Of a stretch of DNA of 64,000 bases, positions 1 through 64,000 are shown one piece after another. A program made the position numbers and the translations under genes. The DNA comes from Candidatus Berkelbacteria bacterium RIFCSPLOWO2_01_FULL_50_28. Its GTDB lineage: Bacteria; Patescibacteriota; UBA1384; 2-12-FULL-50-11. Within the stretch, counting starts at the first letter, position 1. Each line of letters starts with the position of its first letter. The notes under the pieces are model-generated. The model was not told the origin of the DNA, searched no databases, and worked only from the letters and a program-made list of their open reading frames with translations. The stretch is taken from the NCBI GenBank assembly GCA_001774395.1, contig MEZX01000002.1, positions 481,524 to 545,523 of the forward strand, given 5' to 3'.

Positions 1-2680
1 CAACGGTAATATAACCCTCGTGTCCAGCGATTTGGAATTTGTGGGTAATCGCGTGGCGTTCGTCGGGCAAACGTCGTCGGCGAGGCATATAAACGACTTT
101 CGTTTCACTCTTGGTCTCTGGTTCGTCGGGTACCTCATCAGTTTCACGTTTTTTTGTATTTAACGGCTGGCTCAACTTCGAACCGTCCCGATATAGGGCG
201 AGTGCTTTGACGCCCTGATGCCAAGACTGGATATAAACTTCCGTAACTTCTTCAACGGTGGCTTCGTGAGGCATATTGATGGTTTTGGAAATTGCACCGG
301 AGATAAACGGCTGGACGGCCGCCATCATCCGAACGTGAGCCATGGGGGCGATGAAGCGAGTTCCACGGGCGCCGCATTTATTGGCGCAGTCGAAAACTTT
401 TAGGTGCTCGTCTTTAAGAGATGGAGCGCCTTCAAGTGTCTGGGCGCCGCAAATAATCCCGTTGCTCTGGTTTATATCGGTTTCGCTGTAGCCAGCTTTC
501 TTTAGCCATGAGAACCCGGGTTCCGTTGATTCTTCCTCGGATATCCCCAGCCGCTCGTAGGCAACGTTACCCAAAGTGTGACGGTTGAATGCGTGATTGA
601 TGTCGAAACTGCTGCCGAGGATTTTGGCTACCTCGTCGATCTCACTTTCGGTAAGACCCTTTTCCGACAGGCTGGTGCGATTGATTGGCGTAGATCCCTC
701 TAGCGACCCCGTGCCTAAAACGTAAGTTAGAATACCTTGGCGTTGCGATTCATCATATCCAAGGTTAGCTAAGGCCTGTGAGACAGCGCTGTTAACGATC
801 TTTACCGAACCGCCGCCGGCGAGTTTTTTGAATTTCACTACGGCAAAATCTGGTTCGACACCGGTGGTGTCGCAGTCCATCAAAAGCCCAATCGTTCCAG
901 TTGGAGCGATAACGGTTGCTTGAGCGTTGCGATAACCAAATTGCTCGCCTAGGGCGACGGCTTCGTCCCAATCTTGTTTGGCGGCGGCGAGCAGATCTGT
1001 TGGACAGTGTCGCTCGTTCAGGGCGTACGCGGCGGACCGGTGCATTTGCATCACGTTTAACATTGGGGCCCGATTTTTAACAAATCCGGCGAACGGCCCC
1101 TTGACCGCCGAAATCTCGGCTGAAGTTTTGTAAGCGTGCCCGGTCATAATGGCCGAGAGCGCCCCGCCAATTGCCGTACCTTCGGGCGAGTCGTACGCAA
1201 CGCCTTTGAGCATTAAGAGCGTGCCAAGGTTAGCAAAACCCAATCCTAGCGGTCGATAGTCGTGGGAGTTCTTGGCGAGAATTTCCGTAGGATAGCTGGA
1301 AAGATCGACCGCAATCTCTTGCGCAATAAACATAATCTTACAAGCGTGGCGATAGGCGGCGATATCGATGTTCCCTTTGTCGTCAGCAAACTTTACAAGG
1401 TTAATCGAGGCAAGGTTACAGGCTGAATCGTCAAGAAACATATACTCCGAACACGGGTTTGAGGCGTTTATTCGACCGGTATTTGGGCAAGTGTGCCACT
1501 TATTGATAATTGTATCGAACTGCACACCTGGGTCGGCGCACTGCCAGGCGGCCTTGGCGATTTTGTCCATTAAGTATTTGGCTTTGTAGGTTTTGTACGG
1601 CTCGTTAGACGTAACCGCTCGCGTAGTCCACTCCCCGTCACTTTCGTAAGAGCGCATGAACTCGTCGTTTAAGCGCACCGAGTTGTTAGAGTTTTGGCCG
1701 GAAACAGTGTGATAAGCTTCACCGTTAAAATCGGATGAATATCCGGCATCGATCAGCGTTTGGACCTTGCGCTCCTCTTGCACCTTCCAATCGATAAATT
1801 CTTCAATCTCTGGATGAGTGATATCGACGACGACCATCTTTGCGGCTCGCCGGGTTGTCCCGCCAGATTTAACGGCATCCGCCGCTCGGTCGAATACCCG
1901 AAGAAAGCTCATCATTCCACTGGACGTTCCGCCGCCGCTCAATCGCTCAAAACGGCTGCGAAGACGGGAAAAGTTGGCACCCGAGCCGGAGCCAAACTTA
2001 AAGATGCGCGACTCGGTTTTTATCAGCTCAAAAATATCACCAAGGCTATCCCCTACTGAGAGGATGAAGCAGGCCGAGCATTGCGGATTTCGATAACCGT
2101 TTTTTGTTTCCAAAACCTTCCCCTCCTTGAAGTCCCAATAGAAACTACCGTTTGTGCCCTCGATTTTGTATTGATGATAAAGTCCGCAGTTGAACCAAAC
2201 TGGTGAGTTGAAAGCCGCTTTTTGGTTGATGAGGAGGAATTTTAACTCGTCTTCAAATGTAATTCGATCCTCGGGGGTGGCAAAGTAACCGAACTTCTCA
2301 CCGAAGTCGGCCATGGTGTGGCTGATACGGTGAACCGCTTGCTTCGCGCTGGTTTCTCGTCCTTCAGGTGTTGGGACGCCGGCTTTGCGCAAATATTTGT
2401 ATGCCAAAATGTCGGTTGCTAGTTGGCTCCAAGACGAAGGAACCTCGACATTGCTGATCTGAGCGATGATATTGCCGGATTCGTCGGCAATCGTCGTGGT
2501 GCGACGGTCGTACTGCAGTTGGCTAAATGGATCTTGACCCGGAGTGGTGAATCTTCTAGTTAGTTTTAGGCCTGTTTTGTGGTTTGGTTTGGCGCTGTTG
2601 GTGAGATCGACGGAAATCTCCACTGGTTTTAGAGCAATTTCCGCTGACTTGTCCTGCCCGCTCTTGTTGTTTTTTGCCAT
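1..2680 (-). CDS. nrdJ: Class II (adenosylcobalamin-dependent) ribonucleotide reductase NrdJ. The start codon lies at 2680 and the C-terminus runs off the window.
   Basis: Manual minus-strand translation from ATG at 2680 gives MAKNNKSGQDK... with the class II motifs NPCSEYMFLDDSACNLASINL, AQATVIAPTGTIGLLMDCDTTGVEPDF and ALYRDGSKLSQPL. The ORF is open to position 1, so it is absent from the ORF track. Confidence 0.85.
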   Translation of the reverse strand, partial: MAKNNKSGQDKSAEIALKPVEISVDLTNSAKPNHKTGLKLTRRFTTPGQDPFSQLQYDRRTTTIADESGNIIAQISNVEVPSSWSQLATDILAYKYLRKAGVPTPEGRETSAKQAVHRISHTMADFGEKFGYFATPEDRITFEDELKFLLINQKAAFNSPVWFNCGLYHQYKIEGTNGSFYWDFKEGKVLETKNGYRNPQCSACFILSVGDSLGDIFELIKTESRIFKFGSGSGANFSRLRSRFERLSGGGTSSGMMSFLRVFDRAADAVKSGGTTRRAAKMVVVDITHPEIEEFIDWKVQEERKVQTLIDAGYSSDFNGEAYHTVSGQNSNNSVRLNDEFMRSYESDGEWTTRAVTSNEPYKTYKAKYLMDKIAKAAWQCADPGVQFDTIINKWHTCPNTGRINASNPCSEYMFLDDSACNLASINLVKFADDKGNIDIAAYRHACKIMFIAQEIAVDLSSYPTEILAKNSHDYRPLGLGFANLGTLLMLKGVAYDSPEGTAIGGALSAIMTGHAYKTSAEISAVKGPFAGFVKNRAPMLNVMQMHRSAAYALNERHCPTDLLAAAKQDWDEAVALGEQFGYRNAQATVIAPTGTIGLLMDCDTTGVEPDFAVVKFKKLAGGGSVKIVNSAVSQALANLGYDESQRQGILTYVLGTGSLEGSTPINRTSLSEKGLTESEIDEVAKILGSSFDINHAFNRHTLGNVAYERLGISEEESTEPGFSWLKKAGYSETDINQSNGIICGAQTLEGAPSLKDEHLKVFDCANKCGARGTRFIAPMAHVRMMAAVQPFISGAISKTINMPHEATVEEVTEVYIQSWHQGVKALALYRDGSKLSQPLNTKKRETDEVPDEPETKSETKVVYMPRRRRLPDERHAITHKFQIAGHEGYITV

Positions 2681-2956
2681 TCCACCCTCCCGCTAAAGTT
2701 AACCAAACGCTTATCCACAATTGCCAATGCAGCTAACAATGTCAAGGGCTGATTTTACGGGAAAGATACGGGAAATGTTCGGGGAGCAAGGCTTCCCTGA
2801 AGCCACACAAACTTTGTGGGGGTGAGGGGCTTAATTCCGAAGCAGCCCCTACACCCCCACGCCCCCTACCCTGCACGGTTCCCGCGGGGCATGGAGAAAA
2901 ATTGCCGCGCTTCTGGAAGGATCACAGAGCGACTTGGCAATTTTTCGTGTATTGGT

Positions 2957-2993
2957 ATAAAAAACTCCCGCCGTGCCGGGTGGCAGGGCGGGA
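2957..2993 (-). terminator. Rho-independent terminator after paralog gene 1.
   Basis: The minus-strand RNA is CCCGCCCUGCCACCCGGCACGGCGGG followed by a U-run (AGUUUUUUAU). It is identical in sequence to the hairpin at 3711-3736. Confidence 0.7.
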
Positions 2994-3027
2994 GTGACTT
3001 CAACGGGGCTGTCGTTTGTCAGTCTGG

Positions 3028-3546
3028 TCAGCGTACCGAGAAGTGGAGCTTGGTTCGACCCACTTTCCAGAGATAGACCCAAGAGATCAGGCCTGTTCTG
3101 CCAGGTCTGTCTTTCAAGAGCTCGGAACTTCCCCTGAGATCGATACTGAGCATCCGGTACGGACCGTGCACGAACCTGAACAGTGCCCCCTCGAGACAGA
3201 GGGGCTCTATGTGCTCCGCAGATGCAGCGCCGATGGTCAGAACCTGGTCTGATGGAATCTCTGGAACCGGGGCCGACGGAGCGCCTGACTGGGCCCAGCA
3301 GTATGGATAGTCGCAATGTTCGGGATGCGGCGGCCACCATAGTGTAAAGCCCACACCACTTTCACTTTGGAACGTTATGGTTCTGCTTCTCCCAAACGTA
3401 AGGCTGTCCCCGTCGTATGGCTCCGAGGCATTGTAGTAAAGGAACTTCTCGATCGCGCTTCTCCACTCGTTACCACCGAAATCAAGATATATCGGGTGCT
3501 GGAAATGGATACGCGTAATCAGGGTTTGATTTGAAAGGTTCATCAT
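3028..3546 (-). CDS. Hypothetical protein. It is paralogous to 3757..4221 and shares the C-terminal FVHGP...YLWK motif.
   Basis: The ORF-track ORF is 3028..3627. The more likely start is ATGATG at 3541-3546, which has GGGAGA five nucleotides upstream. A sigma70-like promoter TTGACC-N17-TGATAAAAT on the minus strand overlaps the annotated upstream ATG. Confidence 0.6.
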   Translation of the reverse strand: MMNLSNQTLITRIHFQHPIYLDFGGNEWRSAIEKFLYYNASEPYDGDSLTFGRSRTITFQSESGVGFTLWWPPHPEHCDYPYCWAQSGAPSAPVPEIPSDQVLTIGAASAEHIEPLCLEGALFRFVHGPYRMLSIDLRGSSELLKDRPGRTGLISWVYLWKVGRTKLHFSVR

Positions 3547-3611
3547 GGTCTCCCATGGCTCGCACACGCACAGTGTCCTTGAACAACTCAAGGAGAGGTC
3601 ATGCAGCGAAT

Positions 3612-3660
3612 GCTGGAATTTTATCACCCGTGGATAAGAAGGTCAAGAAGTTTGAGCCGG
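3612..3660 (-). promoter_or_regulatory. Sigma70-type promoter for paralog gene 1, overlapped by a 14 bp imperfect inverted repeat that could be an operator.
   Basis: -35 TTGACC at 3641-3646 (revcomp), a 17 bp spacer, and an extended -10 TGATAAAAT at ~3618-3626 (revcomp). The repeat GGTCAAGAAGTTTGA-N17-TCAAACTCTTGACC (3641-3687) overlaps the -35. Confidence 0.5.
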
Positions 3661-3698
3661 AAGTGTCACTATTCAAACTCTTGACCTTCTTTATTGAT

Positions 3699-3737
3699 AT
3701 AAAAAAATATCCCGCCGTGCCGGGTGGCAGGGCGGGG
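3699..3737 (-). terminator. Rho-independent terminator after paralog gene 2.
   Basis: The same 26 nt GC hairpin cccgccgtgccgggtggcagggcggg is preceded on the plus strand by ataaaaaaatat, which gives a U-run after the hairpin on the minus strand. Confidence 0.7.
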
Positions 3738-3756
3738 TGGTGCTGACGGGGCGGGA

Positions 3757-4221
3757 TCAGCGATACGAGGCGGCGATATGCAATGCCCGATCTTTGGCCG
3801 ACTTCCAAAGGTATAGCACCTGAATGAAACTGCCATCGCACTGACTAGGTCTCAAGTCGGGGAAGTATATGACGAGCACTATTCTTGGGCCATGAACGAA
3901 GTCGAACAGTCTCGACTTAACCCCAGTATCACTGCAGCTAGGGTGTGAGACTAGCACTTCATGCGGCTCGATAGCAGGCCTCTCATCTCCGACGCTTCCG
4001 CGAGCGCAGACGGTTCCATTGCGATGATCCCACTCGATCCTCACCTGTGTACCCAAGGCCAGACTGAAGGTGAGGTTCTGACAGTCCCTTCTAGTCTCCC
4101 TGGCGGCCGTGAGCAAGAAGTCTGTGATCGCCTCTTTCCACAATCTACCGATTGCTTTGTTGTGGCCCCCAAATGAGGCGATGTACTCGACCTCGGTGCC
4201 ATTTATGTCTTGGTACGGCAT
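3757..4221 (-). CDS. Hypothetical protein, paralog of 3028..3546.
   Basis: The ORF track gives 3757..4251. The start is probably MPYQD at 4221, with a GGAGGGA RBS and an upstream TTGACC-N17-TAGACT promoter on the minus strand (4255-4300). It shares FGG, LTF and FVHGP...VLYLWK blocks with gene 1. Confidence 0.6.
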   Translation of the reverse strand: MPYQDINGTEVEYIASFGGHNKAIGRLWKEAITDFLLTAARETRRDCQNLTFSLALGTQVRIEWDHRNGTVCARGSVGDERPAIEPHEVLVSHPSCSDTGVKSRLFDFVHGPRIVLVIYFPDLRPSQCDGSFIQVLYLWKSAKDRALHIAASYR

Positions 4222-4678
4222 GGATCCCTCCAATGCATCGCACATTTTCAACGTCGCTAAACTATTCTTGCGAGAGAAATGCTACGAGTTGAAAGTAGTC
4301 TATCCTTGATAAACTAAAAGGTCAATGATTTAGCTCCCTTTCTCTAACGAGATGTGGAGAAAAAGCTTCGGGGGTTCGTCCATAAGCTGGGCTCCAGCGT
4401 CCCGGCTAAGCCACTCGCTTTTTCGAGCTATTGATACTGAAAACCGGCGACTGCCACAGCGATTTCGTCAGAAATCGGAGCATAGCGAGATCCTTCCGGT
4501 GGCGAGGAGCCGGCTTTCTCCACCCGCCTGGGGCGAGCGTGACAGGGTAAGGGGTGTGGGGACCTAGGGACGGTCTTCGCAATTCAAGTCCCTGGTCCCC
4601 ACAAAAAAGCTGCAGGGGCCTGGCCCCTACAATAATACTTCCGACCGAGTCGACAAAAATCATTTCTAGTGAATTAGG

Positions 4679-5920
4679 CTATCGTAGTTTGCGTCTGATG
4701 AACGCGGGGACGTCGAGTTGCTCGTCTTCTGGCTCTTCAGCCTTCTTCTCAAAAGTCGAGCGTGAGCGGTCCGGTTCGTGTCTCATCGGTGGCTCGGCAC
4801 TTTCTGGCTCAACGGTAAACGGCGAAGATTGCGCGGTTGGCAACGAGCCAAAAAACGGGATCGACGACGATGGTGCTGGTGCGTTTTGCATGTTTGGACT
4901 GTGCATCGGTCGCGTTCCGAAGCCGAGCGGTTCTTCACCGAGTGCTCGCCGTTTGGCGGGGGCTTTTATCATCTCCGACTCAAACCCAGTGGCGATGACC
5001 GTCACTTTTACTTCGCCGGACATCGCTTCGTCAACCGTCACACCAAAGATGATGTTGGCCTCAGGGTGCGCCGCCTCGGTGATGGCTTTGGAAGCCTCTT
5101 CAACTTCGTACATAGTCATATCGGTGCCACCGGTGACGTTGTAGAGAATTCCAAGCGCGCCATCGATGGAGAGCTCGAGGAGCGGTGAGTCGATAGCTTG
5201 ACGAGCCGCCTCAATGGCCCGGTTTTCACCACCGGCTCGACCGATTCCCATCAGGGCTGAACCAGCATCTTTCATAATCGTTCGGACGTCAGCAAAGTCG
5301 ACGTTAATAATCGCCGGGTTGACAATGATATCGGAAATGCCTTGAACTCCCTGGCGGAGGATGTCGTCAACGATGCCAAAGGCGTCGGTAAACGAGGTTT
5401 TTTTGTCGATCACTTGCAGTAGGCGGTCGTTAGGAATGGTAATTAGGGTGTCTACTTTGTCGCGCAGATCTTCGATGCCAAGTTCGGCAACTTTCTTGCG
5501 ACGGAGGCCTTCAAAACTGAACGGTTTGGTAACCACACCAACCGTGAGCGCACCGAGTTCACGGGCGATCTGAGCTACCAACGGGGCGGCGCCTGTTCCG
5601 GTGCCGCCACCAGCGCCGCAGGTAACAAAAACCATATCGGCGCCCTTGAGCACCTCGTAAATTTCATCTTTATTTTCTTCGGCCGATTTGCGCCCAACTT
5701 CTGTGTCTGCTCCCGAACCTAAGCCCTTAGTTGTTTCTTTGCCGATCTGGACTTTTACCGGTGCCGGGTTGTTGGAAAGCGCCTGGGCATCAGTATTAAT
5801 GGCGATAAACTCTACCCCTCGAACGCGGGCAGCGATCATGCGTGCCAGAGCGTTACCACCGGAGCCGCCTATGCCACACACTTTAATTGATGCGAAAGTC
5901 TCGAGGGCTTCTTTGTTCAT
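4679..5920 (-). CDS. ftsZ: Cell division GTPase FtsZ.
   Basis: [10 protein letters not shown] tubulin signature, N-terminal [11 protein letters not shown] motif, and a Pro/Ser-rich C-terminal tail. Confidence 0.95.
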
Positions 5921-5991
5921 GTTTTATTTTATGAGGTTATCTTAAATGATCTAATTACGCAAAGCTTTGGCACATTTTACGAGCTTTATTC

Positions 5992-7230
5992 CTACCGTGC
6001 AAAGTGCTGGAAGATCTTCCGCACTTTATCCCAAACCCCCCCTATTTTTCCTACATCAACCCGCCAAGGTGCGTGTGTTTGCTTGTTCTCGTCCACTGCC
6101 CAGAGAACTAGGCCAACGCAGCAAGAGTAAATCGGATTATCGATCTTGTCAAGCAAACCCGAAATTTGAGCCGTTGGATAGCCGATGGTTGCCGGTAAGC
6201 GGAGGCTATCACGAGCCAGTTCGGTTAAGCCCTCAATCTCTGATCCCCCACCTGTAAATATTACTCCAGCGGGTAGTTTCCCCTCTTTTCCCGTCTTGCT
6301 CAGCTCTTCTTTGAGCATCTGGAATATTTCTTCAACGCGAGCTTTGATAATAACGGCCACCTCTTTTCGTGACACTCGTTCGTCCTCGGCTGGGTCGATT
6401 ACGGCCAAATTAATCGTTTCAGAGTCGCGGATTTTATCGGTTAGAACGGTGCCGTATTTCAATTTCAAAGTGTCTGCCACATCTAAATTGGTCCGCAAGC
6501 CGATAGCGATATCGTTGGTGATATGTAACGAGCCGATCGGTAAGCAACCGCAGTAGAGTAGCTCGCCTTCCTCGTAAACGGCGTACGATGTTGTGCCAGC
6601 GCCGATATCAACCACAATAACGCCTGAATCAAGCTGTTTTTTTGTAGTAATGGCTTTGGCGGTGGCCAGCGGCGCGAAAATTAAGCCGTCAATGTTAATG
6701 CCTGCTTGTTCGACGGCTCGAGTTAAATTACGAATTGCCGCGGTGGCGCCGCTAACAACGAGGGCTTGCACTTCAAGACGGATGCCGGTCATACCGGCTG
6801 GATCGCGTATCTCATCTTGGCCGTCAACGATAAAGTGATGAGCAAAAGTGTGAATGAGCTCGCGATTCTGAGGTAGGGCGACGGTTTTGGCCGCATCGAT
6901 AACTCGATCGATGTCGTCTTGTTGGATCTCACCAGAGGCGCGGCCAACAGCGATTACTCCCTGGGCGGGCTGAGAAATTATGTGCGAGCCAGAAATTGAT
7001 AGATAGGCATGAGTAACATTGATGCCCGCCATTCGCTCGGCTTCCTCCAAGGCATGTGATATAGAGCTAACTGTCTCCTCCAGGTCGATTACTATCCCCT
7101 TGCGCATGCCGTGATGGACCACGGAGGCCAGTCCCATTACCGACAGCACACCTTCGTTGATCGTGCCAATTACCACCGCCACCTTGGACGTGCCGATGTC
7201 TATCCCTGTAATAATATTGTCTTGAGTCAT
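5992..7230 (-). CDS. ftsA: Cell division protein FtsA.
   Basis: Actin-like ATPase (MTQDNIITGIDIGTSKVAVVIG...). The start is chosen at the internal Met with an AGGCGGA RBS. The upstream extension of the ORF translates the repeat element. Confidence 0.9.
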   Translation of the reverse strand: MTQDNIITGIDIGTSKVAVVIGTINEGVLSVMGLASVVHHGMRKGIVIDLEETVSSISHALEEAERMAGINVTHAYLSISGSHIISQPAQGVIAVGRASGEIQQDDIDRVIDAAKTVALPQNRELIHTFAHHFIVDGQDEIRDPAGMTGIRLEVQALVVSGATAAIRNLTRAVEQAGINIDGLIFAPLATAKAITTKKQLDSGVIVVDIGAGTTSYAVYEEGELLYCGCLPIGSLHITNDIAIGLRTNLDVADTLKLKYGTVLTDKIRDSETINLAVIDPAEDERVSRKEVAVIIKARVEEIFQMLKEELSKTGKEGKLPAGVIFTGGGSEIEGLTELARDSLRLPATIGYPTAQISGLLDKIDNPIYSCCVGLVLWAVDENKQTHAPWRVDVGKIGGVWDKVRKIFQHFAR

Positions 7231-7248
7231 CAGCAAAATCCGCCTGAT

Positions 7249-7400
7249 TTTGTAATTTCTAATTTCCAATTTCTAATTTTCCCTTCGATAAACTCAGGGC
7301 CCTGAGCGGAGTCGATGGGCATTGAATTTTTAATGACAGAATTTAAAATTAGAGCATTCGGCCTTAACTCAAAATTCAAAATTCTAAATTCAAAATTCCT
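7249..7400. repeat. AT-rich intergenic element A. It has a 4x 7-bp array (TAATTTC/CAATTTC), a central region carrying the perfect palindrome CTCAGGGCCCTGAG, and a second 4x array (AAAATTC).
   Basis: Seen directly in the sequence. The element shares ttgtaattt, a central aatttaaaattaga block and a conserved RBS module with the elements at 31659-31770 and 61069-61178. Confidence 0.7.
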
Positions 7401-7408
7401 TCTGTGTT

Positions 7409-7777
7409 TCATCGGTGGTGATACCCTAATAAGTGAAGTAGCCCGTGTCCGCAGAGCATCTCAATTTCTCTTTCGAGCGGAATTCCCGCTTCTGTAGCTT
7501 GACGCTCGGCCGTATCGGCTGAGACAGCAATTGAACCCAGCAACGGCTCATCGCGGGAAGTGTTGGGGTAGTTTTCAAAACTAAGAACGTCTGTTGGCTG
7601 GTCGATATGGCGAAACTTGGCGTTCAGCTCCTGAATTTGGGCGTCTGTAGTTATCATTACCTCTAAATTCACTCTACCAACCGTATTCAGGCGTAGCAAG
7701 ATTGACGAGAGATGTTTTTTTATATCTTCCTCGTGAAGTCTAACTTTGGTCTGGTTCGACCACGTTAGTTCAAGCAT
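7409..7777 (-). CDS. ybeY: rRNA maturation endoribonuclease YbeY.
   Basis: HGLLHLLGYHH metal-binding motif. The start is MLELTW. Confidence 0.8.
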   Translation of the reverse strand: MLELTWSNQTKVRLHEEDIKKHLSSILLRLNTVGRVNLEVMITTDAQIQELNAKFRHIDQPTDVLSFENYPNTSRDEPLLGSIAVSADTAERQATEAGIPLEREIEMLCGHGLLHLLGYHHR

Positions 7778-7778
7778 T

Positions 7779-8222
7779 TTAGAGACCCGCGAGTTCTTTG
7801 GCAATTTTGGAAACTAACCCCATGTCGGCTTTGCCTTTGAGTTCGGCGGAGAGCCTACCCATCAGCTGACCGATATTTTCTTTTAGTTCTGGATGGTTGG
7901 CCAGAAAATCGGTGACTTTTTGACGAATTTCATCCTCGCGCATTTGAGCGGGCAGATATTTCTGCAGTGCATCCATTTCTTGCTGCTCTTGCTTGGCCAG
8001 TTCCGGCTTGTCGGCGATTTTATAAGACTCAATCGCCTCTTGGCGGCGCTTCACCTCTTTTTGAATAACACTGATAGTTTCTTCGTCCGATAGCTCGTGT
8101 TGGCGTTCGATTTTGACGTTCTGCAGAGCGCTTTTTAGGTAACGAAGCGTGTCGCGCAGAAATGCGTCTTTGGCTTTTGTGGCTTCCAGAAGATCACTTT
8201 CGATCTTGCTCAGAAGCGACAT
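7779..8222 (-). CDS. GatB/YqeY domain protein.
   Basis: Sequence family resemblance (SKIESDL...KYLPAQMREDEI...VSKIAKELAG). Confidence 0.7.
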   Translation of the reverse strand: MSLLSKIESDLLEATKAKDAFLRDTLRYLKSALQNVKIERQHELSDEETISVIQKEVKRRQEAIESYKIADKPELAKQEQQEMDALQKYLPAQMREDEIRQKVTDFLANHPELKENIGQLMGRLSAELKGKADMGLVSKIAKELAGL

Positions 8223-8422
8223 TAGTATCCCCGCTTTTCCTTGCGGCGGACGGCTTTGGTTTGGGCGACTTGGCGGCGTTTAAAGCGAGACGGCTTTTTC
8301 TCGAAGTATCGGCGCGCTTTAATTTCGGTTAAGAGATCTGATTGCTGAACCTCGCGAAAAAAGCGTCGTAGGACGACTTCGGTCGAGGGGGCAACGGTAC
8401 TGCGCGGGGCAGAATGCATCAT
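8222..8422 (-). CDS. rpsU: 30S ribosomal protein S21.
   Basis: EVVLRRFFREVQQSDLLTEIKARRYFEKKPSRFKRR...KEKRGY matches S21. Confidence 0.8.
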   Translation of the reverse strand: MMHSAPRSTVAPSTEVVLRRFFREVQQSDLLTEIKARRYFEKKPSRFKRRQVAQTKAVRRKEKRGY

Positions 8423-8622
8423 TATTGAGAATATTGTAACAAAAATATCGCCCAAGGTTAAGTGTCGCCTGCAAAACTGCAGATAATGACTCGAATAATT
8501 TGTATAATCTGTTAAAATTCCCTCAAGGTAATAGTGCCTTCGTTGCTTAAAAACTTGGGCTGTGGAAACAGCAGCTGCGGGCGGCAGTCACCTCGCTCAA
8601 ATTCCTGACGCAGGAGTTAACC

Positions 8623-10746
8623 ATGTACACAACACCAAATTTCGTTGTCGATGCTCTTCGGAGCATCACCGGCTCAGAGAATGCTCTGAGCATGTCGTCG
8701 ATTCACTACTGCCCTACGGCAGAGAGCTGGAAGCAGGCTTTGGGATGCCTGATGGCTGACAGCAAGACAGCTGGTCGCCACTGGATCACACTGCATGCAA
8801 TTCTCGGTCACGCGATCTATCCCGTATCCACAAAGAACTCTCGGGTCGCTCCGTTCGCGCTCATCTCATCTGAGGCGATCAAAGCTTACAGCTCGTTACT
8901 TGAGTCCAGCCCGCTGGCCCGGGCGACCCTGTTCTACGAGGCCGGTCGCAGTTCGCAGAACAAGGAGAGAATCGGCAAGGTCTTCGTCAACCACTGGTTG
9001 CAGGGACACCCCGAGTTCAAGGACCTCTGGGAGGACGTCGGTCGGAATCTCTACACGCTCGCTGATCTGGCAAAGTTGTTCAAGGCTTCGCGGAAGGATC
9101 TCATTCTGCCCGACGCCGAAAACATCACGATGCTAGCCGCCTGTCATCGCCTGACTACCGTTCCACCGAAAGATACTTGGGGCAGCTACGCCCTAGAACT
9201 CTTGCGGCTATCGCGGCAGCACCCTGGGTTCAAACAGGAGGCGGTGGTTCTTGCCGCTCGTCAGATGCAGAACGTGGCGAACTGTGAGGCGAAGGGCGGG
9301 GCAGTTGGAGAGCATACAAGTCAGTGGGCAACTCTGCTCGCGGCGGAACTGACGACGAACTTCGTCCAGTACGGGGAAGAGATCTGTAAGGCGGTACGAG
9401 GCGAGGCCAACGCCAACACTCCTTTCGGGTTCTTTCAAGTTAATCCCGGTGACTATCGCCCAGCACTTCGTAAACTGATCACCAGCGTGATCGGGAGGTT
9501 ATCGCCAACGGAAATCAGCTGGATTGCTGATGGGCATTGGCACGACGACTATTGCGATGAGCAAGGAAAGCTTTGGGCGGCGCTCTGTGCTTACCCAGAC
9601 AAGCTAAACTTTGACCAGCAAATTCGGGCCTTGGTTGAGGGCTTGCTCTCGATCGTTGTTCTGGACAGAACGCGAGTCCCGACGGGCAAAACAAATGGTC
9701 AGCAGGAGCACTACATGAAGAGGTGGTGGCTCCGATATCCGGAAGACGTTCGTTTTCGTGCCCTAGGTGTGTTGTTTGGCGAGAAGGATCGGCTAATGGT
9801 CAAAGTTCTAGACCAAAGGCTCTTCTGGGGCGTGGAAGACGACTACTGGCCAATGCTCGAGCGGCTTGCTCGCGCCGGCAAGATGCCAGCCTGGTGGGTC
9901 GTCAAAAACTCGTCCCGTGGCAATCTGGTTCAACACTGGATCAATAATCTTGGTGAACGCATGCTCTACTCGGGTCAAGCTGAGCTTGCTGAATTAATCA
10001 TCAAGCAACATCTACGTGCCGGGAGGACACTGGCGGACCCCAAAGTTGCCAAACCACTGCTCGAGAATGGCTATCGTGTTACTGGTTCTACTGCTGAAGC
10101 CTGCAACCTGGCTGAAGCAATCTACGCCGACTCGTCACTTGCAGGTGTAGTGTGGGAGGACAAGCCCTGGTGGCGCGACGCCATTGCCAAGCACGCAGGG
10201 TTCAACGTGACGCTGATTACAACTTTTCTTGGGCTCAGTGAGGCCGAAGACGCTGAACTTCTCGCGTTTTTCTCGGCTCAGGAGAGAACTCTATGTCGGT
10301 TGGTCGAGTTTGCGATTGGCAGTGAGCACAAGCAACACGAGTTGGTTCCGAGGGCTCGCAAGCTACTCGAAATTGACATCGAGTTGGCGAAGCGCGCTCG
10401 TCTATTCGTGCTGGAAAAGGACCGGGGTTGGTTGCTGTTCAGCTGGCCGGAGGGCGCACAAGCACTCTTGACCGATGAGCAGATCCGGGAAGAGATTCTC
10501 ACGAATCGAACCGGTGCTTTCTCTGTCGAGAAGTTCGGTGGCCTCTTTGTAGACGATCAAGCCGTAGACAGGCTTCGTGGCCGGCTACTGAAGGAGTTCG
10601 ATGAGAAGATGGGTTCCGTCAAGCTTTGGGACCTGAGCTGGGCTAAGTGGGTGAAGGCATTTGGCTTTCAGACACAACAGCCCTTCGTCATTCGCCTTCA
10701 GTCGTTGATCGGTCGGACGCTGGAGGTCGCCCGAATCGTCGCCTAG
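8623..10746 (+). CDS. Large hypothetical protein of 707 aa with no recognisable motif. It is visibly GC-richer than its neighbours.
   Basis: Long intact ORF. Upstream lie an extended -10 (TTTGTATAATC at ~8503-8513) and a strong AGGAG RBS. A GC hairpin follows at 10758-10790. Confidence 0.6.
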   Translation: MYTTPNFVVDALRSITGSENALSMSSIHYCPTAESWKQALGCLMADSKTAGRHWITLHAILGHAIYPVSTKNSRVAPFALISSEAIKAYSSLLESSPLARATLFYEAGRSSQNKERIGKVFVNHWLQGHPEFKDLWEDVGRNLYTLADLAKLFKASRKDLILPDAENITMLAACHRLTTVPPKDTWGSYALELLRLSRQHPGFKQEAVVLAARQMQNVANCEAKGGAVGEHTSQWATLLAAELTTNFVQYGEEICKAVRGEANANTPFGFFQVNPGDYRPALRKLITSVIGRLSPTEISWIADGHWHDDYCDEQGKLWAALCAYPDKLNFDQQIRALVEGLLSIVVLDRTRVPTGKTNGQQEHYMKRWWLRYPEDVRFRALGVLFGEKDRLMVKVLDQRLFWGVEDDYWPMLERLARAGKMPAWWVVKNSSRGNLVQHWINNLGERMLYSGQAELAELIIKQHLRAGRTLADPKVAKPLLENGYRVTGSTAEACNLAEAIYADSSLAGVVWEDKPWWRDAIAKHAGFNVTLITTFLGLSEAEDAELLAFFSAQERTLCRLVEFAIGSEHKQHELVPRARKLLEIDIELAKRARLFVLEKDRGWLLFSWPEGAQALLTDEQIREEILTNRTGAFSVEKFGGLFVDDQAVDRLRGRLLKEFDEKMGSVKLWDLSWAKWVKAFGFQTQQPFVIRLQSLIGRTLEVARIVA

Positions 10747-10810
10747 TGTTGGTGAGGTTTCCATCAAATGCCGCGGGACTCGTTCTCGCGGCATTGTTCG
10801 ATCAGTATTG

Positions 10811-11278
10811 TTAATATCCCTGCGGAGGTTTGGCAGTTGATTTAAGTTTATTTAGCTCTAGCTCGTTTATTTTTGCCATCGTCAGTGAAAGATAGCCGTC
10901 TAGTTCGTCTAGTTTGCCACCGCGTTTTGCTATTTCACTACGAATAAATTCCTCGGTTTTAGCAAAATCGTTTTTGAATTTGGTGTTGATATCTTTCCAG
11001 GCAACACCTTTAAGCGAAACTGCTACACGCTCATTGTAAGGCAATTTTTTCGTTGCCATAAGGAATGCGATCATCGGGTAACCGAGATAACCCCTCCAGT
11101 AAGAACCGTTGTCATTCGATGTAATCGAGTTCGTTTCGGGTTCGTAGACGACGTCGTAAAACTTTCCGCCAGACGAAGAGCGGACCTTGGCGTTATCGCC
11201 GTTGATTTCTAGTCGTTCATCAGCGACTGCTCCTAGCGCTTCGTATATTTTAATAACTGGCGGATTTTTCCATTTCAT
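10811..11278 (-). CDS. Hypothetical protein.
   Basis: ORF only. Confidence 0.4.
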   Translation of the reverse strand: MKWKNPPVIKIYEALGAVADERLEINGDNAKVRSSSGGKFYDVVYEPETNSITSNDNGSYWRGYLGYPMIAFLMATKKLPYNERVAVSLKGVAWKDINTKFKNDFAKTEEFIRSEIAKRGGKLDELDGYLSLTMAKINELELNKLKSTAKPPQGY

Positions 11279-11317
11279 ATCTCAAATTCTACTCCTGGTA
11301 CCGGAAAAGTCGAGCAA

Positions 11318-11866
11318 TCAGTTACGATATTTTTTGTGCAAATATTTAAATAATTCTCTGAATTCGTCTGGGTGATCGAGGTAATCGGGATATTTTGCGG
11401 CTAGAAGTGATTCCAGCTTGCGATAGTCTATATATTTAACTTCCGATACCTCTTCCTCTTGAAGTAGAAACGTGCTTGGATTAAAGTCTCCACTTACTAG
11501 GTATACATCATTGAATTCCCTATTAATGTAATCGTTGCGAACCTTTTTTTCCTGGGTGACAGTAAAGAGATGCCTGAAATCTTTATCTTCTAGATGCAGC
11601 CCCAGCTCTTCCTGAGCCTCGCGAATGGCGGCAGATATTGGTGTCTCACCGGCCGGAACGTGACCAGCGACAGATATATCCCACATATTTGGGGAAGTTT
11701 CTTTTTGAGGGGCTCGTTTTTGGAGCAACAATTCCTGTTTTGAGTTTATAATCCAAACGTGAGCCGACTTGTGCCAGAGTCCCCTTCTGTGAACTTCATC
11801 ACGATGTAAAACCTTCCCCAATTTCTGCCCACTTTCGTCTAGAACGTCAAACCTTTCGTCGCTCAT
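11318..11866 (-). CDS. NUDIX hydrolase.
   Basis: Nudix box GHVPAGETPISAAIREAQEELGL. Confidence 0.85.
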   Translation of the reverse strand: MSDERFDVLDESGQKLGKVLHRDEVHRRGLWHKSAHVWIINSKQELLLQKRAPQKETSPNMWDISVAGHVPAGETPISAAIREAQEELGLHLEDKDFRHLFTVTQEKKVRNDYINREFNDVYLVSGDFNPSTFLLQEEEVSEVKYIDYRKLESLLAAKYPDYLDHPDEFRELFKYLHKKYRN

Positions 11867-11869
11867 TTA

Positions 11870-13267
11870 CTATTTGAAAATGCTGATTATTTTTTTACCG
11901 GCTTGTTTAGTGTGCCAGATTTTTTCCGGCAGCATTGTTGAGCCGCAGAAGTTTACAGATTCAACGTGGTTGTTTTTATCGAAAGTAAACTTTATTAGTT
12001 CGCTTGCCGAGTTATAGCCATTAGTTTTAGTCACCTTCAGGGTCTCATTATCGACAAAAGTAAGCTCCTCGGGGTTACTAAACGGTTTCCATCCTGGGTA
12101 AGCTGCTAATAGCTTTGCACCCACATGAACGATATCTGTCACACCCCATAAGCTGATGTACCGGCCGCAAAAGGGCTTGAATTTTACAGAGCTGCGACCT
12201 AGTTTGTCGTGTTCTTTGTAGTAGTCGAGAATAGAAAGTATTCCATAACCCACAGCGTCGAGATCACTCCCGAGACAGTTGGTTAATACCACTAGCATAA
12301 GGTCGTCTTCTGGATCGTATAGGGTCATCGTTAGCTGGCCCGGGAAACCACCGCTGTGGCCCCAGAGTCTCTTCTCGCCGTAGTATTCAACGGTCAGTCC
12401 TAGCCCGTATTCTTCACCATCCAAGCTGTTGTGAACTCGCCATTGCGTCCGTTGCATCTCTTTTTTCGACTCATCGCTCAGCAACTTGCCCGAACCCACT
12501 CGTAGAGCGCGATAAAAAGTGCATAGATCCTCAGCGTTGGAATAGAACCCCGTTGCCGGTGCTAAGGCGCCGGTGGATATGTTTTCGATTGGCAAACGGT
12601 TCTTGTGCGTATCTTTTCGACTGTAACCCGTAACGAGCTTATTTTCGATTTCGTTTGTGATGTCCGGGCCGGTGTTAGCTAACTTGAGCGGTTTAATGAT
12701 GCTATCGCTGACAAATTTACTGTATGACTTACCTGAAACGGTCTCGATCAGTAGTCCCAAAATTCCGTAACCGATGTTGGAGTATTTCATCTGGGTGTTA
12801 GCATCTATTATTAAGTTCGCTTCCAAAACCAGTTTCTTGAGCTCCTCGTTGTTTGGGAAAGCTCCTTCCAGTTGCCAATAGTCTGCCAATGAACCGTCGC
12901 GGATTACACCAGCGCTATGTGACAGAACCTGGCGAATCGTAACTTTCTGCCAGCGCGAATCGGAATGTTTCTGCAAAAACGGCAAGTATTGGACGACGAA
13001 ATCGTCGATTTTTAATTTACCTTGCTCGGCCAGCTGTAAGATGGCGGTTGCGGTGAAGCTTTTAGAATGGCTTGCGATGCGAAATATATGCTCCGGAGTC
13101 ATAGACTCATGTTTCTCAGTACTGGCCTCGCCGTACGCTTTACCAAAAACTGTTTTGCCTTTGTGAGTTAAGGCCACGACAAATCCGGGAGTGTCGCCTT
13201 GTTGATAGCGGAAACTCAACCACGGTTTGATGTACTCAATCGCCTGTAGCAATACCTTGGGGTTCAT
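11870..13267 (-). CDS. Serine hydrolase of the beta-lactamase / penicillin-binding family.
   Basis: SxxK motif (ASHSKSFTA) in an N-terminal domain of ~350 aa, plus a C-terminal extension. Confidence 0.75.
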   Translation of the reverse strand: MNPKVLLQAIEYIKPWLSFRYQQGDTPGFVVALTHKGKTVFGKAYGEASTEKHESMTPEHIFRIASHSKSFTATAILQLAEQGKLKIDDFVVQYLPFLQKHSDSRWQKVTIRQVLSHSAGVIRDGSLADYWQLEGAFPNNEELKKLVLEANLIIDANTQMKYSNIGYGILGLLIETVSGKSYSKFVSDSIIKPLKLANTGPDITNEIENKLVTGYSRKDTHKNRLPIENISTGALAPATGFYSNAEDLCTFYRALRVGSGKLLSDESKKEMQRTQWRVHNSLDGEEYGLGLTVEYYGEKRLWGHSGGFPGQLTMTLYDPEDDLMLVVLTNCLGSDLDAVGYGILSILDYYKEHDKLGRSSVKFKPFCGRYISLWGVTDIVHVGAKLLAAYPGWKPFSNPEELTFVDNETLKVTKTNGYNSASELIKFTFDKNNHVESVNFCGSTMLPEKIWHTKQAGKKIISIFK

Positions 13268-13310
13268 TTGTTACATTTTACTCCTGGGCGCCCAAATGTC
13301 GAGGTGAAAA

Positions 13311-13865
13311 TTAGATGTCGACTAACTTTGCGCTGTTCTTGTATTCTTCAAAATCTGCCACGAACCGAATAGTTTTCAAATCGGCGCGCTCAATAAACAT
13401 TACTCCGTTCAAGTGGTCGATTTCGTGTTGAATAATTCGTGCTAATTTTCCGTCAAAACTGTTGATCTGCTCCTGGCCTTTTTCGTCCAAAAATCGTACT
13501 TCGATTTCAGCCGGTCGGATCACTTCCGCTACTAGCGGCAGGCTACTCAGGCACCCTTCCGGAAAAGTATTTTTACTCTTTGATTGCTTAATAATGACTG
13601 GATTTATGAATGGGATATACGCACCTTCCCAGTAGATTACGGTGAGTGATTTGGGGATTCCAACCTGCGGCGCCGCAATTGCCACTCCCCTACCAAGATT
13701 CTGGATCCTTTTGAGTGCTTTCTTAAGCTTCTGTATATCCTTGGCCGTTTCGCCGTTTTTTATCTCCTCACTGGAAATTTGCTTGGTTTTCAAGCGAAGT
13801 ATGGGATCGCCTAGCCAGCGAATTTCTTTGGGAAATTTTGCCAATTCTCTCAGCTCCTCTTTCAT
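13311..13865 (-). CDS. def: Peptide deformylase.
   Basis: Motifs GVAIAAPQVG, EGCLS and HEIDHLNG. The start is taken at MKEELREL. Confidence 0.85.
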   Translation of the reverse strand: MKEELRELAKFPKEIRWLGDPILRLKTKQISSEEIKNGETAKDIQKLKKALKRIQNLGRGVAIAAPQVGIPKSLTVIYWEGAYIPFINPVIIKQSKSKNTFPEGCLSSLPLVAEVIRPAEIEVRFLDEKGQEQINSFDGKLARIIQHEIDHLNGVMFIERADLKTIRFVADFEEYKNSAKLVDI

Positions 13866-13924
13866 ATATTCGATTCTACTCCCGAACCAAGTGATCCGCC
13901 AGCTGGTAGAGTTGAGAGATTTGA

Positions 13925-14314
13925 TTACTTTAGCTTTATGAGTAATTCCTCTGGAGAACTTATGAAATCGCGGAACAGAACGTTGCGGCAAAGTTCGCTG
14001 GGGTCTTTGGCGAAGGCATATATCGGCTTACTTAACGCGACTGCACAGCCGATCTCTAGAGTGGTACTAACCCCCGAGTAACCGTCCTTGTTGTAGATGT
14101 AGACGACGTCGGCCGTACGTATTTTTTGAAAATGGTCGTGGGTTAATCCGAGGACAACGAAGTTCTTATTTTTGGCCGACAGCTGATTCCAACCATCTTT
14201 TATCTCGTACAAGTATGGTTCGTAAACGATAACTCCGGCTTCTTTCAGCTTACGACCAAACTCTCTAATGTCTGTTTTGAATCTCCTGCTACCACACAAT
14301 ACAACCGACTTCAT
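13925..14314 (-). CDS. Nucleoside 2-deoxyribosyltransferase-like protein.
   Basis: MKSVVLCGSRRF...ADVVYIYNKDGYSGVSTTLEIGCAVALSKPIYAF resembles the NDT-like Rossmann family. Confidence 0.5.
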   Translation of the reverse strand: MKSVVLCGSRRFKTDIREFGRKLKEAGVIVYEPYLYEIKDGWNQLSAKNKNFVVLGLTHDHFQKIRTADVVYIYNKDGYSGVSTTLEIGCAVALSKPIYAFAKDPSELCRNVLFRDFISSPEELLIKLK

Positions 14315-14463
14315 TCTCCTATAATTACACTGTAACTTTATGAATTGCAAAACCGATACCCCTTCCGCACGCATTTTATGACTCATATGTTATATGACAA
14401 TAAAGTCATAAGATGCCTTAAGGTCGAATCAGTAGGAGGAGGTTTGTTGTTTGCCAGCAAAAG

Positions 14464-15057
14464 TTAAAGCTTTTTCTTGGCTAGCAACCAGGCCGGTTCG
14501 GGAATGAAGGTTATTTCGGGCCAGGCATCGATTTCGTGCTCGGTAAAGTCGTAGTACTTTTGGTAGGCTGTCTCAACACTGCCATGCATCGCATTCTTCC
14601 AATCGAAGCCGAGCTTGCCTGCTAGCTGCTGTATTTCGGATTCGGTTAGTGCTTCCAGCTCAACAAACGTCGGTATCCACGGCCAAGTATCGATAGTAAT
14701 TTCGCACTTGCTGAGAGTCCACTTCTCTCTTTTAGTTTCCTGGTACGCTTTCTGAGCTAGGCCAATAGCTGTGAGTAGGTCGACGGTTTTTTCGAAATCC
14801 CCCACCGTAACTTCGATCTCTTTGGTGCCGTGAAGGGTACGATCATTCAACTGTTTGTAGGAAAAAGTGACTTTATCGCCTTCGTCGCGTACGCGAATCC
14901 AGCCGCCAATATCCTTCAAACGCGAGTCAGGATAATCAAACACACAGCGCCGCATCTGTCACTCGGGGTAAATCAACTTTGAACCCACATCTTTGAGCTT
15001 CTTTCGCAACTTATCAGCGTCAATATCTAAAAACTTTGCCTCAATCTCAGTTTGCAT
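14464..15057 (-). pseudogene. CYTH-domain protein (CyaB/thiamine-triphosphatase family) interrupted by an in-frame TGA at 14959-14961.
   Basis: Manual translation of the minus strand from ATG 15057 gives MQTEIEAKFLDIDADKLRKKLKDVGSKLIYPE-TGA-QMRRCVFDYPDSRLKD..., all in one frame. The EIEAKF signature lies before the stop. Confidence 0.6.
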
Positions 15058-15092
15058 TAGTTTATTTTACTCTTCGACGATGAAATATCGAG

Positions 15093-15947
15093 CTAACTTT
15101 GAAGGAATTTGGCGACGATTTTAGCAAGTTCTGACTCTTTGCCGGTGAAGCAGTGGTCGGTTCGGGTGATCTGGACTGCTTGGGTGACAGGGTTGTTTTG
15201 TTTCAATAGCTGGAGGGCGTCGTTAGTTGGAATCACGGTATACTCGTCATTCTCGTTGTCACTGATCGCCACCAAAATTGGTGATTTGATGTTTGAGTAC
15301 ATCACCAGCTTGTCGTTGTGTCGCAAGGGCAAGGTCTTTGAAAGCTCCGAATTTGGCGAGAAAAAGTTCAGAAATGACTTGGCAGATTGCGGCAAAACCT
15401 TGCCGTGACAAATCCACTCGCCGGTGAGGAACACCTCCGGTTTGCCTTGGTCGACTAGTGACTGAGCTTCTTGGAGTAAATCGTGAAGTTTCTCGCCGTA
15501 TGAGGTCTCTTCGTAGCCAAACGAGTCAGAAGGTCCGAGCAAAACAACTTTGGTGACCTTATATTTATGCTGGCCGCGGTCCATGTAGTAAACAACTTTC
15601 TCGCTTCCGAGGCTGTGGCCGGACAGGTAAATAATTTTGAACCCACGGGCAACGGCGAACTCAATCCAGGCATCAATGTCGAGCAAGCACTCTTCGAATA
15701 TCTCTTCGCAGGCGCCGCCCATCTCCCAGCCTTTGAGGGCATTAGCACCGCGGTTGTTAGTGGCCAATGTGGCAACAGCACTTTTCTCAAGTTCGCTGGC
15801 AATCACTGGCAAGAAGTCTTCAATATAAAAGTTGCTGGCTGTGCCATGAATGTTTATCATTACCCTGTCGGTTAGCTGGCTTGGGGTTGTCAGTAACCCG
15901 TGCAGTATCTGGTTGTCGGATGTTTTTACTTTTACAATGTTTTCCAT
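15093..15947 (-). CDS. Alpha/beta hydrolase.
   Basis: GHSLG nucleophile elbow. Confidence 0.7.
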   Translation of the reverse strand: MENIVKVKTSDNQILHGLLTTPSQLTDRVMINIHGTASNFYIEDFLPVIASELEKSAVATLATNNRGANALKGWEMGGACEEIFEECLLDIDAWIEFAVARGFKIIYLSGHSLGSEKVVYYMDRGQHKYKVTKVVLLGPSDSFGYEETSYGEKLHDLLQEAQSLVDQGKPEVFLTGEWICHGKVLPQSAKSFLNFFSPNSELSKTLPLRHNDKLVMYSNIKSPILVAISDNENDEYTVIPTNDALQLLKQNNPVTQAVQITRTDHCFTGKESELAKIVAKFLQS

Positions 15948-15960
15948 TTAGTTTTGGTTA

Positions 15961-16293
15961 CTAAAACATTCTCCCTGACGGGGCGCCGCCGAGGAGGTGG
16001 AGGTGAACATGGTCGATTTCTTGGCCGGCATGTTTGCCAACATTAAAGATTAACCGATATCCCGTTTCTTTGACGCCAAGAATTTGGGCGATTTCTTCCG
16101 ACCCCAAAAACATATCGTGCAGTTCTTCGGCGCGTAACTCTTCTGGCCGTTCAACATGACGCTTCGGCACTATCAAAACATGAACCGGCGCCTTCGGGTG
16201 AATATCCTTAAACGCCATGTAATGACTGGTTTCTAAAACCTTTTCGCACGGTAGGTTCCCTTCAATAATTTGGCAAAACAGGCACTTATCCAT
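15961..16293 (-). CDS. HIT family protein.
   Basis: HVHLHLLGG histidine triad. The start is MDKCLFCQI. Confidence 0.85.
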   Translation of the reverse strand: MDKCLFCQIIEGNLPCEKVLETSHYMAFKDIHPKAPVHVLIVPKRHVERPEELRAEELHDMFLGSEEIAQILGVKETGYRLIFNVGKHAGQEIDHVHLHLLGGAPSGRMF

Positions 16294-16404
16294 ATCCTTT
16301 ACATTAGTATATCTTTGACTATTTACCAAAACGCTCTTAGCTGCGTCATATATTATAATATATAAGAGAGCTAGAATATTTGTTTGTTTATTCCTTGGAA
16401 AAAT

Positions 16405-16450
16405 ACGCTTATAACCCTTGACTCAGGTATTGACTTCAGGTATACTGCGC
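16405..16450 (+). promoter_or_regulatory. Promoter with a tandem 13-14 bp repeat, TTGACTCAGGTAT / TTGACTTCAGGTAT, followed by TATACT.
   Basis: TTGACT-N17-TATACT. A ~100 nt leader with a small hairpin followed by a T-run (gcttcttgaggaagctttttt) precedes the 16554 start. Confidence 0.5.
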
Positions 16451-16553
16451 CCTGCTTCTTGAGGAAGCTTTTTTAGTAGGTAGCGGTTCGTCGTTGCCTG
16501 CGAGCTGGGTAACCGGCGCGAAAGCGTAACTCAAGTTGTCAGAGTAAGAAATT

Positions 16554-17240
16554 ATGAAATTGAAAGTTCTTCGCCGTTTGGCGAAGGCCAATCGAAGGTT
16601 CGTATTGAGCCTTAAAAACAAGGTGCTGAAGTTCAACAAACTCGCGTTACTATTTGTAATTGCGGCTCTGCTTATTCCTCACACCACTGGTGTTGAGGCG
16701 GCGCAGGACAGATCGGACAAACGAATCGTTTCGTCCGTGGCTGTAACCTACAAGGCGGATATCGTCACGACAAAGACAAAAAAAGTAAAAATCGTGGTCG
16801 AACCCGTCGAGCAGCAAGTGGTCAGTAAGCTAACGGTCGCTTCCGTCACAAGCGGCTCCCCTATCGCCGAGCTATCGAGCACTCAGAAGCGTGAGCTTGT
16901 GAAACGTGCCGCTAAGGCTTGGGGAGTAGACTGGAAGATTCTAGAAGCTGTCTGGCAAGTTGAATCGGGCAAGCAGTCGTATACTTACGTAAGTTCGTAT
17001 GCGGGTGCCCAAGGACCGTGTCAGTTTATGTACGGTACTTGGCTGGGCTACGCCCAGGACGGTAACGGCGACGGTCGCCAGGACGTTTATAACGCCCAAG
17101 ACTGTCTGTTCGGTTCCGCCAAATTGCTAGCTGCCAACGGTGCCGCTTCGGGTGACGTAACGCGAGCCCTGTTCGCTTACAACCACTCGTACGCTTATGT
17201 GGAGCTAGTGAAATCTATTGCTCGTTCAATTCGAGGTTAA
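16554..17240 (+). CDS. Lytic transglycosylase (SLT domain) with an N-terminal membrane anchor.
   Basis: EAVWQVESG...GPCQFMYGTW...AYNHSYAYV SLT motifs. Confidence 0.8.
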   Translation: MKLKVLRRLAKANRRFVLSLKNKVLKFNKLALLFVIAALLIPHTTGVEAAQDRSDKRIVSSVAVTYKADIVTTKTKKVKIVVEPVEQQVVSKLTVASVTSGSPIAELSSTQKRELVKRAAKAWGVDWKILEAVWQVESGKQSYTYVSSYAGAQGPCQFMYGTWLGYAQDGNGDGRQDVYNAQDCLFGSAKLLAANGAASGDVTRALFAYNHSYAYVELVKSIARSIRG

Positions 17241-17302
17241 CGCCTTGATCTTCGACTTCAGTCGGAGTCAACAAAGAGTCCCGCCGAAAGGCGGGCTTTT
17301 TG

Positions 17303-18394
17303 TTAAGTAGTTGGTTTTGGTTTGGGCAAGGTTCGGGTAACTGAACCGTCTTGCGGAATTACCTCAACCCAAATCTTACCGCGATTGAGGCTGATCTCTT
17401 GGCCACCACCGTCGTAGAAACGGGTTCGGCCAGTGCTCTGATTCTTCTCCCAGATACCTTTGGTTAGCTTGCCATCCTCGAAAACCCAAGCAATTCCACT
17501 GCCGATGGTGCGCATAATCCACTCCGCTTCGTGGCCGTTGTCGGCGTACGTGCCACCGTACGAGTGACCAACCTGCATCACGACAACGGTTGCAGCCTTG
17601 ATCTGCTTACCCGTCAGGCGGTCAAGGTGTTTCTCGCCCGCTAAGATTCGCGAGTAAGTGTTTGAGGTTTTGTTGTGGGTCCAATCAACTTGAAAATAAG
17701 GGCTGGAAAATTTGATGGTTACTTTCCCCCCGTCGGTAACAGTTTTCTCTGGGTCTTTGAATTTCCACGAGTCGTAGTCTGAAGTTTTGTCCCAGCCGCG
17801 TTGGCTGACGGAGTTTTTGAATATATCCTTGATGTTGGCAAAGAGCGTGTGTTCGGACGCGATCCCGGCAATTGGCTCACGCCAGTAAGTACCGTCGTTA
17901 GCGTGGGCGTAATCTTTAATGTTAAAGCCAAGAATATCGTTCATTGCCTTGGGCGAACCGCCAGCGTGGACGTAAACTCCGTCGTACTCGCGAAGGTAGC
18001 TAATAAAGTAACTTCGCGCCGAGCGAATCGGACCGGCTTTGACGGGAAGATTCTGCTGAAACAGCGCCATGAAACGAGTTATACCGCCCTCGGTAACAAT
18101 TTCATAAACTACGTCGGCGTCTACCAGCCCTACTTGCGGACGGGCGTCTGTGGAGTTCTCAATCATCGCCGCAACAGGACGAAGGTTTGCTAGCTCTTTC
18201 TTCACTAGGACACCGTTAAGCAAACTTGGCGCAAAGTCGGATTTTGACCCGTATTTAACCTTTTCGTTAAATTCGTCGCCGAATTGCCAGGTTGACAGAA
18301 GCACTGCTAATAGCAGGATAACTAACGAAATAATTGATCCGTAAAGCACGCTACGAGAGCGCGTCTTGAAAAACTGTTTTATTCTTGTCCACAT
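17303..18394 (-). CDS. DUF3048 domain protein, probably a lipoprotein.
   Basis: ENSTDARPQVGL..ADVVYE..EGGITRF signature. Confidence 0.75.
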   Translation of the reverse strand: MWTRIKQFFKTRSRSVLYGSIISLVILLLAVLLSTWQFGDEFNEKVKYGSKSDFAPSLLNGVLVKKELANLRPVAAMIENSTDARPQVGLVDADVVYEIVTEGGITRFMALFQQNLPVKAGPIRSARSYFISYLREYDGVYVHAGGSPKAMNDILGFNIKDYAHANDGTYWREPIAGIASEHTLFANIKDIFKNSVSQRGWDKTSDYDSWKFKDPEKTVTDGGKVTIKFSSPYFQVDWTHNKTSNTYSRILAGEKHLDRLTGKQIKAATVVVMQVGHSYGGTYADNGHEAEWIMRTIGSGIAWVFEDGKLTKGIWEKNQSTGRTRFYDGGGQEISLNRGKIWVEVIPQDGSVTRTLPKPKPTT

Positions 18395-18413
18395 TCCCCT
18401 CCCAATAGTTTAT

Positions 18414-19775
18414 TTACTCTTTAAGAAGAAACTTCTGAGCCAATTTCTTGGCACCTTCTTTGTCCTTCGGTTCCAGCGTACCGTCTAAGACTAAGTCGAG
18501 CAAGTACTGCTTTACTTCTTTCAGCCAAACTCCGGCGGGCCGGTTGTACAACGCCATCAGCTCGTAGCCGTCTAGCGGTGATTTGATCTTGGCAATCTCA
18601 GCTTGGGCTTCTAAGCTGCGGATGCGCTCTTGCATCTCGTCTCTCATCGATTGATATTTTGCCAGTTTGGTTTGATTTGCTCCAGTCGAATCAGCGGCCG
18701 CAAAAGTGAACAAATCGTCAAGTGTTTCTCCGGCATCACGCACAAACCGGCGCACTGCCCCGTCGGTCCAGTGGCCGTCGTTATTGGGAAGGCGCTGGTG
18801 AAGACGGACTAGTTTTGTTACCAGCGATATAAAATCGTTATCGTACTTGAGCCTACTTAAAACCGTACGCGTAGCTCGTGCCCCGAGGTTTTCATGGCCG
18901 TGAAAGCTATATTCAAAACCGTCTTTTCGACGAGTAAGCGGCTTGGCGATATCGTGTAACAATGCGCACCAGCGCAGGCCCAATTCGGCGGGGGTGTTGT
19001 CTAGCACTTGAAGAATATGTTCGTAAATATCTTTGTGTTCTTTCGGATCGAATTCAAGATCGATCGTTGGAATCAGTTCAGGCAAAATATAGGCCACTAG
19101 CCCGGTTTCAACTATCAACCGAATTCCGTGGCTTGGTTTGGGGGTAAGTAAAATTTTGTTTAATTCCGCGGCCACCCGTTCGGCAGACAGGATGGCAAAA
19201 CGTTCTTTCTGCGTGCCGATCGACGAGAGAGTGCTTGGTTCTATATCAAAGCCTAGTTGGGTAGAAAAACGAATTGCTCGTAGCATGCGTAACGGATCCT
19301 CGCTAAAGCGGTCGTTGGCGTCACCAACTGATCTAATGATTTTATTTTTCAAGTCCGTGAGTCCCTCGAAAGGGTCCAGAAACTCATCCGTTGTAACATT
19401 GACGGCCATGGCGTTTATAGTGAAATCGCGTCGGGAGAGATCGTCTTTGATTGAAGTACCCCAAGTAACGGTTGGTTTACGGGAATTATCCTCATAACTT
19501 TCACCGCGAAAAGTAGTTATCTCAACTCTCTCTCCTTGGTAATTGGCTGTTACAGTGCCGAACCGTTTGCCGATTAAGCCGATCTGTTTTGCCTGGCAGG
19601 ACCGTAAGATTTCTTCCGTTTCCTCGGGAGTGCTATTAGTGGCAAAATCCCATTCTTCGAACGATCGCTTTAGCTCAAGATCTCTGACGGCCCCGCCAAC
19701 CAAAAATAGCTGCTTGCCTTGACCTTGAAATGCCCTCTCCAAAGTCTTGGGCCACTCCGGCAGATGAACGGTCAT
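18414..19775 (-). CDS. cca: CCA-adding tRNA nucleotidyltransferase with an HD domain.
   Basis: LVGGAVRD head motif and an HD domain (LHDIAKP). Confidence 0.85.
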   Translation of the reverse strand: MTVHLPEWPKTLERAFQGQGKQLFLVGGAVRDLELKRSFEEWDFATNSTPEETEEILRSCQAKQIGLIGKRFGTVTANYQGERVEITTFRGESYEDNSRKPTVTWGTSIKDDLSRRDFTINAMAVNVTTDEFLDPFEGLTDLKNKIIRSVGDANDRFSEDPLRMLRAIRFSTQLGFDIEPSTLSSIGTQKERFAILSAERVAAELNKILLTPKPSHGIRLIVETGLVAYILPELIPTIDLEFDPKEHKDIYEHILQVLDNTPAELGLRWCALLHDIAKPLTRRKDGFEYSFHGHENLGARATRTVLSRLKYDNDFISLVTKLVRLHQRLPNNDGHWTDGAVRRFVRDAGETLDDLFTFAAADSTGANQTKLAKYQSMRDEMQERIRSLEAQAEIAKIKSPLDGYELMALYNRPAGVWLKEVKQYLLDLVLDGTLEPKDKEGAKKLAQKFLLKE

Positions 19776-19879
19776 TAGAAAAAGGCGATTACAACGGTCC
19801 CAAAAATCATTAACAGAATTGTGAGCCAGATAACTACTTTCATCGATTCATCGATTAAAAACGACCATAGGGAGAATTT

Positions 19880-20947
19880 TCATAACGAGGATAGTTTTGC
19901 GGATAAATGTAACTGCGTCAAGGCGATTAGCCCAACGAAAGCAAGTAAGGTTGGGTACATCAGGCTGAAAGCAAAGACCGTGGAACCGATGTAGCAAATT
20001 GTTCCAAGTACGCTAATAAGTAGTAGCGAATTGAGAACTACCGCCGAACCAACCAACTGTCGCTTGAGTTTTGGTAGGTGTGAGTAGCGCGTTTGGACGG
20101 ATTGTGTCCATGATAACTCGGTGTGATAAACCCTGCCGATGGCTAACAAGGATACAGCCAGTGCCAAGACGAGTTCGGCAATAAATGGCAGTGGGATAAA
20201 GCGGACAATCAGGGCATAAATTATGACGAGCGTTAGAAGCTCAAATTGCACAGCCTTATCCCGTGCCAGGATGATGGCTTGGGTAACGATCAAACTCCAC
20301 CAAGTTGAGTGAGACTGGACCATCAGACGGTCCCGGGCAAAGAACTCCCAATAGGGACGTGATTTTTTGAAAGCCTCACTTTCCATACTTATTCCCCACA
20401 GGCCGCACAGCGTTACTACCGCGGACGGGATCAGTATAAGCAATCCAACTTCTGGGCTACTGAGATTCTGCAATAGCTCGCTGAAGCGCAATGTGAGCGT
20501 TGGTATACTCTGCCACAGCAAGACTACCGCCAGAATTGCTAAGGAGTTGGCAACGAGCAAGTTGACCCTTCGTAGAATTAACGTTCGGCCCCAGAATACA
20601 AATAAGAAAGATGCAAAGAGGAGTAAGGATAAGCCGATAACAACAATAAAGTCTTGTATCGGTAGAAGATTTCGAAGTCCAGCAGTAACGTAGTGGGCCA
20701 GCAGAACCGACACCATCAGCTGCAAGCCCAATATTCTGCCGATCAGATTGAGCGGTGCCAGAATCGCTGCAGTTAGACTCAGAACGGTCGCGGCAGCCAT
20801 AAAACTTGCGGACGGGCCGGCAGTAATTAGGCCCAGTTTCCAAAGCATTGTCGCGCTGAAGACCGTCAAAGACAAAACAGCGCCGATCAGTACAGCGTCT
20901 GTGGTGCTGATGCAACGCCAGCGAGCGAGCAGCTTTTTAGCGATCAT
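19880..20947 (-). CDS. Polytopic membrane protein, a probable ABC-2 type permease partner.
   Basis: Multiple hydrophobic helices. It overlaps the stop of the ABC ATPase gene by ~10 nt. Confidence 0.5.
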   Translation of the reverse strand: MIAKKLLARWRCISTTDAVLIGAVLSLTVFSATMLWKLGLITAGPSASFMAAATVLSLTAAILAPLNLIGRILGLQLMVSVLLAHYVTAGLRNLLPIQDFIVVIGLSLLLFASFLFVFWGRTLILRRVNLLVANSLAILAVVLLWQSIPTLTLRFSELLQNLSSPEVGLLILIPSAVVTLCGLWGISMESEAFKKSRPYWEFFARDRLMVQSHSTWWSLIVTQAIILARDKAVQFELLTLVIIYALIVRFIPLPFIAELVLALAVSLLAIGRVYHTELSWTQSVQTRYSHLPKLKRQLVGSAVVLNSLLLISVLGTICYIGSTVFAFSLMYPTLLAFVGLIALTQLHLSAKLSSL

Positions 20948-21659
20948 GGTCGTAAAGATGATTATAAATATCTTCCAAGCCACGTTTGCAGCCGAACTGC
21001 CGCGAAAGCTCAGTCGGTGTGCCGCAAGCAAGTAACGTCCCTTCACGCAAAAATACGACTCTGTCGGCGACTGTCGCGGCAAAACTCAGGTTGTTGGTAG
21101 CCAGCAGTAGGGATCGCCCGTTTTTCTTTAGTTGATGAATTTTGGCGACGAGGTGTTGCTGTAAGCCGAAGTCCAAAGATACCCCTGGCTCGTCCCAGAC
21201 GATGTTTTGGGGGTTGTGAATGATACTAGCCATCAGAGCTACCTGCTCGATGACGGCTTCACCCATATAGCGAAGCGGGGTGTGAAGATATTCGCGGCAG
21301 TCGAACGTTTCCAGCAGCTCCTCCACTCGTTTGAAGCGTGATCGCGGCTCAACACCGTAAGCGGAACCGATCAGCTCGAGTTGCTCCATCCCGGTCAGAT
21401 AAGGCTCTACTTCCCTTGGTCGGCCGACGTAACCCAAGTGCAGCAGAGCCGAGTCCTTCTCTTTGCTTAGGTCGAAATGCTGGACGATAATTTTTCCGTC
21501 AATAATATCGCCGTAACCAACGACCGATCTCAACAGACAAGATTTTCCAGAGCCCACCGGACCGACGACAGCAACAACCTCGCCCGATCCAACCGAAAGA
21601 GAAACGTTACTTAGTTTGGTTACACCGTCGAAAACCGTAAGATCACGAAGATCAAGCAT
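20937..21659 (-). CDS. ABC transporter ATP-binding protein.
   Basis: Walker A GPVGSGKS and Walker B IVWDEP. Confidence 0.85.
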   Translation of the reverse strand: MLDLRDLTVFDGVTKLSNVSLSVGSGEVVAVVGPVGSGKSCLLRSVVGYGDIIDGKIIVQHFDLSKEKDSALLHLGYVGRPREVEPYLTGMEQLELIGSAYGVEPRSRFKRVEELLETFDCREYLHTPLRYMGEAVIEQVALMASIIHNPQNIVWDEPGVSLDFGLQQHLVAKIHQLKKNGRSLLLATNNLSFAATVADRVVFLREGTLLACGTPTELSRQFGCKRGLEDIYNHLYDHDR

Positions 21660-22158
21660 GGCGCAGAAGATACAGTTTCGGATTGCTGTCGAGGTCGGTG
21701 AACTGGTCTAGCACCTCAAGCAGCTTCCCGGAAGTACTTCTGCCAAACGCGATCCCTTCGACGCGACAGCCCTTATTTTCCTTTAAATACGTTACTAACG
21801 GTGCAAAATCGCCGTCGCCAGTAACGAGGACGACAACGTCTAACCGATCAGCAATCTTGATGGCGTCAACAGCAATTCCCACATCCCAGTCCCCTTTTTT
21901 GGCTCCGCCCGCAAAAATTTGGATATCTTTTGAACAGATCTCGAGTCCGGCTTTAGATAGAGCATCAAAAAACCCTTGCTCCTTCGGGGCTTCGGATTTA
22001 ATAACGTAAGCAAGGGATCGGATTATCTGTCTCTTCCCGATGGCTGTCTCGAGAATTTTGCCAAAATTTACGTAGCTTTCGTACATTGCTCGTGCCGAGT
22101 AGTACAAATTCTGAACGTCGATGAAAACACCAACTCTTTGTCCGTCGTAATTAATCAT
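21652..22158 (-). CDS. NYN/LabA-like domain protein.
   Basis: VFIDVQNLYYS...LVTGDGDF. Confidence 0.75.
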   Translation of the reverse strand: MINYDGQRVGVFIDVQNLYYSARAMYESYVNFGKILETAIGKRQIIRSLAYVIKSEAPKEQGFFDALSKAGLEICSKDIQIFAGGAKKGDWDVGIAVDAIKIADRLDVVVLVTGDGDFAPLVTYLKENKGCRVEGIAFGRSTSGKLLEVLDQFTDLDSNPKLYLLRHA

Positions 22159-22205
22159 TGCTCTATCATAGCAACAAATAGTGGCAAGCCGGTAATTAGC
22201 GTCTG

Positions 22206-22793
22206 TTACTTCGTCAGGTAGACTAAAACATCGAAGCTGCCACCCATTGGGGTCTGTTCAATAGCTGACTCTGTGCCGATGAGGGCTGAAACGGTTTGGG
22301 CGTCAGACAGGTGACCAGTCGTATACCAAATTTGCGTTTCGGTGTAACTGAACTGGGAGGCTCCGCTGTCAACCGCGTTGTAGCCAAGTCGTCGTAACTT
22401 CTGGATTAGCTGATCGGACGGATCAGTCTTGGCGCCGTCACGGTAAACCCAGATAGCAGTTTTAGTCTTGGCCTGATCAGCGGCTGAGCCGTTCAGTTCG
22501 GTAGGGTTTCCAGCTTTATTGAGCGATTCGGTCTCATTTTCGGAGACGAATTTCCAGTATATGCCGCCCGCGGCCAAGATTAAACCAAGGAGTAGGACGA
22601 TGAGCAGCCAATTTTTCGACTTATTTTGTGGCCCTTCGACGAGCTCACGGTTCGACCGTCCTGAGCTCACCGTCGAAGGAGGGTCACCCCGAGGGGACTC
22701 GAGGGGTGGCTCTTTGACTACGAGCTGTAATTTTATTGGGTTAATAGCGGGAGTACTGGTTTTTTGCCGACGAAAATCCATGTCGCGTGTCAT
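22206..22793 (-). CDS. Membrane-anchored protein with a LytR_C-like C-terminal domain.
   Basis: A TM segment plus IWVYRDGAKTD...LGYNAVDSGAS. Confidence 0.5.
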   Translation of the reverse strand: MTRDMDFRRQKTSTPAINPIKLQLVVKEPPLESPRGDPPSTVSSGRSNRELVEGPQNKSKNWLLIVLLLGLILAAGGIYWKFVSENETESLNKAGNPTELNGSAADQAKTKTAIWVYRDGAKTDPSDQLIQKLRRLGYNAVDSGASQFSYTETQIWYTTGHLSDAQTVSALIGTESAIEQTPMGGSFDVLVYLTK

Positions 22794-22820
22794 ATCTGCA
22801 GATTACCCGAACGGTGGTTG

Positions 22821-23063
22821 TTAGTCCAAGCGTGGAATGGGCTCAAGGCCGTCTTTTGGGGTATCTTCTTTGGGCGGGTTATTGACTGGTGTTGTTGGCG
22901 TTTTACCAAATCGCAAAACTATACGTCTCCTTTTGCGGTCGAGTGCTAGCTCGACGCCGTCACCCCTATTAACCTCTAGCGCGACAAGCCACTTTTTGGG
23001 GATTAAGAGGGCTAAAGAATAGCGGCCAAATAAGAATAATTTTCTTGTTGAATGTATTCGCAT
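22821..23063 (-). CDS. AbrB/MazE/SpoVT-type DNA-binding protein.
   Basis: SLALLIPKKWLVALEVNRGDGVELALDRKRRRIVLRF looped-hinge helix pattern. Confidence 0.55.
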   Translation of the reverse strand: MRIHSTRKLFLFGRYSLALLIPKKWLVALEVNRGDGVELALDRKRRRIVLRFGKTPTTPVNNPPKEDTPKDGLEPIPRLD

Positions 23064-23264
23064 CTATAAAAGACATATACCAAAGTAATTCAAAAATCAA
23101 AAGTCAAATGCCAAAATGGTATAGTAACAACAGCGACTAACCAAAAAGCCGTGACAACACTAAGCGGTGGTTCATTTCCTGCCGGTAGTCGTAGCGTTGA
23201 ACGCAAAACAACGCGACTCGTCCCTGGGTCCTCGCCAGACGCTCCTCTTGGCGGGGCCCCTCCC

Positions 23265-23873
23265 CTAGCCAAATTTGCGGATTACACCGCGAACTTTGCC
23301 TTGAATCGTAACTTTCTTTACTCGGATAGGTTGATAATTTCGGTTGGCTGGTTGTAGACGGATGTGGTCTTTCTCACGATAAAAACGCTTCAACGTGACA
23401 TTGTCTTTGTCGATTAACGCCACGACTATATCGCCGTTGCGAGGCTGGTTGCACGGCTCAACTACTACAAAATCGCCGTCCAAGATGCCGTCGTCCATCA
23501 TCGAGTCCCCTTTTACCTTCAGCGCAAAGACGTTCTTGCTCATCATATCGCGCGGAATCTCTAGTGTCTCGCTGGTGCGAATGGCTTCGATCGGTTTGCC
23601 GGCCTGAATAGCACCAAAAAGCGGAATGCTAAAACCGGAGAAAATTGAGTCGCCATTAACTTGGATTGGCTCAGTAGGTTTAAGGGCGCGATAGCCCGAT
23701 TCGTCGCTAGAGAGGTAGCCTTTGAGCTTCAGGTTTTCAACATGTTCGGCCACGGTGGCAACCGACGAAAAACCGAAATGATCGGCGATCTCGCGATAGC
23801 TCGGCGCGTAACCGTTCACCTCTAAGTACTTCTCTATAAACTCTAGGATCACTTTTTGTTTCGGGGTTAACAT
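23265..23873 (-). CDS. lexA: LexA repressor.
   Basis: N-terminal wHTH, KVKGDSM (catalytic Ser) and LKRF (Lys). Confidence 0.9.
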   Translation of the reverse strand: MLTPKQKVILEFIEKYLEVNGYAPSYREIADHFGFSSVATVAEHVENLKLKGYLSSDESGYRALKPTEPIQVNGDSIFSGFSIPLFGAIQAGKPIEAIRTSETLEIPRDMMSKNVFALKVKGDSMMDDGILDGDFVVVEPCNQPRNGDIVVALIDKDNVTLKRFYREKDHIRLQPANRNYQPIRVKKVTIQGKVRGVIRKFG

Positions 23874-23890
23874 TTGGCCTCCTTTGAACT

Positions 23891-23920
23891 AACATACCGA
23901 ACAAAGTCCGAAGTTGTCAA
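23891..23920 (-). promoter_or_regulatory. lexA promoter with a putative LexA box in the spacer.
   Basis: Minus strand: TTGACA ACTTCGGACTTTGTTCGG TATGTT, followed by a GGAGG RBS and ATG. The box is a CTTC-N7-GTTC direct repeat. Confidence 0.6.
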
Positions 23921-23929
23921 GTGTCGCTT

Positions 23930-25189
23930 TCATACTCGTTTGGTAAACGGGTTAATTTCCGTAATTTGCGGTAGGTATAATCGCTTATTTCTACCGTCGG
24001 GCAGTTTATGGATGCGTTTTTTAATCGCGGCCAGCGCTCCGCGAAAAACTGTAAATTCGCCGTAACGACGATTAAGTGAGTGAACTTGGCTATTCAGCGC
24101 TTCTTGGCGTTGCTCTTCAACAAAAAGTGGAGCGCTTAAATTCTCCCAACTAGTTAGATCGCTTACGGTTACAGCTACTAAACGAACTGGTTGGAGTGAG
24201 GATATTTCGTGGAGCAAATTTTCGGCGGCTAGATAAACGTCGTAACCGGAGCGTAGGAAACGTTTTTGGTTGCGGCTCTCATCGAAACCCGTGCGGTCAC
24301 CAAAACGCAGGTATAGGCTGACTGTTTTGCCGGCTAAATTTTTCTGACGCATTCGAGCACCGACTCGTTCGCACAAAAGCAGTAGGACTTTTTTGACGTC
24401 GCTAGGGTTGGCGATATCTTGCGGCAAGGTGTACGAGTGGCCGATCGATTTTTCTTGGGGCAAGGATCGCCAGGAATGTAAAATGTTCGAATCACGGCCG
24501 TTACCGATATTATGAAGCCAGGTACCGGTGTATTCGCCAAAAGTTGCGGTTAACATCTCGCACGGCATAGACCCCAACTCGGCAATCGTGTTAATGCCCA
24601 TACGGTTTAAACGTGGGTGCAGCCTGAAACCGATGCCGCAGAGCTCTTCAATCGGGGTAACGGCTGCAATTTTGGCAAAATCTTCCGGTCGAATGACGGT
24701 TAGGCCATCGGGCTTTTGCATCTCACTGGCGAGTTTAGCCAGTGTTTTGCCGTAAGAAATGCCCACAGAGCAGCTTACCCATTCCCCTATCTCGCGTCTA
24801 ATGGCCTGTTTGAGGCGTTTAGCAATGATTATAGCCTCGTCCCAGCTCATATCGTCGTACAGGTCCAAAAACGCCTCGTCGATGGAAAAGATGTCTACTT
24901 TGGGCCCGAAGCGCTCCATAATATTGAAGATACGTTTGCTGGTGAAAATATAGCGGTCGTAATCGGCCTCGATGATAATAATTTTGGGGCACAAGCGCTT
25001 CGCTTCCCAGGAAGACATACCGGATTTGACGCCGAATTTTTTGGCCTCAATTGAAGCACCAGCCACAACCGTTCTTTCCCCTTTTCCCTTGCCAGCCACA
25101 CCGATTGGTTTGCCGCGCAAACTGGGATAGGCCTGCTGTTCTAGCGTGGCAAAGTAAGAGTTGACGTCTAGATGAAGGATCTTCTTCAT
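23930..25189 (-). CDS. dinB: DNA polymerase IV (Y-family).
   Basis: LHLDVNSYFATLEQ..., SIDEAFLDL, and the general Y-family polymerase architecture. Confidence 0.9.
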   Translation of the reverse strand: MKKILHLDVNSYFATLEQQAYPSLRGKPIGVAGKGKGERTVVAGASIEAKKFGVKSGMSSWEAKRLCPKIIIIEADYDRYIFTSKRIFNIMERFGPKVDIFSIDEAFLDLYDDMSWDEAIIIAKRLKQAIRREIGEWVSCSVGISYGKTLAKLASEMQKPDGLTVIRPEDFAKIAAVTPIEELCGIGFRLHPRLNRMGINTIAELGSMPCEMLTATFGEYTGTWLHNIGNGRDSNILHSWRSLPQEKSIGHSYTLPQDIANPSDVKKVLLLLCERVGARMRQKNLAGKTVSLYLRFGDRTGFDESRNQKRFLRSGYDVYLAAENLLHEISSLQPVRLVAVTVSDLTSWENLSAPLFVEEQRQEALNSQVHSLNRRYGEFTVFRGALAAIKKRIHKLPDGRNKRLYLPQITEINPFTKRV

Positions 25190-25192
25190 CTA

Positions 25193-25322
25193 GACAAATC
25201 CCAATATCCAAACTCTAAATCCCAAACAATAGCCAAATCCCAATTTTTCAAAGTTTTGAACATTACAATTTGGGTCATTGGAATTTGTTTAGGGATTGGA
25301 TTATTTGGTTATTGGAATTTCG
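25193..25322. repeat. AT-rich intergenic element D. An AAATCCC-type 7-bp array is followed by its inverted counterpart (GGGATT...).
   Basis: aaatcccaatatccaaactctaaatcccaaacaat...aaatcccaattttt ... tgggtcattggaatttgtttagggattggattatttggttattggaattt. Confidence 0.6.
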
Positions 25323-25324
25323 CG

Positions 25325-25579
25325 TCATCGATTTACGATGTCGCGTAGGTACCACTCGAGGGTGGTGGGGTTGAAGACGATCTGGTAGTCGTTGCCGGCG
25401 GCAGAAACTGCAAAGTGATAGAAGGACCGATTATTACTTTTTTCGATATGGAACAGGTTGGCTGTGTCAACTCGGTAGTTGCGATTCCGCCAGTTGAAAA
25501 AGTGAATAAGAATTTTGTGGGGCGCAAAACTAGCCAGGACACGAATCCGTTCCCCTACTTCTTGTTTGGTCTCTTCCAT
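25325..25579 (-). CDS. Small hypothetical protein of 84 aa upstream of dinB. It could be a YolD-like accessory factor for the Y-family polymerase.
   Basis: ORF with an upstream promoter carrying a second copy of the LexA-box motif. The YolD-like call is inferred from position only. Confidence 0.4.
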   Translation of the reverse strand: MEETKQEVGERIRVLASFAPHKILIHFFNWRNRNYRVDTANLFHIEKSNNRSFYHFAVSAAGNDYQIVFNPTTLEWYLRDIVNR

Positions 25580-25593
25580 CTATTTTCACACTA

Positions 25594-25617
25594 CCGAACA
25601 AAAACCGAAGTCGTCAA
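25594..25617 (-). promoter_or_regulatory. Second putative LexA box and promoter.
   Basis: Minus strand: TTGACG ACTTCGGTTTTTGTTCGG TAGTGT. This matches the lexA promoter in 16 of 18 box positions. Confidence 0.55.
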
Positions 25618-25842
25618 CCCCGCACTATGTCAGCTGACAATTTTTTTTTCGCTTTGCTGGGTTTGCTATTTAGAATATGCTACAGATTCCAGGAAGATTC
25701 AGTGGAAGTTGAGAGTAAGAATTGGGAAAGCAAAGTTCAGCTGCAAAGTGCGGGGTAAGCCAGACAGTAGCACCCGAGTTGACAACGAGCGCAGTAACCT
25801 GTAAGATGGATGTTCTACCCATTTGGTAGAGGGAGGATACGT

Positions 25843-26127
25843 ATGGCAGTAGTAGCAATCGACCCAGCGCTTTTGGCCGCGGATCGCGAGAAGGGACGCG
25901 ACAGAAAACCGCGGCTTACCAAGCGCGAGATCGAGATTTTGAATCTCATTGCTCAGGGCCACAGCAGCAAGGAAGCTGCTGACGTGTTGTTCGTCTCTAA
26001 GCGAACCGTGGATTCCCATTTGGCGAATATCTACGATAAGCTGCAAGTGAACAACCGCGTTCAGGCCTATCGAGCAGCAACCAGGCTCGGGCTCATACCT
26101 TTTGAGCCTACATTCAGGAGCTACTAA
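25843..26127 (+). CDS. LuxR/GerE-family HTH transcriptional regulator, stand-alone.
   Basis: LTKREIEILNLIAQGHSSKEAADVLFVSKRTVDSHLANIYDKLQV. A GGAGG RBS precedes MAVVAID. Confidence 0.8.
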   Translation: MAVVAIDPALLAADREKGRDRKPRLTKREIEILNLIAQGHSSKEAADVLFVSKRTVDSHLANIYDKLQVNNRVQAYRAATRLGLIPFEPTFRSY

Positions 26128-26328
26128 GCTCCAAACACCCCGCCCAAGGATGGGTCGTCTCAATGGAGAGGCGGCCCGCTATCTTTATGTTTGGTTTTTG
26201 TTGGGGACAACTTTGGGGATATGTGGATAACCGAAAACTTTCCGAAATAACTTTGAAGATTGATTTTTATCTTTAACAGGAGTAAAGTGTGCTAACAGTA
26301 CATTGGTAGTCACGACTTTGGAGGTCAT

Positions 26329-27282
26329 ATGGCCACAAGCAAGATTCTAGTTCATTCAAGTGCGTCGGATAAAGACGCGCATATTCCGGATGCGGTGACG
26401 AAAGCAGTTGCTCTGGCGCAACGGAGCGGCGTAAAAGCCGAAGCGGTTGAGAGCCTTCTGGAGATAAAGCGACGGCTGATGCTGCCATCTGACGATCCGC
26501 AGTGGGCCGCTGGGGCAATCTCGGCCGATAGAACGGCTAATGTGTTGGCCAGTACGCGCATCGACCCGATCATGATCATCAACCCAGCAACGGGGCAAGT
26601 TGAGAGACTGCGTTCTCCGCTGGCGGCTGTTCTGCCAACTGCGAAGAGAGGCTACAATTTCGTTCTCACTGACGCCGGGGCGTACATGAACACCGACTGG
26701 GGTCAAGTTGCGTTGGGGGCGTTGCTATGCGGCAGTCTGTGGAGAGTGCTACATGGCAAGAAATTTCCGCGCTACGGCGTTCTTGGGTACGGCGAAGAGT
26801 TCGACAAGCTGCCGGAAGACTTAAAACGTGTTTATGTTTTCCTGGCGAGCTTCCCGAACCGAACAGTCAAGGTTGTCGAGTCAAAGGAGGTTCTGGGCGG
26901 AGACAGTGTTGAGGTTCTTATCCCCCGGAACGGCGAGATCGGCAACGTCTTCCTGAAAACAGCGGAAGCAACCCTTGGGTGTTTTGGGACCATACTCAAA
27001 GAAGAACTGGGAGCCGATGTTCAAAGCAAGCTTGGAGCTGTCCTCAGCGCCCCGGCATTCCGTCGCGTCAAAGCACGGCTTTATCTTCCAGAGTCGCACG
27101 GAGCGTTGGTCTTGGGCTGCAGAGCGCCGGTGATGAAACACCACGGGCGAATGGATTCAGATGGTCTGCTTCTGGCAATTCTGCGACTCCACCGCATAAT
27201 TCAGGACAACGTGCTGTCACGCGTTCGTGCGGATTTCTGGAACGAAATCGAACGCAGCCATCCAGAGCTGATCCCGAGATGA
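26329..27282 (+). CDS. PlsX-like phosphate acyltransferase family protein, divergent.
   Basis: NFVLTDAGAYMN, VEVLIPRNGEIGNVFLKTAEATLG and MKHHGRMDSDGLLLAI align with PlsX motifs. The gene ends in a TGA stop and is followed by a terminator hairpin and T-run at 27310-27335. Confidence 0.5.
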   Translation: MATSKILVHSSASDKDAHIPDAVTKAVALAQRSGVKAEAVESLLEIKRRLMLPSDDPQWAAGAISADRTANVLASTRIDPIMIINPATGQVERLRSPLAAVLPTAKRGYNFVLTDAGAYMNTDWGQVALGALLCGSLWRVLHGKKFPRYGVLGYGEEFDKLPEDLKRVYVFLASFPNRTVKVVESKEVLGGDSVEVLIPRNGEIGNVFLKTAEATLGCFGTILKEELGADVQSKLGAVLSAPAFRRVKARLYLPESHGALVLGCRAPVMKHHGRMDSDGLLLAILRLHRIIQDNVLSRVRADFWNEIERSHPELIPR

Positions 27283-27392
27283 AAAAGCCAGGGATAATTC
27301 AAGGCCCCGAGACATTCGTGTCGAGGGGTTCTTTTTGTAATAAAAACGACCCCCGCCTGGCACGAAGCCCTGCGGGGGTCTGGAAGCGAACG

Positions 27393-27731
27393 CTATCGGC
27401 GGGAGATTCGACAGCCTCCGGGCAAAAGCCCTAGGGCAATTAGCTGTCGCTCCTCGCGGAGTTCGGCGTTTCTCGCGCCGACCTTGGCGATCTCCCGTCG
27501 CCGCCCTTCCTGGATTCCCGCCTCGTAGAGGCAGATCAGGAAGTGAAGGACGATCGCCAGCGCGAAGGTGGCCAATGCAACCAGGATCGCGCTTCCCTGG
27601 TACGATGCCCAGCGGTCGTTGAGATCGCCGGGACGTTCCGCCCCGTACTTATAGAGCAGGGCGAGAACTACCGCGACTGCGCCGACTCCGGCACAGAAAT
27701 TTCTAATCGTTGACATCATGTCGGTGTGCAC
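27393..27731 (-). CDS. Small membrane protein with two TM segments.
   Basis: Hydrophobic segments. A terminator hairpin (acccccgc...gcgggggt followed by a U-run on the minus strand) lies at 27345-27385. Confidence 0.4.
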   Translation of the reverse strand: MHTDMMSTIRNFCAGVGAVAVVLALLYKYGAERPGDLNDRWASYQGSAILVALATFALAIVLHFLICLYEAGIQEGRRREIAKVGARNAELREERQLIALGLLPGGCRISRR

Positions 27732-27799
27732 CTCATCCGTGTAGGATGAAAGAACCTTACCACAAATGGGTCAAAATGTCAAGAGAAGACGGTATTCTT

Positions 27800-30298
27800 T
27801 TATTTCACCAGGGAGAGCTTCTCGCCGCGGCGACGGACTTTGATTGGCGCTTTCTTTGATAACTTGCCGGTTAGAAGCATCTCTGAGAGCGGATCTTCGA
27901 TGTATTCGGTAATTACCCGGCGCACCGGTCGAGCGCCGAACTCTGGGTCGAAGCCCTTCTCGGCTAAAAACTCCTTGGCGGACGGTTCAATTGTGATAGT
28001 GATGCCTTCTGGCAAGAGTCGGGCGGCCAGCTCGGCAGCTTGTTTTTCAACGATTTTGGTAACATCGGCTTTATTGAGCGGTCGAAACACGACAATTTTG
28101 TCGAGTCGATTGATAAACTCCGGTCGGAAATCTTTCTTCATTCGTTCCAGAATCTGGCTCTTGATCTCCTCGTAGCGCTGATCTAAGTCTGCCGAGGCGC
28201 CCCTGTTGAAACCGATGGCTTGCGTTTGATTCATCTCGGCCATACCTAAATTAGAGGTCATTATAATGATGGTATTGCGAAAGTTAACTCGTCTGCCTTT
28301 AGCATCGGTCAGGTAGCCGTCTTCCAATATCTGGAGAAGCATATTGAAAACATCGGGGTGAGCTTTTTCGATTTCATCGAGCAGCACTACAGAGTACGGC
28401 TGGCGTCTGATAGTTTCAGTAAGCTTGCCCGATTCCTCGAAACCGACGTACCCGGGCGGTGCACCAACCAGGCGGCTCAAGTTGTGCCGCTCCATAAACT
28501 CGCTCATATCAATTTTCACCAACGCCTCATCACGCCCGAATACCTCTCGGGCCAGGACGCGAGCCAGTTCGGTCTTTCCTACTCCCGTGGGTCCGAGGAA
28601 TATAAACGAGCCGAGCGGTCGTTTTGGATCCGCTACCCCGGTGGCGGAGCGTTTAATTGAAGCGGTGATAGTTTTGATTGCTTCGCTTTGGCCGACGATC
28701 TGGGAACCCAAGGCAGCCTCCAGGTTCACTACTTTGATGCGATCATTTTGGGTTAGCGCCGTCACGGGGATGCCCGTCCACATTGAAACGATCTTGGCAA
28801 CATCCTCTTTTGTTATCTCGCGGACGATGGTTCGCTTCGGCAATTTTTTCTTCAATCGTTCAACTTCCGATTCCAAACGCAATTCAAGCATTCGATACTC
28901 GGCGGCGGATTTATATTCGTATTTGTCAGCTGCTTTTTGACGCTGGCTGTTAGCGTAGCGTTTCCGTCGCTCCAGGGAGTTAATTTTACTAAAAGCCGTG
29001 AGCTGCTTTTCTTCAAGCTGAGTAGCGGCGGCAGCTTCATCGATCAGGTCGATGGCCTTATCGGGCAGGAAACGATCCGAGATATAACGCTTCGAAAGAA
29101 CCGCCGCTGAATCGATCGCTTCATCAGTTATGACAACGTGATGGTGTTTTTCGTAAGCAGACTTCAGGCCGTGGATGATTTGAATAGTCTCTTCGACTGA
29201 AGGCTCATCAACGACAATGCGTTGCAGTCGTCGCTCTAGCGCCGGATCTTTTTCGATGTATTTGCGGTACTCATCGCTGGTGGTAGCCCCGATTAGCCGT
29301 AGGGCGCCCTTGGCCAGGCCAGGTTTAATGATGTTACTTAGATCCATCGAGCCTTCAGCTGAACCGGCCCCGACGATGGTGTGTAGCTCGTCGACGAAAA
29401 GAACAACGTTGCCCGCTTTTACAATTTCATCGATTAATTTTTTGGTTCGTTCCTCGAATTGCCCGCGGTACGTGGTGCCAGCGATCAGTTGTGCTAAGTC
29501 CAGGCTAACGACGCGCTTGTCTAAAAGGTATCTTGGCACGTCACCGTCAGCGATTTTTTGGGCTAAGCCTTCAATGATAGCCGTCTTCCCTACCCCAGGT
29601 TCACCAGTGAGAACAGGGTTGTTTTTATTGCGACGGACGAGGATTTGGATAATGCGTTGTAGCTCTTTCTCCCGACCGATCATCGGGTCGAGTTTCTTCT
29701 CGCGAGCTTGTTTCGTTAGGTCAGTTGTGAAAAATTCTAAAGCGCTCTTTCCGCGACCAGAGTTTCGGGGCGGGCTCTGTAGAGTGGGTCCGATAAAACC
29801 GTCAAGAGGTTCTGGCAACCCTGATAGGTCTTGGCCGTCCGCTTCGCTCGTCGGTGAGCTTTGCTCCAAATGCTCGTGGAGCTGATGTTCGAGCATCGTT
29901 GGCTCAACGCCCAGTTCAGCCAGAGCTTGCTTGGCGTGATTTTTGCTACCGCCGAGCAATGACAACAGCAAGTGTTCGGACTCAACTGAATGGGATTTGT
30001 ACTTATCGGCGATGGCAAAAGCCGCTTTGAGAGTCTGCTTTAGCTCCGGGCTTACCCCACTTTTGGTTTTGAATTCTGATGGTCGGCTCTGTAACAAGAA
30101 GGAAATTCTCTGTGGATTGATCATCAGCTCTCGGAGAATCTCGAAAGAGATCGTTCCTGGAGTGCTGGAAAGTGAGAGCAACAAATGCTGAGTGTCGATC
30201 CCTGGTCCCATAGCGGCGGCGATCTGTTCGCAATCGTGAACGATCTTTAAAGCAGTTTCGCTAAAGCGGTTTTTGAAAATGTCGAATTCTTCTTTCAT
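27800..30298 (-). CDS. clpC: Clp/Hsp100 AAA+ chaperone (ClpC/ClpB family).
   Basis: Two Clp_N repeats, NBD1 GEPGVGKTAI and NBD2 GPTGVGKTELA, with a short middle region. Confidence 0.9.
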   Translation of the reverse strand: MKEEFDIFKNRFSETALKIVHDCEQIAAAMGPGIDTQHLLLSLSSTPGTISFEILRELMINPQRISFLLQSRPSEFKTKSGVSPELKQTLKAAFAIADKYKSHSVESEHLLLSLLGGSKNHAKQALAELGVEPTMLEHQLHEHLEQSSPTSEADGQDLSGLPEPLDGFIGPTLQSPPRNSGRGKSALEFFTTDLTKQAREKKLDPMIGREKELQRIIQILVRRNKNNPVLTGEPGVGKTAIIEGLAQKIADGDVPRYLLDKRVVSLDLAQLIAGTTYRGQFEERTKKLIDEIVKAGNVVLFVDELHTIVGAGSAEGSMDLSNIIKPGLAKGALRLIGATTSDEYRKYIEKDPALERRLQRIVVDEPSVEETIQIIHGLKSAYEKHHHVVITDEAIDSAAVLSKRYISDRFLPDKAIDLIDEAAAATQLEEKQLTAFSKINSLERRKRYANSQRQKAADKYEYKSAAEYRMLELRLESEVERLKKKLPKRTIVREITKEDVAKIVSMWTGIPVTALTQNDRIKVVNLEAALGSQIVGQSEAIKTITASIKRSATGVADPKRPLGSFIFLGPTGVGKTELARVLAREVFGRDEALVKIDMSEFMERHNLSRLVGAPPGYVGFEESGKLTETIRRQPYSVVLLDEIEKAHPDVFNMLLQILEDGYLTDAKGRRVNFRNTIIIMTSNLGMAEMNQTQAIGFNRGASADLDQRYEEIKSQILERMKKDFRPEFINRLDKIVVFRPLNKADVTKIVEKQAAELAARLLPEGITITIEPSAKEFLAEKGFDPEFGARPVRRVITEYIEDPLSEMLLTGKLSKKAPIKVRRRGEKLSLVK

Positions 30299-30416
30299 GA
30301 TGTATTTTTAACGCAATAGTTGTTTCTTGTGATTGGTGCTGCGAGGCTGAAGTCGTGGCTCATAGTCGGCAGTATAACAGAGCTACCGGTAATTCTTTTG
30401 GTGAGAATTGCTAGTT

Positions 30417-31640
30417 TCACTTCTTGGTCTTTTTTGTTTTGGCGGAGGGTTTTTTCTTGGCGGCAGAGGTTTTTGGCTTGGAGATTTTGGCCTTTGTAAC
30501 TTTCTTGCCGTCGGTTCCGGGCTTCGCGTCGGCAACGGAGTCGTCTTTGGTAGGCGCGGTAACAGTATTGCTATCGGCATCACGCGGGTCTCTTGCCGGT
30601 TTGGATCCGTCGTCCTTGACGATGTCGATCTCCCAACCCGTTAGCTTACTTGCCAAGCGGACGTTTTGACCGTTCTTGCCAATGGCCAGTGATAGCTGAT
30701 CGTCAGGTACTTTAACAGAGGCAACATTTCTTTTCTTCTGAAGGGTAATCTTTTCAATCTTGGCTGGTGAAAGAGCGTTAGCAAGAAGCTGCTCGATAGT
30801 GTCGTTCCAAGAAATAATGTCGATTTTTTCTTCGCCAATCTCGGACAGCACAGCTTGAACACGTGTTCCCCGCTGGCCGACGCACGACCCCACTGGGTCG
30901 AGTCCGGGCATGGTGGATGTTACCGCCATTTTTGTCCGAGTTCCAGCTTCGCGCGAGATAGCCTTGATGGTGACGGTGCCGTTGGCCATCTCTGGAACTT
31001 CAAGATCGAAGAGCTTTTGAATGAAATCGGTGCTGGAGCGAGTTACGAGAACTCGCGGTCCGCGCGGCGTTTCTTCGACTGAGTAGACTAGAACTTTCAG
31101 TCGTTGGCCCGGGAAGTAATTCTGGTTGGGAATTTGGTCGGATGCGATCATCAGGCCGTTTAGTTTACCGATGTTCAAAATAACATTCGGCCCTTCAACC
31201 TGCTGGACATAGCCGTTGATAAGCTGTCCCTGTTTGTCTTTGTATTCGGCGTAAAGGATCTCTTTTTCGGCTTCGCGCAACCGCTGGGATATCACTTGCT
31301 TGGCGGTCTGGGCGGCAATTCGACCGAAGTCGCTGTGCGGCTCTAACTCGATTTTGATCACATCGCCAATCTTGGCGTTCTTCTTGTATTTTTTAGCGTC
31401 CGCGGGAGTCAGCTGGGCTTGAATATTTTCCGGCTCCGCCACGACCTCAAAAGTCTGCCACATCAGGAAACTGCCCGATTCTTCGTCAAGTTTGGCGATG
31501 ATCTGCTCATCGTTTTGTCCGTAATCTTTACGGTAAGCGGCCGCAACGGCGGCTTCGATTGTTTCTAGAATTACTTCCTTAGGAAGCCCTCGTTCATCGG
31601 CTAGTTGATTAATTGCGGCTGCGAATGGGGATATGGCCAT
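30417..31640 (-). CDS. nusA: Transcription termination/antitermination factor NusA with a Lys-rich C-terminal tail.
   Basis: S1/KH architecture. The start is at MAISPF, with a GGAGG RBS. Confidence 0.9.
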   Translation of the reverse strand: MAISPFAAAINQLADERGLPKEVILETIEAAVAAAYRKDYGQNDEQIIAKLDEESGSFLMWQTFEVVAEPENIQAQLTPADAKKYKKNAKIGDVIKIELEPHSDFGRIAAQTAKQVISQRLREAEKEILYAEYKDKQGQLINGYVQQVEGPNVILNIGKLNGLMIASDQIPNQNYFPGQRLKVLVYSVEETPRGPRVLVTRSSTDFIQKLFDLEVPEMANGTVTIKAISREAGTRTKMAVTSTMPGLDPVGSCVGQRGTRVQAVLSEIGEEKIDIISWNDTIEQLLANALSPAKIEKITLQKKRNVASVKVPDDQLSLAIGKNGQNVRLASKLTGWEIDIVKDDGSKPARDPRDADSNTVTAPTKDDSVADAKPGTDGKKVTKAKISKPKTSAAKKKPSAKTKKTKK

Positions 31641-31658
31641 TAGCAAATTCCTCCGGAA

Positions 31659-31770
31659 TTTGTAATTTCCAATTTCCAATTTCCAATTTCCAATAAATTT
31701 TCAATGTCGAAATTTAAAATTAGATAATTCGAGCTTGATTCGAAATTTGAAATTCGATATTTGAAATTGT
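31659..31770. repeat. AT-rich intergenic element B. (AATTTCC)x4, then caataaatttt, then an inverted (GAAATTN)x4 array.
   Basis: Direct read of the sequence. Its translation in the ORF track (NWKLEITNSGGIC) mirrors that of element A. Confidence 0.7.
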
Positions 31771-31860
31771 TGTACATACTTTTATATATTCTCCTTACTT
31801 TTTTAAAAAAGCCAGGATCAAACCTGGTTGTTAATACTTTAACACACATTTTTAGGTAAT

Positions 31861-32583
31861 TCAATCCGTTTTTGTGAAAATTGCCTTCAGGGGAAAGATA
31901 ACTAGCGCTTTCCAGATACGGCCAAAGCGTCGGGGTTGAAGAATAAGGCGCCATAGCCACTCTAAATGTAAGGCACGTAAAACACGAGGAGCTCGTGGGG
32001 TCACACCGGCCAACATATCGAAAGTTCCGCCGATACCAACCAATATCTTAGCTCCCAATTCGTTCTTATGTTGGCCGATCCATTCTTCCTGTCTTGGAGC
32101 GCCGTAAGCCACTATAACAATATCGGCGCCGCTGTCTCTTATGTGTTTTAACACATACGGGTCGTCCGGGTCGGCGTGACTCGTGCCGGTAATTTTCAAA
32201 CCAGGGTTTATTTGTTGGAGTCGTTCTCCCGCTTTATGGGCTATCCCCTCTTGGCCACCCAATAGAAAGATCGAGTGTCCATCTTTGGCGGCCAGATCAC
32301 TTAGTTCACACACCAGATCGGAGCCAGGTGTAATAGCGCGCAGCGGAGTACCCAAAATGCGGCTGACCCAAACGACGTTTGTCGAGTCCGGTATCACCAA
32401 GTCGGCATTATTAATGATTTCTCGAAACTCGTGGTTTTTTTGGGCCTCAAGAATGAACTCGCCGTTGACGGTTACTATCTGACGTGGGCTACTTTGGTTC
32501 AAGGCATCTCGGCAAAAATCAGTTACATCAGACCAGTCGACGTTGTCAACTCGCACTCCCAAAATCCGCACAGATTTAGCCAT
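31861..32583 (-). CDS. WecB/TagA/CpsF family glycosyltransferase.
   Basis: Family resemblance (VWVSRILG...IFLLGG...VAYGAPRQE). Confidence 0.8.
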   Translation of the reverse strand: MAKSVRILGVRVDNVDWSDVTDFCRDALNQSSPRQIVTVNGEFILEAQKNHEFREIINNADLVIPDSTNVVWVSRILGTPLRAITPGSDLVCELSDLAAKDGHSIFLLGGQEGIAHKAGERLQQINPGLKITGTSHADPDDPYVLKHIRDSGADIVIVAYGAPRQEEWIGQHKNELGAKILVGIGGTFDMLAGVTPRAPRVLRALHLEWLWRLILQPRRFGRIWKALVIFPLKAIFTKTD

Positions 32584-33673
32584 TAGCAACCTGGCGGATA
32601 ACCGTTAACGTCTCTTGAACAGTTTTGTCCCACGAATACATCTTAGCGCGTTTTATGCCTTTTTGGCGCAAATCGCTCGCCAAGGTTGTTGAATCAAGTA
32701 TCTTGGCAAAGGTCGAGGCCCAACGGAGCGGGTTGTTCGGGGGTAGAAGGACGGCAGCGTCATCAACTATTTCCGGCAAACTTGAGCTGTTCGAACACAC
32801 CACGGGTGTGCCAACGGAAAGGGCTTCCAGAACAACAAAAGCAAATCCGTCGTAACTGCTTGGGTAAGCAAAAAGCTTGGCGTGACGCAGATAGCGTAGC
32901 AGATCGTATTTAGGCACAAATCCCGGCATAAAGATCCTCGATGCCAGGCTCGGCTCGAGTGTGTTAACAAAATCAACTATTTTTTCGCTGCCAAAACCCA
33001 TTTTCCCGATCATGACGAGTAGAATATCCTTCCTACTTTTGGCTAAAATGCAGAACGCTTCGATCAGGAGTCGAATGTTCTTCTTTTCTTCTATCGAGCC
33101 GGTGAAAAGTATGTACGGACTCGAAATTGGGGCGTTGCCGTAATTGCGCGTAGCGTTAAACAGCTCGCAGTTGTGGGCCATGGGGATAATATGAACCTTG
33201 GCCGAATTCGCTTTGTACTCTTTAATTATATTGCTTTTTGTTGACTGCGACGGCACGATGACGGCATCGGCCTTGGCGAGAGAAACTGAAGTGGAAAAAT
33301 GTAAGTACCGACGATCAAACTTCGAGTAAGTTTTAGGGAAATAGCGATAAGCGATATCGTGAATCGTAACGACTGTTGGCAGGTTCGAGAGCAGTGGTAC
33401 CACGTGCGACGGCACGAACAGCACATCCGGCTTCTCGCGGCGCAGCTCTCCAGCGAGCTGGATTTGCGACCATAATCGACGAGATGGCAGGACACGCCAG
33501 GTAATATTTTTGGCCTCTGGCCACTTTTCTTTAGGGAAATTGGGGGTGTAGAGGACGAATTTGTTTACCTTGTCGGCGGTAACTAACCGTCGGATTAGCT
33601 CGAACGAATAATTCTCTGTGCCAGAGCGAACCGTGCGAGTGGCTCTTGAAGCGTCAATACCAATAATCATCAT
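32576..33673 (-). CDS. Family 4 glycosyltransferase (GT-B).
   Basis: YDGFAFVVLEALSVGTPVV motif. Confidence 0.8.
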   Translation of the reverse strand: MMIIGIDASRATRTVRSGTENYSFELIRRLVTADKVNKFVLYTPNFPKEKWPEAKNITWRVLPSRRLWSQIQLAGELRREKPDVLFVPSHVVPLLSNLPTVVTIHDIAYRYFPKTYSKFDRRYLHFSTSVSLAKADAVIVPSQSTKSNIIKEYKANSAKVHIIPMAHNCELFNATRNYGNAPISSPYILFTGSIEEKKNIRLLIEAFCILAKSRKDILLVMIGKMGFGSEKIVDFVNTLEPSLASRIFMPGFVPKYDLLRYLRHAKLFAYPSSYDGFAFVVLEALSVGTPVVCSNSSSLPEIVDDAAVLLPPNNPLRWASTFAKILDSTTLASDLRQKGIKRAKMYSWDKTVQETLTVIRQVANG

Positions 33674-33675
33674 TA

Positions 33676-33800
33676 ATAATCGAATTATCCAATAACCGAA
33701 TAACCAAAAGAATCACTAATCATCTAATAACGAATATTCTACGGCTTTGGTTATTTGGTAATTTTTCGATGATTATGCAATTTGATGATTTGGTAATTAA
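33676..33800. repeat. AT-rich intergenic element E. An AATAACC-type array is followed by an inverted GGTTATT/GGTAATT array.
   Basis: aataatcgaattatccaataaccgaataacc ... ggttatttggtaatttttcgatgattatgcaatttgatgatttggtaatt. Confidence 0.55.
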
Positions 33801-33802
33801 CA

Positions 33803-34810
33803 TTACCGTTTCGCCCAAAGGATGGAGCGCAGATATTCATCTAAGTGTTCGACGGCGATTGCCGTACCCTTAACAACGCAGAGGCGTGCCTCTTCCGCAA
33901 CTTGGCACGAAACGCCAGTGACTTTTGTTAGAAGCTGGTCCAAGCCCCGGAGCTCAGCGCCGCCGCCGGTCATAATCATTCCCTTGTCCATAATATCGGC
34001 CGCCAATTCAGGGGGAGTTTTCTGGAGAACGGCTTTCACGGCGCCAATTATTTCCTGCAATTCGTCCTGCAGGGCGGCAGCAACATCAGATGAATTAACG
34101 ATTACCGACTCTGGCAGGCCGGTTACTGAGTTCGAGCCGGACAACTCCATAGTAGAATCTTTCTTGCCAGGCAAGACTGTGCCGATCTTAATTTTCATCG
34201 CTTCAGCCGTCTGTTCGCCGATAATTAGTGAGTACTTTTTTCGAACGAAACTGATTATGGCCGAGTCCATCTTATTACCACCAACGCGAACCGAAGTTGA
34301 GGCAACGACATCTCCCAAAGAGATGACCGCTACTTCGGTTGTGCCGCCACCGATGTCAATAATCAAGTGACCTTCAGGAACCGCAATTGGAACATTTGCC
34401 CCTAGGGCGGCGGCAATGGGCTGTTTAATCAAATATGCATTTTTTGCTCCAGCTGCTATGCAGGCATCGGTTACCGCGCGACGTTCGGTGGAGGTAGCTC
34501 CAACTGGAATGGCAATCATAATATCGGGGCGTATCAGTCGTAGCCGTCCCGAAACTCGATTAATAAAGTAGCGCAACATCGCTTCGGTAATTTTGAAGCT
34601 GGCTATAACGCCATTTTTTAACGGTCGGGCGGCGATAATTGAATCTGGTGTTTTGCCGAGCATCTTTCGGGCTTCTTCACCAAAGGCCACGATCTTTTCG
34701 TCGGCAGCGTTAATTGCGGCGACGGCTGGTTCGTCGATCAGTATCCCCCGTCCTGGTACGTGGATGAGGATATTTGTGGTCCCAAGATCAATTGCTAAGC
34801 GTCTTATCAT
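33803..34810 (-). CDS. mreB: Rod-shape determining protein MreB.
   Basis: Actin-like ATPase motifs (IDLGTTN...DIGGGTTEVAV). Confidence 0.9.
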   Translation of the reverse strand: MIRRLAIDLGTTNILIHVPGRGILIDEPAVAAINAADEKIVAFGEEARKMLGKTPDSIIAARPLKNGVIASFKITEAMLRYFINRVSGRLRLIRPDIMIAIPVGATSTERRAVTDACIAAGAKNAYLIKQPIAAALGANVPIAVPEGHLIIDIGGGTTEVAVISLGDVVASTSVRVGGNKMDSAIISFVRKKYSLIIGEQTAEAMKIKIGTVLPGKKDSTMELSGSNSVTGLPESVIVNSSDVAAALQDELQEIIGAVKAVLQKTPPELAADIMDKGMIMTGGGAELRGLDQLLTKVTGVSCQVAEEARLCVVKGTAIAVEHLDEYLRSILWAKR

Positions 34811-34901
34811 GGTTGATGTGTCAAAATGATTCTATCCTTCTTCGAGCCGTTATTAAAGGGTTTGCTCTACACAAAGCGCGGCGTTCGGTTAGAATGACAG
34901 T

Positions 34902-35597
34902 ATGCGCGGCACGGACAGGAACACTTTAATCACTATGATGATCGGGCTACTGGGAATCGTAGCGTTTTTTATTCTTTCGTCAGCCGCGATTGTTTGGGCC
35001 AGCGGATTGCGATTCAACCCACAAACTTGGGGGTTTGAAAAAACCGTGCTGGTGGCAATAGAGGGTGACCTCAAAAGTGTGGCCATTAAAGTAAACAATC
35101 AGCTGATTAGCCGTTCGCTGCCGGTGCGTCTGCGCAATCTCCTTCCCGGACGATACGACGTGGAGATTTTTAAGCCGAAATTCCAGAGTTACCGTCGCGT
35201 TTTCCAGCTTAGCGAAAACCAGGTCGGGATTATCCGCGACCCGACCCTGATTGCTAGCTCGCCGCTGACAACCCCTTATCGACAGCGGATCTCCTATTCG
35301 GATGAAGTGAGGTTCGATTCTGGTCTTACGGAAACAAACAACGAACTTCGGGATCAGGGCGTTTTGGTCTCGCGCTTTTCTTCACCAGTAATTCAAGCGC
35401 ACCGCTACAACAACGGCTATCTCTACCAGCTGGGCCGCCAGCTACGGCTCGCTTTTCCCGAAGAGGTGCAGGACTTTTTCGTTTACGACCTGAAGTCTGA
35501 TCGCTACGCACCGCTCCGAGTTGAAGAGTCGACGTGGCAAATAATTGTCTTGGACGGCAAGCAAACCCAACTAATAAATCTCACCTTGCCTCGGTAG
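34902..35597 (+). CDS. Membrane-anchored hypothetical protein that may carry a PEGA-like beta domain.
   Basis: An N-terminal TM segment and LPGRYDVEIFKPKFQSYRR. Confidence 0.4.
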   Translation: MRGTDRNTLITMMIGLLGIVAFFILSSAAIVWASGLRFNPQTWGFEKTVLVAIEGDLKSVAIKVNNQLISRSLPVRLRNLLPGRYDVEIFKPKFQSYRRVFQLSENQVGIIRDPTLIASSPLTTPYRQRISYSDEVRFDSGLTETNNELRDQGVLVSRFSSPVIQAHRYNNGYLYQLGRQLRLAFPEEVQDFFVYDLKSDRYAPLRVEESTWQIIVLDGKQTQLINLTLPR

Positions 35598-35601
35598 AAT
35601 T

Positions 35602-36324
35602 TTAACGTGGCTTTGGTAAGCCCTTATTGCCAAGATACGGTTCAGTTGTTTGCCTGCCAGTAACTTCACCCCCCGTTAGGGCGCCAGTGACAACAATCCG
35701 TTTCCAAGTTGTGCCAACAGGATAGCAAGAAATTAACGTTACCGTGGCGCGTGGGGTAATATTTAACACCGATAGATCGTTAGCCGCGACGACTTTTACC
35801 TGTCGCACTGTGTACCGGTAGCGCTCGGTTCCGTAATAGAGCGTTATATTATCGCCTGGTTTTAGTTTGTCGAGCAGGGCAAATATTGTGTTGTATTTTC
35901 CTTTAGCCCAAGGGAAGTTGGACGAGTGGCCGAGAAGAACGACGTTCCCCCTTTGATTTGGCAGGGCCGTTCCTTCGTACTGAGCCACCCCGTTTTGCAG
36001 TGAAGTAAGGATAGCTGAATACGGGGCGCCGTAAACCACGGGGGCTTTAAGTTTTATCTTGTCGATAACGATTGTCGGAGCGTATTTCTTCGCCACCGGC
36101 ACAATGGGCTCGACCTTTGCTACTGGCGCGACTGTATCAACCTGATATTTGGCTCGCAACCAAAACGCCGGACCGTTAATGAGTAGGAAAAAACCAAAAT
36201 ACACCAAGCCGATTACGACAACAACTTTAGCGGCTCGTTGCAGACGAAGTAAGCCACGACTGAAGGCGCTGTGTGGACGAAAAATTCGTTTAAGCTCTTC
36301 CTCGCCAAAAGTTACTGGTTTCAT
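35602..36324 (-). CDS. Sortase family transpeptidase.
   Basis: LLGHS and TLISCYP (a TLxTC-like catalytic Cys) with an N-terminal TM segment. Confidence 0.7.
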   Translation of the reverse strand: MKPVTFGEEELKRIFRPHSAFSRGLLRLQRAAKVVVVIGLVYFGFFLLINGPAFWLRAKYQVDTVAPVAKVEPIVPVAKKYAPTIVIDKIKLKAPVVYGAPYSAILTSLQNGVAQYEGTALPNQRGNVVLLGHSSNFPWAKGKYNTIFALLDKLKPGDNITLYYGTERYRYTVRQVKVVAANDLSVLNITPRATVTLISCYPVGTTWKRIVVTGALTGGEVTGRQTTEPYLGNKGLPKPR

Positions 36325-36413
36325 ATGTGCCAGAGGTGGGAGTAGTCGGCCAACGGCCTCCTAATACTCCCTCATTTATTCAGTCGTAATCGATCTGGTT
36401 CGTTAGCCATTTG

Positions 36414-36496
36414 TGGGCAAGGTGGGAGTCGAACCCACATGAGCTTGCGCTCATAGCATTTTGAGTGCTACGTGTAAACCATTCCACCACTTGCCC
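36414..36496 (-). tRNA. tRNA-Leu (anticodon CAA), with a long variable arm.
   Basis: The minus-strand sequence GGGCAAGTGGTGGAATGG...GCACTCAAAATGC...GTGGGTTCGACTCCCACCTTGCCCA folds as a cloverleaf. CCA is not encoded. Confidence 0.85.
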
Positions 36497-36539
36497 ATAA
36501 GCACACTAATTATAGGTTTTTTGAGTTGAAAAATCGAGG

Positions 36540-37196
36540 CTAACGAACTCGAGCGACGCCCTCGCGGATAATCTGTTTTTTGCCGTCACGAATGTCAATC
36601 ACGGCCGATGGCGGATACTGCGGTAGACGTCCGGCGTCCAGCATGACGTCTGGCTGATAGATCTGCCCGTCAAACTGTCGGTGGATGTCTTCCAAAGAAT
36701 AACTTGGATCAAGACCACCACGATTAGCGCTGGTGGCGGTGTACGGACTGTTTAGGAGGTTTGATAGGCTACGAGTTAGAACACTGTTGGGAATGCGTAC
36801 ACCAAGCGATGGACTGTCGAGCGGATACTCTGCCTTGGCGTGAAGGATGAATGTGAACGGTCCGGGAAGGTTTCGTTCAAGCGTTCGTTGTTCTTTGGGT
36901 CCAATTTCACCCCATTCCTTTATCTGTGCCATGTCTCGAAAGATACAGCTAATTTGTTTATCGAACGGGCGCTGCTTTATTTTGTAGAGTCTCACGACGG
37001 CCTCGGTATTGGCCGCGTTTGTCGCCAGGCCATAGCAAGAGTCACTGGGGAAAACGACAACTGCGCCAGCGGCGGTCATTCGAGCAGCATATTCAAGCGT
37101 GGCTTGGTCGGGATTCTGAATGTCGATCGGCAGTACTTTCATCGCTTCGCGAAGAAAACTCCTACGCTTCGTTTCGTCGTTAGCATTTGTCGCCAT
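36540..37196 (-). CDS. tsaC: L-threonylcarbamoyladenylate synthase (YrdC/Sua5 family).
   Basis: VVVFPSDSCYGLATNAANTEAVVRLYKIKQRP. Confidence 0.85.
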   Translation of the reverse strand: MATNANDETKRRSFLREAMKVLPIDIQNPDQATLEYAARMTAAGAVVVFPSDSCYGLATNAANTEAVVRLYKIKQRPFDKQISCIFRDMAQIKEWGEIGPKEQRTLERNLPGPFTFILHAKAEYPLDSPSLGVRIPNSVLTRSLSNLLNSPYTATSANRGGLDPSYSLEDIHRQFDGQIYQPDVMLDAGRLPQYPPSAVIDIRDGKKQIIREGVARVR

Positions 37197-37329
37197 CTTA
37201 CTCTTCAAAGCCAGATTTGTTAAGATATGAACAACAGTTAGCAGTCAGCTAACGGCTATCAGCTTTCGGCTTCCGGCTAAAAAGGAGCTGCAAGCCGCTT
37301 GCCGTCAAGCTGTTTGCTGGTTTATTTAA

Positions 37330-37402
37330 GGGCCGGTAGTTCATCGGTAGAACGCCTCATTCGCATTGAGGAAGTAGTGGGTTCAATTCCCATCCGGTCC
37401 AC
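37330..37402 (+). tRNA. tRNA-Ala (anticodon CGC).
   Basis: GGGCCGG...CCTCATTCGCATTGAGG...GGGTTCAATTCCCATCCGGTCCA with a G3:U70 pair. Confidence 0.8.
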
Positions 37403-37450
37403 TGATTACATTTCGACCGTTCTCTGCGAAAACGTGATATATTATTACTC

Positions 37451-37864
37451 ATGGATTTTGACTACACCACCACATCATCAAAGGATTTTGACCAGGCGGT
37501 TCAAGCGGTGCAAGATGAGGTTGTCAAAGCCGGGATGCGAGTCCTACATATTCACGATGTCCAGGAAACTCTTGGCAATAAAGGTTTTAAGAGAGAGCCG
37601 TTCAAAATCATTGAGTTTTGTAACGCCAAAGATGCTTACGATTTCTTGAAGATTGATATTAAAATTGGCCTCTGTTTGCCCTGCAAAATAAATGTCTATA
37701 TTAAAGACGGCCCCGCCTCCGCCGAGGCTTCAGCGGGCAAGCAGACATTCATTTCGGCTATGCGTCCAATTATCCTGCCGCAGTTCTTTCCTGATGCCGA
37801 CTTTGGCGAAAGACCAAAGGAAATAGATCAAATTATTCAAGGAATTGTTAACAACGCCAAGTAG
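37451..37864 (+). CDS. DUF302 domain protein.
   Basis: IIEFCNAKDAYDFLKIDIKIGLCLPCKINVY. Confidence 0.7.
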   Translation: MDFDYTTTSSKDFDQAVQAVQDEVVKAGMRVLHIHDVQETLGNKGFKREPFKIIEFCNAKDAYDFLKIDIKIGLCLPCKINVYIKDGPASAEASAGKQTFISAMRPIILPQFFPDADFGERPKEIDQIIQGIVNNAK

Positions 37865-38034
37865 CGGCCAGTTCTCGTGCCTTGCGATCGAGCAAGTGGG
37901 TTATTCATTTCATAATTACCTTCTCAAATCCACCCTCCCGTAGTTTCGATGCGTTGTTTGTTCCTTCTCCTTGAATCATCAAATTAATTTCGATATAAAA
38001 CACTTAGTAAAGTGAACCTTCAGGAGAGTAGAGA

Positions 38035-38802
38035 ATGAATCCGTACATTGGTATTACCGACTTCACGACTATCGGTCAGGTTAGGGAGATGATCAAACTG
38101 TTCAGATCGAATCAGCTGAGCGGTTTGAATCGGATGCTCCACGTTGGTGTGATGATGAGCTACAAGACACTCCACGGTATCCCAAGCAAGTGGCAAGCTG
38201 CTTTTCCCGCCAAGGAGAATATCGCCGCCATCTTTGGCCCGTCAATGGCCTATAACTGCCTGCACTACGCGGACTACGACAACAATCCCGATCTCTGGAA
38301 AAGCCTGGACAAGGCAATCTCCTTCGGGGGCTTGTACATCGACGCGCTGCAACTCGACATGGTCTGGCCCGATCCCGGACAGGTCGCGAACGGTGTTGAT
38401 CTGTGCCGCAAGCCCATCGAAGTCATTCTCCAGATCGGCAAGAACGCTCTGGATGAAGTGGACAATGACCCGCGCGCAGTGGTCGGGAAACTGGCCGATT
38501 ACGAAGGCGTGATTCATCGCGTCCTGCTGGACAAATCCATGGGAAAAGGTCTTGGCATGGATGCCGGTGCTCTCATCCCATTTGCTCGAGCGATAAGAGA
38601 AAGATTTCCGACACTCGGCATCGGAGCCGCGGGCGGGCTTGGACCGGAAACGATTCACCTGGTCGAGCCGCTCGTTCGAGAGTTCCCCGACTTGAGTATT
38701 GACGCTCAGGGGAGACTCCGCCCAAGTGGGAATGCTCTCGATCCGATCGACTGGAAGATGGCTGGGACCTATCTCACCAAGGCTCAACAGATCTTCGCCT
38801 GA
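38035..38802 (+). CDS. TrpF-like (phosphoribosylanthranilate isomerase family) TIM-barrel protein. It is an orphan and is GC-rich.
   Basis: The N-terminal IGITDF, LLDKSMGKGLGMDAGAL...LGIGAAGGLGPE and C-terminal DAQGRLRPSGNALDP...KAQQ blocks align with PRAI motifs. A hairpin followed by a T-run lies at 38813-38848. Confidence 0.45.
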   Translation: MNPYIGITDFTTIGQVREMIKLFRSNQLSGLNRMLHVGVMMSYKTLHGIPSKWQAAFPAKENIAAIFGPSMAYNCLHYADYDNNPDLWKSLDKAISFGGLYIDALQLDMVWPDPGQVANGVDLCRKPIEVILQIGKNALDEVDNDPRAVVGKLADYEGVIHRVLLDKSMGKGLGMDAGALIPFARAIRERFPTLGIGAAGGLGPETIHLVEPLVREFPDLSIDAQGRLRPSGNALDPIDWKMAGTYLTKAQQIFA

Positions 38803-38926
38803 CGAGCCGCGAGTCCACCGCCCTACTTCTGCGGGAGTAGGGCCCTTTTCTTGCAAGACTTACTGCTTCTTGCTATTCCACATTTATCTTTCTATTGAAA
38901 ATCCCCTCTCCGGTGAGCGAGAGGGG

Positions 38927-39943
38927 TTAGATTCGGGGGTTATCCGCGCGGGCTTTCCCGTAGACGCCTCGGAGCTGGGGAGGCATCTGCGCCTCAACCT
39001 GAAGGGCGTACCCTTTGATACCTTGATACAGTGCATCGTTATGCGCCTTACCGGCGCAGTGAAGGGCCATTCGCAGATGGCGAAGCTTCTTACGCGGGAT
39101 GTACAGATCACCATCAATGATATGTACCCCGGGAAACCGGAGCGGTACGCCGTTGCGGTTTCCGTTACGAATCGCGACAGTTTTTCGTTCGTTCACCTTA
39201 AAGCCGCTTTTCTCTATGATCCGCCGAATCGCTGAATAAACCGGTCTGTCAACTTCATCATTTTCCCAAGAGAAAACAATGTTATCGACAAACCGTGTCA
39301 CCACGCCACCGACGTTAGAGGCAAGATGCTCCAATCGGGCATCCATCCTTTGGCAGGCGAAGTTGAACAAGGCCGGAGAAGTTGGGGCTCCTTGAGGAAG
39401 CACTAACTTATAGTGAGGAAGTACCTCCTTATAGTCAGAATATATATCCACTAAATCACTGACGATTTCTAGAACAGCCAACTCCATCGGCAAGATATCC
39501 CATGGTTGCTTCCTCTGGCTGCACCATCTTTCGATAACCTCACCATTCGACGTCGTGTAATGGTGGTGGTAAGTCTGGATAAAACTACGGGTGAAGCTGG
39601 CTTGGTTGTAGGCATCTTTCAGGTCGAATCCAACCATGGAGCGAGCTTTACGATGCGGGAAAGCGTTTGACTCGATACCTCGCCCCGCCACACAACCGTG
39701 GGCAATGGGCGAGACGGGAAGACAGCTGAAGTATCTTTTCAGGATGGCTTGTTGGATTGTCACCAGCGGTTCATGGGGGACGTGGATGATTCGTGTTCCA
39801 CCCCCGCTCTTTGGTTGAGCGTAAGAGCCGTAAAACGCAGCGGCTCCGTATTCTAGCACCAAGAACAGCTGGTCAGGAGGCAGGTCGAGACGTCGCGCCA
39901 GCTTGCGGCCGGCGGCGTATTGGCGACCGGTCAAAGTAGGCAT
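38927..39943 (-). CDS. Stand-alone reverse transcriptase of 338 aa, of retron / defence-associated type.
   Basis: RT motifs 1-2 PKSGGGTRIIHVPHEPLVTIQQAIL...SPIAHGCVAGRGIESNA, motif A GFDLKDAY, motif B' LPQGAPTSPALFNFAC, motif C RFVDNIVFS, and KTVAI...LRFPGVHIIDG. There is no maturase/En domain. AAGGAGA RBS. A hairpin followed by a U-run lies at 38878-38915. Confidence 0.8.
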   Translation of the reverse strand: MPTLTGRQYAAGRKLARRLDLPPDQLFLVLEYGAAAFYGSYAQPKSGGGTRIIHVPHEPLVTIQQAILKRYFSCLPVSPIAHGCVAGRGIESNAFPHRKARSMVGFDLKDAYNQASFTRSFIQTYHHHYTTSNGEVIERWCSQRKQPWDILPMELAVLEIVSDLVDIYSDYKEVLPHYKLVLPQGAPTSPALFNFACQRMDARLEHLASNVGGVVTRFVDNIVFSWENDEVDRPVYSAIRRIIEKSGFKVNERKTVAIRNGNRNGVPLRFPGVHIIDGDLYIPRKKLRHLRMALHCAGKAHNDALYQGIKGYALQVEAQMPPQLRGVYGKARADNPRI

Positions 39944-39959
39944 AGTGCGTCTCCTTGAT

Positions 39960-40230
39960 TTGTTAAGGTGGGGGCCACTCGACCCCCGGACTGGCTACTC
40001 GGCTTCAAGCGAGTCGGCAGGACCGCCGCGCGCAATGACATGTACTGTTCTCTCGTCAGACTTCTGACAAGCGAGGCGCGTGTGAAGGCTACTTATCACG
40101 TTTAGCTCGGCTTTCTTCTGAGGCCAAACATTACGCGTGACAGTAATTCCTTAACCGTTTGCCTATATCTAGCCAGGCTACCAGCAAACTACCAGAGGAA
40201 AGATTAATTATCAATATATTATTGGACAAG
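39960..40230 (-). ncRNA. Candidate structured ncRNA upstream of the RT gene, a possible retron msr/msd- or DRT-type template RNA.
   Basis: ~330 bp with no ORF. On the minus strand it contains several hairpins: GGGGG-N8-CCCCC, ACTCG-N8-CGAGT, GTCAGAAGTCTGAC, a CGCGC...GCGCG outer stem, and a CTGGCTA/TAGCCAG terminal inverted repeat. Confidence 0.35.
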
Positions 40231-40282
40231 TCATTTTCTGGTCCACTTCTCAAATTCGCCCTCTCGTAGTACGCTAATATCA

Positions 40283-41311
40283 ATGGCAGAGGGGCAGATT
40301 GTTGTAGTAGACGAGGGTAAGATGCTGGAACGAATTCTTGAATTCCCCAGCCAGTTGGAGCAGTCCTGGGCCGATTTGTGGACGAAAGAGCTCCCCCTGG
40401 ACCCGACTACGATTCACCAGGTGATAATCTGCGGCATGGGAGGATCTGGCATTGCTGGGGTAATTGCGAAAAGCCTTTTTCAGGATTCGGCCACGATTCC
40501 TATTGCCTTCTGGCATGACTACGGTTTACCGATGTACGCTGGGCCTAACACCCTGGTGCTGGCGGTCAGCGACTCTGGTGATACGGAAGAAACCTTAGAT
40601 TCCTTAAGAAAAGCGTTCGAACGAAAATGTCAGATTGTGGTGATTTCTCGCGGCGGCAAAGACAAAGAAGTGGCCCAGAATAACAACATTCAGTTCGTCG
40701 AGGTAAAAATAGATGCCCCTCCCCGAGCGGCTCTTGGTTACCTTTTGGGCTCGGTTCTCGCCGTCTTGACGAAAGCTAAGCTAATTAATCTTACTGAACA
40801 AGCTTACTTTCTGGCTTTAGGAGAGCTGAAGAATGCCATTTCCCAAAAAACTTTTCCCGCCAAGGCGGAAGAGCTAAGTATTAGTCTGAATAATAAGGTG
40901 CCGCTTATTTTAGCATCTGAGCCGTTAAGCGGTGTCGCCAAGAGGTGGCAAAATCAGTTCAACGAAAACTCGAAAACATTTGCCGTCTTTCAGGAGCTGC
41001 CAGAGGCGTGTCATAACGTGATCCAAGGGTTAGATTTCGCCATTGACGAGAAGATAATCGTGTTGAATCTGGTTTCAAATTACGGCTTTTCACGCAATGT
41101 TGCTCGCGGCAAGATCTTGCAACAACTCTTTTCCACCAAGGAGATTCCGTTTGTACCGCTCACAATACGGTCCGGTTCGGCGCTGGCCGAGCAGTTCTTG
41201 TTCAGCCATTTCGGCGATTTGCTTTCCTACTATCTAGCGGGCGTTAACGGTGTCGATCCAACTCCCGTGGAAGATATCGACAAGTTCAAGGAAGGATTAA
41301 TGAAGTTGTAA
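40283..41311 (+). CDS. pgi: Bifunctional phosphoglucose/phosphomannose isomerase (SIS domain, archaeal type).
   Basis: ICGMGGSGIAG...AVSDSGDTEE. An alternative start is MLERIL at 40320, which has a GAGGG RBS. Confidence 0.8.
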   Translation: MAEGQIVVVDEGKMLERILEFPSQLEQSWADLWTKELPLDPTTIHQVIICGMGGSGIAGVIAKSLFQDSATIPIAFWHDYGLPMYAGPNTLVLAVSDSGDTEETLDSLRKAFERKCQIVVISRGGKDKEVAQNNNIQFVEVKIDAPPRAALGYLLGSVLAVLTKAKLINLTEQAYFLALGELKNAISQKTFPAKAEELSISLNNKVPLILASEPLSGVAKRWQNQFNENSKTFAVFQELPEACHNVIQGLDFAIDEKIIVLNLVSNYGFSRNVARGKILQQLFSTKEIPFVPLTIRSGSALAEQFLFSHFGDLLSYYLAGVNGVDPTPVEDIDKFKEGLMKL

Positions 41312-41416
41312 TGCCAAAGATTTCACGAGTTTGGGGACAGGTGATCCACGATTCCAGGGGCGACGATTTCAAGCAGCTTTGCTGCGAAGAATTCAGTTGG
41401 GTGAGGTTGGACTAAG
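41312..41416 (+). other. Upstream ORF of 34 codons created by a tandem duplication of the first ~54 nt of eno.
   Basis: 41313-41366 repeats 41418-41471 with 3 mismatches. It translates to MPKISRVWGQVIHDSRGDDFKQLCCEEFSWVRLD, and its stop overlaps the eno ATG. Confidence 0.5.
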
Positions 41417-42619
41417 ATGGCAAAGATTTCACGAGTTTGGGGACAGGTGATCCACGACTCTAGGGGCGACGACACCGTCCAGGCTTCGGTTCAAGACGAA
41501 CGAGGTCTTATCGCTTCATCCGCCGTTCCGGCAGGAGCTTCCAAGGGAAAGTTCGAAGCCGCGACAGTTGAACCAGCCGCGGCGGTTAGTAACATCAACG
41601 AAATTATCGGCCATGCGCTGGTAAATCGCGACCCAGCCGATCAAGCAGGCATAGATCGCTTCATGATAGAGCTTGACGGAACGTCAAATAAATCTCACTT
41701 GGGGGCTAACGCGATCTTGGGAGTTTCGATGGCAATAACCCGGTTGGCTGCTCTCGAGCAGCAGCTCCCCCTGTACCGCTATATCGGCAAACTCAACAAT
41801 CGTAACGAATTCCATATTCCCATACCGATGATGAATATGATAAATGGCGGCAAACACGCCAACAATAATTTAGATATTCAAGAATTTATGGTCGTACCAG
41901 ATCGCGTTACTGGTTACCATAACCAGCTCTCCGCCGGAAAGATGATTTTTAGCACCCTTGGCACTATTTTGCGCGAAGACCATCTCTCAGTGGCCAACGG
42001 TGACGAGGGTGGTTACGCTCCAAATTTGGATACCAACGAGATGGCGCTCGATTATTTAATGCGGGCCATTAAACAATCTGGCTACCAACCTTGGGATGAA
42101 GTTTCGCTGGCACTGGACGTCGCCGCAAGTAGCCTACCACCAACTTTCGAAGTTACCCCGAGTCGTTTCTTAGGGATATTACGTGATTTCCCCATCCTTT
42201 CCCTGGAGGACCCGTTTGATGAGGAGGACTGGGAGAACTGGGTGAAGTTCTTGTCACAGATGGAACAATCTAACTCCAGCACAAAAAAACTTATGCTGGT
42301 GGGTGACGACCTGTTCGTGACGAACCAAGAAAGACTGCGTAAAGGCATCGAGATGAAAGCGGCCAACGCTATTCTGGTCAAATTAAATCAAATCGGAACC
42401 GTCACTGAAACTCTTGAGGTTTCCGAAATGGCCAAGGACGCTGGTTTTATGACAATCGTTTCCCATCGTTCAGGCGAAACTCTTGACGATTTCATCGCAG
42501 ATTTTTCTGTTGGAACCGGTGCCCAATTCATTAAAACTGGCGCTCCAAACGATACGCATCAAGAGCGGATGACCAAGTACCGCCGTTTGCTGACGATTGA
42601 GCAAGAGTTAGCAGCGTAA
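41417..42619 (+). CDS. eno: Enolase.
   Basis: MAKISRVWGQVIHDSRGDDTVQA... with a canonical enolase architecture. Confidence 0.9.
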   Translation: MAKISRVWGQVIHDSRGDDTVQASVQDERGLIASSAVPAGASKGKFEAATVEPAAAVSNINEIIGHALVNRDPADQAGIDRFMIELDGTSNKSHLGANAILGVSMAITRLAALEQQLPLYRYIGKLNNRNEFHIPIPMMNMINGGKHANNNLDIQEFMVVPDRVTGYHNQLSAGKMIFSTLGTILREDHLSVANGDEGGYAPNLDTNEMALDYLMRAIKQSGYQPWDEVSLALDVAASSLPPTFEVTPSRFLGILRDFPILSLEDPFDEEDWENWVKFLSQMEQSNSSTKKLMLVGDDLFVTNQERLRKGIEMKAANAILVKLNQIGTVTETLEVSEMAKDAGFMTIVSHRSGETLDDFIADFSVGTGAQFIKTGAPNDTHQERMTKYRRLLTIEQELAA

Positions 42620-44194
42620 ATGTCACCGCGGCCCAAACCTGTAGTCCTAGCGGTAATTGACGGCTGGGGAGTTGCACCAACCTGGGGCGGCAACGCTATC
42701 GCCCTGGCCCAAACGCCGTTCTACAACGAAGTGAAGAAAGTATTTCCCAACACAACTCTAGCGGCTTCCGGAGACGCCGTTGGCTTGCCGGCCAAATTCC
42801 ATGGGAATTCTGAGGTGGGACATCTAAACATCGGCACGGGACAGGTTGTGCAACAGTCGTTGCCGGCCATCACCACAGCAATCAGTGACAATAGTTTCTT
42901 TTCCAATCCCGCACTGGTAAACGCTTTCCAACGTATCAATAATACTGATAATTCGGTCCACATCATGGGATTGGCATCTGACGGCGGAATTCACAGTCAC
43001 ATCGACCATCTCTTCGCGCTGCTAGATATGGCGAAACACTGCGGCGTCAAGGATGTCTGTATCCACGTCATCACCGATGGTCGTGATACTTCGCCGTTTG
43101 TTTCCCAACAGTTCTGCGCTCTAATTGATCAGAAAATTGCCGAGGTGGGTATCGGGCGCATTTGTACTGTTTCTGGACGTTACTACGCTATGGATCGTGA
43201 TAATCGCTGGGATAGAATTGAAAAAACGTATCGTGCTATTACCGAGGGCGTTGGTCTGGAGGCGCGCACGCCCGAGGCTGCCATTGCGTCTGCCTATCGA
43301 GACGGATTCTCCGACGAATTTATCGTCCCAACCGTCATCAGAGGTGAAGGCAACAGCTTTCGACCGTTGTCTGATGGGGATTCGCTTATCTTTTTTAATT
43401 TTCGTGGCGATCGAGCGCGAGAAATAACCCAAGCTTTCGTACGACCAAATTTTAAGGAATTTGAGCGAAAAGTGACTATCAGTAGCCTGTATTTTGTTGG
43501 ATTTACTTTCTACCAAGAGGGATTGCCGATCCAAGTCGCTTTTCACCCACGGGATGTGAAGTACCCGCTGGCACGGATACTGTCTGACGCTGGCTTAAAA
43601 CAGTTGCACGTCGCTGAATCAGAAAAATACGCCCACGTAACGTACTTTTTCAACGGTGGGAGAGAAGAGTCGTATCCGCGTGAGGATCGAATCGTTGTAC
43701 CTTCTCCAAAAGTTTCGAGCTACGATCAGACCCCTGCTATGTCGACAACAGAAATCACAGAAACCGTTATCAGCCACATCACTAATTATGACTTCATCCT
43801 GCTTAATTACGCCTGTCCAGATATGATAGGACACACGGGAAATCTGCGAGCGGCCATCCAGGCGGTTGAAGCGGTAGACAAAAGCATGGCGGAGATATTT
43901 AAGACAATTCAAGAGCATGACGGGGTGTTCATTATCACCGCCGATCACGGCAACGTTGAACAGATGGTTAACCCCAAAACTGGAGAGCCCGACACTGAGC
44001 ACACAGGCCACCCGGTGCCGTTCATTGTGGCCAACGACACTCAGGTAACCGCTCTAAGAAGTGGGGGCAAACTATCTGACGTCGCGCCAACTATCCTGCA
44101 GATTATGGGGATTGCAGCTCCTGATGAGATGGAAGGTAAAAGCCTGATTACCTCTCCCACTCCGACTTCGCCAGTAACCACTGCTCCCGTCTAA
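42620..44194 (+). CDS. gpmI: 2,3-bisphosphoglycerate-independent phosphoglycerate mutase.
   Basis: VIDGWG...SEVGHLNIGTG...ITADHGN. Confidence 0.9.
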   Translation: MSPRPKPVVLAVIDGWGVAPTWGGNAIALAQTPFYNEVKKVFPNTTLAASGDAVGLPAKFHGNSEVGHLNIGTGQVVQQSLPAITTAISDNSFFSNPALVNAFQRINNTDNSVHIMGLASDGGIHSHIDHLFALLDMAKHCGVKDVCIHVITDGRDTSPFVSQQFCALIDQKIAEVGIGRICTVSGRYYAMDRDNRWDRIEKTYRAITEGVGLEARTPEAAIASAYRDGFSDEFIVPTVIRGEGNSFRPLSDGDSLIFFNFRGDRAREITQAFVRPNFKEFERKVTISSLYFVGFTFYQEGLPIQVAFHPRDVKYPLARILSDAGLKQLHVAESEKYAHVTYFFNGGREESYPREDRIVVPSPKVSSYDQTPAMSTTEITETVISHITNYDFILLNYACPDMIGHTGNLRAAIQAVEAVDKSMAEIFKTIQEHDGVFIITADHGNVEQMVNPKTGEPDTEHTGHPVPFIVANDTQVTALRSGGKLSDVAPTILQIMGIAAPDEMEGKSLITSPTPTSPVTTAPV

Positions 44195-44309
44195 CCTGCT
44201 GTTGTCTAGGCAACCAAACCTACAAAAGGTAAAATGTTAAAGGTAACAAAAGTGAATATTGTCTTGTAAATTGAAAATTGTTACTTGAGAACTCCGCCTT
44301 CGGCGGCAA

Positions 44310-44382
44310 GGGCCGTTAGCTCATTTGGTAGAGCGCATCCATGGCATGGATGAGGTGACCGGTTCGATCCCGGTACGGTCCA
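44310..44382 (+). tRNA. tRNA-Ala (anticodon GGC).
   Basis: GGGCCGTTAGCTCATTTGGTAGAGC...CATCCATGGCATGGATG...CCGGTTCGATCCCGGTACGGTCCA with a G3:U70 pair. Confidence 0.8.
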
Positions 44383-44532
44383 CAACAGAAAACGAAGTGC
44401 TTCGTTGTGGGACGGGAGGGAATGAGCGTAGCGAGTATCCCGGTACGGTCCACAGAAAACCAGTCTTTCAGCTCAGTACAACACACAAATACCGCTGTGA
44501 AGCGGTACTGTGTCTCATCGAGCTCGATGAAA

Positions 44533-44742
44533 TTACATAGAAGGTGCGTCTGACTTCGACCCCTTCATGAAGGCGCTTATCAAGCTCCAAAGAGCCGCAA
44601 GGCCAACAATGATGTAGACGATCTGGGCGAAAGTATCACCCAACTTCGCGACGAAGTTCCACTCTGCGTTGATACCAATCAAACCCCAGTTTAGACCACC
44701 TACAAACAGGAAGAACCACACTACCCAATCAAATCCTTTCAT
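44533..44742 (-). CDS. DUF378 family small membrane protein.
   Basis: GGLNWGLIG motif. Confidence 0.7.
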   Translation of the reverse strand: MKGFDWVVWFFLFVGGLNWGLIGINAEWNFVAKLGDTFAQIVYIIVGLAALWSLISAFMKGSKSDAPSM

Positions 44743-44903
44743 TCCTCTCACCTCCTTCCCCAACTCATATTATTACTATGACATAATTACGTCGCCTGGC
44801 TAGGTTTTTGTCAACCCCTCAACGCCGTTCTGGGTTGACCTTGGGCATTCGAAAGGTCAAGAGCCGTTGCCCAACTGCCCCCTCAAGAGCTAACATAGGA
44901 CAG

Positions 44904-47723
44904 ATGGGTTATAACCACAAGGACATTGAGCACAGGTGGCGTCCTAAATTCGACGCTGCAAAGCTTTCAACCTGCGACCTCTCAAGCGGTGAGCCGTTCT
45001 ACTGCTTGGATATGTTCCCCTACCCTTCTGGCGATGGTCTGCATGTCGGTCATTGGCGTGGGTACACTTTAAGTGATTTTTACGTTCGTTATTGGAGTCT
45101 TAAGGGTAAAAATGTCTTGCACCCGATGGGTTTCGATGCGTTTGGCCTACCGGCTGAAAACGCGGCAATCAAAAGTAAAACTCATCCCAAGAAATTTACC
45201 GATCGTGCAATAGAGACATTTAAAACTCAGCTGAACGCTCTGGGGGCGCTTTACGACTGGAAGAAGCAAGTAAACACCAGCTCTCCTGACTATTACCGCT
45301 GGACTCAGTGGTTGTTTCTGCAGTTTTTCAAGCACGGACTGGCTGAGAAAAGACAAGCTTTAGTTAACTGGTGTCCGAAAGACCAAACAGTACTGGCCAA
45401 CGAGCAAGTCGTGGGCGGCTGTTGCGAACGCTGCGGCAGTAAGGTTACCAAAAAAAGCTTGTCGCAGTGGTATTTGAAAATAACTGATTTTACCGAGAGC
45501 CTTTTATCGGGGCTTGATACTCTTGATTGGCCAGAGCACGTCAAAGCCCTGCAGCGAAACTGGATCGGCCGATCAGACGGCGCAACCGTTAAGTTTCATA
45601 CTGAACACGGCCCGATTGAAGTTTTCACCACCAGGTTGGACACAATTTATGGGGTAAGCGCGATCCTCTTGGCGCCGGAGCATTCCTTAGTCGAAAAACT
45701 TACAAAGGCGGCGCAGGAGAAGACAGTTCAGAGCTATCTCCAGGAAACCTTATCGAAGTCAGACCTGGACCGGCAGATGGAAGATCAAACAAAAACGGGC
45801 GTTTTTACCGGATCGACTGCCATTCACCCATTTTCAAAGCAGGAGCTACCGATTTGGGTAGCTGACTACGTACTGCCGTCGTACGGTACCGGTGCGGTAA
45901 TGCTTGTGCCCGCCCACGACAAACGAGACCACGAGTTCGCCACCGCGCACAATCTGCCGATTCTGTCTGTGATTGAGCCCGAGTTTATCGACAACAAAGA
46001 GCCAAGCAACGTCAGAGAGGACCTGCCTTTTGTTGAACGAGATGGGATTGTCGCGATTGTAAAACACTGGTCCGAAGATAAATATCTGGGCTTAAAGTGG
46101 AAAAAAGTAGCCTGGGGAACTTGGATTACTGGAGGCATTGAGAAGGGCCAGTCACCCGAAGAAGCAGCAACATCTGAAATCCTTGAGGAAGTTGGTTATA
46201 ATAAACTTCGGCTAGTGAAAAATTTAGGCAGACTACACTCAAAATTCTATCACGGACCTAAGAGCGAGAATCGTTCACTGCACGGGCACTGTCTCTATTT
46301 CGAGCTCACCAGCGACGAAATGGCTCAAATTTCAGACGAAGAGGTTGGCAAACACGAACCAATTTGGCTATCAAAGGGCGAGGTGGAACAGTTCATGACA
46401 GCTGATGCTCACAAGTGGGCTTGGAGACAGCTTCAGGACGACCCCGCGCTGTATGAAGGCAGCGGTTACCTTACTAACTCCGGTAGGTACGACGGTCTAA
46501 GTAGTGATCTTGCGGCCAAAAAGATTGCTGATGATTTGGCCATCCGCGGTATCGGAGGGCAAACAGTTAGCTATCATCTCCGTGACTGGTTAGTTTCTCG
46601 CCAGCGCTACTGGGGCTGTCCAATACCGATCGTCTACGACCCCAAAGGATACCCGCACGCCGTAAAAGATGAGTATCTTCCGCTCTTGCTGCCGACCGAC
46701 GTTGATTTTCAACCTGGAGGTGAGAGTCCGATCGCTCGATCAAAGGAGTACGCCAAGAGGGCCGAAAAGTTTTACAGTAAAGGTTGGCACTTCGATACAG
46801 ACACGCTCGACACCTTTGTTGACTCGTCCTGGTACTATTTGCGTTATCTCTCCCCACGAGACGACCAACAGGCCTTCGATAAGTCCAGGGTGAAAAAATG
46901 GTTGCCGGTTGACTTATACATCGGCGGTATCGAACACGCCGTGCTTCACCTACTTTATTCAAGGTTCGTCTTTCAGTTTTTGTCTAAGTTTGGCTATGTC
47001 GACGTCAAGACAAACGAGCCGTTTAAAAAATTATTCAATATTGGCATGGTCACGCTTCATGGCGCAAAAATGAGCAAAAGTAAGGGTAACGTCATCTCGC
47101 CCGACCCGTTAATCGACGCTTACGGTACGGACGCTCTGCGCGGTTACGAGCTGTTCCTGGGACCGGTGGAGAACGATGCGGAGTGGAGCGGGAACGGTAT
47201 TAATGGAATTCACCGATTTTTAATTAAACTCGAAAAGCTCTCAACTTTAGTTCATCCAACCGCTATTGAGTCACAGCGTCAGCGATTCGACGAGTATCTC
47301 GACACTATAAATAAAATGATTCAGGATTTTCGCTTAAATACCGTCATTTCTGAAGGTATGAAACTCATCAATACACTGGGCTCAAAGGTCATCGATGCGG
47401 AAGTTTGGCGACGATTTTTGGTGACTATTTCGCCTATGTACCCGTATCTCTCGCAAGAGCTCTACGCTAGTTCATCGCAAAAGGGGCTGATTATCGAGCA
47501 AGAAAAATGGCCGGAGAAATTCCACGTTGCTCATAAAGTCCAAGTGATTAAAGTGCTTTTCAACCAAAAATTTGTTGGCTCGCTTGAAGCAGATAAGTCG
47601 TTCTCAGAAACTAATATCTTGGAGCTGATCAGTCATTCACCCGCCATAGCGGCAAAAATCAATAAAGGTAAATTTAGTCGAACCATCTACAAACCAGGTG
47701 AGCTGATCAACCTGATCCCCTAG
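44904..47723 (+). CDS. leuS: Leucyl-tRNA synthetase carrying a ~150 aa NUDIX-like insertion.
   Basis: HIGH-type PYPSGDGLHVGH and KMSKSKGN. An extra domain at ~46035-46500 has a degenerate Nudix box GGIEKGQSPEEAATSEILEEVGY. Confidence 0.9.
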   Translation: MGYNHKDIEHRWRPKFDAAKLSTCDLSSGEPFYCLDMFPYPSGDGLHVGHWRGYTLSDFYVRYWSLKGKNVLHPMGFDAFGLPAENAAIKSKTHPKKFTDRAIETFKTQLNALGALYDWKKQVNTSSPDYYRWTQWLFLQFFKHGLAEKRQALVNWCPKDQTVLANEQVVGGCCERCGSKVTKKSLSQWYLKITDFTESLLSGLDTLDWPEHVKALQRNWIGRSDGATVKFHTEHGPIEVFTTRLDTIYGVSAILLAPEHSLVEKLTKAAQEKTVQSYLQETLSKSDLDRQMEDQTKTGVFTGSTAIHPFSKQELPIWVADYVLPSYGTGAVMLVPAHDKRDHEFATAHNLPILSVIEPEFIDNKEPSNVREDLPFVERDGIVAIVKHWSEDKYLGLKWKKVAWGTWITGGIEKGQSPEEAATSEILEEVGYNKLRLVKNLGRLHSKFYHGPKSENRSLHGHCLYFELTSDEMAQISDEEVGKHEPIWLSKGEVEQFMTADAHKWAWRQLQDDPALYEGSGYLTNSGRYDGLSSDLAAKKIADDLAIRGIGGQTVSYHLRDWLVSRQRYWGCPIPIVYDPKGYPHAVKDEYLPLLLPTDVDFQPGGESPIARSKEYAKRAEKFYSKGWHFDTDTLDTFVDSSWYYLRYLSPRDDQQAFDKSRVKKWLPVDLYIGGIEHAVLHLLYSRFVFQFLSKFGYVDVKTNEPFKKLFNIGMVTLHGAKMSKSKGNVISPDPLIDAYGTDALRGYELFLGPVENDAEWSGNGINGIHRFLIKLEKLSTLVHPTAIESQRQRFDEYLDTINKMIQDFRLNTVISEGMKLINTLGSKVIDAEVWRRFLVTISPMYPYLSQELYASSSQKGLIIEQEKWPEKFHVAHKVQVIKVLFNQKFVGSLEADKSFSETNILELISHSPAIAAKINKGKFSRTIYKPGELINLIP

Positions 47724-47758
47724 TGGCAATTAAGGCAGAAGATTGCTAAAATAGTAGC

Positions 47759-47968
47759 ATGGCTGAGCCAAAGAAAAAGCTTTCCAGGACAAGAACCCAT
47801 CTGCGACGATCAAAGTATGCAGTCGAGAGCGCTAGCGTTACCCGATGCTCGCATTGCGGCGAAGTAACGCTGCCTCACAACGTCTGCCGCTCTTGCGGGC
47901 ACTATCGCGGCGTCCCAGTGAAACCCGAACGTCCTAAAGAACGCATCGTTGTTGACCCCTCTAAGTAA
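47759..47968 (+). CDS. rpmF: 50S ribosomal protein L32.
   Basis: [22 protein letters not shown]. Confidence 0.85.
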
Positions 47969-48444
47969 TGTCGGTTAACCGCCATCTCTCACGCACGGTT
48001 GCTATGCAATCGCTTTACGAGTGGGATTTTCACCAAGAAAAACCAATTCTGGAGATCAGTGAGAGAGTAATGGGACCTGTAGAGAAGGACATCGACGTGG
48101 AATATTTGAATCGGGTCGTCGAAGGCACGATGAAGAATCTCAAACTAATCGATAGTTTAATCGAACAGGCGGCACCGGAATGGCCGCTGGAACAGATTTC
48201 AGTTATAGACAAGAGTATCTTACGTTTAGCCAGTTACGAGCTGCTGAAGGACAAAGACATCCCTCCCAAAGTCGCTATCAACGAGGCGGTTGAGATCGCC
48301 AAAACTTTCGGTGGCGAGAACTCCTCTAAATTCATTAACGGTGTCTTGGGCACGCTGTATCGCCAGTCGGATCGATATGTTGAAGAAACTGAAGAAGCGG
48401 AAACCGATGAGGCCGAAACTGAAAATAATGACAAAACCAGTTGA
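47968..48444 (+). CDS. nusB: Transcription antitermination factor NusB.
   Basis: Family resemblance plus an acidic tail. The TGA stop overlaps the rnc start. Confidence 0.8.
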
Positions 48445-49114
48445 AGAAGTTGAGAAAGCAGTTGACGTTAACTTTACCGACAAAGCGCTTTTGCGCCAAG
48501 CTTTTATTCATCGCTCGTACATCAACGAGACCAAAGAGCCGTCGCTTGAACATAACGAGCGACTCGAATTTCTCGGCGACGCTGTGCTGGAGCTGGTCGT
48601 AACAGAATATCTGTACAAGAACTTCTCCAACCCCGAGGGCGAGTTAACGAATTGGCGCAGTTCAATTGTTAAGGGTGAAGTTTTAGCCAAAGTTGCTCTG
48701 GAGTTAAACCTCGGTGATTACCTGCTACTCAGTAAGGGTGAAGAGCACTCTGGAGGCAGAACGCGTAGCTTGATTTTGGCAAATACTGTCGAAGCGTTTA
48801 TCGGTGCAATTTATCTGGATAAAGGCTACGATGCGTCATCAGATTTTATTGCTAAATACTTGATTAGTTTACTCCCAGAGATTATTGAAAAAAACCTTCA
48901 TATAGATCCTAAGTCGCGCTTGCAAGAAATTGTGCAAGAGAAACATAGTCGCGCCCCGGAATACCGTGTAATGAACGAGGCTGGGCCTGATCACGCTAAG
49001 GAATTTACTGTCGGTGTCTACGCCAGCGATAAACTGCTCGCCAAAGGAACGGGTTCTTCTAAGCAACGAGCGGAGCAGTCGGCCGCCAATGAAGCCTTGA
49101 AGTTAGTTCAGTAG
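48428..49114 (+). CDS. rnc: Ribonuclease III.
   Basis: [12 protein letters not shown] signature and a C-terminal dsRBD. Confidence 0.9.
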
Positions 49115-49181
49115 TTTTACTTTCGTATTCACAAAACAAAACGGGCCATTTACGACCCGCTTTGTTATTCCTACAGGATTG

Positions 49182-49904
<723 letters not shown>

Positions 49905-49976
49905 CTATTTACTTATTTATCGAGAATTCCTTATTACTATACTTACTAGCCCCTTTGTCAATAGGTACGAAACGGA

Positions 49977-50966
49977 TTAGTACGTTTGGCGAGCTATCGA
50001 GCTTCTGGCCCAGATGAATAGTTTCCTCATTTCTGATGCGGAAGCGGTAATTGAATACTCGTCCGTGTTCAGGATTACGCCGATGTAAGTATGGCCGTTC
50101 ATTTCAAGCGCCGAGACCAAACTGTGGCCAGCCGCGTACGTAAAACCAGTTTTAATCCCCAAAACTCCAGGTAGATAATATCCGCTATCGGGCAGTATGA
50201 GTCGGTTAGAGCTTTCGATTTCGTGGCGATACTCGCCGTTCAGTGAGGAAATAGTCGCATGTCGTTGGCCAACGATTCCAGAGAGCAGTGGATTTTCAAG
50301 TAGCAGCCGAGCGATTTGACTTAGCTCGAAAGCGGTCGAACGGCCATTGTCATCAAGCCCAGCCGGATCGAAAAACTTAGTCTTTTTCAGCCCATGATCC
50401 AAGACGTAATTGTTCATTTTTGCGACGAACGGTTTAATATCACCGTTTTTTTGTGAGTACGCCTCAGCGATAGCATACGTAGCGTCGTTACCAGACGCGA
50501 TAAGTGCGCCCCGTAAGAGACTAAGAACCGACAGCTTCTCACCCGGTAGGAGACCCACATTGGAATCTGGAACGCTAGTGGAGTGATTTGTTACCACAAC
50601 TTCGTCGTCTGGACTCATTAATTGGAGGGCCGTCAGCGCCGTAACCATTTTTGTGGTGGAGGCGACCGGCAGGCTCAAGTTCTGATTTTTAGCGCTGATC
50701 ACCTCGTTGGTATCCGCGTCGAGTAGTAAAAAAGCCTTAGCGAAAACGTACGGCTCGCCCGCATACGATCGTAGCACCGGGTAGTCGTCAAAGTTTCCAA
50801 TTGCGGTTGAGAAGCTGTTGTTCGCAGAGGAGATAAGTTGTTTCGTGCTTGCGATTGGTGTGATTACTACGGCAGGAGAGGTAGCAATTACTAGTAGAAA
50901 CGCCAATGCGGCAAGTTTGGCGCCTTTACTTAGATTTCTTGGTTTTGGGTGAAGGAATATCATCAA
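49977..50966 (-). CDS. dacA: D-alanyl-D-alanine carboxypeptidase (serine-type, PBP5-like).
   Basis: ASTTKMVTAL (SxxK), ASGND (SxN) and a signal peptide. Confidence 0.8.
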   Translation of the reverse strand: MMIFLHPKPRNLSKGAKLAALAFLLVIATSPAVVITPIASTKQLISSANNSFSTAIGNFDDYPVLRSYAGEPYVFAKAFLLLDADTNEVISAKNQNLSLPVASTTKMVTALTALQLMSPDDEVVVTNHSTSVPDSNVGLLPGEKLSVLSLLRGALIASGNDATYAIAEAYSQKNGDIKPFVAKMNNYVLDHGLKKTKFFDPAGLDDNGRSTAFELSQIARLLLENPLLSGIVGQRHATISSLNGEYRHEIESSNRLILPDSGYYLPGVLGIKTGFTYAAGHSLVSALEMNGHTYIGVILNTDEYSITASASEMRKLFIWARSSIARQTY

Positions 50967-52344
50967 TTACTAGTTTCAAGCCAAGCTCAAGCAGCTGGTG
51001 GCTATCGACGGCTGAGGGGCTGTCCATCATCAGGTCTCTGCCGTCGCCCGACTTTGGGAAAGCTATGACTTCACGAATTGAGGTTTGCCGTAATAAGACG
51101 GAAATTAGACGGTCAAGTCCAGAAGCAAAACCGCCGTGCGGCGGGACCCCGTAACTAAAAGCCTCCAAAAGGTGACCAAAGTTACGCTGGATCTCGGTTT
51201 TGTCGTGCCCCAGGAACGCGAAAACTCTCTCTTGAATCTCCGGTTGGTGGATTCTAATACTTCCCCCCGCAACTTCGACACCATTTAACGCTAAATCGTA
51301 CTGTTGCGCTAAAGCGTGTGCGGGATCTTTTTCAAATTTAGCTTGCCACTCAAGTGTCGGAGCGGTGAACGGGTGGTGGACTGCTCCCCAGCGCTTATCC
51401 CCCGCTTTCCATTCAAATAACGGAAAGTCGACTATAAAAGCAAAGGCTAGCTCGTCTTCATTACTTATGTCTTTGCGTAGATCCGGACGATCAGTGCCGT
51501 ACTTTTTCATTGAATCGGCATAGGTAATCCGGGGAAATTCCGTAAATGTCAGAACTTTTTCCGGAAAGTTTGTTTTGACCATTTCCTTGTACATTTCTTC
51601 GATTAAGCTCAGAACCTCTTCTTGGGATGTAAAGCTGATCTCGACGTCAAGCTGTGAAAATTCTGGCTGTCGATCAATTCTAGAGTCTTCATCTCGAAAA
51701 CAGCGAACAATCTGGAAGTACCGCTCAATTCCGGCAACCATCAACAGCTGCTTATACTGTTGTGGAGACTGCGGCAGAGCGTAAAATTTACCCGGGTCGA
51801 TTCGGGCTGGCACCAAATAGTCCCGTGCCCCCTCGGGGGTAGATTTAGAGATGTACGGCGTTTCTACTTCGGTGAAATCCCTATTGGATAGATAGTTTCG
51901 CAAAAACTGGTTCATCTGATGGCGCATTCGCAGGTTGTAAGCCATCCTTTCGGAGCGTAAATCCAGATAGCGGTATTTAAGCCGAGTTTCTTCTTTGACG
52001 GTGAGATCGTTCAGCGGCAGGGGTAGGTTTGAGGCAAGTGATTCAATAGTAAGTGATTCAACTCGTACCTCCACTGTGCCGCTAATAACGTTTGGATTCG
52101 TCAGCGACTCGGGACGTTTCACCACCTCACCAACTATCGATACGACTGATTCTACTGTTAGTTGGCTGGCCTGTTGCATTATTTCGCCTGTGAAAACTAG
52201 CTGCGTAATTCCTTTATGATCACGCAGATCGATAAACATCACTTTGGCGTGAGCACGGATGGTTTGAGCCCAACCGCTCATTAGCACTTTTTTGCCGACG
52301 TGTGCGCTCACGCCACCACTAAGAACGCGCTTTAAGTTATCCAT
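50926..52344 (-). CDS. aspS: Aspartyl-tRNA synthetase.
   Basis: Class II motifs: FRDEDSRIDRQPEFSQLD and GGSIRIH. Confidence 0.85.
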   Translation of the reverse strand: MDNLKRVLSGGVSAHVGKKVLMSGWAQTIRAHAKVMFIDLRDHKGITQLVFTGEIMQQASQLTVESVVSIVGEVVKRPESLTNPNVISGTVEVRVESLTIESLASNLPLPLNDLTVKEETRLKYRYLDLRSERMAYNLRMRHQMNQFLRNYLSNRDFTEVETPYISKSTPEGARDYLVPARIDPGKFYALPQSPQQYKQLLMVAGIERYFQIVRCFRDEDSRIDRQPEFSQLDVEISFTSQEEVLSLIEEMYKEMVKTNFPEKVLTFTEFPRITYADSMKKYGTDRPDLRKDISNEDELAFAFIVDFPLFEWKAGDKRWGAVHHPFTAPTLEWQAKFEKDPAHALAQQYDLALNGVEVAGGSIRIHQPEIQERVFAFLGHDKTEIQRNFGHLLEAFSYGVPPHGGFASGLDRLISVLLRQTSIREVIAFPKSGDGRDLMMDSPSAVDSHQLLELGLKLVIDDIPSPKTKKSK

Positions 52345-52349
52345 TCCAC

Positions 52350-54194
52350 CTAGAGTATCTCAAAAGATAGCTTTGGGGAAAGCCCCTCGAGGAGCGCGCT
52401 GAAGAGATTATTCGCCTCGCTATCGGTTAGAGTGCGGTCAATATTCTGAAAAACAATTCGATAAGTCACAGACTTTTTTTGCGGCGTTTCTTCGTGACGG
52501 TACTCGTCCGTTAGTTCAGCAAACAGAACTCCGTCGGCGCTGTCGAAATAATTCAGAGCAATTAGGTTGTCGACGTCCGTATCAACCGCAAGGGTTACAT
52601 CACGCACGACCGGTGGGAACTTACTAATTGGTCGGTACTGCGGCAACGGAGAAATCCGGGCAGGCGTAATTGGAGACGGCAGTTTCACTTTGGCCATCGA
52701 GCTCTCCCAAAAGACGACCCTGTCATGCTTAATACCAAACTCCCTCAGGTCGTCAGGGCGAAAAGGTTTAAATTCAACCTGTCGACCAAGTAGCGTCGAC
52801 ATCTTCGTCGCTTCTGCGGCTAAAGCCCGCTCTTTGAGTCCCGATAGTACGATAGCGAGATGTTGATCTTCCTTGGGGGTGAATACCTGACCGATTTCGT
52901 AGAGGTAGAGCCTTCCAATAAACGGATTTTTTGCGACAACGCCCGCTAGCGGTTCGGCTAAATTAGAGCGAAGATACTTCAGCTCATTGCTCGTGGCGTT
53001 TGAAATACCCAACGCACCCTTTCGAGCAAATGTGCCGGTCAGCATTTCGGTGTAACTGGCGCGAGACAGTTTACGCTTTAGCTCCAAAATCTGTTGATAC
53101 TGACTAGTTGGCGCGGACTTTTTCGAGAGAGCAACGTCTGGCAGGTTATCGTAGCCGCGTAGTCGAATAATCTCGTCGGCAATATCAGCACTGATGCCAA
53201 TATCATTTCGCCAGGAGGGTACGGTGATGGTGTTTTTGACTAGAACAAAACCGATTGTTGCGAGACGCTTCATATCGTCAGACGTTGGCTCAAACCCAAG
53301 TAAGCGTTTGATCTGGTTCGGTTCATACGCTACCGTTTTCGGGCTATGTCCACGCCCCGTAAAGGACTGGAGACCGTCGAGAGAAATTGAGGGGCAGTAC
53401 TTTGTGGCAAGGTAGAAGAAGCGCCGCAGTGCTAACTCCCCTGATGCAGCATCAACACCCCGAACATATTTTGAAGAGGCATCGGTAGTAACTCCCGTCA
53501 GGCGGGAATTTTTCCTGACGCTAGAAGCTGAGAATGCCGCAGCTTGAACAATTACTGAGGAAGTATTCTTACTGACCGCTGAATTCTTAGCGCCCATGAC
53601 GCCGGCCAAATCAACGACCGTTTTTTCAGAGCGTTGAATTAACTCACCGCCCTGCAAGGAGACACTGCGGCCGTCAAGAAGTGTAACCGTTTCACCGGAC
53701 TCGGCCCGATCAACCACTAAGCCGGCGGCTATTTTCTCTCTATCGAAAACATGGAGCGGCAAGCCGACCTCGTAAGCCACAAGGTTTGAAATATCAATCA
53801 AAAGGTCTTTGCTCTGGAGGCCAATTATTGTAAGACGTTTTTTCAACTCTGCTGGCGTGTCGGACGCAACGTAGCCAGACAGCCCGAGCAACTCATCGCT
53901 AAGGATATCGTCTTTTGCTCCATCGCTGACGGTAAGTTCTAGTAAGTGCTTCGAAGGCAACTCGTCGCTCGTTTCAGGCAGTTTGAGCTGCAGACTCATC
54001 GCTCCCGCCAGCTCACGAGCGATGCCCAGTAGTGACAGACAGTCCCCTCTGTTAGCAGTTATGGAAACGTTGATTATCTCTTTGGTAACTGGTTCCGCCT
54101 CAAAGCCAAGCGTCGCCAGACGATCAATGGTTTGGTCGACCCCGTCTGAGAAATGCGGCAAGTACTCCTTCAGCCAACTTAAGCTGACTAACAT
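52350..54194 (-). CDS. pheT: Phenylalanyl-tRNA synthetase beta subunit.
   Basis: B3/4, B5 and FDX-ACB architecture. Confidence 0.85.
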   Translation of the reverse strand: MLVSLSWLKEYLPHFSDGVDQTIDRLATLGFEAEPVTKEIINVSITANRGDCLSLLGIARELAGAMSLQLKLPETSDELPSKHLLELTVSDGAKDDILSDELLGLSGYVASDTPAELKKRLTIIGLQSKDLLIDISNLVAYEVGLPLHVFDREKIAAGLVVDRAESGETVTLLDGRSVSLQGGELIQRSEKTVVDLAGVMGAKNSAVSKNTSSVIVQAAAFSASSVRKNSRLTGVTTDASSKYVRGVDAASGELALRRFFYLATKYCPSISLDGLQSFTGRGHSPKTVAYEPNQIKRLLGFEPTSDDMKRLATIGFVLVKNTITVPSWRNDIGISADIADEIIRLRGYDNLPDVALSKKSAPTSQYQQILELKRKLSRASYTEMLTGTFARKGALGISNATSNELKYLRSNLAEPLAGVVAKNPFIGRLYLYEIGQVFTPKEDQHLAIVLSGLKERALAAEATKMSTLLGRQVEFKPFRPDDLREFGIKHDRVVFWESSMAKVKLPSPITPARISPLPQYRPISKFPPVVRDVTLAVDTDVDNLIALNYFDSADGVLFAELTDEYRHEETPQKKSVTYRIVFQNIDRTLTDSEANNLFSALLEGLSPKLSFEIL

Positions 54195-54874
54195 TTGAAC
54201 TGCCCCGAGTAACGGTAGTCGCCGGAAAGGTTAAGTCGGGCGTCCTCAACGTCGCTTACAAGATTCAACAGACGTTCTATGCCAACTCCGAATGCCCAGC
54301 CGGTGTATTTTGATTGATCGACGTTCATCGCCGCCAACACGTTGGGGTGAATCATCCCAGCGCCAAGAACTTCAACAAATTTTCCGCGGTGAAAAAGATC
54401 CAGCTCGATTCCAGGCTCAACGAACGGGAAGTAACTCGGACGAACCCTAAAACGCATCCGGCCGCCCATAAGATGGTTAAGCATTCCCTTTAGTGTCGTA
54501 ATTAGCTGTTCCATATTAGCGTTCTCGTCGAGAACGAAACCTTCCAGTTGGTTGAAAGTATGATTATGCGTTGAGTCGGTTGATTCGTTCCGAAATACTC
54601 GCCCGGGGACCAACGCTCTAATCGGAGCCTGGCGATGATCCATAATTCGCAGTTGCATCGGTGAGGTGTGGGTACGTAGCAACAAGCCGCTCGTTAGGAA
54701 AAAGGTGTCGTGCTCCTCTCGAACAGGGTGATCTGCTGGAATGTTCAAGCGATCGAAATTATTCGCTTCGGTTTCAACTTCTGGACCTTCAAAAACCTCA
54801 AAGCCATATACCGTGAAGTACTCGATCAACCGCTCCAAGACAACAGTAATTGGGTGAGGATGGCCGCTAATCAT
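54188..54874 (-). CDS. pheS: Phenylalanyl-tRNA synthetase alpha subunit, short form without the N-terminal coiled coil.
   Basis: Class II catalytic core (PADHPVREEHDTFFL...). Confidence 0.85.
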   Translation of the reverse strand: MISGHPHPITVVLERLIEYFTVYGFEVFEGPEVETEANNFDRLNIPADHPVREEHDTFFLTSGLLLRTHTSPMQLRIMDHRQAPIRALVPGRVFRNESTDSTHNHTFNQLEGFVLDENANMEQLITTLKGMLNHLMGGRMRFRVRPSYFPFVEPGIELDLFHRGKFVEVLGAGMIHPNVLAAMNVDQSKYTGWAFGVGIERLLNLVSDVEDARLNLSGDYRYSGQFKC

Positions 54875-55244
54875 TCCAAGTGAACTTGCGTCTTAACAGA
54901 ACTTCGCCGGTGAAAGTAGCAACAATAATTATCGCCAGTGTCGCCGCGTTTAGAAGGTCAACCGATTTCAACATTAATATAATTACGGCCGCGAGACTGG
55001 TTAAAAATGCCCAGCGTAACGCCGCAACTGTCCGGCTCCAGGGCGGTAGCGTCTCGCTTTGTTTGTATTGAACAAGATAGAAGGTGAAGAAGATTAGCCC
55101 AAAAACCGAGAAAAAGAGTGAAGCGTAAAACATTACTAGCACCGTTGTGGTGTCGGGCGTCATGTTGAAAATAACAGTTATCAATAGCCCTAAGGCAAAC
55201 AATAGGATTGTAAAAATGGAGAAGATTAAGCTCTTAGTTCTCAT
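54867..55244 (-). CDS. Small membrane protein.
   Basis: Four hydrophobic segments. Confidence 0.4.
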   Translation of the reverse strand: MRTKSLIFSIFTILLFALGLLITVIFNMTPDTTTVLVMFYASLFFSVFGLIFFTFYLVQYKQSETLPPWSRTVAALRWAFLTSLAAVIILMLKSVDLLNAATLAIIIVATFTGEVLLRRKFTWND

Positions 55245-55564
55245 TGTTTTTTGTCGTTGACTGAGGCGTCATCGAATAGTTCATCAAGATGCGAGATATA
55301 GTTATCATCGCAGATGAATTCCAGTTTCGGCACGAAGCGCATACTGACGTATTTTGTCAATTCATTGTTGATATCTTTCTTGCGAGACTGCATATCGATC
55401 ATAACTTGAGGATTCGACCGTATCCAAACTTTACCGTGCCGCATCGACGGGTCGATAAGGACGTCAGCGACGGTAATCAACTCTCGCGGCCACAGCTTTA
55501 AGACCACTTTGGAGAGGGCTTTAGTATAGGACGCGTTAATCTTTTCCAGTTTTTTTGCTTGCAC
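55241..55564 (-). CDS. rbfA: Ribosome-binding factor A.
   Basis: ITVADVLIDPSMRHGKVWI resembles the RbfA core. Confidence 0.55.
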   Translation of the reverse strand: MQAKKLEKINASYTKALSKVVLKLWPRELITVADVLIDPSMRHGKVWIRSNPQVMIDMQSRKKDINNELTKYVSMRFVPKLEFICDDNYISHLDELFDDASVNDKKQ

Positions 55565-55663
55565 CTCTGCATTTTCCCTGGAAAGAAGGTTTTGAGCAAG
55601 TCGCTATTATTATGAGATATTACATCCGCTAACCTGTTGACACCCCAGGGGTGTAAGTTGGTC

Positions 55664-56356
55664 CTAGTTAAGGTAGTTTTTCCAGTAGCTATAGAGCTCG
55701 GCCGTCGCAAAAAGGTCACGAGCGTTGTAACGGGCAATTTCTTCGTATTTTCCAGAGTTGAAGTAGCTCGTTACTTTAGAACCATCAATCTCGTCGTCTT
55801 TTGGCGTTGTAATGCCAAACGCTTGGCAAGCCATATGCAAGCCCGCGCCGGACGGGTAGCGGGCGCTCCCGTAGTAGGAAAGTTGGTCGAATAAATCGAT
55901 GTGTTTGGCGTCGAAAGCTTGAGCATTCAAGTAGCGATTGCGCATTAAGTCTTTGGTTGGTTTTATCTTATTGATGGCGCTACGAATGAACAGAAACGGG
56001 ATATCAAACATCCGTCCGTTGAACGTTACAAATTCCTGATACTTGGCAGCGAGCTGGTAAAATTTAGCAATAATGTCCTGTTCGGAGCAGCTCTGAAACT
56101 TTATGCCATTCTCTTCAAAGGCGGCAATGTCCTTTTTTCGGGATTGAAAGTAGACGCCGCCCTTAAGCGTTTGGGTGTCTAAGGCGCCCAGGGCAACGAT
56201 TTCGGCGGTGTAGGGCGAAAGAGACATGTTGGCTTCGGCCCACTCTTCATCGCTCTGCCCGGAAGTTTTAGCTTTCGCGGAAAATAGATGTTGGGTTTGC
56301 GCATCAAAACTCCCCCAGGCTTTACCTGAACTCTCAATATCGATTACTAAAGCCAT
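55664..56356 (-). CDS. RNase H-like 3'-5' exonuclease (PolB-exo-like).
   Basis: LVIDIESSG Exo I motif. Confidence 0.6.
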   Translation of the reverse strand: MALVIDIESSGKAWGSFDAQTQHLFSAKAKTSGQSDEEWAEANMSLSPYTAEIVALGALDTQTLKGGVYFQSRKKDIAAFEENGIKFQSCSEQDIIAKFYQLAAKYQEFVTFNGRMFDIPFLFIRSAINKIKPTKDLMRNRYLNAQAFDAKHIDLFDQLSYYGSARYPSGAGLHMACQAFGITTPKDDEIDGSKVTSYFNSGKYEEIARYNARDLFATAELYSYWKNYLN

Positions 56357-56537
56357 ACCGTTAGTTAAGCACCAAATAATGAAATTACCAAATCAACGAC
56401 AATTTTAGTAAGTATTCGATGCGAACAGCTCCTAATTTGCTCATATATTATAATATATGAGCAAGTTAGGTTGATGCTTTTGACAGGCAAGAAAACAGAA
56501 GTAGAAGTAATTCCAGCAGTGCTTTATACTAATTTTA

Positions 56538-57429
56538 ATGAGCTGGTTTAAGCGAACTGAAGAGCCGAAGTCTACCGTATTGGTCACTGGGTGTGGGTTT
56601 AAGCCTGTTGGTCATGTCTACAAATACAAAAACCAGCCGTCTCACAACCCGATCGAGATTGACGGTGTCGAACACAAAATGAACATCGGTACCGCAACTG
56701 CCTGCCGCCTTGCAAGAGGGGGGGGTGGAAGTCATTATGGTTTCTCGGACCGAAGAAAATCTCGAGAAAATTAAAGCCGGTTTAGTTAAGCTCGGGTGCA
56801 ACCCAGAACTTGTTTCATATATTGCTGCGGACATTACTACTAACGAAGGAACTGACCATTTAGTCAGTTCGCTCCCACAAGATAAAAATATCTATTGGGT
56901 TCAATCTATTGGAATGGGTGGCGGCAGCTACAAAGTGCCAAACGACAATATCTATCTGCCATTTGAACATATTTCACCAGAACTAATTGAGGCGGAGATG
57001 AAGATCGTCACTGCAACACATATGTTGATGCTTAAAATGGTCCCTATTTTTAGAAAACAAATACATGGCGGGTACAAATCTAAAATAGTTGTGGTCACCT
57101 CGATGTCCGGCGAACGTGGCTATCACTTTGGGGCAACACATGTAGCCGCAAAACACGCGATTGTTGGGTACGTAAAAGGAATTGAGAAGGAGCTTCGGGA
57201 TGAAGGTATTGAGATTTACGATGTGCGTCCGGGTGGAGTTGACACCGGAATGTATGACAACCCTCATACAAAAAAAGCTGTTGAGGAGATTGGTCAACGA
57301 GACAAAATGTGGGGAACTTTCGAACCCTACTATGCACACCCACTCTGGGTAGCTGAAGCGATCTACGACGACCTGTTTGGCGGTAATCCCCAGAAAATCA
57401 GAAAGATACTCGGTCCTCACCAGAATTAG
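56538..57429 (+). pseudogene. Short-chain dehydrogenase/reductase with a frameshift in a poly-G(8) tract at 56718-56725.
   Basis: The N-terminal Rossmann segment TVLVTGCGFKPVG...IGTATACRLA is in one frame, and the remainder (EGGVEVIMVSRTEENL..., the catalytic Y-x3-K region) is in another. The two are joined at GAGGGGGGGGTGG. Confidence 0.6.
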
Positions 57430-57531
57430 ATTCGGTGGCCTGGATCTAACGTTTCGCCCACTGCGGAGCTTTTCGGGCCACAGCACCAGAGAGTACTTGG
57501 TGCTGGACTGCGAAAGGCAAAAGGCAACTCT

Positions 57532-57915
57532 CTATCGTTTGGCCCATTGAGGCGCCTTCCTTGCTTTTTTCAGCCCTGGTTTTTTGCGCTCTTTGATGCG
57601 AGCGTCGCGTGTTAAGAATCCTGCTTTTCGCAGTGCTTGCTTGAAGTCTGGGTTTAGCTCAACAAGGGCTCGAGCTGTACCCATAGCAACGGCGTCAACA
57701 GTTGAAGTAAACCCGCCACCTCGAGCTACCACTTCAACATCTAGCTGGCCGCTCTTGCCAACGGTTTCGAAGACACGTTTGAGTTTGAGCGGTTGTTCGC
57801 CTTGTTTGCCGTTAAGTATAAAGCGTCCGTCGCCTGCTAAGACCCTAACCTGGGCAACAGCCGTTTTTCGTCTGCCTACGCCCGTAAAATATTTGTTTCT
57901 AGCCGTTACTGTCAT
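57532..57915 (-). CDS. rpsI: 30S ribosomal protein S9.
   Basis: The C-terminal ...RKAPQWAKR. Confidence 0.9.
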   Translation of the reverse strand: MTVTARNKYFTGVGRRKTAVAQVRVLAGDGRFILNGKQGEQPLKLKRVFETVGKSGQLDVEVVARGGGFTSTVDAVAMGTARALVELNPDFKQALRKAGFLTRDARIKERKKPGLKKARKAPQWAKR

Positions 57916-58270
57916 TTTTAAAGGTTAATCTTTTCATCCAGTGCTGTCGTAGTCGATTCTTCGGTAGCATATTTCTAACCGCCAGTGTAATCACTCTGTC
58001 AGGGTGCTTTTCGAGCATAGTTTCGAGCGTTATCTCTTTCAAATTGCCCGGGTAGCCCGAGTGGCGATAGTAAGTCTTTTGAGCAAGTTTTTTGCCGGTG
58101 ACCTTGATAGCCTTAGCGTTAGCGATAATTACGGCGTCGCCGCAATCTTGGTGGTAAACGAAGCTACTCTTATGTCGGCCTCGCAGGAGTGTGGCGATTT
58201 TTGTCGCAAGGCGACCGAGAATCTGATCGGTAGCATCCAATTTATGTGTTTGACGTTCAATCGTCGTCAT
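57899..58270 (-). CDS. rplM: 50S ribosomal protein L13.
   Basis: Family resemblance. Confidence 0.9.
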   Translation of the reverse strand: MTTIERQTHKLDATDQILGRLATKIATLLRGRHKSSFVYHQDCGDAVIIANAKAIKVTGKKLAQKTYYRHSGYPGNLKEITLETMLEKHPDRVITLAVRNMLPKNRLRQHWMKRLTFKNDSNG

Positions 58271-58671
58271 TTCTTCGCCTTAGTTTTAGCTTCTTTAGTA
58301 GCTGGCGTTTTTGGTGCAACTACGGGCTTGGCGCTCTTCAGTAAGGCAACAACGGCCATTTCCGCCGAATCTCCGCTACGAAAACCAGCCGAAATAGAGC
58401 GTAAATAGTTGCTATCTTCTGGGGAAAAACGAGGCAAGATGTCTTCGAAAAGTTTTTTAACGGCGTTTTTATCTAAAAGTAACTGATGAGCAAGTTTCTG
58501 AGCGTTGAGTCCCCCAACTTTAGTGCGCGTTAGAAAGCGATTAGCGAACGGTAGTAAGGCCTTTGCTTTTGCGCGAGTAGTTGTTATTGCTTCGTACAAC
58601 AGCAGCGAGGTCAGCTGGTTTCGCAACATCGTCTGTTTGTAGTCGCTCTGACTGCGCAGTACTCGCTCCAT
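58267..58671 (-). CDS. rplQ: 50S ribosomal protein L17.
   Basis: Family resemblance. Confidence 0.85.
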   Translation of the reverse strand: MERVLRSQSDYKQTMLRNQLTSLLLYEAITTTRAKAKALLPFANRFLTRTKVGGLNAQKLAHQLLLDKNAVKKLFEDILPRFSPEDSNYLRSISAGFRSGDSAEMAVVALLKSAKPVVAPKTPATKEAKTKAKK

Positions 58672-58680
58672 AGTTGGGCG

Positions 58681-59499
58681 TTAAGCCTTCTTGGCTTTCT
58701 TAGGTGCCTTGGCTTTGTCGGGAGTAGATTTCTTGGTCTTAGGAGCGTCATCAGTAGAATCCACTTCGTCATCCACAACCGAATTGGCGGCAGATTCAGC
58801 TTTTGAAGAAGAATCTCCGGCCAGAACAGAGAAGTGATCAACAAGTATGGCCGCCGACTGTTGCAGGGCAACTTGTGAGCTAATAGAGCCATCGGTCGCT
58901 ATTTCGAAAACCAACTTATCGAAGTTAGTCATTTTTCCAACACGGGTATTCTCGGTGCGGAAGTTGACTTTAATGACAGGCGAGAAAGCAGCGTCCAAGG
59001 AGATAACGCCGATCGGCATCTTTTCCTCTTTACGCATTTCCGTTGAAACGTAACCGCGGCCGCGTTCGACAGTTGCCTCAAGCAATAGCTTCCCATCCTT
59101 CACGAGCTCAGCGATATGCAAGCCTTTGTTTACAATTCTCACTCCGGTTGGACACTTAAAGTCGGCTCCAGTTACTTTTTTTGGTCCTTTAACATCAAGA
59201 ATTATTGTCTGAACATCCTCACCGTCGAACTCAAATCGAAGTTGCTTCAAGTTCAAAATAATATCAACAACGTCCTCAATAACCCCCTTGACGGTTGAGA
59301 ATTCGTGATCCACACCGTCTATTCGAATTGAAGTAATTGCCGCTCCAGGCAAACACGACAAGAGAACCCGACGCAAAGCGTTGCCCATCGTCAGGCCAAA
59401 GCCTGGGCTCAACGGCTCAATAACAAAAACTGCTCCGTCGGCGGCGGTACTCTCTTCCTTCAACTGCATTAGTGAAACTTCTTCTAACTTATAATCCAT
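58681..59499 (-). CDS. rpoA: RNA polymerase alpha subunit. The N-terminal domain is present, a Lys-rich tail follows, and there is no canonical alpha-CTD.
   Basis: NALRRVLLS signature. The protein is 272 aa. Confidence 0.85.
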   Translation of the reverse strand: MDYKLEEVSLMQLKEESTAADGAVFVIEPLSPGFGLTMGNALRRVLLSCLPGAAITSIRIDGVDHEFSTVKGVIEDVVDIILNLKQLRFEFDGEDVQTIILDVKGPKKVTGADFKCPTGVRIVNKGLHIAELVKDGKLLLEATVERGRGYVSTEMRKEEKMPIGVISLDAAFSPVIKVNFRTENTRVGKMTNFDKLVFEIATDGSISSQVALQQSAAILVDHFSVLAGDSSSKAESAANSVVDDEVDSTDDAPKTKKSTPDKAKAPKKAKKA

Positions 59500-59632
59500 T
59501 GTTTATTTGACCTCCAGGTCTTAACATTATAGCGTGCGGCTTCGTCGCGCGCTACATTGTTGACTCATATCAACAATTATATCCTTTTCACTCTTAATTA
59601 TCAAGGTTTACTCGCCACGTCTGTAAGTGAGG

Positions 59633-60118
59633 CTAACGAGAGTAGAACTCAACTATTTTCTGCGTGTCGAATTCAAGAGGTAGCTCCTCTGCGCTCGGGA
59701 AACTTTCCACTGTAACCTTCAGTGTTTTCTTGTCTGTTTTCAGCCAGCTTGTCTGTGAGATGTCTTGTCTCAGATTTAGATCCTTGGCTGACACGGGCTC
59801 AATAACGTCACCAACGGTCACCAGAATTGAGGCAACATTGATGCGACGGCCGTTTAGCTTAAAGTGACGATGCGAAATGAGCTGTCGGGCTTGGGCGCGC
59901 GATTGCACTAAGCCAGCTCGAAAGACAACGTTATCAATTCGGCGTTCCAGCAGGGTCAGCAAGCTGTTGCCAGTTTGGGCCTTATCTTTTGCAGCCTGAT
60001 TGAAATAACGTCGAAACTGTTTTTCTCGTAGTCCGTACGCAATGCGTGCTTTCTGTTTCTCCTGCAGCTGTGTACCGTATTCGGTAACTTTTCGCTTTCT
60101 TGATCCTGTGGGGGCCAT
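59633..60118 (-). CDS. rpsD: 30S ribosomal protein S4, shortened at the N-terminus.
   Basis: KLxEYG...EKQK...S4 domain. Confidence 0.85.
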   Translation of the reverse strand: MAPTGSRKRKVTEYGTQLQEKQKARIAYGLREKQFRRYFNQAAKDKAQTGNSLLTLLERRIDNVVFRAGLVQSRAQARQLISHRHFKLNGRRINVASILVTVGDVIEPVSAKDLNLRQDISQTSWLKTDKKTLKVTVESFPSAEELPLEFDTQKIVEFYSR

Positions 60119-60516
60119 TAAACTCTCCTTGCTTTCTTGGCTCGAGTTCCGTTATGCGGCAACGGAGTGATATCTCTAACGCTTAGTACTTTTATTCCAG
60201 AGCCGATTATTGCCCTCAAGGCCGCGTCTCGACCGTTACCAGCACCGGAAACCGTTACTTCGGCCGTTTCTGGTTTGTAGGGTTCGAGCTTCTCCAGCAA
60301 GAGCTTCATTGCAGTTGTGGCAGCGTATGGGGTTCCTTTTTTGGTTCCCTTAAAGCCTGACTGTCCTGAAGAAGTCCAGGAGATTACTTTGCCGCTCGGC
60401 AGGGCGTTAGCTGTGATGATAGTGTTATTGAAAGAAGACGAAACAGATAAACGGATATTCGGAATTGGCTGAAAAGTCTGCTTTGCCGATGTTTTTGTTG
60501 TTTTTTTGGTTGCCAT
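60118..60516 (-). CDS. rpsK: 30S ribosomal protein S11.
   Basis: Family resemblance. Confidence 0.9.
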   Translation of the reverse strand: MATKKTTKTSAKQTFQPIPNIRLSVSSSFNNTIITANALPSGKVISWTSSGQSGFKGTKKGTPYAATTAMKLLLEKLEPYKPETAEVTVSGAGNGRDAALRAIIGSGIKVLSVRDITPLPHNGTRAKKARRV

Positions 60517-60526
60517 GTTTAAATAG

Positions 60527-60660
60527 TAATCAATGATTAAGCATCAATAACCAAATCTGATTGTTATTCTGGTATTGGTTATTAGGATATTTTTGATTCT
60601 TTCGCAAAGCGAATTCAGAGCGAAGCGACAGATTGGTGATTGGATATAGGTTATTCATAA
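60527..60660. repeat. AT-rich intergenic element F. AATAACC and GGTATTGGTTATT repeats of the E-type.
   Basis: caataaccaaatctgattgttattctggtattggttattagg. Confidence 0.45.
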
Positions 60661-60662
60661 GA

Positions 60663-61055
60663 TTATGTCTTTTCGGCTGACTTCTTACGTCCCGAACCTA
60701 CTGTTACTCTTTTACCCCGTTTTGTCCGGGCATTGGTTTTTGTTCTTTGACCGCGAGCGGGAAGACGTCGTGTGTGACGTGAGCCGCGATAGCTTCCGAT
60801 TTCCTTCAGGCGACGGACGTTTTGGTTTACCTGTTGACGTAAGTCACCTTCAACCGTAAAATCTTTCTCCACAACCTCACGTAGTTTATCTATCTGCTGG
60901 GGTGTTAGTTCACTGAATTTAGGATTGTGCGTCAGCTGTTGGCTCTTCAGTATCTTGGCTGCTAGAGTTGGGCCAATTCCGTAAACATAGCCAAGCCCGA
61001 TAACAAGTCTTTTATTCTCTGGGATGTTGATTCCGGCAATTCTTGGCATCAGCAA
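60663..61055 (-). CDS. rpsM: 30S ribosomal protein S13.
   Basis: MPRIAGINIPENKR... Confidence 0.9.
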   Translation of the reverse strand: MLMPRIAGINIPENKRLVIGLGYVYGIGPTLAAKILKSQQLTHNPKFSELTPQQIDKLREVVEKDFTVEGDLRQQVNQNVRRLKEIGSYRGSRHTRRLPARGQRTKTNARTKRGKRVTVGSGRKKSAEKT

Positions 61056-61068
61056 TTTCCTCCAGAAA

Positions 61069-61178
61069 TTGTAATTTTCAATTTTAAATTTTCAATTTTC
61101 AATAAATTATTAATGTTTGAATTCAAAACTAAATCATTCAACATTGACTCGAAATTTGAAATTCGAAATTTGAAATTC
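61069..61178. repeat. AT-rich intergenic element C. (AATTTTC)x4, then caataaatt, then an inverted (GAAATTY)x4 array.
   Basis: Direct read of the sequence. It is homologous to element B. Confidence 0.7.
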
Positions 61179-61180
61179 AT

Positions 61181-61294
61181 TTAGCCCTGTCTCTGCTTAT
61201 GGCGAGGATTTGAACAGATTACCCTCAATACCCCCTTGCGGCGGATTATTTTGCATTTCAGGCATCTCGGTTTCACTCCAACGTGTACTTTCAT
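61181..61294 (-). CDS. rpmJ: 50S ribosomal protein L36. It is below the ORF-track size cutoff.
   Basis: Manual translation gives [37 protein letters not shown]. Confidence 0.85.
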
Positions 61295-61297
61295 TAT

Positions 61298-61519
61298 TTA
61301 TGTTAGACGGCGGACGATACGACCTTTGGTCAGGTCATAAAGGCTAAACTCTACCGAAACTCGATCCCCCGGGAGTATTTTGATCCTATGCTTGCGAATC
61401 TTGCCAGAAACGTAACCAAGCACAGCCTGCCCGTTGTCGAGCGTTATGCGAAATTGCGTGTTAGGCAAGGATTCATCCACCAAGCCTTCGAGCGCAATTA
61501 CCCCTTCTTTTTCCGACAT
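61298..61519 (-). CDS. infA: Translation initiation factor IF-1.
   Basis: S1-like OB fold, family resemblance. Confidence 0.9.
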
Positions 61520-61546
61520 CTGTTCATAATTCTACTCCAGGGAGGG

Positions 61547-62272
61547 CTACCTAGTCAACACTATCGGCCCCGAGGCACTTATATAGACCGAGTCTTCCCA
61601 ATGAGCGGCCATCACTTTCGGGCTAGCAACGATGCTCCAGTCGTCGTCAGCGATGCTTAATTTTACCGGAGAGGCAGCGACAATCGGCTCGATGGCCAGC
61701 GTCATACCCTCCGTTAGCACGGCTCCAGTGTCTCTTTTACCAAAATTAGGAACATTCGGCGCTTCCTGTAATGTTTTACCAACCCCGTGTCCGGTAAGTT
61801 CGCGAACAACAGAAAAGTTAGCGTCTTCAACAATTTTTTGAATCGCGTTCCCCAGATCCCCTGTTCTTGTCCCGGGCCGACAGAGGCTAATTGCCTTGTC
61901 TAAAGCTCGCTTCGTCGTTTTAATTAGCTGCTGGCTAGAGGTGGTTGCTCGCCCAATCTCGTAGCTACGGGCGCAGTCGACTATCCAACCATCAACCTTT
62001 ACTCCCAAATCAACAGATAAGACATCTCCGTTCCTAAGTGCGTAGTCGAAGGGGATGCCGTGAACGACCGTTGAATTTACTGATAAGCAGCTAGTTGCCG
62101 GATACCCTTTGTAGCCTTTGAAAGCGCTCTCACCGCCAGATGTGGTTATCGCTGCTGCTATCTGATTTTCTATTTCAAGCAAATTCAGACCCGGGCGTAG
62201 ACTGCGGGCGACATCGAGATGAATTCGAGCGGCAATCTTCCCGGCCTTGATTTGGCTGTCCTGCTTAGCCAT
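61547..62272 (-). CDS. map: Methionine aminopeptidase, type I.
   Basis: Family motifs. Confidence 0.9.
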   Translation of the reverse strand: MAKQDSQIKAGKIAARIHLDVARSLRPGLNLLEIENQIAAAITTSGGESAFKGYKGYPATSCLSVNSTVVHGIPFDYALRNGDVLSVDLGVKVDGWIVDCARSYEIGRATTSSQQLIKTTKRALDKAISLCRPGTRTGDLGNAIQKIVEDANFSVVRELTGHGVGKTLQEAPNVPNFGKRDTGAVLTEGMTLAIEPIVAASPVKLSIADDDWSIVASPKVMAAHWEDSVYISASGPIVLTR

Positions 62273-62849
62273 CTAACAAATGAGCAAGAACCGCATTAAT
62301 TTCAGAGGTAACCGCGTCTCGATCTGGTTCGCCATTGATCTTAATGAGCGAAAAGTTCTCTTTGAAATAAGACAATATTGGTTCAGTGCGTTCGTGATAA
62401 ACCCGCAAACGCTTCTCTACGATTTCTGGACGGTCATCGTCACGAACTGTTTCTTTTCCATCAACAACCGACACCCGTTTGCTCAAACGCAGCTTTGCTG
62501 TTTCATCTGAAATTACAATATTGACGCCTACCACTTTCCAGCCATATTTCTCGGCAAGTTGTTTAAGAATTGGACCCTGCGTGATCGTACGAGGAAATCC
62601 GTCAAAAACAAAGCCTGTGGCGCTACTGTTATCCTCAACAAAGCGCTCAACGATAACAGCTATGTTTTCGTCGGTAAGTAAGTTTCCGGTTTTCAAAAAA
62701 TCTCGTAAATGTTCATCTTTTAGCGCCAGCCCCCGTAATATTTCGCCAGATTCAAAACGGGTAAAACCCAAGCGCTTAGCCAATCGTTCGGCCTGAGTAC
62801 TTTTCCCCGAACCTTGCGCTCCTATTACTACGAAAACCTGTTTACTCAT
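62265..62849 (-). CDS. adk: Adenylate kinase.
   Basis: GAQGSGKSTQ P-loop. Confidence 0.9.
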   Translation of the reverse strand: MSKQVFVVIGAQGSGKSTQAERLAKRLGFTRFESGEILRGLALKDEHLRDFLKTGNLLTDENIAVIVERFVEDNSSATGFVFDGFPRTITQGPILKQLAEKYGWKVVGVNIVISDETAKLRLSKRVSVVDGKETVRDDDRPEIVEKRLRVYHERTEPILSYFKENFSLIKINGEPDRDAVTSEINAVLAHLLDG

Positions 62850-63531
62850 TGTCTCTACTCTCAATATACAGGATCGCCCAAATACCTCTGGCGCCTTTTT
62901 CTTTGGGTTGGATTAAGCCAATATTGGTTTTATGGAGGTCCGACTTTACTTGAATGAGGGCCGTCCCCCGGCTTTGGTCCTGTTCCAGAACCGAAAAATC
63001 ATCGCTCTCAGTTACTCCAAAGTAGGTTAAGGCTTCCTTTTTGACGACTTTAACCGGGTCGAGGTAGACGCTCTCGTCTCCGCTTTGGACCGCGCGGTTC
63101 AGTTCGCTTGCTTTACTGCCGTCAACTCTGAACTCCAAACGAAAGTAGTCAGTCTCATTACTCAGTTTGGGAATCGCCAGGCTCGTTCCTTGCTGGATTG
63201 AATTTTCGTTGCTGATGTTATTGGCTCGTTTAATAAGCCTCCAGTCCATCTTCATCTTATTCCCGATCGTGAATAGCCCTTCCAGCGGTTTTACAACATA
63301 AACGTTGGCGGGATAGCTTAAACGGCCGCGTGGTGTGGCCGGGCGAGTTAGCTTGTCAACAATTTTCCCCTGGTCGCTGGAAGTAACGGCTGGGACATCA
63401 GCCAAAAAAGTACTGTCAGCAGTACTGCGCTTTGTCTCGGTGCTTGTTTGGGAACGATAGTAGTAAGTGGCGGCGGCCAGAAATCCTATCAGGACCACCA
63501 GAGTTGCTAAGAACGCGGGCGGAATTTTCAT
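62842..63531 (-). CDS. Membrane-anchored LysM domain protein inserted between adk and secY.
   Basis: LysM motif VYVVKPLEGLFTIGNKMKMDWRLIKRANNIS...IQQGTSLAIP and an N-terminal TM segment. Confidence 0.6.
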   Translation of the reverse strand: MKIPPAFLATLVVLIGFLAAATYYYRSQTSTETKRSTADSTFLADVPAVTSSDQGKIVDKLTRPATPRGRLSYPANVYVVKPLEGLFTIGNKMKMDWRLIKRANNISNENSIQQGTSLAIPKLSNETDYFRLEFRVDGSKASELNRAVQSGDESVYLDPVKVVKKEALTYFGVTESDDFSVLEQDQSRGTALIQVKSDLHKTNIGLIQPKEKGARGIWAILYIESRDNE

Positions 63532-64000
63532 CAGACAATATCGTACTTACGCATTGAGAGCTGTCCGGAGAGCTGACGATTGGTGTCGATGACAACTGAT
63601 ACAACGATGATAATACTTGTACCTCCGATAACCAGGGTCGAGATGTCCACAACATTCTGAACAATTAGCGGCACGACAGAAATCACCCCAAGGAAGAGCG
63701 CTCCAATGGCCGTCAGACGGCTCAAAGTGTAACGAATGAATTCAGCGGTTTCCCTCCCCGGACGAACTCCAGGAATAAAGCCACCTTGTTTCTGTAAGTT
63801 TTCGCTGACTTCTTCAGGGTGAAAGATGATAAACGTGTAGAAGAACGTAAATACAACCACCAACACGAAGTAGACAAGAGCGTAATAGAGATCTTGGCCG
63901 GTAAATGACGTGATGGCGTTCCCGATATTTACTAGGGTCTGGGATTGGGCGGTAGTCAAAAAACGAGCGATTATCGTCGGAAAAGTAATAAAGCTAAGCG
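63531..64000 (-). CDS. secY: Preprotein translocase SecY (C-terminal part). The gene continues beyond the window.
   Basis: The C-terminal TM helices and ...QLSMRKYD. Confidence 0.85.
   Translation of the reverse strand, partial: LSFITFPTIIARFLTTAQSQTLVNIGNAITSFTGQDLYYALVYFVLVVVFTFFYTFIIFHPEEVSENLQKQGGFIPGVRPGRETAEFIRYTLSRLTAIGALFLGVISVVPLIVQNVVDISTLVIGGTSIIIVVSVVIDTNRQLSGQLSMRKYDIV

Follow-up and report, generated by a model that had tools for sequence, protein, structure and literature searches.

The window analyzed here, a 64,000-nucleotide stretch of a Candidatus Berkelbacteria genome, carries two small genes in tandem, gene 1 and gene 2, between nrdJ, which encodes a class II ribonucleotide reductase (PF08471, PF02867, and PF12637), and ftsZ, with ftsA as the further neighbor. 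The minus strand carries both genes together with their promoter-like sites and predicted terminators (Table 1). In the NCBI records, gene 1 appears as OGD61021.1 and others, described as a hypothetical protein of Candidatus Berkelbacteria, and gene 2 under the locus tag A3F39_00595, likewise as a hypothetical protein. The two products, of 172 and 154 aa, are 27% identical over 150 aa (BLASTP E 1e-6) and are thus paralogs, as the initial annotation had proposed, and the blocks FGG, LTF, FVHGP, and (V/L)YLWK that it had listed as common to them are indeed found in both proteins.

Table 1. Features of the segment between nrdJ and ftsZ (positions within the window; a dot marks a feature without strand).
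Feature	Position	Strand	Remarks
Gene 1	3028–3546	−	172 aa from MMNLSN; ORF open to 3627
Gene 2	3757–4221	−	154 aa from MPYQD; ORF open to 4251
Gene 1 promoter-like site	3618–3646	−	TTGACC-17-(TG)ATAAAAT; 10/12; position kept in L002 and L006
Gene 2 promoter-like site	4297–4325	−	TTGACC-17-TAGACT; 9/12; position kept in L001 and L002
Gene 1 5′ leader	3538–3618	−	Covariance model R1, 73.5 bits
Gene 2 5′ leader	4216–4296	−	Homologous to gene 1 leader; R1, 96.1 bits; alignment A8
Gene 1 predicted intrinsic terminator	2959–2995	−	Stem-loop 2995–2964, core 2967–2992, then U-run; −26.0 kcal/mol, z −6.2
Gene 2 predicted intrinsic terminator	3701–3736	−	Stem-loop 3736–3711, then U7; −20.7 kcal/mol, z −4.1
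ftsZ terminator	4610–4632	−	Insulates cassettes from ftsZ
Inverted repeat embedding gene 1 −35 hexamer	3636–3692	.	Mirror TTGACC on + strand
Left ~115-nt structured repeat	2813–2925	+	Outer 16-bp GC hairpin 2816–2860; between gene 1 terminator and nrdJ promoter
Right ~115-nt structured repeat	4489–4605	−	Hairpin 4602–4556; directly past ftsZ terminator
Canonical G-quadruplex motif GGGTAGGGGGCGTGGGGGTGTAGGGG	2846–2871	−	Inside left repeat
Canonical G-quadruplex motif GGGTAAGGGGTGTGGGGACCTAGGG	4545–4569	+	Second motif

Each gene is predicted to form a transcription unit of its own, with a promoter-like site before it and a terminator hairpin behind it, in agreement with the initial annotation, and the 210-nt spacer between the genes contains a terminator as well as a second promoter and leader. 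The gene 1 site pairs TTGACC with TAAAAT at a spacing of 17 nt, with a TG upstream, and both sites have by sequence the hexamers and spacing of sigma-70-type promoters, with equivalent hexamers at corresponding positions across three related lineages (each site in two of them; Table 1), which we refer to as L001, L002, and L006. The region holds four promoter-like sites against an expectation of 1.8 ± 1.5, a count that by itself is not significant. At the other end, candidate intrinsic terminators start 32 nt (gene 1) and 20 nt (gene 2) past the stop codons, each with a GC stem-loop followed by a run of 6–7 U. The same 26-nt sequence, CCCGCCGTGCCGGGTGGCAGGGCGGG, lies at both sites (2967–2992 and 3711–3736) and nowhere else in the 64 kb, where the chance expectation is 0; both copies fold, so that the identical hairpin with its U-run described earlier stands. 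A scan of genome contigs with a degenerate hairpin pattern proved unspecific, its 92 matches being unrelated high-GC genomes with no Berkelbacteria among them. The hairpin of the two cassettes is also found behind the gene 2 orthologs, unchanged in L002 and in a variant form in L001. While a GC stem-loop and U-tract 20–32 nt past the stop of both cassettes is the usual form of a Rho-independent terminator, it is unusual for one 26-nt sequence to serve two genes that are otherwise ~30% identical, which speaks for conversion and against an independent origin. Indeed, a 44-nt terminator module is near-identical (~95%) between the two cassettes while their proteins are ~30% identical, indicating that it is the module, and not the genes, that was recently homogenized. 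The near-identity may have been left by a recent conversion event in which gene 2 was the donor and gene 1 the recipient.

The inverted repeat around the gene 1 −35 hexamer, which had been taken for an operator, is present (13 nt perfect, 3636–3648/3679–3691, extendable to ~19 bp, −25.9 kcal/mol), but L002, the closest relative, lacks it and L006 has it only in a short form, so the repeat itself is retained here and the operator reading is not. The conserved structured 5′ leader appears to be the better regulatory candidate. The leaders of gene 1 and gene 2, ~70 nt each, are homologous and can be aligned to each other. In that of gene 1, a conserved stem-loop precedes a hairpin enclosing the start codon, with SD residues in the hairpin loop. 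In an alignment of just five distinct sequences, all of them related, the consensus structure has 25 pairs with 88% of cells paired, six of the pairs show compensatory changes, and the covariation score is 0.308 against 0.199 for shuffled alignments (0 of 500 reach the observed score) and at most 0.19 for slid controls; on these five related sequences the leader thus has both the conserved structure and the covariation of a structured RNA. The helix involving the SD and AUG is 80% paired, with no double changes.

Leaders that occlude the SD and AUG include RNA thermometers of the fourU and ROSE types and the autoregulatory leaders of ribosomal proteins. The leaders described here resemble these in that a longer stem-loop is followed by a 3′ hairpin in which the start codon and some of the SD are paired, but they lack an Rfam match and a fourU or ROSE signature, and the motif is limited to six leaders from one clade, which are all that covariance model R1 matches. 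Searching Rfam with positions 2000–5200 of the window and with L001 and L002 returned only sub-threshold chance matches (ncr1175 scored 28.6 bits, where the gathering score is 60). The covariance model found no leader at the distant family members, and the leader pattern had no match among metagenome contigs. With its AUG and part of the SD paired in a small hairpin behind the conserved long stem, the leader would control translation, and we consider it a candidate new cis-regulatory RNA.

We read the gene pair as two tandem copies of one self-contained promoter–leader–ORF–terminator cassette, independently transcribed, which go back to an old duplication and encode a divergent accessory protein, a soluble alpha/beta protein of ~155–170 aa, and we put the probability of this reading at about 0.6. 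The two copies share a homologous promoter position, leader, and ORF; the whole cassette was duplicated, and this happened long ago. The initial annotation had called the duplication recent; however, the proteins are 27–34% identical with dS saturated, and near-identity is confined to the 44-nt terminator module. The ORFs are under purifying but relaxed selection (dN/dS 0.14–0.41; 0.28 for gene 1 against its L006 ortholog). The middle third varies most, yet the ratio there is 0.37–0.55, still below 1, and thus gives no evidence of positive selection. Nonsynonymous divergence of the genes is ~10 times that of the ftsZ tail, and between the window and L002 the amino acid identity is 92.8% for the ftsZ tail and 55.8% for gene 2. 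Against L001, dS is 0.15 over codons 1–45 of gene 2, at least 1.6 over the rest of the gene, and 2.2 in ftsZ. Such mosaic divergence along the locus suggests exchange between lineages.

Family members lie directly downstream of ftsZ in all three of the related lineages, and comparing presence and absence among them, as the initial annotation had recommended, reveals differences in both paralog type and copy number, with at least one member beside ftsZ in each. In L006 the sole copy is gene 1-like and situated between ftsZ and nrdJ, on a contig that reaches nrdJ. L001 has a gene 2-like copy, and the next 190 nt contain no leader of the gene 1 type; both types are present in L002 and the window. 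With one or two members at the same ftsZ-proximal site and a mosaic pattern of divergence, the locus is evolutionarily dynamic, as had been anticipated.

The proteins belong to a small family. A search of 1.84e9 representative proteins gave nine matches, one of them spurious, and a search of 5.8e9 proteins gave 21 clusters (~20 clusters at 90% identity), all from uncultured bacteria. The family HMM recovers gene 1 at E 1.6e-23 and gene 2 at E 1.1e-26, and the Berkelbacteria subfamily aligns with the main subfamily at an hhalign probability of 96% (E 3.4e-9). One candidate member, P0008 (3205 aa), was rejected as a eukaryotic USP-like tandem-repeat protein with a repeat-inflated score. Pfam, NCBIfam, PADLOC, and PHROGs have no match for the two proteins or for any of the 21 members, and PDB sequence profiles give 0 matches for the family. 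AlphaFold predicts an alpha/beta structure for gene 2 with good confidence (pLDDT 87, pTM 0.84) from the 21-sequence alignment, whereas with four sequences the pLDDT is only 49, and a Foldseek search with this model against PDB and BFVD returned nothing at E < 0.001. The initial annotation could name no domain in either protein, and the profile and structure searches that it called for bear this out. The family has no detectable relative in described families or in solved or viral structures (PDB and BFVD). Nor was a match found in phages and plasmids (tblastn with a main-subfamily member), in viral contigs (both protein alignments), or in metagenome contigs (family alignment).

These data also bear on whether the ORFs are genes at all. 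Functions are not annotated for them, and alternative overlapping ORFs exist on both strands of the segment, as would be expected if they were chance ORFs in a GC-rich spacer whose hairpins are repeat elements. This explanation is effectively refuted: motifs are conserved across homologs in ~20 clusters, dN/dS is in the range given above, the structure prediction is confident, and SD sequences stand at the correct spacing before both ATGs. Lineage-restricted protein families have been described in bacteria of the Candidate Phyla Radiation (CPR; Meheust et al. 2019, PMC6744442). The present family resembles these in being a small family of hypothetical proteins limited to uncultured bacteria, two members of which lie on contigs of only 0.9–1.2 Mb. 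It differs in being tiny (~20 clusters), patchy, and fast-evolving, and in varying in copy number at one locus.

In four lineages the genes immediately follow ftsZ, which, together with a SepF-like size and a predicted alpha/beta structure, could indicate a lineage-specific housekeeping accessory of the neighboring genes, such as a partner of the ribonucleotide reductase or a SepF/ZapA-type factor that binds FtsZ. We consider this very improbable. No Pfam match to SepF or to any other division or ribonucleotide reductase family was found at E ≤ 10, nor was any similarity in sequence or fold to the SepF domain (DUF552) seen; roles of the SepF, NrdI, or NrdR type were rejected. The genes are insulated from ftsZ and nrdJ by their own promoters and terminators, and they evolve far faster than ftsZ. 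Moreover, the distant members of the family, which are lone, insulated genes, each with a near-consensus promoter and a terminator of its own, adjoin unrelated housekeeping genes (fusA|tuf, pnp, clpB, and hisS).

The initial annotation had described the segment as visibly GC-richer than nrdJ and ftsZ and as horizontally acquired. With a GC content of 0.529 (0.49 in the window as a whole), the segment stands at the 90th percentile of windows of equal size, above the nrdJ part (0.51) but below ftsZ (0.547); it is therefore not richer than both flanks. GC3 of gene 1 and gene 2 is 0.63, which is +1.7 sd relative to 49 ORFs in the window (0.535 ± 0.055) and ranks third to fourth highest among them. 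The shift is mild and does not exceed that of ftsZ, and members of the family stand beside ftsZ in the three relatives. The stretch from ftsA to nrdJ encodes neither an integrase nor a transposase, and no direct repeats are found at the borders of the segment, the flanking repeats being inverted. The nearest tRNA lies at 36.4 kb, leaving no tRNA target at the borders. The segment is not clearly a foreign island.

Horizontal acquisition was part of a wider proposal, in which the pair would be a recently duplicated, operator-regulated toxin/antitoxin, toxin/immunity, or stress module. Several features are compatible with it: a pair of small, neighboring, uncharacterized genes, a somewhat high GC3, an inverted repeat over one −35 hexamer, fast evolution, and variation in copy number. 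The first and third of these are shared with type II toxin–antitoxin operons. However, such operons are cotranscribed from a single promoter, join two unrelated folds, and are inherited jointly, whereas the spacer between gene 1 and gene 2 holds a hairpin, a U-run, a promoter, and a leader, the partners are paralogs, and each gene occurs alone in relatives (only the gene 1-like copy in L006) as do all distant members. Gene 1 and gene 2 have no toxin–antitoxin domains, and no match was obtained to HMMs for toxin–antitoxin systems, defense (PADLOC), or immunity (Pfam). On these grounds a type II toxin–antitoxin system was rejected, and the claim of a toxin/immunity module fails as well.

A further parallel is offered by tandem strings of divergent immunity paralogs that recombine, such as esaG/tsaI (PMC9484751; overview in PMC3482391). 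These are likewise small soluble proteins encoded by adjacent divergent paralogs, with copy number differing between close relatives, conserved flanks around a hypervariable middle, and mosaic divergence suggesting recombination; tandem divergent paralogs with mosaicism are what the locus contains. On the other hand, there is no nearby toxin gene, secretion system, or known immunity domain (the neighbors being ftsA, ftsZ, and nrdJ), promoter, leader, and terminator are separate for each copy, and most of the family consists of single genes. Considering in addition the age of the duplication, a GC content not above that of ftsZ, and the lack of the inverted repeat in L002, we regard the toxin, immunity, or stress module as an unlikely account of the pair.

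The two cassettes are flanked by the ~115-nt structured repeats, or arms, which match each other in inverted orientation (2813–2925/4605–4489; 72% identity over 117 aligned columns, blastn E 2.7e-12) and thus form a terminal inverted repeat. Pairing in the arm hairpin is kept through four double changes between the two copies. The two canonical G-quadruplex motifs, one per arm, are the only ones in the 64 kb, against a mean of 0.5 in a Markov control. Beyond these two arms there are no further copies in the 64 kb, the spacer between ftsZ and gene 2 in L001 and L002 has none, no target-site duplication is visible at the outer flanks by inspection, and viral contigs of IMG/VR contain neither copies of the arm motif nor the exact 26-nt hairpin. 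Compared with MITE/REP-type repeats and elements with terminal inverted repeats, the arms are similar in their length of ~115 nt, their strong terminal hairpin, and the occurrence of two inverted intergenic copies, but are unlike them in that only two copies are seen, without a target-site duplication or a transposase, and in that each contains a canonical G-quadruplex motif.

Could the gene pair then travel in a mobile or invertible cassette that ends at the arms, either a non-autonomous element with terminal inverted repeats or a stretch turned around by recombination between them? The arms point inward in inverted orientation, with precisely the two cassettes between them; they are structured, with compensatory changes, and relatives possessing the genes lack the arms. 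In addition, metagenome contigs from the source population end repeatedly inside the arm hairpins. We nevertheless find this improbable. Relatives without arms have the genes at the same locus, indicating that the arms arrived after the genes, and at 72% identity, with exact runs of at most 9–10 nt, the arms are ill suited to inversion by site-specific or homologous recombination. No transposase or recombinase lies inside or adjoining the segment, no target-site duplication is visible, and IMG/VR has no copies. The arm-bounded segment has a single orientation in all ten recovered contigs, and the odd start of contig L105, considered as an alternative junction, was rejected as an error-ridden fold-back. 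Sequencing trouble at strong GC hairpins explains the contig breaks, and the N-gap, equally well. Alongside the preferred reading of two old, self-contained cassettes, the 115-nt inverted repeats would be later, lineage-specific insertions of a structured hairpin/G-quadruplex repeat, and they are a candidate new repeat class.

As to what the proteins do, evolutionary behavior is the only basis for proposing a binding or protective role. From it, the protein would be neither an enzyme nor a toxin, but an accessory factor that binds or protects without catalysis and, behaving like an immunity protein, is under diversifying pressure. Our best guess is that the products of gene 1 and gene 2 are stand-alone, translationally controlled, fast-evolving accessory binding proteins. 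A more far-reaching possibility, to which we give little credence, is that the locus represents a new exchangeable cassette site, combining a fast-evolving conflict-protein fold, of an immunity or defense type not represented in PDB or BFVD, with a so far undescribed leader RNA that governs expression and travels with the gene, and with the hairpin/G-quadruplex inverted repeats around the cassettes of this lineage, which would mediate inversion, exchange, or transcriptional insulation.

Genomes of the Candidate Phyla Radiation are tiny, and every accessory gene retained in them is therefore informative on episymbiont life. The locus offers a compact and well-delimited test case, in which a confidently predicted fold without known relatives is encoded in an insulated promoter–leader–ORF–terminator unit that has been duplicated whole, has diverged fast, and appears to have been exchanged between lineages. 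Its value is less that of a discovery per se than of a lead for the structural and functional genomics of hypothetical proteins in the CPR.

The two paralogous orphan genes between ftsZ and nrdJ, here gene 1 and gene 2, would be transcribed separately, as the initial annotation had proposed, since each has its own promoter-like site and terminator hairpin. The reported features all map to the minus strand, and transcription runs from high to low coordinates. Shuffled controls fold far worse than either hairpin, whose 26-nt core is the same after both genes, as had been claimed, with no other copy in 64 kb; the terminator modules are alike over about 44 nt. The inverted repeat around the gene 1 -35 element is confirmed, although its reading as an operator found no support. 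Its mirror arm is a plus-strand promoter-like site aimed antisense into gene 2, which may be a by-product of the inverted repeat and the terminator A-run. A 63-aa opposite-strand ORF in the NCBI record, spanning the gene 1 promoter and leader and the gene 2 terminator, was most likely called in error. The minus strand also carries three phased copies of CCCG(T/A)A, spaced by 11 nt, just before the nrdJ -35 hexamer. They may form a binding array for a regulator of the class II ribonucleotide reductase gene; by eye the array is unlike the NrdR box, and it is invariant in the related contig L006.

Coordinates of the features at the locus, in related contigs and at distant family members
Feature	Contig	Coordinates	Strand	Remark
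ftsZ	window	4679-5920	-	first in transcription order
ftsZ own terminator	window	4632-4610	-
Gene 2 promoter-like site	window	4325..4297	-	TTGACC-17-TAGACT
Gene 2, 154 aa	window	3757-4221	-	NCBI "hypothetical protein A3F39_00595", Candidatus Berkelbacteria bin
Gene 2 terminator hairpin, then U7	window	3736-3711	-	-20.7 kcal/mol
Gene 1 promoter-like site	window	3646..3618	-	TTGACC-17-TAAAAT, TG upstream
Gene 1, 172 aa	window	3028-3546	-	OGD61021.1 and others, "hypothetical"
Gene 1 terminator hairpin (same as gene 2's), then U-run	window	2995-2964	-	-26.0 kcal/mol
Class II ribonucleotide reductase, 1067 aa: promoter region and start	window	start ~2681	-	last in order
26-nt hairpin core	window	2967-2992; 3711-3736		exact
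Similar terminator modules	window	2950-2993; 3692-3737		~44 nt
Plus-strand promoter-like site	window	3681-3708	+	TTGACC-16-AAAAAT
63-aa ORF	window; L103	~3555-3746; 4476-4667	+ (window)
CCCG(T/A)A repeats	window	2754-2785		read on minus strand
nrdJ -35	window	2745-2740		TTGACA
Structured leaders	window	3538-3618 (gene 1); 4216-4296 (gene 2)	-
Structured leaders, relatives	L001; L002; L006	776-856; 479-559, 1142-1221; 1330-1412		upstream of orthologs
~115-nt inverted element	window	2813-2925; 4605-4489	+; -	72% identity, E 2.7e-12
Canonical G-quadruplex motifs	window	4545-4569; 2846-2871	+; -	one per element copy
Contig ends in arm hairpins	L104, L106, L108, L109	2826-2854; 4512-4599 (window)
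N-gap	L103 (NCBI scaffold)	3617-3629		within arm hairpin
fusA-tuf gap with family member	L009; L112; L113	4919-5877; 2918-5201; 2888-5171		uncultured bacteria
12/12 consensus promoter	L009	4981-5009		called start 5001
Distant member after pnp	L007
Distant member after clpB, HD-domain gene, NUDIX gene	L005
Distant member after hisS	L115

The two proteins are indeed paralogs of unknown function (27% identity, E 1e-6) and the sole members within the window of a very small family. When 5.8e9 proteins were searched by word index, gene 1 retrieved only itself, and gene 2 retrieved two orthologs (62% and 53% identity). Against 1.84e9 cluster representatives, a full HMMER profile gave nine matches, one of which (P0008) was rejected as spurious. 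A second profile search recovered 21 clusters, all of 148-196 aa and all unnamed. The window proteins are divergent members of the family, whose larger subfamily carries strong motifs (QVSG, RWREAILYYLFG, YRPKI, YYAYG, IRFVKND and LWKKxRRGEYG); hhalign joins both subfamilies with a probability of 96% (E 3.4e-9). Neither the two proteins nor any of the 21 members matched Pfam, NCBIfam, PADLOC or PHROGs, and PDB sequence profiles gave no match to the family. AlphaFold with the 21-sequence alignment produced a confident alpha/beta model (pLDDT 87, pTM 0.84) in which strands (b) and helices (a) follow in the order b-b-a-b-b-b-b-a-b-b-b, for which Foldseek found no neighbor below E 0.04 among PDB and viral models. 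Both proteins are hydrophilic and, on inspection, have no hydrophobic N-terminal stretch; family-wide, pI values span 5.7-9.6. The residues kept across both subfamilies (W28, L36, F108, V109, L138, W139, and one lysine) are mostly hydrophobic or aromatic, a pattern that reads as a scaffold's rather than a catalytic site's.

Comparison with relatives bears out a dynamic locus, with one or two family members in the gap depending on lineage. In L002, ftsZ is followed by a gene 2-like gene that ends in the same hairpin, and then by the beginning of a gene 1-like gene with almost the same leader as in the window. In L001, the gene 2-like gene after ftsZ has a variant of the hairpin, and different DNA follows. 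In L006, a gene 1-like gene whose terminator differs stands between ftsZ and nrdJ, without gene 2. Divergence rates of the pair are high: the FtsZ tail of the window shares 92.8% identity with that of L002 (dN 0.037), compared with 55.8% for gene 2 (dN 0.35, dN/dS 0.41), and gene 1 shares 41.6% identity with its L006 counterpart. Variability peaks in the protein's middle third (34-40% identity), though dN/dS there is still below 1. Against L001, the first 45 codons of gene 2 have a dS of 0.15, the remainder at least 1.6, and ftsZ 2.2. Silent sites in these codons are not conserved against L002, and the mosaic fits recombination between lineages better than constraint. Given the observed divergence, the duplication is old, not recent as had been claimed; only the terminator module is near-identical between the window's two copies. 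The best explanation is that the module of gene 2 recently converted that of gene 1, because the gene 1-like gene of L006 has another hairpin. As for the proposed GC-rich, horizontally acquired island, its GC is 0.529, compared with 0.49 for the window, 0.51 for the nrdJ part, and 0.547 for ftsZ, and GC3 is 0.63 in both genes vs 0.535 +/- 0.055 over 49 window ORFs. The genes lie on the GC-rich side, yet are no outliers and do not exceed ftsZ; composition therefore lends foreign origin no real support, and the reading as a horizontally acquired island was not supported. The initial annotation was largely right in its sequence features, and its GC claim weak.

In the related contigs, the stretch from the -10 hexamer to the start codon is the best conserved of the locus, and the two genes' leaders can be aligned despite only ~30% identity between the proteins. 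In their predicted consensus structure, a variable hairpin sits within a long stem, and a small hairpin after it pairs the AUG and part of GGAG; 88% of cells are paired, with double changes in 6 of 25 pairs. The covariation score is 0.308, compared with 0.199 for shuffled sequences (none of 500 reaching 0.308), and slid controls do not exceed 0.19. The covariance model matches just this clade's six leaders, neither the rest of the window nor the distant members giving a further match, and no Rfam family matches. With a sample of only five distinct, related sequences, the leader is a candidate for a new cis-regulatory RNA motif rather than a proven one.

Elsewhere, family members occur singly and no neighboring gene is common to them; they lie between fusA and tuf (L009, L112, L113), in the other contexts tabulated, or in further unrelated ones. 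Near-consensus promoters occur in all three loci scanned (12/12, 11/12, and 10/12), and L009 and L005 have a terminator-like hairpin directly upstream, L009 and L007 one directly downstream. Being insulated, monocistronic and strongly promoted is therefore a family trait and not a peculiarity of this locus. No member was found in IMG/VR or in the phage and plasmid records searched. Insertions also seem to be tolerated in the fusA-tuf gap, which in L112 and L113 contains, besides the family member, a HicB-like UPF0150 gene and a further small ORF. In L009, the promoter overlaps the member's called start, so the N-terminal extensions of family proteins P0022 (196 aa) and P0025 (192 aa) are probably mis-called starts.

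Two inverted ~115-nt elements, which the initial annotation does not mention, bracket the gene pair and represent a candidate new repeat. The outer end is a 16-bp GC hairpin whose pairing is kept through four double substitutions between copies. The G-quadruplex motifs are the only two in 64 kb (Markov expectation 0.5), and because each overlaps the hairpin's G-rich arm, hairpin and quadruplex would be alternative structures. The element is absent at the same locus in L001, L002, and L006, and therefore arrived after the genes; no target-site duplication or recombinase was seen at the bracketed segment. Ten contigs of the window's population all have the window's orientation. Several of them, from independent metagenome assemblies, end inside the arm hairpins, where the NCBI scaffold has an N-gap; difficulty in sequencing or assembling strong GC hairpins is probably the cause, and an invertible or heterogeneous segment would be a less likely one.

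A toxin-antitoxin reading was rejected, as none of three defining features (co-transcription, unrelated partners and joint inheritance) was found. In evolutionary behavior, the pair resembles strings of immunity-gene paralogs (PMC9484751; PMC3482391), but its family belongs to none of the known immunity-gene families. We propose, with low confidence, that each gene encodes an accessory protein that is not an enzyme, acts alone, is controlled at translation and evolves under diversifying pressure. The wider setting is formed by the many CPR-restricted families of unknown function (PMC6744442). With a mechanism that is only proposed, the lead is clean and well delimited, combining a candidate new leader RNA with a candidate new repeat.

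What the first reader, a model, noticed from the sequence alone, without database searches (positions are those of the whole stretch)
31659..31770. Repeated intergenic element built from phased 7-bp arrays, copy B upstream of nusA, with a shared 5'-UTR/RBS module
Structure of copy B. Four perfect AATTTCC units are followed by caataaatttt and aatttaaaattaga, then an inverted array (CGAAATT, TGAAATT, CGATATT, TGAAATT).
Shared RBS module. The 29 nt between the element and the ATG is nearly identical in the copies before ftsA, nusA and rpsM. The consensus is AATTACAA-W-TTC-YGGAGGA-WWTTGCT-R-ATG. This suggests a promoter, 5'-UTR and RBS cassette that has been propagated to several essential operons. 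I do not recognise it as a described element.
Basis: seen in the sequence. Interest (0 to 1): 0.6.

Follow-up and report, generated by a model that had tools for sequence, protein, structure and literature searches.

The report
Translated mini-ORF repeat that bridges genes
The ~130-base repeat in front of ftsA, nusA and rpsM in this groundwater Berkelbacteria genome most likely works as a short translated "bridge" reading frame, not a promoter cassette: it starts at the previous gene's stop codon, carries a hairpin-masked ribosome-binding site, and ends on the next gene's start codon, much like the MIRU repeats of mycobacteria.

Summary
Three co-oriented copies (7228-7412, 31638-31777, 61047-61180, all on the minus strand) share heptad arrays and a near-identical Shine-Dalgarno (SD) module directly before ftsA, nusA and rpsM.

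The "promoter/5'-UTR" reading is not supported. Every copy is spanned by one open reading frame (43-60 codons here). It begins with an ATG at or overlapping the upstream stop codon (ybeY ATGA; rpmJ TAA-ATG) and ends in TGATG/TAATG on the downstream start codon.

- **Frame kept open:** across 20 distinct copies from related groundwater genomes, this frame has 0 stops in 745 codons. The other five frames have 30-76 each.
- **Indels in threes:** all indels in a frame-blind alignment are multiples of three.
- **Peptide not constrained:** the three codon positions diverge equally.
- **SD hairpin:** 7 of 8 pairs show compensatory changes, and these changes alter the peptide radically.

So the act of translation is conserved, not the peptide. 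Related Berkelbacteria lack the element at rpmJ|rpsM, so it is an insertion.

Best model: an interspersed, palindromic repeat that relays ribosomes to the next gene. The closest analogues are mycobacterial MIRUs and synthetic "bicistronic designs". I found no description of it for the candidate phyla radiation (CPR). No expression data were available.

The parts
31640..31777 (-). Copy B mini-ORF (45 codons + TAA): MYNNFKYRISNFESSSNYLILNFDIENLLEIGNWKLEITNSGGIC*. Its stop TAA (31640-31642) shares its last A with the nusA ATG (31638-31640).
   Evidence: The same ORF was called by independent gene callers on L010 and L011 and is in the protein database as P0003.
31739..31768 (-). Copy B upstream heptad array (AATTTCR x4)
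31694..31738 (-). Copy B central segment with the conserved motifs TAATTTTAAAT and CATTGAAAATT
31663..31693 (-). Copy B downstream heptad array (TTGGAAA x4), partly complementary to the upstream array
   Evidence: duplex -18.9 kcal/mol against -7.8 +/- 2.6 for shuffles
31644..31662 (-). Copy B SD-masking hairpin CAAATTCC-GGA-GGAATTTG. The SD GGAGG lies at 31650-31654. Predicted pairing extends over AUUA/UAAU, covering the stop and start codons.
   Evidence: -8.1 kcal/mol at 37 C, -14.8 at 12 C
31791..31796 (-). AAGGAG 13 nt upstream of the copy B mini-ORF ATG, a possible SD for the mini-ORF. It follows a terminator-like hairpin at 31812-31827.
   Evidence: the functional reading is inference
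7230..7412 (-). Copy A mini-ORF (60 codons + TGA). Its ATG (7410-7412) overlaps the ybeY stop TGA (7409-7411) as ATGA. Its stop TGA (7230-7232) overlaps the ftsA ATG (7228-7230). Annotated at NCBI as hypothetical protein A3A71_02195.
7281..7319 (-). 39-nt GC-rich hairpin nested inside copy A. It is a multiple of three, so the frame is kept.
7234..7252 (-). Copy A SD-masking hairpin CAAAATC-AGGCG-GATTTTG
61049..61180 (-). Copy C mini-ORF (43 codons + TGA): MNFKFRISNFESMLNDLVLNSNINNLLKIENLKLKITISGGNC*. Its ATG directly follows the rpmJ stop TAA (61181-61183). Its stop TGA overlaps the rpsM ATG (61047-61049).
61053..61071 (-). Copy C SD-masking hairpin CAATTTCT-GGA-GGAAATTG (includes a U.G pair)
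61072..61102 (-). Copy C downstream array TTGAAAA TTGAAAA TTTAAAA TTGAAAA. The third unit deviates exactly where TGA would fall in frame.

Best explanation
The element is an interspersed, imperfectly palindromic intergenic repeat of Candidatus Berkelbacteria and close relatives. It is translated as a short 'bridging' cistron.

**Anatomy on the gene strand**
1. An ATG placed on or next to the stop codon of the upstream gene (ATGA, TRATG or TAA-ATG).
2. A heptad array.
3. A central segment.
4. A complementary heptad array.
5. A hairpin that pairs the SD (GGAGG) of the downstream gene.
6. A stop codon that overlaps the downstream start (TGATG/TAATG, or ATGA).

**Proposed mechanism (steps inferred unless marked shown)**
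1. A ribosome finishing the upstream gene, or initiating at the mini-ORF's own ATG when the copy heads an operon, translates the mini-ORF.
2. In doing so it unwinds the array helix and the SD hairpin.
3. [quoted passage not shown]

The product peptide is irrelevant. The frame only has to stay open. This keeps translational coupling, and avoids a long untranslated gap, across a ~130-nt insertion. The masked SD makes downstream translation depend on translation of the bridge.

**Shown:** the repeat, its position, the conserved open frame, the lack of amino-acid constraint, the covarying SD hairpin, and the presence/absence polymorphism.

**Inferred:** actual translation, the coupling mechanism, mobility, and any role of the heptad periodicity.
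For: **1. An open frame in every copy.** All three window copies and all copies found in relatives have one frame open from a boundary ATG to a stop on or just after the main ATG. In 20 distinct copies (745 codons) this frame has 0 stops. The other sense frames have 68 and 53, and the antisense frames 76, 30 and 55. Dinucleotide shuffles are open in that frame in only 3-21% of trials per copy.

**2. Indels in threes.** In a frame-blind MAFFT nucleotide alignment of 10 copies (11-45% divergent), all 5904 pairwise aligned positions are in the same codon phase. Every indel, including the 39-nt insert of copy A, is a multiple of 3.

**3. No constraint on the peptide.** Divergence is equal at codon positions 1, 2 and 3 (0.296/0.314/0.305). 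Pfam finds nothing. The peptide itself is therefore not under selection.

**4. Stop avoidance in the arrays.** TTGAAAA units occur 18 times in phase 0, 18 times in phase 1 and 0 times in the phase where TGA would be in frame. There the unit becomes TTTAAAA, CTGTAAA, TTGGAAA and similar.

**5. A covarying SD hairpin.** Over 16 distinct copies, 92% of cells are paired and 7 of 8 pairs show double changes. There are 20 compensated cells against 4.6 in shuffles (0 of 500 shuffles reach the observed value); registers slid by 1-3 columns give 26-62% paired. RNAalifold on full-length copies predicts exactly this helix. It appears in the MFE of all three window copies. The compensations turn K/N/I into F/I/N in the peptide, which points to RNA-level selection.

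**6. Position between genes.** Independent gene calls on public contigs show the mini-ORF overlapping both neighbours by 1 or 4 nt: rpmE|mini|rpsB, nusG|mini|rplK, rpsB|mini|tsf, gatA|mini|next and rpsH|mini|rplF. Five junctions of one S10 operon also carry it.

**7. Control IGRs.** Of six other intergenic regions between co-oriented genes in the window (71-178 nt), five have no frame open across them.

**8. An insertion, not an ancestral feature.** The rpmJ|rpsM junction in three other Berkelbacteria (S13 69-75% identical) has no element, and their ribosomal-protein genes abut or overlap. Assemblies break inside the array.

**9. Precedent.** MIRUs are described as repeats that insert at start codons with an internal ORF coupled to the gene. 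Short ORFs that 'deliver' ribosomes, and the RNA-unfolding model of coupling, are established concepts (PMC12548453).
Against: - There is no transcript, ribosome-profiling or proteomic evidence. Translation is inferred from sequence evolution only.
- Copies are related by descent, so the stop-codon statistics overstate independence.
- Part of the copy set (P0001-P0016) was found through called ORFs, which is an ascertainment bias. The DNA-pattern and nhmmer hits, found without regard to ORFs, show the same pattern.
- A few copies end 5-14 nt inside the downstream gene instead of on its start (L018 rpsC and rplP, L015). One decayed copy (L026 frr|M50) is not fully bridged.
- Some copies (L016_3, L018 rplX, L018 rpsS) have a weaker or different SD hairpin and were left out of alignment A4.
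- The 7-nt periodicity and the array complementarity are not explained by the model.
- Copy B follows a terminator-like hairpin, so it needs a promoter that was not located.
Confidence: 0.72

Rival explanations
1. Promoter plus 5'-UTR plus RBS cassette. The arrays act as promoter/UP-like DNA, transcription starts in or at the edge of the element, and the leader is untranslated.
For: - Sigma-70-like hexamers fall in the downstream array of copy C (TTGAAA-16-TACAAT).
- TTGRAA units and TACAAA lie at promoter-like spacing in all three window copies (read from the sequence).
- Copy B follows a terminator-like hairpin and so needs a promoter nearby.
- Short-form copies have a TAWAAT hexamer 9 nt before the mini-ORF ATG (reading).
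Against: - Promoter-like counts are no higher than in shuffles.
- The hexamers are not conserved: arrays read TTCAAAA or TTCGAAA and TTACAA becomes TTCCAA or TTGTTC in other copies.
- Copies abut or overlap the upstream stop codon inside conserved ribosomal-protein operons.
- A start at the predicted site would remove the 5' arm of a hairpin that is supported by covariation.
- It does not explain the conserved open frame or the indels in threes.
Confidence: 0.1
2. A family of genuine small proteins (18-60 aa) whose sequence matters, such as small ribosome- or membrane-associated peptides encoded next to housekeeping genes.
For: - The ORF is conserved, with start and stop codons in place.
- A profile of the peptides retrieves 16 database proteins.
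- Some residues are invariant across copies (N, I, G columns).
Against: - Substitution rates are equal at the three codon positions.
- Hairpin compensations cause radical residue swaps.
- Length varies from 18 to 66 aa with nested inserts.
- Many divergent paralogues occur per genome, in front of unrelated genes.
- There is no Pfam match.
- The invariant residues coincide with conserved nucleotide motifs.
Confidence: 0.07
3. An untranslated structured element. Either a long imperfect RNA hairpin acts as an RNase III processing or stability site, or the DNA arrays bind a protein or shape the DNA. On this view the open frame is incidental.
For: - The upstream and downstream arrays are more complementary than composition predicts (z -1.7 to -6.3).
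- Subfamilies with different units (AGTTATC, AAATCCG) pair best with their own partner arrays.
- RNase III genes occur in relatives.
- The overall architecture resembles palindromic repeats such as ERIC, Correia and RPE (from my own knowledge).
Against: - RNAalifold does not recover the long helix as a consensus.
- Single-sequence z-scores are modest (-1.7 to -3.2).
- Within the main subfamily, cognate arrays pair no better than non-cognate ones.
- It does not explain zero stops in one frame, indels in threes, or the start/stop overlaps.
- It could co-exist with translation.
Confidence: 0.08

Closest known systems
MIRU (mycobacterial interspersed repetitive units; Supply et al. 1997, as summarised in PMC12548453, section 11)
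   Same: - Short interspersed repeats in intergenic regions of operons.
[quoted passage not shown]
- They are thought to insert at start codons with little effect on expression.
- They can occur in tandem (three tandem short modules in L022).
   Different: - No evident sequence relationship was looked for, and the phylum is different (CPR Berkelbacteria).
- This element is AT-rich and built from 7-nt arrays in inverted arrangement.
- It carries a covarying hairpin that masks the downstream SD.
- Its 3' junction is mostly -1 (TRATG); the review describes -4 spacing for MIRUs.
Synthetic 'bicistronic design' / short leader cistrons that deliver ribosomes (PMC12548453, section 11, refs 75 and 78)
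   Same: A short upstream cistron contains the SD of the gene of interest and stops on its start codon (TAATG). Ribosome helicase activity removes inhibitory structure.
   Different: This element is natural and repeated through the genome. It is often itself coupled to an upstream gene at its 5' end, and it is embedded in a palindromic repeat.
Classical translational coupling by RNA unfolding (e.g. rpmI-rplT, MS2 coat-lysis; PMC12548453, section 8)
   Same: The downstream RBS is held in secondary structure that upstream translation opens. Stop and start codons overlap.
   Different: Here the 'upstream gene' is a dispensable-looking mini-ORF supplied by a repeat, not a functional protein gene.
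Rickettsia palindromic elements (RPE) and other palindromic intergenic repeats / MITEs (ERIC, Correia, BOX, RUP) (my own knowledge; RPE mentioned in PMC10969869)
   Same: - Palindromic repeats of about 100-150 bp, found in many copies.
- Present or absent at orthologous sites.
- RPEs are tolerated because they stay in frame when translated.
   Different: - RPEs insert inside protein genes and extend the host protein.
- ERIC and Correia elements are not known to carry their own start, SD and stop arranged for coupling.
- No transposase, and no clear target-site duplication beyond the ATG, was seen here.

Membership tests
MIRU-like coupled intergenic repeat (functional class) | Interspersed repeat located between co-oriented genes or at start codons | tested here: met
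   3 of 3 window copies, and all copies in relatives, lie directly before a start codon and are co-oriented with it.
MIRU-like coupled intergenic repeat (functional class) | Internal ORF whose ends overlap or abut the stop and start of the flanking genes | tested here: met
   5' junction: ATGA, TRATG or 0-2 nt in most copies. 3' junction: TGATG/TAATG or ATGA in most copies.
MIRU-like coupled intergenic repeat (functional class) | Presence/absence at orthologous sites (mobility or insertion) | tested here: met
   rpmJ|rpsM has the element in the window but not in L029, L030 or L031.
MIRU family proper (mycobacterial sequence family) | Sequence homology to the MIRU consensus; occurrence in Mycobacterium | not tested
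   No MIRU sequence was aligned. The host is Candidatus Berkelbacteria and the element is 66-82% A+T, so homology is not expected.
Translational coupling by RNA unfolding | Downstream SD/start held in a secondary structure | tested here: met
   Covariation-supported hairpin over GGAGG. Predicted -6 to -10 kcal/mol at 37 C.
Translational coupling by RNA unfolding | Downstream translation depends on translation of the upstream ORF | not testable with these tools
   Needs reporter assays or ribosome profiling.
MITE | Terminal inverted repeats | tested here: inconclusive
   The two heptad arrays are mutually complementary beyond composition. However, the element's 3' end is the SD hairpin, not the array, and short forms lack the upstream array.
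MITE | Target-site duplication and a cognate transposase | tested here: inconclusive
   Only ATG/GATGA is shared between the two ends, and the model requires that anyway. No transposase was looked for beyond noting a Y1_Tnp gene in L024.
Sigma-70-type promoter | Conserved -35/-10 hexamers at fixed spacing across copies | tested here: not met
   Hits are no more frequent than in shuffles, and the hexamer positions vary among copies.
Protein-coding gene under purifying selection | Excess of third-position (synonymous) change | tested here: not met
   0.296/0.314/0.305 differences per site at codon positions 1, 2 and 3.
Any Rfam family (riboswitch, leader, sRNA) | Match at the gathering threshold | tested here: not met
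   Only three tRNAs in the window. The best hits on the element have E > 2 and 14-18 bits against cut-offs of 60-90.

The most novel reading that the evidence does not exclude
Berkelbacteria and related CPR genomes host whole families of self-neutralising intergenic repeats. These colonise operons because they bring their own start codon, stop-free frame, masked SD and stop-on-start junction: natural, mobile 'bicistronic design' cassettes. They may have been co-opted to enforce strict ribosome hand-over between ribosomal-protein and cell-division genes. The heptad arrays would then act as a tunable structure, or a ribosome standby platform, that sets coupling efficiency.

Three unrelated sequences seen in passing have a similar ORF architecture, which suggests a general rule and not a one-off:
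- the eno 5' duplication at 41311-41415;
- the GGTTATT arrays;
- the ATGGAGCGGCAC... repeat of L031.
Probability: 0.3. Interest if true: 0.75.

Novelty: new variant of a known kind. Interest (0 to 1): 0.6.

Why it matters
- **Annotation.** About 130 bases of seemingly non-coding repeat inside the most conserved operons of a reduced CPR genome would be translated. That changes how such regions are annotated: many mini-ORFs are not called at all, or are labelled 'hypothetical protein'.
- **A second natural example.** It would be a second, phylogenetically remote case of repeats that survive in operons by preserving translational coupling. So far only MIRUs are cited for this.
- **A natural test set.** It offers dozens of variants of stem, spacing and array. 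These could be used to test the RNA-unfolding and re-initiation models of coupling, which the 2025 review (PMC12548453) still calls unresolved.
- **A reusable signature.** The combination of frame kept, no amino-acid constraint and a covarying SD hairpin could be searched for elsewhere.

Tried and rejected
- **Rfam.** At gathering score it finds only tRNAs. A permissive scan of the element gives only chance-level hits.
- **GTDB genome scan.** The scan with the SD module returned 7 scattered single hits in unrelated phyla, none with arrays. I treated them as chance. The window genome itself is not in that collection.
- **CsrA or Hfq binding to the GGA/ARN-like units.** Considered and dropped, because GGA is not conserved in the arrays (copy C has none).
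- **DNA curvature or iteron-like protein binding from the 7-bp phasing.** Not testable here, and it does not explain the frame.
- **Spo0A/CtsR-like boxes.** Resemblances recalled from memory, not conserved, and implausible in CPR.
- **-1 frameshift heptamers (A AAU UUC).** Not conserved in subfamilies with other array units.
- **Long array-array helix as the main feature.** Not recovered by RNAalifold, although complementarity is above the composition expectation.
- **Target-site duplication.** Only the ATG context is shared between the two ends.
- **Literature.** Searches on Berkelbacteria or CPR combined with intergenic repeats or coupling found nothing relevant.

Full report
**1. Observation**

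The window is about 49% G+C. The genes around the finding lie on the minus strand. On the plus strand, 31664-31694 contains 4.4 perfect AATTTCC units and 31738-31768 the inverted array.

The repeat finder reports three copies of the same element, at 7228-7397, 31638-31768 and 61047-61177.
- The SD-module pattern matches exactly these three places, with 0.00 expected by chance.
- The array pattern gives 19 hits against 0.27 expected.
- The central motif matches the same three places.
- NCBIfam confirms ftsA, nusA and rpsM (uS13) as the genes that start right after the three copies.

**2. Source organism**

The peptide encoded by copy A is identical to NCBI 'hypothetical protein A3A71_02195 [Candidatus Berkelbacteria bacterium RIFCSPLOWO2_01_FULL_50_28]' on a 629-kb contig. 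The NusA protein occurs on Rifle and other groundwater assemblies. So this is a CPR/Patescibacteria genome.

Two Logan contigs end inside the heptad array, as expected for a multi-copy repeat.

**3. More copies**

- A scan of GTDB representative genomes with the SD module gave only 7 scattered, array-less hits. The window genome is not in that collection.
- A scan of JGI/ENA metagenomes gave 9 loci from Rifle, Hainich and other groundwater sites.
- nhmmer on those loci found further, more divergent copies.

Two forms exist.
- **Long form** (as in the window): upstream array, central segment, downstream array, SD hairpin.
- **Short form:** begins ...AACCCGACC-ATG-A(A/C)ATTG and has only the downstream array and the SD hairpin.

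In one 7.5-kb locus (L018, the S10 operon of a 41% G+C relative), copies lie between rplB|rpsS, rpsS|rplV, rplV|rpsC, rpsC|rplP and rplN|rplX. A promoter cassette between every second gene of the S10 operon is implausible. This pointed to the RNA or translation level.

**4. The key finding: a conserved open frame**

The invariant 'GCT-R-ATG' is a stop codon (TAA or TGA) sharing its last A with the start codon. In every copy, the frame closed by that stop, or by the TGA of ATGA, is open across the whole element. It begins with an ATG at the 5' edge.

| Window copy | 5' junction | Length | 3' junction |
|---|---|---|---|
| A | ATG overlaps the ybeY stop (ATGA) | 60 codons | TGATG (ftsA) |
| B | ATG 13 nt after an AAGGAG | 45 codons | TAATG (nusA) |
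| C | ATG directly after the rpmJ stop TAA | 43 codons | TGATG (rpsM) |

Gene callers had independently called the copy B ORF on two public contigs. A profile of eight such peptides retrieved 16 database proteins. Their contigs show the same layout with 1- or 4-nt overlaps at both ends:
- rpmE|mini|rpsB, in two different organisms;
- nusG|mini|rplK;
- rpsB|mini|tsf;
- gatA|mini|next gene;
- rpsH|mini|rplF.

**5. Is the frame more than chance?**

- **Stop counts.** Over 20 distinct copies (745 codons) the frame has 0 stops. The other sense frames have 68 and 53, and the antisense frames 76, 30 and 55.
- **Shuffles.** Dinucleotide shuffles are open in that frame in 3-21% of trials per copy.
- **Indels.** A MAFFT nucleotide alignment made without regard to frame puts all 5904 pairwise aligned positions in the same codon phase. 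Every indel is therefore a multiple of three, including the 39-nt GC-rich insert of copy A. A short copy with two nested ~56-nt GC-rich inserts still ends in TGATG.
- **Array units.** A 7-nt unit is read in a new phase at each repeat. TTGAAAA units occur 18 times in phase 0, 18 times in phase 1 and never in the phase that would give an in-frame TGA. There the unit is changed to TTTAAAA, CTGTAAA, TTGGAAA and similar.
- **Controls.** Of six other intergenic regions between co-oriented genes in the window (71-178 nt), five have no frame open across them.

Copies are related by descent, so these numbers are not independent trials. The frame nevertheless survives indels, nested insertions, replacement of the upstream array by other units (AGTTATC, AAATCCG) and shortening at an orthologous site (44 to 35 codons at rpmE|rpsB).

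**6. What is selected?**

- Divergence is equal at the three codon positions (0.296/0.314/0.305), and Pfam finds nothing. The amino-acid sequence is therefore not under the usual constraint.
- The SD hairpin is. RNAalifold on 12 full-length copies predicts exactly one helix, over the SD, with compensatory changes at all 7 pairs.
- On 16 distinct SD modules, 92% of cells pair and 7 of 8 pairs show double changes. There are 20 compensated cells against 4.6 in shuffles (0 of 500 shuffles reach that). Slid registers give 26-62% paired.
- Stem variants include CAAATTCC/GGAATTTG, CAATTTCC/GGAAATTG, CAAAATCC/GGATTTTG, TTCAAACC/GGTTTGAA, CTCAAG.C/G.CTTGAG, CCAACC/GGTTGG and GAAAATC/GATTTTC.
- These compensations change K/N/I and F/I/N in the peptide, so selection acts on RNA pairing.
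- The helix appears in the MFE of all three window copies. It extends over the stop and start codons (AUUA/URAU). Predicted stability is -6 to -10 kcal/mol at 37 C and -12 to -17 at 12 C.
- Caveat: four copies with weaker or different hairpins (L016_3, L018 rplX, L018 rpsS, L026 gatB) were not included in that alignment.

**7. The arrays**

The upstream and downstream arrays are more complementary than their composition predicts (z -1.7 to -6.3). Subfamilies with different units pair best with their own partner. The long form is therefore an imperfect palindrome.

The long helix is not recovered as a consensus structure, and within the main subfamily cognate arrays pair no better than non-cognate ones. 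I cannot explain why the unit is 7 nt. It may be a trace of how the repeat arises, or it may tune local structure. This remains open.

**8. Insertion, not ancestral leader**

In three other Berkelbacteria (S13 69-75% identical), rpmJ is followed by rpsM within a few bases. In two of them (L029, L030) the ribosomal-protein genes abut or overlap. The third (L031) has several longer gaps that hold other repeats. The window lineage therefore gained copy C at a junction that was tightly spaced. One of those relatives has other family members at different junctions (rpsN|rpsH, rpsH|rplF).

**9. Mechanism**

The best-supported reading is a translated bridge.
1. A ribosome that ends the upstream gene, or starts at the mini-ORF ATG where the copy heads an operon, reads through the arrays.
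2. It melts the SD hairpin.
3. It terminates on the downstream start codon, where the SD sits 7-8 nt upstream.

This matches the two accepted models of translational coupling, RNA unfolding and ribosome re-initiation/scanning. It also matches the idea that a short ORF may exist only to deliver ribosomes (PMC12548453, sections 8, 9 and 11). Keeping the gap translated would also avoid Rho-type polarity (same review, section 3). That last point is inference for a CPR organism.

Which steps are shown and which are inferred is set out under 'best explanation'.

**10. Comparison with what is known**

- **MIRUs** are the closest described thing. [quoted passage not shown] 1997. The present element works like a MIRU but is not a member of that sequence family as far as can be judged: different phylum, AT-rich, heptad-array palindrome, masked SD, mostly -1 junction. 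No alignment to MIRU was made.
- **Synthetic bicistronic designs** share the leader cistron with an embedded SD and a TAATG junction.
- **Rickettsia palindromic elements** share the trait of being tolerated because they stay in frame (my own knowledge).

Literature searches for CPR or Berkelbacteria found no description.

**11. Verdict**

- **Observation:** confirmed.
partly supported. It is an RBS cassette that has spread to essential operons. It is not a promoter plus untranslated leader.
- **Novelty:** new variant of a known kind.
- **Interest:** moderate to high. The evolutionary signature is unusually clean and the case is directly testable, but there are no expression data.

Noticed in passing
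window 41311-41415 (+), between pgi (40283-41311) and eno (41417-42619): The pgi stop TAA overlaps the ATG of a 34-codon ORF. Its first 56 nt are a 95% duplicate of the 5' end of eno (41417-41472), and it stops 1 nt before the eno ATG. This is another 'bridging' ORF, with a sequence unrelated to the heptad element.
   Followed up: partly
window 33674-33802 (-) and 60517-60662 (-): A second kind of phased array (GGTTATT/AATAACC units in inverted arrangement) lies between mreB and a GT4 glycosyltransferase gene, and between rpsM and rpsK. Neither has an SD before the downstream gene. The mreB stop forms TAATG with a 27-codon ORF. A 42-codon ORF runs from 5 nt after the rpsM stop to 13 nt before the rpsK ATG.
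   Followed up: partly
L031 1236-1330, 7453-7629, 10783-10874: A different ~95-nt repeat (ATGGAGCGGCACTTGAAATACATCG...TATTTCAAGTGCC...) sits at rplP|rpmC, secY|LysM and rpsK|rpsD in Berkelbacteria GW2011_GWA2_46_7. It also begins with an ATG at the upstream stop codon and stays open for about 28 codons.
   Followed up: partly
L022 6609-6995: Three short-form modules lie in tandem (about 69-nt period). Each encodes MTLKIRNCKLEITKTGGF* and is followed 12 nt later by the next ATG. This resembles a VNTR.
   Followed up: no
L026 3318-3489; window 7281-7319: GC-rich hairpin-forming inserts are nested inside the AT-rich element: two tandem ~56-nt units in L026 and 39 nt in window copy A. Both leave the mini-ORF in frame. 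Similar inserts appear in peptides P0011 and P0014.
   Followed up: partly
window about 4349-4602 (the non-coding stretch 4252-4678 downstream of ftsZ): A GC-rich non-coding region is 83-90% identical to L026 1112-1263, in two pieces of opposite orientation. No Rfam match even at E<=1. It may be an unrecognised structured RNA or another repeat.
   Followed up: partly
window 38927-39943 (-): A 338-aa reverse transcriptase (Pfam RVT_1, E 8e-19) stands alone. The type (retron, DGR or group II intron) was not determined.
   Followed up: no
window 16333-16374 and 56428-56469: A shared 42-nt stretch centred on the palindrome CATATATTATAATATATG occurs in two intergenic regions. It could be an operator or a promoter.
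   Followed up: no
window 30299-30416 (-), nusA|clpC: This is the only non-element intergenic region with a frame open across it, ending in ATGA on the clpC start. The first ATG gives a 22-codon ORF. The region is not AT-rich, so this may be chance.
   Followed up: no
L009 1-53 and L012 1-54: Logan assemblies of Rifle runs end inside the GGAAATT array just before nusA. The repeat breaks short-read assemblies.
   Followed up: no
L024 7510-7617, 12627-12708, 15019-15088, 6873-7095; L022 5287-5564: Several further families of short-unit arrays in inverted arrangement (CTCAAAA, AAATTAC, AGTCTAAAGT units) fill intergenic regions of related genomes. Palindromic arrays of short units seem to be a general feature of these genomes.
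   Followed up: no

What the first reader, a model, noticed from the sequence alone, without database searches (positions are those of the whole stretch)
37900..40320. GC-rich island next to tRNA genes carries a compact stand-alone reverse transcriptase and a ~330 bp structured leader: candidate retron or DRT-like system
Island contents. The minus-strand ORF 38927..39943 encodes a 338 aa RT. It has all core RT motifs (PKSGGGTRIIHVP, GFDLKDAY, LPQGAPTSPALFN, KTVAI...FPGVHI) but no maturase, endonuclease or other fused domain. Immediately upstream on the same strand is a ~330 bp ORF-free stretch packed with stable hairpins. RNA-templated stand-alone RT systems of the retron (msr/msd) and DRT2/DRT9 type have this layout. 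The locus (TrpF-like gene plus RT) is visibly GC-richer than the flanking tsaC and pgi genes. It is bracketed by tRNA-Leu and tRNA-Ala on one side and by convergent terminators on the other, which is consistent with horizontal acquisition.
What makes it unusual. Motif C reads FVDN rather than Y/FxDD, so the second catalytic Asp is replaced by Asn. The retron 'VTG' position reads FPGVH. No canonical co-directional effector gene is present, so the RT either works alone (as in DRT2/DRT9) or pairs with the convergent TrpF-like enzyme.
Basis: partly seen in the sequence, partly recalled or inferred. Interest (0 to 1): 0.8.

Follow-up and report, generated by a model that had tools for sequence, protein, structure and literature searches.

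The report
Effector-less retron-like element, YxDN reverse transcriptase
A tiny-genome groundwater bacterium (Candidatus Berkelbacteria) carries a retron-like pair of a structured non-coding RNA and a compact reverse transcriptase; the enzyme belongs to a previously unclassified, CPR-restricted clade that has Asn in place of the second catalytic Asp and has no partner toxin gene.

Summary
ORF 38927..39943(-) encodes a 338-aa reverse transcriptase (RT) that is retron-type by sequence and by predicted fold. The 339-nt leader holds a retron-style ncRNA.

The ncRNA has these parts:
- an extended -10 promoter;
- a 7-bp a1/a2 closing stem (40176-40170 with 39997-39991);
- an invariant G (40169) directly 3' of a1;
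- a conserved hairpin (40071-40052);
- a variable hairpin just 5' of a2.

In 12 homologous loci the a1/a2 arms differ in sequence but always pair. Motif C (FVDN) is not a lesion. All 43 Y-x-D-N sequences fall in one clade of 53 cluster representatives. The loci with organism names are all CPR bacteria. RT dN/dS is 0.08.

No effector gene recurs next to the RT. Neighbours are housekeeping genes (pgi-eno-gpmI here, dnaX/cysS in a sister branch). The TrpF-like gene is not part of the unit. Against a sister genome, the ncRNA body plus RT has dS 2.7 while the flanks have 0.3, so it was replaced as a cassette.

It fits none of the 13 retron types, nor DRT2/9, DGR or group II introns. Best reading: a new effector-less, YxDN variant of a retron. 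Whether it makes msDNA, and what it does for the cell, are both untested.

The parts
40185..40214 (-). Promoter-like element: -35 TTGATA (40214-40209), 17-nt spacer, extended -10 TGG-TAGTTT (40194-40186). The predicted start is 1-4 nt before a1.
   Evidence: Read from the sequence. A TGn-TAnnnT extended -10 lies 6-14 nt upstream of a1 in most homologous loci. The generic scan instead picked two weaker sites further upstream, at 40245-40207. No transcript data exist.
39988..40179 (-). Retron-style ncRNA (msr-msd candidate), about 190 nt, running from a1 to a2.
   Evidence: The MFE fold closes with the a1/a2 stem; z = -2.1. The architecture is conserved in 13 close-subfamily loci. An analogous arrangement occurs in 10 of 14 loci of the distant subfamily.
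40170..40176 (-). a1 arm, CUGGCUA.
   Evidence: It pairs with a2. The seven inner pairs are paired in 12 of 12 loci, with up to 5 pair types per position. 0 of 500 shuffles reach the observed covariation. Slid controls pair 28-52% of cells against 85% observed.
40169..40169 (-). Invariant G immediately 3' of a1: the candidate 2'-OH priming (branching) guanosine.
   Evidence: The column is invariant in alignment A5 within the motif CUA-G. Its position matches the retron priming G described in PMC6868368. Priming itself was not tested.
40052..40071 (-). Conserved hairpin CUUGUCAGA-AG-UCUGACGAG.
   Evidence: It is present 48-69 nt upstream of a2 in 8 loci and in variant form in 4 more. Compensatory changes: UA/CG at columns 33-45 and AU/GC at columns 35-43. 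RNAalifold recovers it independently.
39998..40051 (-). Variable segment with its own hairpin, ending in GAG just 5' of a2: the candidate msd template (about 50-55 nt).
   Evidence: The length is constant (48-69 nt) while the sequence is variable and self-complementary in every locus. Its role as template is inferred by analogy with retrons.
39991..39997 (-). a2 arm, UAGCCAG.
   Evidence: It is complementary to a1 and preceded by (G/A)AG in most of the 12 aligned loci. It lies 54-103 nt upstream of the RT start in 11 of the 12.
39969..39988 (-). GC-rich hairpin between a2 and the ribosome-binding site.
   Evidence: A hairpin of different sequence occupies this position in the five loci read for it: window, L001, L002, L006, L007. 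No U-tract follows it, so it is not a classical terminator.
38927..39943 (-). RT gene, 338 aa. RBS AAGGAG at 39956-39951. Region X is NAFPH (aa 93-97). Motif A has D107. Motif C is FVDN (aa 218-221, nt 39292-39281). Region Y is FPG (aa 270-272).
38903..38926 (-). Terminator-like hairpin directly after the RT stop codon.
   Evidence: 8 pairs, 6 of them GC, followed by a T-rich tail.

Best explanation
This is a retron-type retroelement made of two parts only: a structured ncRNA and its RT.

Proposed mechanism:
- A promoter about 10 nt upstream of a1 drives a transcript that contains the ncRNA followed by the RT mRNA.
- The ncRNA ends pair (a1 40176-40170 with a2 39997-39991). This places the invariant G40169 next to the 3' end of the template.
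- The RT recognises the ncRNA, probably through the conserved hairpin 40071-40052.
- By analogy with retrons, the RT primes on the 2'-OH of that G and copies the roughly 50-nt variable hairpin upstream of a2 into a short RT-bound msDNA.

The RT belongs to a clade found only in CPR/Patescibacteria, in which motif C is Y-x-D-N rather than Y-A-D-D. I infer that the Asn form is catalytically competent, perhaps with altered metal use or processivity.

No effector is encoded beside it. The element acts alone or with factors encoded elsewhere. Its cellular role (defence or a domesticated function) is open.

Shown here: retron-type RT, ncRNA architecture with covariation, clade-wide YxDN, purifying selection, absence of a recurrent neighbour, cassette replacement. 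Inferred: 2'-OH priming, template extent, catalytic competence, role.
For: RT identity:
- Every PDB sequence hit at E <= 1e-3 is a retron RT; Ec86 is best at 1e-17.
- The AF2 model has pLDDT 83.6. Its top 18 Foldseek PDB hits are retron RTs with TM about 0.7. Group II, DRT9, DGR and DRT2 follow.
- All top PADLOC hits are retron RT models.
- NAxxH is present, and the G of VTG is kept.

ncRNA:
- In 12 loci the a1/a2 arms pair despite different sequences. 0/500 shuffles reach the observed covariation, and slid controls collapse.
- Exactly one TAG-anchored stem of 7 bp or more occurs in 11 of 13 loci, against a 10-25% chance per locus. The other two have stems with wobbles or one mismatch.
- The G after a1 is invariant.
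- The conserved hairpin shows compensatory changes.
- An analogous GCUC|G...G|GAGC arrangement occurs in the distant subfamily.

YxDN:
- All 43 DN sequences fall in one NJ clade of 53. The other ten are DD in at least 4, DE in 4, and 1 that the motif pattern missed (read by eye as GDD).
- The motif A Asp and the first motif C Asp are kept throughout the close relatives I aligned or read (invariant columns in A1 and A3; sequences). The aromatic residue that acts as the sugar-selecting steric gate in HIV RT (DAY/DAF) is likewise kept in those I read.
- dN/dS is 0.076 between two alleles.
- A natural YVDN occurs in intact nematode belpaovirus RTs (PMC9094657, PMC554778).

Autonomy of the two-part unit:
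- The unit recurs with unrelated neighbours.
- Between the window and L001 the ncRNA body plus RT is 62-75% identical, while the flanks are 88-97%. dS is 2.66 against 0.27-0.30.
Against: - The YADD tetrad is a hallmark of retron RTs; the review read here names only a second-position variant (YCDD) (PMC6868368). Mutating either Asp inactivates retroviral RTs (statement in PMC554778).
- Retrons are defined today as tripartite, and no effector is present.
- The RT scores far below ordinary retron RTs on every type model: 158 bits on RT_XIII, against 288-517 bits for four canonical relatives.
- The G context is AGA here, not the classical AGC.
- The a1/a2 sites were located by searching for complementarity, so the pair counts lean towards the structure. 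Anchors, position and the shuffle control mitigate this.
- No expression or cDNA data exist.
Confidence: 0.65

Rival explanations
1. Pseudo-enzyme. The D-to-N change abolishes polymerisation. The RT-like protein is kept as a specific RNA-binding partner of the ncRNA (a regulatory or scaffolding RNP), and no cDNA is made.
For: - N replaces a residue whose mutation inactivates HIV-1 and MoMLV RT (PMC554778).
- The second position is relaxed in the clade: DN, DE and DD all occur.
- No effector exists that would need an msDNA antitoxin.
- Type VI retrons show that constitutive msDNA is not obligatory (bioRxiv 10.1101/2025.10.22.683967).
Against: - The other catalytic and substrate-binding residues stay conserved in the close relatives examined, which diverge to below 45% identity: motif A Asp, first motif C Asp, QGxxxSP, the aromatic steric gate and NAxxH.
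- dN/dS is 0.08.
- The priming-site geometry (a1/a2 plus the invariant G) is conserved, and it has no obvious use without priming.
- YVDN occurs in intact retroelements.
Confidence: 0.17
2. A stand-alone RT defence system of the UG/DRT kind (DRT2-like rolling-circle cDNA or DRT9-like homopolymer synthesis) that only resembles a retron.
For: The layout is RT plus upstream ncRNA with no effector, as in DRT2 and DRT9. DRT9 and DRT2 structures do appear in the fold search (ranks 24-30).
Against: - NCBIfam Drt2 scores 28 bits (cutoff 390) and Drt3a 22 bits (cutoff 200).
- No UG/DRT model is among the 25 best PADLOC hits shown (of 51), all of which are retron RT models.
- 18 retron RT structures rank above any DRT.
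- The ncRNA has the retron signature, a terminal stem plus a G.
Confidence: 0.06
3. A remnant of a group II intron or a diversity-generating retroelement.
For: All share the RVT_1 fold. CPR genomes are known to be rich in DGRs (own knowledge).
Against: - TIGR04416 scores 34 bits against a cutoff of 300.
- There is no maturase or endonuclease domain.
- There is no intron RNA or other Rfam hit.
- There is no TR/VR-like copy of any part of 38927-40300 in the 64-kb window, even when A-site mismatches are allowed.
- Motif 4 is QGAPTSP, not DGR-like (own knowledge of DGR motifs).
Confidence: 0.02
4. The leader is merely a promoter and 5'-UTR with fortuitous hairpins, and the RT is a decaying orphan.
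For: The single-sequence fold z-scores are moderate: -3.2 for the leader and -2.1 for the ncRNA core.
Against: There is covariation across 12 loci, plus conserved geometry and an invariant G. The RT is under strong purifying selection, and the clade is conserved across several CPR lineages.
Confidence: 0.03

Closest known systems
Retrons in general (msr-msd ncRNA plus retron RT), e.g. Retron-Eco1/Ec86
   Same: - The RT fold and sequence are closest to retron RTs.
- Region X (NAxxH) is present, and the conserved G of region Y is kept.
- The ncRNA lies directly upstream on the same strand, with terminal inverted repeats and a G immediately 3' of a1 (UA|G, as in Ec86).
- There is a variable hairpin next to a2.
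   Different: - Motif C is YxDN instead of YADD.
- VTG is replaced by (L/F)PG inside a clade-specific NGNRxGxPLRLPGxNI block.
- There is no effector gene.
- HMM scores are roughly half those of ordinary retron RTs.
- The host is a CPR bacterium.
- The neighbours are core housekeeping genes rather than a prophage or defence island.
Effector-less ('orphan') retrons such as the Retron-Eco5/Ec107-like clade (Mestre et al. 2020, PMC7736814)
   Same: Only RT plus ncRNA, with no recurrent accessory gene. The same open question applies: trans effectors or a different function.
   Different: - The window RT scores only 103 bits on the Ec107-like model.
- Ec107 keeps DD (YCDD).
- Different phyla.
Type XIII retrons (best PADLOC model)
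   Same: Best-scoring retron RT model (158 bits). Type XIII is also reported as partly vertically inherited.
   Different: - Type XIII RTs are about 470-530 aa with an N-terminal extension.
- They are linked to a wHTH-SWIM protein and a HEAT/ARM protein. Neither is present here.
- True relatives score 288-517 bits.
Belpaoviridae (nematode Cer7-13, Atlas virus) RTs
   Same: A natural YVDN in motif C of otherwise intact RTs.
   Different: These are eukaryotic LTR retroelements. They are unrelated in lineage, architecture and priming.
DRT2 / DRT9 (UG-class stand-alone RT plus ncRNA defence systems)
   Same: A two-component RT plus ncRNA layout without an effector.
   Different: A different RT class by HMM and fold rank. 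Their ncRNAs lack the a1/a2 plus priming-G arrangement (own knowledge).

Membership tests
Retron | RT belongs to the retron RT lineage by sequence and fold | tested here: met
   PDB sequence hits are exclusively retron RTs. The top 18 Foldseek hits are retron RTs. The PADLOC hits shown (best 25 of 51) are all retron RT models. The match is weak: scores are about half those of canonical members, and every NCBIfam retron model is below its cutoff.
Retron | Region X with NAxxH between RT2 and RT3 | tested here: met
   NAFPH at aa 93-97. H97 is invariant, and N93 and A94 are invariant in the three closest members. Criterion taken from PMC7736814.
Retron | Region Y with the VTG triplet in RT7 (G the most conserved) | tested here: inconclusive
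   FPG here; LPG, LLG, VPG, LSG and others in relatives. Only the G (G272) is kept.
Retron | YADD catalytic tetrad (the variant named in the review read here changes only the second position, e.g. YCDD) | tested here: not met
   FVDN here. 43 of 53 clade members have Y/F-x-D-N. Criterion taken from PMC6868368.
Retron | ncRNA adjacent to the RT whose 5' and 3' ends pair (a1/a2) | tested here: met
   A stem of 7-12 bp in 13 loci, with compensatory changes. 0/500 shuffles reach the observed covariation.
Retron | Priming guanosine at the 3' end of a1 (classically in an AGC context) | tested here: met
   An invariant G follows CUA in 12 of 12 aligned loci. The context is AG(A/C/U), and AGA in the window. 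The chemistry was not tested.
Retron | Production of branched msDNA (2'-5' RNA-DNA link) | not testable with these tools
   Needs expression and PAGE, debranching or cDNA-seq.
Retron | Cognate effector gene or domain (tripartite system; basis of types I-XIII) | tested here: not met
   No recurrent non-housekeeping neighbour among about 29 distinct loci. No PADLOC hit for neighbours. The RT has no extra domain.
Retron type XIII | RT with an N-terminal extension, plus a wHTH-SWIM protein and a HEAT/ARM protein | tested here: not met
   The RT is 338 aa and matches only part of the 469-position model; its best stretch covers model positions 269-408, and the close relative P0121 aligns from about position 113. 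No such neighbours are present.
DRT2 / DRT3 (UG RTs) | Match to the Drt2 or Drt3 equivalog models | tested here: not met
   28 bits against 390, and 22 bits against 200.
Group II intron RT | RT-maturase model match, X/En domains, intron RNA domains | tested here: not met
   TIGR04416 scores 34 bits against 300. Only RVT_1 is found. No Rfam intron hit.
Diversity-generating retroelement | Template repeat and variable repeat pair near the RT | tested here: not met
   No A-tolerant or plain repeat of 38927-40300 elsewhere in the window. Targets outside the 64 kb were not searched.

The most novel reading that the evidence does not exclude
A deep RT lineage, found so far only in CPR bacteria, has been kept for long periods beside core genes (pgi-eno-gpmI, dnaX/cysS) in genomes below 1 Mb. 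It works as a self-sufficient RT-ncRNA machine with a naturally rewired Y-x-D-N active site. Two versions of this reading remain open. It could be an effector-free immune sensor-executor. Or it could be a domesticated housekeeping RNP whose short cDNA, or the RNP itself, serves a cellular function. In either case it would be the first retron-like system whose catalysis does not depend on the second motif C aspartate.
Probability: 0.25. Interest if true: 0.85.

Novelty: new variant of a known kind. Interest (0 to 1): 0.62.

Why it matters
- **Definition of a retron.** Current definitions rest on a YADD RT plus an effector. This clade keeps the ncRNA priming architecture and drops both. It therefore tests which features are essential.
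- **RT enzymology.** A naturally conserved Asp-to-Asn change at a site that kills retroviral RTs is a ready-made experiment: N221D, metal dependence, processivity. It may also give compact (about 300-340 aa) RTs with unusual properties for retron-based editing.
- **CPR biology.** CPR bacteria have minimal genomes and few known defence systems. An RT-ncRNA module that they retain and also exchange as alleles points to an unrecognised function in these organisms.

Tried and rejected
- **First genome-contig scan.** With the 3-sequence alignment it found nothing. The second scan, with a C-terminal fragment alignment, found 6 CPR genomes.
- **Rfam at E <= 10.** Only the two tRNAs and noise.
- **Plain MAFFT plus RNAalifold on seven full-length ncRNAs.** The variable 5' parts were misaligned and only the conserved hairpin was recovered. 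I therefore counted a1/a2 on a composite alignment of anchored segments, which leans towards the structure. I added a shuffle control.
- **Generic search for any stem followed by G.** Too noisy.
- **The about 460-aa co-directional gene in the distant subfamily.** It looked like an effector but is cysteinyl-tRNA synthetase, and the upstream gene is dnaX.
- **The TrpF-like gene as partner.** Rejected. It has no Pfam, NCBIfam, PADLOC or PHROG hit, and only a 32-residue, E 0.1 similarity to ribulose-phosphate epimerases.
- **Small ORFs inside the ncRNA** (34-36 aa). Not pursued, because the region is poorly conserved at sequence level.
- **Phage and plasmid collections.** Only RTs at 30% identity or less.
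- **NJ bootstrap of the DN clade.** Moderate only: exact recovery in 16 of 50 replicates, mean Jaccard 0.90. No ML tree with reference retron clades could be built.
- **Literature.** Searches found no description of retrons in CPR or of YxDN prokaryotic RTs. The library is incomplete.


Full report
**What is there**

Pfam finds only RVT_1 (aa 44-272, E 8e-19). The gene is preceded by AAGGAG (39956-39951) and followed by a terminator-like hairpin (38926-38903). It converges on a 255-aa ORF (38035..38802) that ends with its own hairpin.

Upstream of the RT, 339 nt separate it from the divergently transcribed pgi-eno-gpmI genes. This leader has no ORF of 60 aa or more. It folds better than shuffles (z = -3.2) and matches no Rfam family. 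tRNA-Leu and tRNA-Ala exist but lie 0.5-1.5 kb beyond the region. GC is only patchily raised.

Exact-sequence look-up identifies the host as Candidatus Berkelbacteria bacterium RIFCSPLOWO2_01_FULL_50_28. The contig is 629 kb, and the RT is deposited as a hypothetical protein, OGD61063.1.

**What kind of RT**

- Against PDB sequences, every hit at E <= 1e-3 is a retron RT: Ec86 at 1e-17, then Ec67, Ec78/Eco7, Eco8, Ec83 and Kva2.
- An AlphaFold model (pLDDT 83.6) has retron RTs as its 18 best Foldseek PDB matches, with TM about 0.7. They rank ahead of group II intron RT, DRT9, DGR, G2L4 and DRT2.
- PADLOC lists only retron RT models. RT_XIII is best at 158 bits, and others score 78-136 bits.
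- NCBIfam retron, group II, Drt2 and Drt3a models are all far below their cutoffs.
- As calibration, four ordinary YADD relatives from the homologue search score 288-517 bits on RT_XIII and more than 150 bits on every one of the 25 retron models listed.

The window RT is therefore retron-like but an outlier to all classified types. The retron-specific NAxxH is present (NAFPH). The VTG triplet is reduced to its conserved G (FPG) (criteria from PMC7736814).

**FVDN is a clade character, not damage**

The word-indexed search found only three close clusters, at 100, 67 and 44% identity. All three have VDN. An exhaustive HMMER search with their profile gave a graded series of compact proteins of about 280-370 aa. 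These carry Y/F-x-D-N (ADN, VDN, GDN, FDN, CDN, SDN) and a shared block, NGNRxGxPLRLPGxNI, around region Y.

I built a neighbour-joining tree of 271 RT domains. All 43 DN sequences fall in one clade of 53. The other ten members are DD in at least 4, DE in 4, and 1 that the motif pattern missed (read by eye as GDD). Bootstrap support is moderate: exact recovery in 16 of 50 replicates, mean Jaccard 0.90.

Other catalytic features are retained in the close relatives I aligned or read. These are the motif A Asp, the first motif C Asp, QGxxxSP and the aromatic residue after motif A. That aromatic residue corresponds to the sugar-selecting steric gate of HIV RT (DAY/DAF; own knowledge). Between the two closest alleles dN/dS is 0.076.

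Retron RTs are described as YADD, and the variant named in that review changes only the second position (PMC6868368). Mutation of either Asp inactivates retroviral RTs, yet nematode belpaoviruses naturally carry YVDN in intact elements (PMC554778, PMC9094657). I infer that the Asn form is active, but this is untested.

Where an organism name is available, the members are Berkelbacteria (3), Woykebacteria, Paceibacterota, CPR2 and one unnamed MAG. That scan used patterns that include DN, so it is not an unbiased census.

**The leader is a retron-style ncRNA**

I recovered 13 distinct loci of the close subfamily. Each has 300-660 nt of non-coding DNA upstream of the RT, except the Woykebacteria locus, where the gap to the assigned RT start is about 150 nt and that start is probably mis-assigned. 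All show the same plan:

- an extended -10 element (TGn-TAnnnT) in most loci;
- 6-14 nt later, an arm ending in CUA;
- an invariant G;
- a region of very variable length (33-270 nt);
- a conserved hairpin, CUUGYCRGA-NN-UCYGRCGAG;
- a 48-69-nt variable, self-complementary segment ending in (G/A)AG;
- an arm starting with UAG that is complementary to the first arm;
- a GC-rich hairpin, then the RBS and the RT.

The arms differ between loci but always pair:

| Locus | a1 | a2 |
|---|---|---|
| window | CUGGCUA | UAGCCAG |
| L002 | GCUUGGCUA | UAGCCAAGC |
| L007 | GUACGUUGACUA | UAGUCGACGUAC |
| L038 | GUCACGACUA | UAGUCGUGAC |

Counted on an anchored composite alignment, the seven inner pairs are paired in 12 of 12 sequences, with up to five pair types per position. 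0 of 500 shuffles reach the observed covariation. Sliding the partner drops pairing from 85% to 28-52%.

Because I located the arms by complementarity, I ran a control. A TAG-anchored stem of 7 bp or more occurs in 10-25% of shuffled regions, but exactly once in 11 of 13 real ones, always at the same relative place. The remaining two loci have stems with wobbles or one mismatch. RNAalifold on an unanchored alignment independently recovers the conserved hairpin with compensatory changes.

A more distant YADN subfamily shows an analogous GCUC|G ... G|GAGC arrangement spanning 92-125 nt in 10 of 14 loci.

This is the geometry of a retron msr-msd: terminal a1/a2 pairing and a priming G at the end of a1 (PMC6868368). 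Window coordinates are listed under 'parts'.

**No effector; core-genome setting; cassette replacement**

Across about 29 distinct loci, the only recurrent neighbours are housekeeping genes:

- pgi/eno/gpmI in the window and in a second Berkelbacteria lineage. There the RT is 46% identical, and eno and gpmI are 42% and 41% identical.
- dnaX upstream and cysS downstream in the distant subfamily, with CysS identities down to 32%.

Nothing nearby matches PADLOC.

The TrpF-like ORF is found only in the window and, truncated, in the sister contig L001. L001 is syntenic with the window from pgi to the middle of that ORF. Its identity is 90-97% in pgi and 88-92% in the TrpF-like gene, but only 62-75% across the ncRNA body and RT. 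Synonymous divergence is 2.66 (saturated) for the RT, against 0.30 and 0.27 for the flanks.

The promoter, a1 and G, and the last 60 nt of the RT are conserved, so the breakpoints lie inside the unit. The simplest reading is replacement of the ncRNA-RT cassette by a divergent allele through recombination, with both alleles under purifying selection. That pattern is typical of conflict loci. The long-term synteny with core genes argues for stable residence. I cannot decide between a defence role and a domesticated one.

**Excluded alternatives**

- No TR/VR-like repeat in the window.
- No intron RNA or maturase domain.
- DRT models fail.
- No close relatives on phages or plasmids.
- Literature searches found no description of retrons in CPR or of YxDN prokaryotic RTs. 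This is absence of evidence in an incomplete library.

**Verdict**

The DRT2/9, TrpF-partner and tRNA-island parts do not hold.

Two defining retron features were tested and not met (YADD and an effector). I therefore do not file the element in any retron type. It most likely works like a retron and represents a new, CPR-restricted variant. Confidence in the architecture is high. Confidence in msDNA synthesis by 2'-OH priming is moderate. The cellular role is open.

Noticed in passing
window 37920-37944 and 40246-40270 (+): An imperfect 25-bp direct repeat (22/25: CTTCTCAAATCCACCCTCCCGTAGT and CTTCTCAAATTCGCCCTCTCGTAGT). It brackets exactly the GC-richer 2.3 kb that holds the TrpF-like gene, the RT and the ncRNA. 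BLAST E = 1.2, so it may be chance. It could also be an att-like scar of an older insertion.
   Followed up: partly
window 39393-39434: A 21-nt tandem duplication inside the RT gene. It encodes YKEVLPH / YKLVLPQ immediately before the LPQGAPTSP motif. The sister allele in L001 lacks it.
   Followed up: partly
L001 2945-4447, corresponding to a break at window ~38274: Synteny with the window ends in the middle of the TrpF-like gene, which is left as a 147-156-aa C-terminal fragment. Beyond the break L001 carries an AAA-ATPase-like fragment and an ORF with weak, sub-threshold similarity to replication-protein (RP-C / phage O) and MarR-type winged-helix domains. This suggests a different insertion at this spot.
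   Followed up: partly
proteins P0135, P0142, P0143, P0147: Just outside the YxDN clade lie proteins with two retron-like RT domains in tandem, both with DD. P0143 (1381 aa) also has an N-terminal region with a protein-kinase motif (HRDLKPDN). Their architecture was not analysed.
   Followed up: no
L015-L025, L044 (distant subfamily loci): The RT is held between dnaX (plus a roughly 200-aa gene of unknown identity) and cysS across loci whose CysS proteins are as little as 32% identical. This is an unusually stable housekeeping neighbourhood for an RT.
   Followed up: partly
L017 3886-6225 (-): The dnaX gene next to the RT carries an intein with a LAGLIDADG homing-endonuclease domain.
   Followed up: no
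window 38035-38802 (+): The 255-aa 'TrpF-like' ORF is named phosphoribosylanthranilate isomerase in UniRef. It has no Pfam, NCBIfam, PADLOC or PHROG match. Its only similarity is a 32-residue stretch (E about 0.1) to the phosphate-binding end of ribulose-phosphate 3-epimerases.
   Followed up: partly
L007 9249-9814 (+): In the second Berkelbacteria lineage, two small co-directional coiled-coil ORFs (94 and 90 aa) follow the RT. They were not seen at other loci.
   Followed up: no
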